Below, piece by piece: positions 1-20,000 of a stretch of 20,000 bases of DNA. The stretch spans positions 61,644 through 81,643 of the forward strand of contig JABANN010000068.1 in the NCBI GenBank assembly GCA_013115125.1, written 5' to 3'. Within the stretch, counting starts at the first letter, position 1. Each line of letters begins with the position of its first letter. The DNA comes from Perkinsus olseni (lineage: Eukaryota). The position numbers and the translations under genes were made by a program. The notes beneath the pieces were generated by a model. The model did no database searches and was not told where the DNA came from. It worked only from the letters and a program-made list of their open reading frames with translations.

Positions 1-18
1 CCTATCCTTAGTTCATCA

Positions 19-1200
19 TTGACCTTATACTTCATTTTCGATGAATTTTCACCTACTACTCGGAGTAGTCTACTCCCGTCGTTGTGGTGGATGGCGGCTC
101 AAGCTCAGACCTCAGGCAAATTCGCTCACTACCACCCAGCCTACACCATCATGTACGATCTTACTGAAGATGGTTACCTCTCGGTGGCCTTCGAGGTCCC
201 TTACAAAGAACCGGTGTTCTACTTTTCGGGCATGCGCCTTAGTGGAGGCCCCGGCACTTACAACGTCGACTTCCTCAGCCCTGATAGGGGAGTTGAGGCC
301 CTCTACGATGGCATCCGCGATCACTTCCCAGCAGCTGACATCAAACCCGGAGATCTCGCCACGCTGACGAGCGACGATGATGGTGTCTTCACCGTTTTTC
401 AAGGTCGAAAAATACAGTTCGAAAACTGGTCGCCATTCCCTAATCCTGGTCTTTTTGATGTGACCTTGCCGGGGCCTGAGGGGTTCTACTTCAGAGTCAA
501 GTTATCAGAGACTGAGTTTGTGAGGATAACCGCCACTTGTAACAACTTGAAGCAGCAAGCCGGCGAGGATGCCACTATTAATGTGGTCCTGGAGCTCAGT
601 CCTCGCCACCCCGTAGGCTCCGACGATGCATACTTCGAACTCAAGGACCCTAAAGACCCCCCTTTTTTCGCTCGGTACCCTACTTTGAAGTCATTTCAAG
701 AAGCGCTTGCGGCTAAATGCCCTTACCCGAATCCCTCAGAAGAAGACTTCAAAGTATTGTCCACATTCTCACCCAACACCATCCTCATCCAGGCCTTCGC
801 CAGCACAGGAGAGCTCTACCCTCTCACAAGGAGTAGATACTTCCTTTCGCCCGGAGTGTACTCTTACACCGCGGACGTGGCCCCCTTCGCTACACTCACA
901 TACCGCCTGGAGGAAGCTACTCGACTGAACATCGATTGCTCGTGCTCGGGGTCCGCTGTCACCACCAGTGAACTTCACGTTCCCTACCCCTGCCGTCGGG
1001 ATGACGGTCGAGTCTTTTGTATCAGTAAGAGGGGGATTACTGGTGATTTCACCTCCGAGAAGCTAGCCTTGTGCAGACAGCGATGCCTAGGGTCACGACT
1101 ACTTGAGGGAATCAGCTTCGATTGGTTCTTTGCTCCCACCAAGGATGCTATGTACCTCCCGTTTGGGGACACACCACTACGGATTAAGCGATCCGCGTAG
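19..1200 (+). CDS. Intronless lineage-specific hypothetical protein, probably secreted, with three tandem ~110-135 aa repeats; true start probably ATG at 41 with a 1-nt frameshift near 60
   Basis: 393-codon open frame. Three similar segments start TSGKFAHY.., NPGLFDV.. and SPGVYSY... The ATG at 41 (MNFHLLL) is off-frame and would join RSSLLPSLWWMAAQA, a signal-peptide-like stretch, if one base were added at ~60-61. No family recognised. Confidence 0.6.
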   Translation: MTLYFIFDEFSPTTRSSLLPSLWWMAAQAQTSGKFAHYHPAYTIMYDLTEDGYLSVAFEVPYKEPVFYFSGMRLSGGPGTYNVDFLSPDRGVEALYDGIRDHFPAADIKPGDLATLTSDDDGVFTVFQGRKIQFENWSPFPNPGLFDVTLPGPEGFYFRVKLSETEFVRITATCNNLKQQAGEDATINVVLELSPRHPVGSDDAYFELKDPKDPPFFARYPTLKSFQEALAAKCPYPNPSEEDFKVLSTFSPNTILIQAFASTGELYPLTRSRYFLSPGVYSYTADVAPFATLTYRLEEATRLNIDCSCSGSAVTTSELHVPYPCRRDDGRVFCISKRGITGDFTSEKLALCRQRCLGSRLLEGISFDWFFAPTKDAMYLPFGDTPLRIKRSA

Positions 1201-1774
1201 GCCCCTGCAGCAGCGACATGGCAAGTGAGGAATCGGCCGAAGTTTTTTTCTGATTCTTTTTGGTGTAGAATATTCACGATGTTTTTCACTACAAGAACCA
1301 TTTGATTACTATCTGATATTTCATGATATTCGCCCACTGCGATCTTTCACAGTTATCAACTCCGCGTATGGGTTGCGAGGTGTCTCGCCGAAAGATGCTG
1401 TTGAGTGCTCATCAGTATCGGGCAACCGTCTGCCGGAAGGAGCCCAGCTGGTCAGGCGCTAGAGATGAGCCACCAAGGTAGGCCTAGTTCGAAATTGCAA
1501 TGATGCTAGGTAGCTACTATAAACGAGAGAGTATCTCGGGGTTCAGGCCGGTCCCAGGGCTTCGGGGTTTGCTGTCCGAGCCGGGCACATCCGCCTGCTC
1601 TATTGTGGGGCTAATTGCTCTCAGAAGCACTTACCGGGACAGTACATGCAGTTGGGCATCCACTCTGCCACAGGGTTGATCGAGTCTAGTAGGAGTGCCG
1701 TGAATGATGATCTCTCGACCGCTGAGCCACGAAATGACGACGGTGTTCAGCGGCTGAACTTCAGCCCTTTCCTC

Positions 1775-3646
1775 ATGTCATCTCTCCCTTCCCTTGCGGT
1801 CCTCGTAACTCTCCCACTCGCCGTCACTGGTCAGACTACAGGGCAGCTCACCCCGGCTGGAGCAGGTGCCCCGAAAAGCTTTCAACTGGACACGCCTCGT
1901 CATCTCGCCCTCCCCTCAGACGTCCCCAATGGAGGCCCTCTGGACGCCATCCTCATCGCCCTCATCTTCTCGATCATCAGCACCCTCTGCATCTCGGCAG
2001 GTCGGCTCAGAAACTTTCTTTCCTCTCACTGTTCACTCTCTCGCGATTTCTCATTCTTCCCATGTATCTCCGTCGATTGCTCGTCAACTTGCCAGCTGCG
2101 TTGTACCACCGTGCTCGATACACCGATACAACGCAGCTGTCGTTCTCAGGCGTCGGCGGTGGTGGTGTCTTCGTCCCCCTCCTCAACAGCGGCATCCTCG
2201 GTCTCGCGACTCCCCTCGAGGCTCATCAAAGTGCCGCCCTCTCCGTCACGCTCGTCACCTTTGCTGCTATCGCCGCGGCTGCCGTCAACATAAGGTGCGT
2301 GGCTTCCGTAATTTCGTGGCGCAGCGGTCATTTCAGGTCCGGATTGGTCGACTACAGCTCCTGTTTGCTGATCGTGCCTGCTGCTAATGCTGGAACGATG
2401 ATTGGTCGGCAGGAAAATCGGGAAATTCCGGGAATTTTCCGAAAAAAAGACGGGAAAAGTCTTGTTTTTTGTCAGGTGTTCTGATCAGTAAATCTTGCCC
2501 CGATTGGTTCATCCTCCTCCTCACGGTTTTCGTCCTCGCCTGGGTGGCTTACTCGGCGTTCGGAAGATTCATTAAGACGAGGTGAGAAATGACGGTGGGA
2601 AGACTGGTGCCCGGGATCACTTGCAGGAAGAAGGAGCAGCTTAACGAGTTGAACAGACCGCTAGTCGGTGACCTCGATTTATGCAAACCTAGCGTCGATT
2701 CCGACAGCAACTCTTGGGCGACAGCAGCGGTGCTGATAATATCCTGGGTAGTGGTCTGGTTGATAACCCTCGTCCTCGGCGGGCATAGAACTCCTTCCAT
2801 CCTTGGTGAGATAGAAGATTCGCATCGACCGGGCGAGGTTGCCTCTTTTGGTGCTAGGTCTCAAGATTTGCTCCTCATCCTACTGGACTGTCCTGGCTCT
2901 CGCCATAGCTGTTCTCATGACCATCTCGATGATGTCATAATCGATCAGCCGATCGATTTGGAGATTCTTTCCACCTGTTTCAGACAGAGTAGTCGACTTT
3001 CTGTGCCCTCAAGTGTGGTACCGACCCCCGAGCCGCCACATCAACCTCGGCGTCGCCCTTCTGTTTTGATCTACTCCTTCCTGAGCTTCTCCGGTGGTAT
3101 CATATGCTCTGTCATTGGCATCGGTGGAGGTATGATATTCGGCCCGCTTTTACTAAGCCTCGGCAGGAAGCCTACCGTCGCCACAGCGACCTCCGCAATT
3201 GCAGTATTAATGACCAGCAGTATCGCGGCAGGACAGCTGGCTATGGAAGGTCCGACCGCGCGCCACGAAATTCCCTTTCAATCACGGACTTCTACGCATT
3301 TCTACTAATCTCTGCAGAAGATGTTTAACATCATCATCAGGCCATCTCGTGTCCGATAGTACCCTCCTCTACGGCCTCTTCTCCTTCCTGGGTGCTCTAC
3401 TTGGGACGCTCTACATCACCAAGGCAGTTGCAAAACATGGTCCGTAGGCGCTACGGAATTCTTAGCGGAGCGAAGTTCTTTCACTCAGGCCGTCAATCGA
3501 CTTTAGTGCTGCTCCTCCTGGTGGTGGTCGTTATTAGTGCGATTTTCGCTGCCATTGTTGGGGTGCAGAAGATGCTGAATGACCAGCAGGTCCACGGGTT
3601 CTCCAACCCATGCATTGGAAGGTCGCATGCCATGCATTTCTGTTAG
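1775..3646 (+). CDS. Sulfite exporter TauE/SafE (TSUP) family multi-pass membrane protein, multi-exon
   Basis: Manual splicing with introns 2001-2149, 2295-2336, 2405-2475, 2582-2626 and several later ones. This gives SAGVGGGGVFVPLL, GLVDYSSCLLIVPAANAGTMIG, PDWFILLL and the second-repeat motif IGIGGGMIFGPLLLSLGRKPTVATATS. Ends ..GFSNPCIGRSHAMHFC*. Junctions at 2800-2985 are less certain. Confidence 0.88.
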
Positions 3647-3770
3647 TATATATCCCGCTCTGTGTTCGCAATCAGTAGAGAAGAGACCCCTGGTTCGATC
3701 CCTGGCAGGTGTCGTTTTATCATGTGAACTCAACAAGATAATGTAAAGAATCCTTATGCCATTTAGATGC

Positions 3771-4685
3771 TCATTGTAATCGAAATTGGGTCAGTGGCGC
3801 ACCTGCGAAGATGATGCCAACGATTGAAACGTGGATGAGTAGATGAGCAGGCAAGCACCAGGGATATTCAGCCGAAGATAGCGGGTTCGATTCCCCGTCC
3901 CGCCGCTTTCTCACCACGAAAGAAGTGAACTGCCTGTCGTCCAAAGAAATCTCCTTTCTAGTCTTAACCTCTAGTCTATCTATTCGGGACTGACAACGAT
4001 ACCAAGTTGGTATTACCAGCAACGCTGAGGCGACGAACGAGAAAATTCCTGAGGGTATCACGACGCAACCCCCGGCAGATGTCACGATGATAATCGAACC
4101 ACATCATCGAGGACGATGTTGAAGGCTATCAGGTTGAAGGTTTCGTTAACACCAATACAAATGTATGGATACAACGCGTGAAGGAATGATAGCACAAAGT
4201 ACAGAAAAGAAAAGGAGAGTAACAGTACGATAGTAAAGTAATATTACTGTACGTCAATTTTATCCTTAAGACCCGTCGCTTTTATCTCAACTAATACAGA
4301 AAGGGAGCGATTTAGATCAATGCAACCACACTGCAGCCTGTCTACCGACGACAGCATCGCCGCACCCCGTTAACACCGGATGGCTACTCGTTTGCTGCCA
4401 ACATTTCCAAGCCAATAGACCATCTCATCGACAATTTTCGCCGGCCCTTCAATGCAGCCATCAACGCTACCAGTAGGAGTGTTCATGCACCTACACCATC
4501 ATTAACGGTATTTGTAATCTATGTTGAGCAAGAGTCTACCAGCCATGAAGGCCGAGCCTTTCCGCCTCGCGCGCCGCGTCTCGCCGGAAGAAGACGCCCT
4601 GGACTTTCCCGAAGACTTCAAATTCAACTCGGCTGAAGGAGGTGCGCACACGAGGGGAACTATTGCTCAACGGCGAAGATGTCAT
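3771..4685 (-). CDS. ACYP: Acylphosphatase (3 exons: 4685-4540, 4490-4388, 3989-3771; ~155 aa), not visible as a whole in the ORF track
   Basis: Spliced translation [97 protein letters not shown]. It contains the GxVQGVxFR signature (catalytic Arg) and the GWxxN catalytic Asn. GT-AG junctions are phase-compatible. Confidence 0.9.
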
Positions 4686-4783
4686 GGAAAAATAAAAAGT
4701 CACTGCGCCACAAAATAGAGTATCTTAGGTTGACTCAAGTAAATAATGGAATTAGAAACAATACGTGAGGAGTAACAATTATA

Positions 4784-7030
4784 TCAACTTCGCAACTGTG
4801 GCGGCGGACAGTGGAATTTCGTGGCGCGCGAAATGGACCTCACTCGGACTCGTCGAAGTACTTCTCTTGTATGTCCTGACATGAACAAGAATATGGAAAA
4901 CATGCGCTCGAAAAAGGTATCTTCCATCCATGCCGTGGCTACCATTTCAAGCTCCCTGCTGATGAACGCATCCAGATCTTCGTCCTCGTCAATTTCAGTG
5001 TAATCGATGAATCTTCCATCTCTGCCGTCAAGGAATCGGGCCTGAGAATGGCGTTGAGAAATTTCAAGATTGCAAGATGTGCTGCTCCTCTTCTCAACTG
5101 ATACATGAATATCAGTTCATGAGGCTTCGAAAGTTGTCGAACAGAATCGCCCACTGACCGCAATCTATCTCTAGCGGAGCGAAGCGTTTTTTCTTGCCTG
5201 CATTGTTTTCCTTAAAGCCTGCACTCTTTCTTCCCGACAGTCGGCTGCCTCGGCGTCGAAGTCAGCAAGATCGATCGACTCAGTGATGAAGTCATCGGCC
5301 AGGGGTTCGAGGCGGGGGTTATTGTGAGGGACGCTCCCGTCGTGGAGATGAGCTTCCATTTGATCTGACATATTCCGTATCTTGCACGCTTAACCACAAG
5401 ACACCCAGCATGTGCGATACATCTCCCACGCAAGCATCAACCAGAGACACCACCAACTGGCCAGAATCTCGCGCGCCGTGATTCGCCCCTCATTGACACT
5501 TACGAGTGACGAGTTATCAGATTCCCCCCATACCACATTTCCACCACATCTCTCGCGAACCAGACCATTTCCGGACCAACAAAAACCAACGACCTCTCAT
5601 CAAGCCACACCGCTCAGGACTTGACCCAGTTCGCCGGATAAGACAAATTGAGATCATTTGCTGTCTGGCAAAACTGGAGGTATCATATTTTGTGATTATC
5701 GAATTTTCCGAAAAACTGCCTCTCATCGAACGGCTTTCCGCAACCGCCGGAGAAGAAGGTAAGAAAGCACCTCACCGACACGATACATTTCCCGGAAATT
5801 AGAAATTTTCCCGCCAGTTAGGTAATTTACGATCTCTTTTCAGGGAAAATCATAAAATTTACGCCAGTTTCGTGAAAACTTGATAATTTTACACTATTTT
5901 CCCCAAAATTCTCCCAGCGTACCAACAATATATGATTTCCTCATCTCCCGCTTGCCCTCCTCATCAGCTGCCGAGTACTCAGCGTCGTCAACTGCATCGA
6001 TCAGCTTCGCTCCGCTCTTTTCTGTGTCGAATTTGCCCACTAGGGAATGCCACAGCCCGGCGTCACGGCGTCGCATTCTAGCCTCGGAAAAGTATCCATC
6101 GATCTTGTCATCTTCGCGCTGCATCCAGAGGACTCTCCGATGACCAACAACTTTTGAATTTCCGGGCGCAGTGACAGGATTTCCGTCATCGCCGTAACAT
6201 TTCGTGGCGCGTGACGCTCCTTGTATGAAGGCAAATACCTAGCGACCAGCGACTTGGAAGGGTATCTTAGGTTGACGCACGCACTTCATGATTGTCGTTG
6301 AGGGCAAGATTGGCGAAATATCCAAGCAACTCGTTTTCGGCAGTGATGATCAAAAGATATCTCTCGAAAAACGTGTGAGGAGAGGTAGTGAGCAGGGTGA
6401 AGAGGGAGGCGCCGACAGCCTGAGATTCACAAAAATTCCGATTCAGCTGATTTAGAAAAAGAGAGAGGGCGGAGCGAAGCGTTTCGAAAACTGCAAAAAG
6501 AAGCAGACAGGCTCGACAGCTGACTTGTTTCGTATCTGCTCATCTTCAACCTATGATACGCCTCGCATCTATCAAGTAACTTCCATAATACAGAATAGCA
6601 GCGATAGGGTTATTTCCGCTAGTATCTTAGGTTGAACCTCAGACTAAATGAAGCGCTAAGATATTTTGCCGCCACACCTTCACATGATTGATTTCTCACA
6701 CGCACATCAACCGCCATAATCTTGCGAATCAGGTTTGAATTCGAAATCCCTACTTTTTCGTCAGAAAATCGGTTGCAATATTCTCCCTTCTCCTTGTCAT
6801 AATAAACTCCACCAGGCAGCGGAATTTCCGCAAATCTGAGCTCAAAAAATACCCCGAAAACGTCACGCGCCACAAAATTACCGTGGACTCGCCATGACCT
6901 TCTGGACGACCTCAGTTGGTTCTAATTTTTCTCCCGCCGGAATTGAACCCTCGAGAGCCCTCCGCAGCTGCTGATGATGGTGGCAGCACGCAGGCGGCTG
7001 ACGTGGCCGTTTGCACTGCACAGAATCCAT
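4784..7030 (-). CDS. CCDC97-like (DUF2052) protein, multi-exon; exact 3' end and some internal exons uncertain
   Basis: Exon peptides LLTTSPHTFFERY..NDNHE|VFAFIQ, HRRVLWMQREDDKIDGYFSEARMRRRDAGLWHSLVGKF and ALRKTMQ|ARFLDGRDGRFIDYTEIDEDEDLD match remembered CCDC97 motifs (PxxFLERY, YFSEExMRxRxPxLY, RFLDGxDxxFDY). ATG at 7030. Confidence 0.75.
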
Positions 7031-7163
7031 TATAGTTCAAGTTGAGCTAGCAAGATACGGGTGAGGTCGACCTAAAGATTCCTCCTGAGAATGGTGTAAC
7101 GCAACGCCTGGATGAAGAGAGAAGTACAGCGTCAACTCGAATGGGGAATTTCTTTCTTATGTT

Positions 7164-9438
7164 TCACGCGAGGAAATACCACCTGAAAGATAGAGAGCTT
7201 TGGCGGAACGTGATTGGCGAAGTATCCAAGGTCGAAGCGTGCAAGATACGAGCGAGGTTAAAATCACTGGTGTTTTCAGTCATAACTAATTTGGAGGCAA
7301 GTACCAATCCAGAAGATACTCAATCCAACCTATTCCGCATCTTACCTGCATGAAGCCCAGATACCGCCCTGCATAACTATCGCCACCGCCGCTGTAACCA
7401 TTGCCACTTCAACACAAACCTTCTGACTCGGCTCGGCGACCCCCAATCGTTGCAAAACCGGCGACGCACCAGAAGCTCCATCCACTCCGCCCGTCCGGAG
7501 CAAAGATACGTATATGAATACCATGCTGGTTAGGAATCTAAAGGTTGACCTCGTCATTCACAGACATGAAAGATACTCTCTAAGAAGCGAAAATCGACTC
7601 TGCAATTTTCCGCCAATATTCATACCAAATTTTTCGCTTCTAAATATTACCCAACATTTTTCATCGGCCAAACAATTACCAATACGCACACCGAAAATTC
7701 TCCAACCCCAAATTAAGTCAAAACACGAAATCCTACCATTCTGTTTCTACTAAAAATTTTCCCCTAAAATTCCAACTTACCCGAGACCGCACGCTAAGCT
7801 CTTCACCCATCCCAAAGGCACCATCCACAAAATCGACAGCGGTAACATCACCGCAACGCTGTAACCGTACGAGCTGGTCAACAACAACCACAAAGAAGCC
7901 TTCGCTCCGCCCTGCTGCCCGTGAGCTGGAGGCACTGCGTAGCTCCCTCCGTCATTGGTAGCAGCATCATCGATGACATAAGTGTTGTGTCGAGTAGTAG
8001 CGGGGCGAAGCCAAGCAGGTAGGCGGTCCCACCAGCCGGTCTCGTCGTCGCCGGACGTCTGCTGAGTTCTGTTGGTGATCCAGAGAAGAAGGCCGAGGGT
8101 GATGAGAGGGGCGAGGATAACAACACCGAATAGAACAAGCCACGCTGTTCCTGAAAGAAAATTTTCGCGAAATTTCCGGATACCTTTGACACAGAATTTC
8201 TTGTATAGGAGAAGAGATACGCGTATCTTTCAGCGCACAGCGAAGGTTTTCTTGATTTCTCTGCCAATGAGAATGACCGAAAGGACTCCACCCCATTAAA
8301 AACGCTGGCGAATTCAGGGCGAGAATTTCCGGCTAACGCCTGATTATACGAAAATGCCGCTCCCCAGAATCGAACCCGGGACTTACCAGCCAAAGTGTAA
8401 TCAGTCGTATGAACTTCTCCCTGCTTCGCTCCGCTCAACAATTGGCGAGAAAAGTTCGCGGTTGCGGTTAGAAAAATAACAGCGGTAGTGCAGATCCAGA
8501 ACGGTCCTGGAAAAACGACGCAGCTGAGGATCGATCCGGGGCCCTTCCGACTACGAAGCTCGTCTATACCACGTAAACACACCGAGCCGTGCGAATCACC
8601 GCTAACGTGAAAAGCATGAGAAAAGCACCAAACGCGGTTCGAACCCGCGTCCGGCAAACCCCTAGAAATTTAAAAAAATGTCGAGATTTTTCCGGAAATT
8701 TTCCATCTTATTACCCCACAAATCTGGATTGGTCCGGAATGAAGACAACAGCTGGATGGAGTCCGCAAAGTGACGGGTGAAAAATTGGGCAATTCGGCCG
8801 CCCTCAGGAGAACCGGTTGAGCCGGGAGAGGGGAGCTGGAGGGAAGATGAGGGCGACAGGAGCGACAATCTGACGAAAAAAAAATCCGAAAAATTTGGTG
8901 ATTTTTGACTTACCTGTATGGCCATATGGCGAGTAGAAGTCTTCCTTCAACGTCTCGAGAAGTGACCTGAAAATTCCCAACGAATTAAATGCAGGAAAAA
9001 TACCCCCGCCAGGGATCGAACCCACGCCCTATTACATCGAAGAAGTTATCCTGTATGTATGAAAGTGTTAGTCCGCATGTCAACTTCGACAAGAGCCAAC
9101 CTCCGGATACTTCCGATGATGATGAGGACGCCGCCGCTGCATCGCCTCCAGCGGCAGAACGTCTGGGGGCGCTGTCCAATTGGCCGTCCAGACTGAGTAT
9201 CTTTGATCGATCACTCGATCGATTTCCTTCAACCTCATTGGTATCTTTCGACCCGCTACTGAAGTCAACCATGGGCACATCGTACTTGATAGGACCTAAG
9301 ATATTTCAGGATCAAATTTTTCCCGCGCGCCACGAAATTGTCTGTCATACCGCGCGAAGGTATTTCTTTCTGCTTGTCATCCTCCGTGCCCTCGAAGCCT
9401 TCATCCATCAGAGCTCCAGCGTCGATCGGAACGTACAT
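7164..9438 (-). CDS. Yip1-domain Golgi/ER membrane protein (YIPF1/2-like), multi-exon; may begin further upstream at the WW exon (10431)
   Basis: Spliced peptides DNFFD|VTSRDVEGRLLLAIWPYR, NPDLWG|PFWICTTAVIF, SSYGYSVAVMLPLSILW and terminal RWYFLA* (stop 7164-7166) match the Yip1 motifs FDV..V..R, PDLYGPFWI and YGYS. Phase-compatible exons 9438-9351, 9295-9111, 9050-9036, 8966-8914. Confidence 0.85.
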
Positions 9439-9555
9439 TAAAAGATACACAAAATCGATTAACCGTTTCATATAGATCAGAATTTCGTGGCGCAGTGAGA
9501 AGATCGGAAATTAGCCCGACTACTGAGACTGAATGAACTTAAGTGAGGTATTGAT

Positions 9556-9812
9556 TAGAGCTGGGCATCCGTACTGGGGTCGAGGAAAGTACGGTACGGT
9601 GTACGTTCCAAACTGCCAACCTAGTACGGGTACGGAGAATCAGTACGTATCAACTATATTAAACAACGCATACGTGTATTAAATTACGCCGTACTTCAGG
9701 TACGGCGTACTAGTACGGTACTTGGGAACCGCTGCGACGGGTAGTACGGGTACGGAGCCGTACTCGTACCGCACTCCGTACTAGACCGTACCCGTACTGT
9801 CGCCCACCTTTA
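9556..9812. mobile_element. Non-autonomous hAT-superfamily MITE (257 bp)
   Basis: Perfect 8-bp target-site duplication GTATTGAT at 9548-9555 and 9813-9820. Imperfect TIRs TAGAGCTGGGCA and (rc) TAAAGGTGGGCG. Interior is packed with GTACGG/CCGTAC repeats and has no ORF. Confidence 0.88.
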
Positions 9813-10304
9813 GTATTGATGCGATAGTGTCGTATTATCAAAAATGAACTCGCCAACATTAGCATATTGATATCAGCTACATGAATAACAGTGATACCAC
9901 TAGCTCTAGATATACAATAAACCGTCCTACCAATAATTTATTATCATACCATCTCTTCCCTAGTCAATATCTCGATTGTCCTGTGGCAATGTCACGGAAA
10001 CATCCTCACACGAGCTTCGTTCTATCTACTACGCCGAGATATCAACCCTACTATTTCTACTCCAAAAGCACCCTAAGAAAGTAGCTTTCCCCGCACAAGC
10101 CATAACGGAAGCCGGCTGGGGAATTATTTTTGGTCAACACAGTAATCATTAAGAACCAAATTCCGCAGTCCACAAGAAGGAAATAAGGGAAAAATTCTGA
10201 TGGAAAAACCGGAAAATTCGATAGCTTTCTTGCAGACTCAACCCAACGCCTCCCCTACTACTCTCCTTTTTCTTTTTTATTATTTTTCTTCTGCTTTCTG
10301 ACAC

Positions 10305-10431
10305 CTCTAGCGGTCGCCGGTTGAGTTGGACGGTCCCATTGGGTCTGCTCCGTTACTTCGTTGTAGAAGTACTCTTCACCATCATCAGTGGTGTATCGAG
10401 TCCAACCCAAGGGAAGGGAGTCACTTGACAT
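10305..10431 (-). CDS. WW-domain-encoding first exon, probably the 5' exon of the Yip1 gene
   Basis: ATG at 10431 gives MSSDSLPLGWTRYTTDDGEEYFYNEVTEQTQWDRP, a canonical LPxGW..G..YFYN..T..TQWxRP domain. It is followed by a phase-1 GT donor at 10304. Confidence 0.85.
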
Positions 10432-10559
10432 AGGGTATCCAAGGTTGAACCGTGCAAGATACGAACTAGGTCAACCTGAACTCCACCCTCACAACTCAAT
10501 TGGGCTTTCAGTGCGGCGGTAATTATAACAAGGAACGTTCAAGGTAGTTTACGTTGAGA

Positions 10560-11261
10560 CTAGAAACAGCACCAACAGTCGAAAGGACAGTCCGGAGTAT
10601 CTGATAGAAAAACAGGAAAATCTGAGTATGAGAGATCCAGCCGTGAAGTCGAGTTCCTAATAATGATTCCTCCACCGACGGATAACTATTAGCTGAATTA
10701 GGGGCACGAACTACATATGCAGCCACAGTACAGAGGTCGACTCTAGTAACCCGCAGAAAAAAAGATACGCCGAGATTCCTTCCCTTATTATTACTTCCCC
10801 CCTGTCCTATCTTCAGCTCTTCCTCAGTATATATTTTATACCCTTCCTCGGTCCGCTTTCGGTCGCCTCCCGACCGGTTGCCGAGTCCGAGTGGATCGTC
10901 CGCTGAGCCCTGGGGTCGGGAGGGGGCGGCAGGCTGCTGCTCCTTGGGGGTATCTTTGGTCTTTGCGGAGGTCGAGGTCGACCTCGTGGATTTCTTTAAT
11001 GCTCCGAAGATATCATCGATCGACTCGGAAGAGGACTCGCGCTTCTTGGTATCTGAGGTTGACCCGTGAAAGATACGAAACAGGTCAACAACTATGCCAC
11101 CAAGTATTACCTTCCTTATGCACGGATGCGGCTTTCTTGCCGTTTTTCCGAATATCCTTCGTCTTGATCTCCTTCCCTAAAAAAATCTCCCTCGCAGGGA
11201 TCGAACCCACTGCCTCCTCACCCTTCGGTTTGGCAGTAGCCTTCGCTGCAGTCGCCGCCAT
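10560..11261 (-). CDS. DUF1764 family protein (3 exons: 11261-11111, 11052-10795, 10600-10560; 149 aa)
   Basis: Spliced translation contains SIDDIFGALKK and ends RKRTEEGYKIYTEEELKIGQGG|NTPDCPFDCWCCF*, the hallmark DUF1764 C-terminus. Exon phases are consistent (450 nt). Confidence 0.9.
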
Positions 11262-11368
11262 AGGAAGAATCCAATCTCCAACCTTGCAAGATACAAAATA
11301 ACTCAACCTCCATGCCATTACACTTCAACACAACACCCACTATCCCGAAACTACTATCTCGTGAACAC

Positions 11369-14300
11369 TCACATCAACTTCTGCTGCATCCACGCCGGCA
11401 ACCACTGGTCGTTCGGATTCCCTCCTTCCCGGTCCATCTTATTCACGTCAATCGGGACGCCCCAGACGCGACAGTACATCGACAGCCCCTTCCCGCACGC
11501 TCGACTGACCCTCGTCCACCACTCGGTCGGGTCCGGCTCCTCATCATAAGTACCATCTTTTTCATAACTCCTCAATACATTCCTCAGCAGATCCCAACCG
11601 AAGGTCTCGATGACATCAACATACATCGTCAGACCCACCCAGGGACTCCAATCGTCCAAGGCGTCAGTAATGGGCGAACGATTATGCGCGGCGGAATAAA
11701 TCGCCCGGCCTCCTCCTTCCGAGCGTATCCTCTCCGTTATGAACTTCTCAGCATCCTCATGCCCCTCCCGGACGTTTTCCATATCCCTAGTCGGAATTTT
11801 TCGCCCAATTATCGTCATCATGCTGTACATACTGAACAGATTCACCGTCACTTCGCCACAGGATTTGTACGTCCACCTTCTCCGCTGGAAATGATGGCCG
11901 AGCTCGTGGAACAACCCCCAATCCCCTTCCAATAGGAGCTTACCAGGGCGATGCGCACCGCGAAGATTCCCTCCATCGCCCCAGACGGCACAGGAATCTT
12001 CCGCCGTAGAATTTTCATGTGCCATGATCGGATAGCCGCTGTGCATCCAACCTGCCGAAATTTCGACGTCAAAAACAAAACGGAATCTTTCTTCCCCGCA
12101 GACCGGCCGACAGGCGATATCGCAGTGGCTTCGAATCACCCTGTCCCAGAAATCTGTGACCGTGTCGGCCCAACCGTCCTCTCCGTCGGCTAAGGCGTGG
12201 GGAAGTAAAAGTCGAGTAGGGAGGGATAAAATAACATGCTTGGCTTGGACCTCTCCCCATGGAGGGTACGCATCTTGCGCACGCGGAAGATTTCTAAGAT
12301 TCCCTACTGGATGCCCGCCGAGCATCCAATGACCGTTAGACCACCACAGCGACGGCACCCCACCTTGCACGCGTGCACATGCCATCAAAATAGAATCAAC
12401 GTTGAGGTTGACTCCGCCGCCGGTAGCCTTGCCCGGCTCAACACCATTCTCGCGTATCCTTTCAAGATACACTAGACCTCCAAAAACTGATACCAGCTCG
12501 ACCTCAAGATTCCTTCCCGAAAGAATATCTTTGCTCACAGCAGAGATTCTGGGCCATCGGCGCCAACTATCATGCTTGGTGTTGTCGTCTTTATGACAGC
12601 CAATCCGAACGCGGAAACCAAAGTCATCGGGAAGAGCATCAGCCATGGAGACGGGGCGACCTTCACCCTTCGACGCTTCCTGCGAACTGCCAGCTTCAAC
12701 CAAAGATTCCAACCTCACCCTGATAGCCTGGCCCGGCCTAGCATAGACACCAGTACTAATCCACGGGTCAAAGCTCCTTCCTGTGACCGAGGAGTGCGGC
12801 GTATTTTTAGTAATGGCTTCGAATCGAACCTCGACCTCCTCGTCGGTGGCACCCTCCGACCTGCTCAGCGCATCTTGCGCCACCGCTGGACAGACCCCAG
12901 GGAAATCTTTTCCCGCGAGGTCGAGCACGTCGTTCATACTGACGTCGCCAGGAATCCTTTGCGGTGCGAACTCCAAGAATGTGGCCACTAGCTGCATCAG
13001 ATTGGTCTTCTTCACACCATCACCGTTCCTCCACCTTCCCGTGGCAGCCTCGGTTAACAACTGGCGTATCTTGGAGGTATCTTCCGAGCTCAAGTGCAAC
13101 CTCTTGTTCACAGCTTGCAGTACAATATCGCCCATCCTGGTCGACTTGCCAGGCACCACGCAAACCTTCATCAACGGAATTAAGGTATGGAAGGAATCTT
13201 TGCTCACTTCGCTAAGCAAGGTCAACCTCCGGTCACTCGTCAGAGGTCGCTGCCCCGGAAGATACTCTGATTCGAAACATATCCCAGCTTGGAGAGCGAC
13301 TTCTTGCATCGGATGTTCGGCGATGGTGTGGCCTCTATTGAGACACTCCCAACCCCATCCGTTAATACCGATCAGCAGACCAACACCTTCCTCTCGTACG
13401 AGAGAAAGAAGCCTATTGGCCTCCTGGGGAGTCGCCGGGTTACTAAGCGAAAGGTCGTTGGTTCGAAACGAGACCACGTCATAATCGTTTCTAGACATAA
13501 CAATATTGTGGTCCTCGTAGAAGCGTACCAGCGTGGCCCTCCTCGACCTGGCCACCCAGCGACGAGCTCTCTGCATCACGCCAGCTGCGACCTTAGATTC
13601 CTCATCCGTAGGGGCATTATCATAAGCTAAGGGTATGTACCTGCCGAGGAAGTCGAAAATTTCCGAGATTACACCGAGTATTTTTTCTAATCGAAAAACC
13701 CATTTTCATTGCTACTATTTTCTCTTTCTCCTTTCTCCTCAAAAAACAAATTGAAGAGAATAAAGACAATAAACAAAATAGCGAAGAAAGAAAATTCGCC
13801 TAGAGAATTTCTAGAACGCCATTGTGTACACACGCGATATGAAATCATACATGCCCATCTACCGACGTATCTTAGGTCGACCCGTGGCTTTGATATAGCC
13901 GAAGATATTCCAATACTATGCCGTCGTAACGGATACATGGCGAGGCGTTCCAACTTGTGAGAACGAGTGAGTAAGTATGTTGATAGAAAATGTGAAGAAC
14001 AAAAAGGGTATCTTTGATGAGCGTGGGATGCAAGGTTCGACCTCCATATTACCCTTCATGCCCGACAGCAACAATGCGTCCTTTGCCGAGGGTAGCACAG
14101 GCGAGGAGACACTGGGGCTCCGGTCCGGGGGTGGCGATGATAGATCGTGACGTATCCGAGAACACCGATAGCTGAATCATAGGTCGATCCATGACTTTCA
14201 CGGAGAGGAAAGATACTTACTGTTGATGGAGTGCCTATCACTTGGAACTTGCTCATATTAAGATGGTCTGTTATCTCGTCGAGAGCGGCATCCAGCGGAC

Positions 14301-14418
14301 TCGACTGCTGTTGCTGTTTGCCGTGGTGCTGCTGCCCCTCGCCGGAGTCCACCGTAGTAACATGAATTGAATTGGCGTAGCCGCCGGTGGGCATCTGGTT
14401 GAACGGATCGAATGACAT
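11369..14418 (-). CDS. TCAF/FAM115-like protein with peptidase M60 (enhancin-like) domain (exons 14418-14221, 14171-14053, 13640-11369; ~862 aa)
   Basis: N-terminal GKGRIVAVGHEG|YI (TCAF-type), WISTGVYARPG, RIGCHKD, FGGLVY, DVEISAGWMHSGYPIM, and the zincin motif WGLFHELGHHFQ..WT...GEVTVNLFS. Spliced CDS is 2589 nt, in frame. Confidence 0.9.
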
Positions 14419-15179
14419 TTCTATGAAAATAAATTAACTGATTATGAGCGAGCGCGGTTCATGCATTCCTAGGAAGAGAAAATATCCTGTTCAACCTGGG
14501 ACTCAAGAGGCGATTTTGAAGTAGACTCTTACGACACGAAAGATGCTAAAGCAAAAGACTAAAAGAAAGAAAAATCAAAGACACCAAAGATTTCCACTAA
14601 TATAAAAATAAGCTTCCCGTGAACGCTCCTCGTTACGCAAACACCAAAATGACCTCCGAGGAGCTGAGACGATCAGTGAAAAGTCAAACGCCCGCCAGGC
14701 GTACATCCCTAGCACAGCGAGGGTTTGCTGCTCAACCTTCCCACTGAGGTTGAGCAGTGCAGGGCGAGAGTGGCTTCCAGTTCTCGTTTTCTTGCGCACT
14801 TCTAGCGCTGTGAAAGTGAGCTGAAGATCATAAGCGACTGGGTATTCCTCGAGGGGAGATCCAAGAGGAGTACTGACTCAGCAACGCCGAAGCAATATGG
14901 GTGATGTTAAACGCCAAAAGCATTCTGGCAAATCCATGCCCAGCCTTCCGACTGGACTCTAGTCACTAGAGTATCCCCAGCATTAACGCGACTAGCGTTC
15001 TTATTTGTTGAAACGTAAGTAAGTCGGGTAATAGCCAAAGCAACTACTGTAGTCATCGCATTCACATTGGATCACATAGGAATCTTCCAGCCGTTTCATA
15101 ACCGAGAAGAATCTTCATAATGGCGCGCCCCAAATCGATCGTAACCTTCCTGCGCAGACCTACGATACTCAATTGACAA

Positions 15180-15413
15180 ATGCCTGCCATTAAAAAAAGT
15201 GACACCCCCCGTCCGGGGGCAAAGGCTGCCGGGGAAGTGGACTTCCCATACCTCGGCACTGACGGTGCTCGCCCCGTCAAAAAACAAAGAAACGGCCAGC
15301 CCGTTGGTTGGCTGCCTCCTTTCCCTCCTTGGGGGGAGTGGGAGTTCACTATCCTTCACCGACGCCGAATATGCGGCTCGGTGAAGAAGAAGCTCGACTT
15401 CTCAGATTGCTGA
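15180..15413 (+). CDS. 77-aa micro-protein of unknown function, left copy of the inverted pair
   Basis: ATG-initiated; 60/77 residues identical to the right copy. Many third-position synonymous differences and one in-frame 6-nt indel. Confidence 0.65.
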   Translation: MPAIKKSDTPRPGAKAAGEVDFPYLGTDGARPVKKQRNGQPVGWLPPFPPWGEWEFTILHRRRICGSVKKKLDFSDC

Positions 15414-15670
15414 GAAAGTCGCTGCTTGAAAAATAACAAAAAACAATAAAAAACTTATGGGGACCGAATCAACTCCACCTCCCCGCGGAGGTGGAACCAC
15501 TTCCATAAGTGGTTCCATAACCAGCGCTGTGATGTTTAACAGAGCTCCGTTAGCAAAGCGTTCTCAGCGAGTGAGAGCCGCTTCCCCAGGGACCACCGCG
15601 GGGAGGTGGAGTTGACTCGGTCCCCATAAGTTTTTTATTGTTTTTTGTTATTTTTCAAGCATCGACTTTC

Positions 15671-15910
15671 TCAGCAATCTGAGAAGTCGAGCTTCTTCTT
15701 CACCGAGCCGCACATTCGGCGTCGGTGAAGGGTGGCGAACTCCAATTCCCCCCAAGGAGGGAAAGGAGGCAACCAGCCTTGCGGCAGGCCATTTCGCTGC
15801 CTTTTGTCAGGGCGAACCCCGTCAAAGCCGAGGTATGGGAAATCCACTTCCTCGGAAGGCTTAACCCCGCAGGCCGGGCGGGGAGTATCTTTTTTCTTTA
15901 TAACGATCAT
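15671..15910 (-). CDS. 79-aa micro-protein of unknown function, right copy of the inverted pair
   Basis: ATG-initiated paralogue ending in the same ..GSVKKKLDFSDC*. Its stop codon mirrors the left copy exactly. Confidence 0.65.
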   Translation of the reverse strand: MIVIKKKDTPRPACGVKPSEEVDFPYLGFDGVRPDKRQRNGLPQGWLPPFPPWGELEFATLHRRRMCGSVKKKLDFSDC

Positions 15911-16065
15911 CGTTATTTAATCTTGAGCCGGCGCACCTTGGGGACTTCGATCGATTTGTGGCGCGCTCCGAGAAAGATTCCTCGGGATATGAAACGGCTG
16001 ATGGCGCGCCGATCTTCCTCGGAAAGAATCGGTAGCGGTGGTTCCCCATCACTATAGAGAAGCTC

Positions 16066-18470
16066 TATTTTGAAGTCACTCTAGTTATGTAGCGTTTCAG
16101 GAGGGTGCCGCCGAGGGACTTGTCGTAATAGACATTTGCTGTTTCGGTTTGCGTTGCGTAACAGTGGGGAAAGGCCGCGCTCAAATGTATTGATCCGTGC
16201 TTCTCCGTGGAAGGCTTCCGTGATAGCGAACGCTGAGCGATTCAGCACGACCACTCAACGGCTGAGAGAATAGTCGTTTACGGTTCGCTTGTGGTTCGTA
16301 TGACCTACCATGCCAGACATGTATAGTTCTGCTTCCATCCGAAAATGAGAGGATGAATTTTGGAATCTTCCCACGTGAATATCGGCCGCTGTGTTGCGTT
16401 GATCGCCATTAGCCGTGAGATTGACGTTCCCGGCCGGACCAACAAGCGGCATGTCCAAGCGTACATCACCACCTGTGTGCTTGAGGCTTCACGGGCTTAC
16501 CCTTTCGTGCTTCCTCGGATGATTCCCCAGCCCAGTGTAGCAAACTACGTTCCCATAGAGATCTTTTCTATTAAGTAGCGTTTGCACTACTACCGCGCGA
16601 CCCTTCGGCAAGTAGTGCCTGGCTGGCTATTCATTCGAGTTGTGCTCCTAGGGGAGAACGCAAGCCTTGAACTGGTAGATTGTATCGGCCTGGGCGCTTT
16701 TCTGAACAAGCTGATGGACTGTGTTTACACTGAATTGTTTAGTGTTACTTTACCGTCATGATACCTACAACGCGAGCTCCCGCACGCCGTATCTTTCCAC
16801 CTCTGAGGTTGAAGCTGGTTAGATACAACACAACTGTCCCTGCGGCGGATGAGGTGAGTGAGAATCTTGCCAAATTGTTCAAATCTCAGACCATCTTGTT
16901 GATAGTTCTTTTGTGTCCGACTGAAAGAGTGAAACAACTAAATTAGAATATCGGTCTTTCTCAGCCGGGAATTTCAATTTACGTAACTTTCCCACCATAA
17001 TAGCTCCATAGCATTCAAACGGGAATTAGTGTGCTGAACCTCTCCCTGTACTTTTTTGTGAGTCTCTTCGCCCACCTGCCGTTACACAGGTTGTAACAGA
17101 GCAAGAGCGATGGGAGTTACATTCGTCCAAGTCGTGGATGGAGTCCCCCATAGCACTCACGAAGTTGGTATGGCGAACCTCCATGAGGGGAGTTCGAGAT
17201 GAGCGCCTATGGGCCAAGCTAAGTACGTAGAGTTGTGGCGAATCTTCCAACTGCGCTCATGATCGGTAGTATTGATGATGGTTGAGAATATTCTTTCTGG
17301 CGAGTTCGAAGATTCCTGTCCGTCTGCGAGGAAGTTCGTCTCAGAGAAATGCTGGATGTTTTGTTTTTTTTCAGAGGTATGGTAGCCCTTTATTGGGACA
17401 TATATATGGTCAGCAAAAGAATTTTATAGAATGGTTGTTCTCAACTGAATTGGGCGAATTTTTCCGAGCGAGAATCGACACGGGTGTTGGGTCATGGATT
17501 TCATCTTAGTACAGAGCAGGACAACAGCCCGCCAACAGCCAGTTCAAAAATATGGATTTGATTCAAAACTTGCGAAGCTCGTTGGAGGGTTCCGCGGTGG
17601 GAAAAATCCTCTTATGGTCGCAATTGTAGTCCTTCCAATCGTCATATAATCGTCATTAATTTTTCCTTCCTGATTGTTTCCTGCGTGTAATTATAATTTT
17701 ATGTCAGGTAAACGTGCTGTGTTAATGTCGGTTCACATGGGTCATCGGGAGCTCACCACGTGTCTTTTGGGATTCGCAAAGATACGCTACAGAGACCCCA
17801 AGGTCACCAGCTGCCGCTTCCTCGAAGAATTCTAATTGCACCGTTTTTTCAGTTACTACAGTCGATCAGTCCGGCCATATTGAAAAATATATCGGAATTT
17901 GATACGTTGGAATTGGCGCTCCTTCTCGGTGCGTATCGACGACTGGAGTATCGCCGAATCGACCAGATAGAGCTGCTCACGAATGAGGTAATAATGATGA
18001 TGAGGAGGAGGAGGGCGTAATAATAGGACTGACCCTGAGGCTTACATCGATGTGTTGTCGTTATTGCTGGTCCAGCCAGCAGAAAGGCATACATCGCACT
18101 TTTCCGACGGTATACTCTTCTAATGTCCACACAGGGAAGCTCGGTTTCTGTATTAGAATGGATCATAATAGTGTGCAGAGACTCCTGTCTCTAGGTTGTT
18201 GAAAGTAGTCGATAATTAGTTTCCTTCGCGTGGCGAGTTGTCGATGGCGAATTTACATGATAGTGGAGCATTACACTGGGAGAGCGACTCGCAACCTTCT
18301 CCGAGTGCGTTTTGGTCGGCCGTTCAATTCCCTTTCTATAATATCAACATGCATAGCGTCGTTCCCGTGGCATTCGGAAGTGGATTTGCGGATGCTGGAC
18401 ATCATACTCCTGTGTCATCTTATCGACGTCGCGTTTCTGATGTCTGCCCGGGATTTTTAGGAATGATTTT
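16066..18470 (-). pseudogene. Possible degenerate or lineage-specific multi-exon gene
   Basis: Several exon-sized open segments with AG/GT borders (e.g. ~16235-16066, ~16482-16310, ~16620-16501, ~18148-18047). In-frame stops and phase conflicts prevent a clean model; no family recognised. Confidence 0.25.
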
Positions 18471-18878
18471 ATGTTGTTATGCACCTATCACGTGGTCTCA
18501 TCTCATCGGTGGCATCATTCGAAACAGATGGTGGACACAGGACGAGGAGGCGCTACTGCGCCACGAATTTCCTCTCTTTCAGTTGTGTCTGCCGGATCGG
18601 ATACCCACATGGACCTCTTTAATAATCGCCCTATCATGTAATGCAGCGGGGGTATTCGGCATCTATCATGCTCCATTTTGGAACGCCGTCGGGAGGGAAA
18701 TTGAAAGAGCGACGGTAATAACGGGAAGGCACTTTCGCCAGTCTGCGCTGGGTTTGAGTGAACTGTTCACCACCACCGCTGCTGCTGCTGTGGACTCGTC
18801 ACCGACATCAATTCACTTTAGGCTTAGGTTAAAATACTCAGCGCCAAAGATCCTGATCTACACCATTTCCAGACCTAC

Positions 18879-19010
18879 TTAGTAAAACCCCAGAGCAATT
18901 TAATAAAGCCCAGCCCAAATTAGTAAAACCCCAAAGCAATTTAATAAAGCCCAGACCAAATTAGTAAAACCCCAAAGCAATTTAATTTCGTGAAAGACCA
19001 ATTTAGTAGA
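18879..19010. repeat. 41-bp tandem repeat (about 3 copies, built of two related 20-21-bp subunits), probably subterminal repeats of the adjacent transposon
   Basis: TTAGTAAAACCCCA(G/A)AGCAAT-TTAATAAAGCCCAG(C/A)CCAAA starts at 18879 and 18920, with a diverging copy at 18961 and a remnant at 19003. It lies ~100 bp beyond the transposase stop. Confidence 0.9.
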
Positions 19011-19110
19011 GCTCAACAAAGCCACCAACAAAGATGGAAACACTGACAATCGTCGGCCTACATGGAGTAAGCCCACGATATGCTACAGAATGTAGGTTAG
19101 GCATGCTAAA

Positions 19111-20000
19111 TCAGACTCCAACTTGCATGTCTTCCATAGCTAAGCAACGAGGGTATAATGTTTGGACGTGATTGAAGCATCGTATACACAGCTGCATAGT
19201 AATCGCTTCAACACCTTTTCGGAGCAGCATCTCACAGTACTGCAGGCGGTATTCTGATTTCGTTCTACCGGCTCTTCCATTGTCCCATTCCTCGCGGAGG
19301 AGAAGCTGCTTCGTCAACGCGTTTTCTCTCTTCATCGCTTGTTTCGCAGCCGAGAAACAGTCTTCTATAGGGTTTATGCTAAAAGAGTAGGGTGACAAGC
19401 GCAAGAGTCGGGTACCTGATAGAAGCTCATAGACAAGCGACGGCCTTGCGATTACATACCTCTGCCATTGAATACAGCTTCTAACCCGGAGTGGGCCGGT
19501 GCGTTGTCACCGACGAACACCAGAGTCGTCAAATCATGACCCGCCTCCTGCATGCTGTCCAGCATCTCCCCAACAATTTCCGCGCAGACACCCTTGGTGA
19601 TGCTACCTCTTTGGATCTTGTGGTATCCCAAACCGGTCTGGGTAATGCAGCAAAAGCAGTGGATATTGGGTCCTTTGCTGGACCCCTCCTTCAGAACAGC
19701 TCGCGAACCCTTTATCGACCTAGCAACTCCTCGCTTTACAAACAAATTCACATTCGTCTCATCGAAGTATACCAATCTCTCACATGGTATGGCCGAAACT
19801 GCCTGCACAAATTCCCGGCGTTTTTGGCGATTAATCAAATTATTGACCGCTTCACCCTCAATGTGTGGACGCTTGACAGTATAGGCCCTGGAATCCAGAT
19901 GGTTCTTCACAGTTTGAGCACAGACGTCGATTCTCTTCTCGCGCCACAAGTGATCAGCCATCATCTGCAAGGTGGCCTGGGGGTTAGCCTCCACGAAGGA
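19111..20000 (-). mobile_element. IS630/Tc1/mariner (DDE_3) transposase, 5' part outside the window, one 44-bp intron (19459-19416)
   Basis: HTH-like ANPQATLQMMADHL..TVKNHL and catalytic YFDET, VGDNAPAH, RLSPYSFSINPIE. Two ORFs are joined in frame by a GTATGT..ATCAG intron. Confidence 0.92.

What the first reader, a model, noticed from the sequence alone, without database searches (positions are those of the whole stretch)
3692..11207. Dispersed B-box + ~11 nt + T-run modules mimicking the 3' end of tRNA genes, even inside exons
Seen: GGTTCGA(T/A)(T/C)C(C/T)-like motifs at 3692(+), 3884(+), 8366(-), 8636(-), 9012(-) and 11197(-), plus the variant GGTTCAATTCC at 6939(-). Most are followed 11-12 nt later by T3-T6, e.g. 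GGTTCGATCCC-TGGCGGGGGTA-TTTTT, GGTTCGATCCC-TGCGAGGGAGA-TTTTTT and GGTTCGATTCT-GGGGAGCGGCA-TTTT. Established: 11 nt is the distance from tRNA position 62 to the Pol III terminator, and B-box-only TFIIIC (ETC) sites organise chromatin in yeasts and mammals. I see no A-box or cloverleaf upstream. Three copies lie in predicted coding exons (GSIPA in DUF1764 and the CCDC97-like gene; antisense in ACYP). Inference: a dense array of TFIIIC-type sites or tRNA-fragment relics.
Basis: partly seen in the sequence, partly recalled or inferred. Interest (0 to 1): 0.7.

Follow-up and report, generated by a model that had tools for sequence, protein, structure and literature searches.

The report
Lone TFIIIC-type sites in Perkinsus introns
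Short pieces of old tRNA genes sit mostly inside introns of this shellfish parasite's genes and have kept the bases that the tRNA transcription factor TFIIIC grips while losing the rest, which suggests they are maintained protein-binding sites rather than debris.

Summary
The modules are real. In this Perkinsus olseni-like genome GGTTCGANYCC occurs 2271 times (reversed control 208); 675 have TTT exactly 11 nt later, against 30 at 6 nt. The exon claim mostly fails: 11197 lies in a 45-nt intron shown by RNA contigs, 3884 in an inferred 112-nt intron, and the exonic 6939 copy is borderline. The 35-bp unit matches tRNA positions 44-78. T-stem pairing is at shuffle level and the 5' half is usually gone, yet G53, T55, C56, A58 and C61 are 94-100% kept in leave-one-out counts; simulated neutral decay to the same divergence keeps about 40-75%. 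Extent and most conserved bases fit the published TFIIIC tauB footprint, both orientations occur, and a tauB DNA-binding subunit is encoded. Best reading: roughly 4,000-5,000 tRNA-derived, ETC-like TFIIIC sites under purifying selection, housed in short introns. Binding is untested. The scan noted these modules on other contigs of this genome, mostly as relics or intron seeds; the selection test is what this report adds.

The parts
3684..3718 (+). Extended B-box module (core 3692-3702) between the 3' ends of a + strand membrane-protein gene and the - strand acylphosphatase gene; not in an intron
   Evidence: 27.1 bits; acylphosphatase stop at 3791
3876..3910 (+). Extended B-box module (core 3884-3894), antisense inside intron 3803-3914, 4 nt from its 5' splice site
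   Evidence: 27.6 bits; positions
3803..3914 (-). 112-nt GT-AG intron, last intron of the acylphosphatase gene (inferred)
   Evidence: X1 loose end at 3912 matching 3788-3799; ends; P. marinus ortholog ends FLVRH like the spliced form; the second ortholog P0007 ends differently
6923..6957 (-). Weak B-box-like match (core 6949-6939, GGTTCAATTCC) in the first coding exon of the CCDC97-like gene; no T-run; borderline
   Evidence: 13.4 bits; exon 6882-7048 covered by X6 contig; reads RALEGSIPAGEK
8350..8384 (-). Extended B-box module (core 8376-8366), sense, starting at base 3 of intron 8151-8386
   Evidence: 36.3 bits
8151..8386 (-). 236-nt GT-AG intron of the multi-exon membrane-protein gene at about 7344-9420 (inferred from transcript length)
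   Evidence: X2 record 8 has 327 nt between 8149 and 9034, which the exon model gives after allowing for the piece ends; open frame over 407 codons
8511..8545 (-).
   Evidence: 30.9 bits; upstream alignment score 30, above the 99th control percentile
8619..8653 (-). Extended B-box module (core 8645-8635), sense, mid-intron
   Evidence: 25.6 bits
8507..8714 (-). 208-nt GT-AG intron holding two modules
   Evidence: joint in 3 of 4 runs; ends
8996..9030 (-). Extended B-box module (core 9022-9012), sense, 5 nt after the 5' splice site
   Evidence: 37.6 bits
8967..9035 (-). 69-nt GT-AG intron
   Evidence: joint in 4 of 4 runs
11181..11215 (-). Extended B-box module (core 11207-11197) filling 35 of the 45 nt of its intron
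   Evidence: 27.6 bits
11177..11221 (-).
   Evidence: joint in 3 of 4 runs; homologs lack the peptide; Pfam DUF1764
13452..13486 (+). Second weak match, antisense within the long open frame 11369-13705; borderline
   Evidence: 12.9 bits; ORF

Best explanation
The modules are about 35-bp remnants of tRNA genes (positions 44-78) kept by purifying selection as DNA sites for the tauB half of TFIIIC, like extra-TFIIIC (ETC) sites. Step 1 (supported): dispersed tRNA-gene copies land in or between genes. Step 2 (shown as a sequence pattern): the A box, D arm, anticodon arm and T-stem pairing decay, so no tRNA can be made. Step 3 (selection inferred from a simulation): the bases tauB reads are kept, with a weaker 3' extension and T-run. 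Step 4 (shown for location, inferred for cause): inside genes the sites persist in introns, in either orientation, often filling a minimal intron. Step 5 (inferred by analogy only): TFIIIC binds without starting Pol III and acts on chromatin or chromosome organisation.
For: Scale: 73 modules at 15 bits or more in 620 kb; 70 at 16 bits or more against 3, 0, 0 in three Markov shuffles; 11 tRNA genes masked. Leave-one-out conservation: C56 67/67, T55 66/67, G53 66/68, A58 66/69, C61 65/69, C48 56/69, while 66-69 are close to random. Core-blind search: 67 hits, by eye 8 without a B box (about 9.5 expected by my arithmetic), 3 tRNA-Met, 56 modules with G53 and C56 intact in 56 of 56. Outer T-stem pairs 100 of 219 against 96 in shuffles, p 0.28; all three paired in 91% of 66 tRNA 3' halves. 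Neutral simulation: reaching 7.2 of 21 mismatches and 17% intact stems needs 0.5-0.7 substitutions per site, leaving about 0.4-0.75 at the core. Published contacts: human G53, T55, C56, G57, C61 equivalents and 35 bp resolved; yeast adds C48 and G52 equivalents and downstream contacts conserved at ETC loci (the renumbering is mine). Orientation: a 5' splice-site word lies just upstream in 115 cases and antisense just downstream in 114 (about 40 each expected by my estimate). A GTF3C1/Tfc3-type gene is present. Origin: upstream tRNA traces above the 99th control percentile in 9 of 125 modules, two of which I discount.
Against: No binding data. The invariant bases are also invariant in tRNA genes, so the case rests on the contrast with decayed flanks and on a simple simulation (uniform rate, no indels, 120 sampled tRNA genes, the scoring matrix trained partly on the same modules). 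G57, a published contact, is only 54 of 74 G (64 of 74 purine), and A58, highly kept, is not among the base contacts named in the passages read. Modules keep a small residual likeness to real tRNA 3' halves (7.34 against 7.60 mismatches). Sense 5' splice-site words peak at fixed offsets (-17 in 11 of 127, -10 in 6), which binding alone does not explain. No cross-species test was possible. P0001 matched no TFIIIC chain in the PDB by sequence. Intron status outside the window rests on splice-site words, not RNA.
Confidence: 0.62

Rival explanations
1. Neutral relics: decayed pieces of tRNA genes or of a tRNA-derived SINE, found in introns only because exonic insertions are purged.
For: Perkinsus has many tRNA genes (over 500 in five types in P. 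marinus, PMC3706591; arrays). Half-decayed whole genes exist. Residual likeness to real tRNA 3' halves. Two repeat families with tRNA-like heads were seen (L187-L190, L191-L192).
Against: No simulated age or age mixture gave both the observed flank divergence and a 94-100% core. The profile is flat upstream of about position 39. Flanks are unique apart from a few duplicates and nearest-neighbour distances between modules mostly follow the column-shuffled control. TTT at 74-76 is commoner in modules (29/73) than in tRNA genes (17/120).
Confidence: 0.12
2. Intron seeds: inserted tRNA 3' fragments created the introns by supplying splice signals, and only those signals are under selection.
For: 5 of 6 intronic window copies lie within 5 nt of a splice site; one fills 35 of 45 nt. 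A 5' splice-site word peaks 17 nt before the core, where sampled tRNA-Thr genes read GTAA (18 of 100 listed rows by eye). At 8537 the T-run is the pyrimidine tract.
Against: Antisense copies abut 5' splice sites as often as sense copies and keep T-richness. Splice signals do not need G53-C61. Intron gain itself was not tested, since no ortholog with and without the intron was available. It can be true as an origin story together with the best explanation.
Confidence: 0.12
3. A protein other than TFIIIC, or a derived complex, reads the motif.
For: The genome has several other strongly over-represented words whose density correlates with the modules. The T-run and A73 preference go beyond what the papers' text names.
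Against: The motif is the tRNA B box plus flanks, and its extent matches the published tauB-bound DNA. A tauB subunit with the B-block and extended winged-helix domains is encoded.
Confidence: 0.08
4. RNA-level element: a T-loop in pre-mRNA or in small intron-derived RNAs, read by a tRNA-processing or modifying enzyme.
For: The kept bases are also T-loop identity bases; 5 of 6 intronic window copies are in sense orientation.
Against: The T-stem is broken and genome-wide orientation looks even. No RNA family match at these sites.
Confidence: 0.06

Closest known systems
Yeast ETC (extra-TFIIIC) sites, S. cerevisiae ETC1-8, and S. pombe COC sites (PMC3395662, passages; PMC11724288)
   Same: B box without an A box, with a conserved extension of about 10 bp on the 3' side; no tRNA; constraint on the binding consensus.
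   Different: Eight intergenic sites in yeast against an estimated 4,000-5,000 here, mostly intronic where tested; a T-run follows; occupancy and cross-species conservation are shown in yeast and untested here. I could not see the yeast logo (Fig. S10C), so the 3' extension was not compared base by base.
Mammalian ETC sites (over 1800 in human; PMC12409998, passages)
   Same: Thousands of B-box-only sites outnumbering tRNA genes.
   Different: Described near Pol II regulatory elements and CTCF; here the sites fill minimal introns of a 40-Mb protist genome.
[quoted passage not shown]
   Same: tRNA-pseudogene origin, clustering, over-represented in introns.
   Different: C. elegans sites keep both A and B boxes and many belong to one repeat class; here an A-box pattern is seen in 8 of 125 modules and flanks are unique.
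Introners and introner-like elements (search listings only)
   Same: A recurrent element making up whole short introns in unrelated genes.
   Different: No family of near-identical introns; both orientations; also found outside introns (3692). Terminal repeats and target duplications were not examined.

Membership tests
ETC (extra-TFIIIC) sites | B-box consensus outside a Pol III gene | tested here: met
   No tRNA in window; 368 of 2271 cores have an A-box pattern at tRNA spacing; 58 of 675 TTT modules are tRNA genes by eye
ETC (extra-TFIIIC) sites | Conserved extension of about 10 bp 3' of the B box | tested here: met
   C72 51/70, A73 52/71, T76 55/68; identity with the yeast extension not checked (figure not held)
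ETC (extra-TFIIIC) sites | Evolutionary constraint on the consensus | tested here: inconclusive
   Within-genome test favours constraint; no second species available
ETC (extra-TFIIIC) sites | TFIIIC bound in vivo | not testable with these tools
   Only the presence of a GTF3C1-type gene was shown
ETC (extra-TFIIIC) sites | TFIIIB and Pol III absent | not testable with these tools
   No occupancy or small-RNA data; contigs cannot show it
tRNA gene | Cloverleaf with A box and paired T-stem | tested here: not met
tRNA-derived SINE | Shared body and tail; copies related as one family | tested here: not met
   Flanks unique but for a few duplicates among 134 modules; nearest-module distances mostly like shuffled control
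tRNA-derived SINE | Target-site duplications | not tested
   No systematic search was run
Introner | Families of near-identical whole introns | tested here: not met
Introner | Intron absent from orthologous genes (recent gain) | not testable with these tools
   No related genome held

The most novel reading that the evidence does not exclude
Perkinsus keeps thousands of minimal introns partly as carriers of TFIIIC sites: tRNA-gene insertions gave rise to introns whose retained content is a tauB-binding site, giving a gene-body lattice of TFIIIC anchors that organises chromosomes in a close relative of dinoflagellates.
Probability: 0.25. Interest if true: 0.85.

Novelty: new variant of a known kind. 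Interest (0 to 1): 0.6.

Why it matters
ETC function is still open even in yeast and mammals (PMC12409998). A compact genome with an estimated 4,000-5,000 unrelated, apparently constrained sites inside genes would give a large natural set for defining the full tauB footprint and for testing what TFIIIC does away from Pol III genes. It would also be a case of introns kept for a DNA-level site, and a route from tRNA genes to intron content. A search for Perkinsus with TFIIIC found 0 papers; searches listed none whose title or abstract start describes this. The library lacks most subscription journals.

Tried and rejected
ARAGORN and Rfam on the window: no tRNA. Rfam on six module loci: nothing. 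RF00005 on the genome scored only 63 of 3889 candidates, so it gives no tRNA count. First nearest-tRNA test with 66 halves looked like the control; with 120 genes a small residual likeness appeared, and I report the latter. A G excess at position 18 in 44 selected modules did not hold in the unbiased 73. Paralog comparison as a selection test: too few duplicated loci. Metagenome search for a related species: two 24-residue matches, unusable. PDB sequence search with P0001: no TFIIIC chain. Pfam on three single exons of the 7344-9420 gene: no family. Dada transposons as the cause: they target the A box of tRNA genes in P. marinus, but I found no link and did not search for them here. My first idea of non-canonical intron ends at the AAGATAC words was dropped: listed joints are GT-AG, one GC-AG. 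The genome sample stayed at 620 kb. Only 4 of 24 listed runs were laid, all as contigs, so retention of the 45-nt intron could not be measured.
Full report
Setting. The window is G000:C2990:61644-81643 of a 39.9-Mb assembly in 3353 contigs. Proteins from the window and from another G000 contig match Perkinsus olseni records at 94-98% identity, so I treat the organism as P. olseni or very close; earlier scan notes say the same. Host genes on the - strand: acylphosphatase (3791-4685), CCDC97-like (4840-7030) and DUF1764 (about 10557-11261), named by Pfam on single exons, and a multi-exon membrane protein at about 7344-9420 for which Pfam found nothing on 3 of 3 exons tried (Yip1-like is my recalled label).

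1. The observation. All listed motifs are present. GGTTCGANYCC with up to 1 mismatch gives 12 matches against 3.15 expected, 0 of 200 shuffles reaching 12; these are 9 sites. Genome-wide the exact core occurs 2271 times against 208 for the reversed pattern (palindromic cores count twice). TTT follows after exactly 11 nt in 675 cases (control 1) and after 6 nt in 30. An A-box pattern at tRNA spacing precedes 368 cores. Of 99 loose A-box + core + TTT matches I count by eye 59 rows (58 genes) as tRNA and 40 not, so about 9% of the 675 are tRNA genes.

2. Location. Four of 24 listed runs were laid on 1500-14600; all are contigs, two on record as RNA and two guessed. Joints show introns 11177-11221 (3 of 4 runs), 8967-9035 (4 of 4) and 8507-8714 (3 of 4); 10 further joints were not shown. 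Intron 8151-8386 is inferred from transcript length (327 nt in X2 record 8) and an open 407-codon frame. Intron 3803-3914 is inferred from one loose end, GT-AG ends and the P. marinus ortholog, which ends FLVRH like the spliced form (the other ortholog, P0007, ends differently). So two of the three 'exonic' copies are intronic. P0003-P0006 lack the GSIPA peptide at the 45-nt intron (P0002 is partial and does not reach it). The 6939 copy is in a coding exon, has no T-run and scores 13.4 bits.

3. Anatomy. A 35-position matrix, seeded on 52 cores from loci outside the sample and iterated on 620 kb (five large contigs plus the window, 11 tRNA genes masked), modules at 15 bits or more; at 16 bits 70 against 3, 0, 0 in shuffles. 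The consensus corresponds to tRNA positions 44-78: AGGTC, S, C, R, the core GGTTCGA-W-Y-CC, a loose stretch, then K-G-C-A and a T-run. Scaling 73 per 620 kb gives about 4,700 genome-wide; a second estimate (about 1,700 non-tRNA exact cores, 23 of 56 modules having an exact core) gives about 4,100. Both are rough: contigs range from 4 to 40 modules. Modules cluster: 27 of 73 have a neighbour within 500 bp against 10.8 expected. Flanks of 134 modules are unique apart from a few duplicates.

4. Origin. Positions 39-43 show a weak tRNA-like signal and the profile is flat further upstream. Against 120 sampled tRNA genes (43 labels), 128 modules are slightly closer than column-shuffled controls (7.34 against 7.60 mismatches of 21; five tRNA-array or partial-tRNA loci were left out first). 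Upstream 50-mers align to tRNA 5' halves above the 99th control percentile in 9 of 125 modules, about 1 expected; one is a missed tRNA-Thr and one was ascertained on an A box. Window copy 8537 is among the rest. Half-decayed whole genes appear. P. marinus has over 500 tRNA genes in five types (PMC3706591, passages). Descent from tRNA genes is therefore likely and old.

5. Relic or maintained site. The three outer T-stem pairs are all intact in 91% of 66 tRNA 3' halves but in 13 of 73 modules; Watson-Crick pairs number 100 of 219 against 96 in shuffles, p 0.28. With each column left out of the score in turn, C56 is kept in 67/67, T55 66/67, G53 66/68, A58 66/69, C61 65/69, T54 63/69, G52 62/69, G57 54/74, C62 51/69, C48 56/69, C72 51/70, A73 52/71, T76 55/68; positions 66-69 are near random. 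A core-blind genome search gave 67 hits: by eye 8 with no B box, 3 tRNA-Met and 56 modules with G53 and C56 intact in all 56, T55 and C61 in 54, A58 in 53, G57 in 43 (the 8 were set aside on the core itself). I simulated neutral decay of the sampled tRNA 3' ends and passed them through the same matrix. Matching the observed 7.16 mismatches and 17% intact stems needs 0.5-0.7 substitutions per site, where leave-one-out core conservation is about 0.4-0.75 (few copies are detected at 0.7); a mixture of ages gives 1.9-2.4 mismatches, 61-67% intact stems and about 0.89. No setting reproduced the data. Limits: uniform rates, no indels, incomplete tRNA set, a matrix trained partly on the same modules.

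6. Fit to TFIIIC. In the human tauB-DNA structure 35 bp were assigned (55-89, B box 65-75) and base contacts map to G53, T55, C56, G57 and C61 (10.1101/2023.05.16.540835, passages; my renumbering from their C69 = C56). That span is offsets -10 to +24; the motif here spans -8 to +26. In yeast a contact maps to C48, the strongest upstream position here, and tau91 makes base contacts downstream that are conserved at ETC loci (PMC11724288: passages, section 26 and the legend of Fig. S10; the figure was not visible). Against a perfect fit, G57 varies and A58 is kept. Yeast ETC sites are a B box with a 10-base 3' extension (PMC3395662, passages). G000 encodes a GTF3C1/Tfc3-type protein: PF04182 at C2679, 98% identical to P0001, which carries B-block_TFIIIC and eWH_GTF3C1 above cut-off and two further domains below it.

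7. Relation to splicing. In 73 modules a 5' splice-site word lies just upstream in 11 and antisense just downstream in 12, background 5%. Genome-wide the counts are 115 and 114 (some antisense rows are tRNA genes; about 40 each expected by my estimate). Even orientation points to a DNA-level role. Five of six intronic window copies lie within 5 nt of a splice site. Sense splice words peak at -17 (11 of 127) and -10 (6), and sampled tRNA-Thr genes read GTAA at the -17 register, so some introns may have arisen from tRNA genes; this was not tested. The T-run is commoner in modules than after tRNA genes (29/73 against 17/120; part of that gap may come from the matrix rewarding T) and persists in antisense-type copies. 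I read it as part of the bound DNA, sometimes doubling as a pyrimidine tract, not as a working terminator (inference).

8. Verdict. Works like an ETC site by sequence; membership needs occupancy data, which I could not test. Not a tRNA, not one SINE family, not an introner family by the tests run. Earlier scan notes report the same modules on other contigs and mostly call them relics or intron seeds (unchecked notes); my selection test disagrees with the pure-relic reading. No paper on Perkinsus and TFIIIC was found; some searches were seen as listings only; PMC12409998 and PMC6950938 as passages. Novelty: new variant of a known kind. Interest 0.6.

Noticed in passing
window, e.g. 4720-4736, 6262-6278, 6622-6638, 10434-10480, 11048-11089: Recurrent words AAGATAC (29 in the window), AAGATTC (18) and AGGTYGA (33), often joined as GTATCTTAGGTTGA, in introns, spacers and exons; top over-represented 8-mers in the 620-kb sample, and their density correlates with the B-box modules.
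   Followed up: partly
window 2310, 3259, 4815, 6201, 6866, 9326, 9481: Word AATTTCGTGGCGC(G) on both strands, 10 TTYGTGGCGC matches in the window, several in short introns.
   Followed up: partly
window 3465, 5174, 6005, 6469, 7900, 8424: Word GCGGAGCGAAGC, 6 copies in the window and over-represented in the sample.
   Followed up: partly
window about 5042-5197 (-): 156-nt intron that reads best as GC-AG.
   Followed up: partly
window 15216-15868: 277-nt inverted repeat, 88% complementary; already noted by the scan as e1-7223585.
   Followed up: no
window 9500-9810: Repeat rich in GTAC palindromes with many C>T differences among contigs and loose ends at 9498 and 9809; looks like a dispersed mobile element.
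   Followed up: no
window 11369-13705 (-): 778-codon open frame without introns, with an HELGH motif; M60-type metallopeptidase is my recalled label, not tested.
   Followed up: no
window 18869-19012: AT-rich tandem repeat of about 41 nt beside a decayed reading frame at 19000-20000.
   Followed up: no
L187-L190 and L191-L192: Two repeat families with tRNA-like heads (A- and B-box-like) and shared flanks; candidate tRNA-derived SINEs or transposon ends, distinct from the lone modules.
   Followed up: partly
L125, L139 and G000:C1103:151,400-151,700: Three 80-89% identical copies of a 250-320 nt element around a palindromic B box; no Rfam match. Possible Pol III RNA gene.
   Followed up: partly
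L120-L121 (G000:C22:746-5036): Eight modules within about 4 kb, the densest cluster seen.
   Followed up: no
window 10932: 15-nt (GCT)5 insertion allele in the DUF1764 exon in two runs, matching the longer glutamine run of P0006.
   Followed up: partly

What the first reader, a model, noticed from the sequence alone, without database searches (positions are those of the whole stretch)
15088..16000. Palindromic cassette of two convergent paralogous micro-proteins under apparent purifying selection
Seen: two tail-to-tail ATG ORFs (77 and 79 aa, 60/77 identical) form the arms of an inverted repeat around a 99-nt spacer. Differences include many synonymous ones (ATT/ATA, AAA/AAG, GAC/GAT twice, ACC/ACT, CGT/CGC) and a frame-preserving 6-nt indel, which argues both are or were translated. 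They share VDFPYLG, GWLPPFPPWGE and a C-terminal VKKKLDF. Established: [RK]xLxF is the cyclin-docking Cy motif (E2F1 KRRLDL, p21 KRRLIF), often mimicked by viruses. Inference: an undescribed micro-protein family, possibly carried by a mobile or viral element. The layout could yield hairpin dsRNA on read-through, or allow the spacer to invert. I recognise no family.
Basis: partly seen in the sequence, partly recalled or inferred. Interest (0 to 1): 0.8.

Follow-up and report, generated by a model that had tools for sequence, protein, structure and literature searches.

The report
Mirror-image pair of tiny Perkinsus genes
Two mirror-image copies of a small gene found only in the shellfish parasite Perkinsus sit tail to tail in a 0.9-kb DNA palindrome, both still look protein-coding, and one is followed by a sequence that may fold into a self-cutting RNA.

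Summary
Arms 15088-15492 and 15592-16000 form an imperfect palindrome around a 99-nt centre. Each arm carries about 90 nt of upstream DNA, one ATG ORF (77 or 79 aa; 60 identical residues) and 79 nt of 3' flank.

The window is Perkinsus olseni-like. The only relative among billions of proteins is a 78-aa hypothetical protein of P. marinus (72-74% identical). It apparently lies beside the same M60 peptidase neighbour.

Coding constraint is supported:
- dN/dS is about 0.25.
- The sense frame is the best of six.
- Indels inside the ORFs are in frame.
- A second strain shows 5 synonymous and 3 non-synonymous changes in ORF A.

The arms are near-identical only in their inner 117 nt, which fits arm-to-arm gene conversion. 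I found no sign of a virus, a high-copy transposon or an assembly artefact. The cyclin-docking, dsRNA and inversion ideas remain untested.

New here: a candidate HDV-like self-cleaving ribozyme on the minus strand (15625-15541), just behind ORF B. It scores below Rfam's thresholds, and its P2 stem is weaker than the published search pattern requires. Another strain's contig diverges 3 nt past its end.

The scan had not met this element before. It is a lineage-specific gene pair of unknown function, of moderate interest.

The parts
15088..15179 (+). Outer left arm: region upstream of ORF A. It shares conserved blocks with the right arm (15088-15100 and 15109-15141) and has many non-3n indels. 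It holds an 18-codon uORF starting at ATG 15120.
15180..15413 (+). ORF A, 77 aa. This is the faster-changing copy. It is intact in the window, and the covered part (15180-15390) is intact in strain X7.
15414..15492 (+). Inner left arm: an A-rich 3' flank of ORF A, followed by an 8-bp hairpin. It has 3 differences from the right arm in 79 nt.
15376..15708 (.). Homogenised core of the palindrome: 117 nt + 99-nt centre + 117 nt. The arms differ at 3 of 117 positions here, against 30 of 160 further out. It includes the last 12 codons (and the last base of the codon before them) and the stop codon of both ORFs.
15493..15591 (.). 99-nt non-palindromic centre. The left part holds a 10-bp hairpin (15493-15516). 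The right part (15541-15591) would be the 3' half of the ribozyme candidate. In strain X7 other sequence joins at 15536 and 15538.
15541..15625 (-). Candidate HDV-like self-cleaving ribozyme. The predicted cut lies between 15626 and 15625, 45 nt after the ORF B stop codon. The predicted catalytic C is at 15553.
15592..15670 (-). Inner right arm: an A-rich 3' flank of ORF B, followed by the 5' half of the ribozyme candidate.
15671..15910 (-). ORF B, 79 aa. This copy is closer to the P. marinus protein. It is nearly invariant between strains, and contigs of RNA-type runs cover it.
15911..16000 (-). Outer right arm: region upstream of ORF B. It shows 0 differences between strains in 90 nt. Together with the next 55 nt it is covered by a 182-nt contig of a run recorded as RNA.

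Best explanation
The cassette is an old inverted (tail-to-tail) duplication of one small nuclear gene of Perkinsus. Each arm is a gene unit: about 90 nt of conserved upstream sequence, a stand-alone ATG ORF of 77-79 codons, and an A-rich 3' flank.

The product is a basic (pI 9.4-10), proline- and tryptophan-rich protein that is probably largely disordered. It carries three invariant short motifs and is known only from Perkinsus. Both copies have been kept open by purifying selection. Copy B is the more conserved one, and the RNA evidence falls on it.

The two arms exchange sequence by gene conversion. This has made the inner 117 nt of each arm almost identical, while the outer parts have drifted to about 0.5-0.7 synonymous changes per site.

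Shown:
- the palindrome itself;
- the substitution and indel pattern;
- the P. marinus homologue;
- coverage of ORF B by contigs of RNA-type runs.

Inferred:
- translation;
- gene conversion as the cause of the identity step;
- synteny with P. marinus, which rests on two equal contig lengths;
- with about even odds, that transcripts of copy B are cut 45 nt behind the stop codon by an HDV-like ribozyme. That ribozyme would either set the mRNA's 3' end just after an encoded A-rich tract, or be the 5' end of a retroelement that is or was lodged there.

The protein's cellular role is unknown. My guess is a short-motif adaptor or a kinase substrate, based on the invariant DTPRP and KKKLDF motifs. 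That guess is weak.
For: (1) Substitution pattern. NG86 on A against B gives 20.5 synonymous changes on 53.3 sites and 21.5 non-synonymous on 177.7 sites, dN/dS 0.245. Fisher p is 8e-5 on the rounded counts 20/53 and 22/178.

(2) Frame test on the ungapped 195 nt. The sense frame has the lowest pN/pS of the six frames (0.37; the others run 0.58-1.64). The open antisense frame gives 1.64. In 5000 simulated substitution sets, 1.1% reach the observed synonymous count, and 0.44% do so without creating a stop.

(3) Indels. The ORFs differ by one 2-codon gap, and strain X7 has a 3-nt deletion in ORF A. The 92-nt upstream arm needs 9 gaps of 1, 2 or 4 nt, none a multiple of 3.

(4) Both ATGs lie 1-2 codons after an in-frame stop, so the ORFs stand alone.

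(5) Relatives. P0001 of P. marinus (78 aa) is the only hit of the search for homologous proteins (E 6e-31, 74% to B). It is also the only hit of the HMMER scan of 1.84 billion representatives (E 2e-28, 72% to A). 49 columns are invariant among the three sequences.

(6) Neighbour gene. The adjacent M60 peptidase is 83% identical to a Logan protein on a contig of 26,021 nt. P0002, the P. marinus-type micro-protein, is also recorded on a contig of 26,021 nt. The micro-protein's 72-74% identity is therefore in the range of an ordinary conserved gene at an apparently orthologous locus.

(7) Strain X7.
- ORF A has 5 synonymous and 3 non-synonymous changes (binomial p 0.019).
- 4 of those 8 changes switch to the other arm's letter.
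- ORF B plus its upstream arm has 1 difference in 307 nt, against 12 in 303 nt in the adjoining flank on the same contig (p 0.0016).

(8) RNA-type contigs. A 182-nt contig of X20, recorded as metatranscriptomic RNA, matches 15874-16055 exactly. Contigs of X8, guessed to be RNA, match 15598-15817 and 15809-16119 exactly.

(9) Identity step: 30 of 160 against 3 of 117. The P. marinus protein is no more conserved over the last 13 residues (10 of 13, read). That favours conversion over selection as the cause of the step.

(10) Ribozyme candidate.
- Two Rfam HDV models hit the same place on the ORF B strand.
- The published loose-P4 search pattern, relaxed to a 4-bp P2, finds exactly this site and no other in the window. 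It finds a hit in 8 of 1500 dinucleotide shuffles.
- All proposed pairs are standard: P1 7 of 7 including G1-U, P3 3 of 3, P1.1 2 of 2, P4 11 of 11, P2 4+3.
Against: - ORF length alone is not significant (417 of 1000 shuffles).
- Two antisense frames are also open in both arms.
- ORF A changes between strains as fast as the flanks: 10 differences in 303 nt against 23 in 791 nt, p 0.70.
- No P. olseni annotation in the protein collection contains either ORF (one search lists no row for the window's own proteins).
- AlphaFold gives no confident fold: mean pLDDT 50, pTM 0.12, from 3 sequences.
- Transcription rests on contigs, which show neither strand nor ends. X8's RNA status is a guess, and X6 looks like DNA.
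- One X8 contig leaves the window's sequence at 15809. On the + strand this place looks like a 3' splice site, so some of the RNA could be antisense.
- A uATG at 16049 opens an overlapping reading frame in the long leader of ORF B.
- Synteny with P. marinus is inferred only from equal contig lengths.
- Ribozyme: both Rfam scores are far below gathering (26.6 against 50; 24.9 against 44). The window-wide E-values are 3.1 and 0.62.
- Ribozyme: the published pattern's 6-bp P2 is not met.
- Ribozyme: the nested minimum-energy fold (-32.4 kcal/mol) is a different structure from the HDV-like nested part (-24.2; -29.5 with P1 enforced).
Confidence: 0.7

Rival explanations
1. Only copy B is a working gene. 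Copy A is a redundant or decaying duplicate whose frame is kept open mainly because arm-to-arm gene conversion keeps copying B into it.
For: - Between strains, B plus its upstream arm has 1 difference in 307 nt, while A plus its upstream arm has 10 in 303 nt and an indel.
- 4 of the 8 changes in A switch to B's letter.
- Against the P. marinus protein, A carries 6 private changes and B carries 3 (read).
- The contigs of RNA-type runs that were laid fall on the B side.
- The two arm-A differences inside the ribozyme's 5' half both break proposed pairs, at ribozyme positions 10 and 31.
Against: - A is intact in the window, and its covered part is intact in strain X7.
- Within-species changes in A are 5 synonymous to 3 non-synonymous, and the indel is in frame.
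- The 6-to-3 count of private changes is not significant.
- Lack of RNA cover on A in contig data is no evidence.
Confidence: 0.25
2. The palindrome is non-coding: a fold-back or MITE-like transposon, or a hairpin-RNA locus that yields small RNAs. On this reading the ORFs are chance open frames.
For: - The 913 nt would fold into one long hairpin: -624.6 kcal/mol against a mean of -299.7 in 20 shuffles.
- ORFs of this length are common in shuffles.
- The best-conserved part of the arms includes non-coding sequence.
- Pieces of the centre join other sequence in strain X7, and a short-centred variant appears in X8.
- A 7-nt direct repeat (15082-15088 and 16012-16018) could be read as a target duplication.
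- An earlier scan note (e1-7222305) reports Dicer-like genes in this genome.
Against: - The excess of synonymous changes is specific to the sense frame.
- Indels inside the ORFs are in frame.
- A P. marinus protein is 72-74% identical.
- There is no other copy in the window.
- Contigs run from unique flank into the arms.
- Transitions are not biased toward G-U pairs on one strand (5 against 13, with 15 transversions).
- The 7-nt repeat needs asymmetric element ends and is part of a motif that recurs in the arms.
Confidence: 0.1
3. The transcribed unit on the right arm is a plus-strand exon that is antisense to ORF B.
For: One 661-nt contig of X8 matches 15809-16119 and then continues into 349 unlike letters. 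The break lies at a pyrimidine-rich stretch ending in AG, read on the + strand. A + strand frame is open over 15725-16057.
Against: - That antisense frame has pN/pS 1.64 between the arms.
- The 30 letters beyond the break do not occur in the window, even with 3 mismatches allowed. A nearby upstream exon is therefore missing.
- The AG is not kept at the mirror position of arm A.
- Another X8 contig runs straight through the site (15598-15817).
Confidence: 0.07
4. The palindrome is an assembly fold-back artefact.
For: Palindromes are a known product of chimeric reads. Short-read contigs break at the centre.
Against: - The arms differ at 12-20% of positions and by indels.
- Runs of two studies hold 0.96-0.97 of the sampled words.
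- A divergent strain (X7) carries both arms, each with its own differences.
Confidence: 0.01

Closest known systems
Hypothetical protein Pmar_PMAR025566 of Perkinsus marinus ATCC 50983 (XP_002765222.1, 78 aa)
   Same: It has the same length and the same start and stop positions. It is 72-74% identical, and all three motif blocks are invariant. It is probably next to the same M60 peptidase gene.
   Different: It is uncharacterised. No paper in the library names it by locus tag or accession. Whether it also sits in an inverted pair could not be checked, because no P. marinus DNA was within reach.
Gene-bearing palindromes with arm-to-arm gene conversion on mammalian sex chromosomes (abstracts of PMC8600007 and PMC8327919, seen in the listing)
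   Same: Inverted arms around a unique spacer carry paralogous genes. Sequence is exchanged between the arms, and the genes appear preserved by selection.
   Different: Those palindromes are over 10 kb with over 99% arm identity. This one has about 405-nt arms with 80-88% identity overall. Only the inner 117 nt is near-identical (97%). It carries one micro-gene per arm and lies in a protist.
HDV-like self-cleaving ribozymes (Rfam RF00094, RF02682; search patterns in the supplement of PMC4870747), often found at the 5' end of non-LTR retrotransposons such as R2 (abstract of PMC3774820)
   Same: The candidate has:
- a 7-bp P1 starting with a G-U pair;
- a 3-bp P3;
- an L3 that fits TYYHCGY;
- GG in J1/4 that can form P1.1;
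- a P4 hairpin;
- CNRA in J4/2.
In another strain a 5.8-kb contig continues into unlike sequence 3 nt beyond its 3' end.
   Different: - It scores below both Rfam gathering thresholds.
- P2 is 4+3 bp with a 4-nt bulge, not 6 contiguous pairs.
- It lies behind a protein-coding micro-gene, and its 5' half lies inside a palindrome arm.
- No retroelement body is present in the window.
- Cleavage is untested.
Inverted-duplication hairpin loci that feed RNA interference (hpRNA and proto-miRNA genes; recalled, no paper read here)
   Same: An inverted duplication of a gene could fold into a long hairpin if transcribed across the centre.
   Different: Both arms keep a selected reading frame. There is no strand bias toward G-U pairs. 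No read-through transcript or small-RNA data were available.

Membership tests
HDV-like self-cleaving ribozyme | P1 helix of 6-7 bp that starts with G paired to a pyrimidine | tested here: met
   7 of 7 standard pairs, the first one G-U
HDV-like self-cleaving ribozyme | 3-bp Watson-Crick P3 closing an L3 of the form TYYHCG(N)Y | tested here: met
   The pattern is taken from the PMC4870747 supplement. The match was found by script, and cmscan aligns the same columns.
HDV-like self-cleaving ribozyme | J1/4 of the form RN that can form P1.1 with L3, and J4/2 of the form CNRA with the catalytic C | tested here: met
   GG follows P1 and pairs with CC of L3. CUAA precedes the P2 3' strand.
HDV-like self-cleaving ribozyme | P2 of 6 or more contiguous pairs closing the double pseudoknot | tested here: not met
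   Only 4 contiguous pairs, plus 3 more beyond a 4-nt bulge
HDV-like self-cleaving ribozyme | Score at or above the Rfam gathering threshold | tested here: not met
   RF00094 scores 26.6 against 50. RF02682 scores 24.9 against 44. Window-wide E-values are 3.1 and 0.62.
HDV-like self-cleaving ribozyme | Site-specific self-cleavage 5' of G1 | not testable with these tools
   Needs an in-vitro cleavage assay or RNA end mapping
Palindrome with arm-to-arm gene conversion | Inverted arms around a unique spacer, with paralogous genes in the arms | tested here: met
Palindrome with arm-to-arm gene conversion | Evidence of sequence exchange between the arms | tested here: inconclusive
   There is a sharp identity step (30 of 160 against 3 of 117). 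4 of 8 strain differences in ORF A switch to the other arm's letter. No phylogeny of arms across species was possible.
Fold-back or MITE-like DNA transposon | Many dispersed copies with target-site duplications | tested here: not met
   There is no second copy in the 20 kb. Contigs pass from unique flank into the arms. The only flanking direct repeat (7 nt) needs asymmetric ends. The whole genome was not available.
Cyclin-docking (Cy / RxL) motif proteins | [RK]-x-L-x-F motif that binds a cyclin's hydrophobic patch | not testable with these tools
The pattern K-K-L-D-F is present and invariant in 3 of 3 sequences.

The most novel reading that the evidence does not exclude
Copy B of a conserved Perkinsus micro-gene is co-transcribed with an HDV-like ribozyme that cuts 45 nt behind its stop codon, right after a genome-encoded A-rich tract. 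One reading is that the ribozyme sets the 3' end of a protein-coding mRNA. The other is that it is the 5' end of a roughly 6-kb retroelement that borrows this gene's promoter, much as R2 borrows rRNA transcription. That element would be present in one strain and lost from the window's strain. The palindrome partner would have lost its own ribozyme.
Probability: 0.25. Interest if true: 0.65.

Novelty: new member of a known kind. Interest (0 to 1): 0.4.

Why it matters
Perkinsus olseni and P. marinus are major parasites of clams and oysters, and their genomes are poorly annotated. This locus shows that a conserved gene under 80 codons, restricted to this lineage, has escaped annotation in P. olseni. 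It also offers a very small, tractable example of a gene-bearing palindrome in which arm-to-arm conversion and selection can be measured between strains. If the ribozyme candidate is active, it would be, by my one literature search (no paper holds both 'HDV-like ribozyme' and 'Perkinsus'), the first HDV-like ribozyme reported in this group. It would also be placed unusually, behind a protein-coding gene.

Tried and rejected
- Whole-genome search: no genome is held for this window, so copy number and pairing elsewhere in the genome could not be counted.
- tRNA and Rfam scans at gathering thresholds: 0 hits.
- Relatives in metagenome contigs: 425 pattern matches, 0 confirmed. In viral contigs: 69 pattern matches, 0 confirmed.
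- Exact 26-nt ribozyme core in metagenome contigs: 0.
- Longer proteins: none of 2190 candidates passed.
- Earlier scan notes by place and by sequence: nothing on this element.
- Scan notes by words: nothing relevant.
- ESM Atlas: no usable hit.
- AlphaFold: mean pLDDT 50, so no fold search was run.
- The Rfam uc_338 hits on both strands are an effect of the palindrome and are far below gathering.
- The X8 loose end, and the 21 letters between its joint, do not occur in the window.
- Selection for a hairpin RNA: G-U-compatible transitions number 5 against 13, which is not significant.
- Target-site duplication: only a 7-nt repeat, and only with asymmetric ends. By my rough estimate chance would give this about 4% of the time over the 25 x 25 grid of end positions searched.
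- In the contig data, RNA-type runs X8 and X20 gave no cover on the left arm or on the outer flanks, and X6 and X7 contigs stop at the arm centre. Contigs cannot show absence, so I draw nothing from these gaps.
- A 71-nt, depth-2 contig of X8 joins 15457 to 15627 through 21 other letters. It is too thin to interpret.
- Papers: the listings showed nothing on this locus.
Full report
**What is there**

The region 15088-16000 is an imperfect palindrome. The repeat finder reports ungapped arms 15216-15492 and 15592-15868: 277 nt, 88% complementary, 99 nt apart. It also reports an outer 36-nt pair at 15106-15141 / 15948-15983. A gapped local alignment joins these into arms 15088-15492 and 16000-15592. 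blastn gives 79.7% over 414 columns, E 1e-101.

Each arm contains, from outside to centre:
- about 92 nt of upstream sequence with conserved blocks and many small indels;
- an ATG ORF: A at 15180-15413 (+, 77 aa) and B at 15671-15910 (-, 79 aa);
- 79 nt of A-rich 3' flank.

The ORFs share 60 identical residues and differ by one 2-codon gap. So the arms are whole small gene units, not just the ORFs. The two stop codons are 257 nt apart.

**Where it comes from**

No genome is held for the window. There are no tRNA genes and no Rfam hits at gathering thresholds.

The window has the look of a eukaryote with split genes:
- TauE pieces at about 1.5-3.3 kb;
- CCDC97-like pieces at 4.8-6.2 kb;
- DUF1764 at 10.5-11.2 kb;
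- an M60 peptidase at 11.4-13.7 kb;
- a DDE_3 transposase piece at the right end.

The M60 ORF is 96% identical to a Perkinsus olseni protein and 76% identical to one of P. chesapeaki. This agrees with earlier scan notes that call this genome P. olseni. The palindrome lies in a stretch of roughly 3 kb in which no ORF matched a Pfam family.

**Is it coding?**

ORF length alone says nothing. 417 of 1000 shuffles of the 913 nt contain an ATG ORF of 77 aa or more, and antisense frames are open too. The case rests on other evidence.

*Substitutions between the arms.*
- The 42 nucleotide differences fall 8, 13 and 21 on codon positions 1, 2 and 3.
- NG86 gives 20.5 synonymous changes on 53.3 sites and 21.5 non-synonymous on 177.7 sites, dN/dS 0.245. 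Fisher p is 8e-5 on rounded counts.
- On the ungapped 195 nt, the sense frame has the lowest pN/pS of all six frames (0.37). The open antisense frame has 1.64.
- Of 5000 random substitution sets with the same number and type of changes, 1.1% reach the observed synonymous count. Only 0.44% do so without a stop.

*Indels.*
- The only indel between the ORFs is 6 nt.
- A second strain (run X7) has a 3-nt deletion in ORF A.
- The 92-nt upstream arm needs 9 gaps, none a multiple of three.

*ORF boundaries.* Both ATGs follow an in-frame stop within 1-2 codons.

*Other species.*
- A word-indexed search of 5.8 billion proteins found a single relative. So did a full HMMER scan of 1.84 billion cluster representatives.
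- That relative is a 78-aa hypothetical protein of P. marinus. It is 74% identical to B and 72% to A.
- 49 columns are invariant among the three sequences, grouped in DTPRP, EVDFPYLG, GWLPPFPPWGE, LHRR and SVKKKLDFS.
- A Logan copy of that protein (P0002) is recorded on a contig of 26,021 nt. The Logan M60 peptidase that is 83% identical to the window's is recorded on a contig of the same length.
- I read this as the same contig, and hence as conserved gene order. It is an inference.
- 72-74% identity for the micro-protein, against 83% for its neighbour, is what an ordinary but somewhat faster-evolving gene would show.

**Strain comparison**

A contig of X7 (same organism code, another sample) covers 14600-15390 with 23 differences and the 3-nt deletion. 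Another covers 15694-16347.
- In ORF A, 5 of the 8 substitutions are synonymous (binomial p 0.019).
- 4 of those 8 switch to the letter of the other arm.
- ORF B plus its upstream arm shows 1 difference in 307 nt. The adjoining flank on the same contig shows 12 in 303 nt (p 0.0016).
- ORF A plus its upstream arm (10 in 303 nt) is no better conserved than the flanks (23 in 791 nt, p 0.70).

Copy B is therefore clearly constrained within the species. Copy A is intact but looser.

**The identity step**

Arm differences number 30 in 160 nt over 15216-15375 and 3 in 117 nt over 15376-15492 (p 1.9e-5). The near-identical part includes the last 12 codons, synonymous sites included, and the whole 3' flank.

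The P. marinus protein is not specially conserved there (10 of the last 13 residues). I therefore attribute the step to gene conversion spreading from the centre, not to selection. The four strain differences that swap to the other arm's letter point the same way. Outside the converted zone the synonymous distance is about 0.5-0.7, so the duplication is old. The motif sites that A shares with B, and those that B shares with P. marinus, are about equal in number in the outer part (my count). Whether the duplication predates the split of the two species is open.

**Expression**

Only contigs were available, so strand, ends and level cannot be read.
- A 182-nt contig of X20, a run recorded as metatranscriptomic RNA, matches 15874-16055 exactly.
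- Contigs of X8, guessed to be RNA, match 15598-15817 and 15809-16119 exactly.
- X6, also guessed to be RNA, is covered flatly across both flanks and looks like DNA.

This is modest support for transcription of the B side.

One X8 contig leaves the window at 15809. On the + strand that place looks like a 3' splice site. The letters beyond it are not in the window. This remains unexplained.

**Not a virus, a high-copy transposon or an artefact**

- No relatives were found in viral or metagenome contigs.
- There is no second copy in the window.
- Contigs of X6 and X7 run from unique flank through each ORF and stop only about 30 nt into the 50-nt run where the two arms are identical.
- Runs of two studies hold 0.96-0.97 of the sampled words.
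- Diverged arms cannot be a fold-back chimera.
- The only flanking direct repeat is 7 nt, needs asymmetric ends, and belongs to a motif that recurs in the arms.

**The protein**

- It is basic (pI 9.4-10.0), with 8-10 prolines and 2-3 tryptophans in 77-79 residues.
- It has no Pfam match at E up to 10, one chance-level PDB match and no Atlas lead.
- The AlphaFold model has mean pLDDT 50 and one helix at residues 50-65.
- It is probably largely disordered and works through short motifs.
This fits a cyclin/CDK-docking idea but does not test it.

**A candidate ribozyme**

A permissive Rfam scan of the region gave two HDV-family hits on the minus strand, behind ORF B:
- RF00094 at 15627-15541, 26.6 bits against a gathering score of 50;
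- RF02682 at 15625-15554, 24.9 bits against 44.

On the whole window their E-values are 3.1 and 0.62, so the scores alone are at chance level.

I then took the published search patterns for HDV-like ribozymes from the supplement of PMC4870747 (passages, supplement part 4). I coded the loose-P4 version with P2 relaxed to 4 contiguous pairs.
- It finds exactly one site in the window: minus strand 15625-15545, with a 7-bp P1 and a 7-nt L3.
- It finds a hit in 8 of 1500 dinucleotide-shuffled windows. With P2 of 6 or more pairs the figure is 1 of 1500.
- All proposed pairs are standard: P1 7 of 7 beginning with G-U, P3 3 of 3, P1.1 2 of 2, P4 11 of 11, and P2 4 pairs plus 3 beyond a 4-nt bulge.

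Points against:
- the published 6-bp P2 is not met;
- the nested minimum-energy fold (-32.4 kcal/mol) differs from the HDV-like nested part (-24.2, or -29.5 with P1 enforced, before any pseudoknot contribution).

Three circumstances raise my odds to about one half:
- It lies on the strand of ORF B, 45 nt after the stop codon and directly after an A-rich tract.
- In X7, a 5,845-nt contig carries a diverged copy of 15613-15538. Its changes (15568, 15571, 15583) fall in the P4 loop and at the junction before P4. The contig then runs on for about 5.8 kb unlike the window, from 3 nt beyond the ribozyme's last proposed pair.
- The two differences of arm A within the shared 5' half both break proposed pairs. 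No hit appears on the A side.

HDV-like ribozymes often head non-LTR retrotransposons (abstract of PMC3774820; supplement text of PMC4870747). So the X7 contig may be such an element. I could not read it.

No paper in the library holds both 'HDV-like ribozyme' and 'Perkinsus'.

**Verdict**

The reading of 'two translated paralogues under purifying selection' is largely supported, more firmly for B than for A. The mobile or viral, cyclin-docking, dsRNA and inversion ideas are unsupported or untested.

The thing is a lineage-specific micro-gene in a small, old palindrome that is partly homogenised by gene conversion. It is a new member of known kinds, with one speculative extra: the ribozyme candidate.

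Noticed in passing
window 15536-15538 (centre of the palindrome): In strain X7, contigs match up to 15536 and from 15538 and then continue into unlike sequence on both sides. One of them is 5,845 nt long. An 87-nt contig also bridges the site. This looks like a structural polymorphism, an insertion or replacement, at the centre.
   Followed up: partly
window 15809-16119: A 661-nt contig of run X8 matches this stretch exactly and then continues into 349 unlike letters at 15809. On the + strand that place looks like a 3' splice acceptor. The unlike letters are not in the window.
   Followed up: partly
window 8350-8384, 8511-8545, 8996-9030, 11181-11215: Four copies of a 35-nt repeat contain a tRNA T-arm-like GGATCGAACCC core on the reverse strand, yet ARAGORN finds no tRNA gene. 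They may be tRNA-derived relics. An earlier scan note (e1-7221871) links such pieces in this genome to Dada transposons.
   Followed up: no
window 7221-7262, 10434-10475, 11048-11089, 11266-11307 (partial copy at 16802-16832; inverted copy at 5366-5406): A dispersed motif of about 42 nt recurs in 4-6 copies at 65-86% identity to each family's reference copy, inside and between genes. Its nature is unknown.
   Followed up: no
window 18869-19012: A tandem array of 20-21-nt units (six overlapping 41-nt copies) begins at the end of a 214-aa ORF (18238-18882) that has no Pfam match.
   Followed up: no
window 19452-20000 (minus strand): An open-ended ORF has a weak DDE_3 (Tc1/mariner-type transposase) match, E 4.5e-5, below Pfam's cut-off. 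It lies 3.5 kb from the palindrome and shows no link to it.
   Followed up: no
window 11372-13705 (minus strand): An M60 (enhancin-like) peptidase gene is 96% identical to a P. olseni protein. One P. olseni gene model in the database merges it with the neighbouring DUF1764 gene, which suggests an annotation error there.
   Followed up: partly
window 15120-15176: An 18-codon upstream ORF lies in frame with ORF A and ends one codon before its ATG. Arm B has no ATG at the matching place.
   Followed up: no
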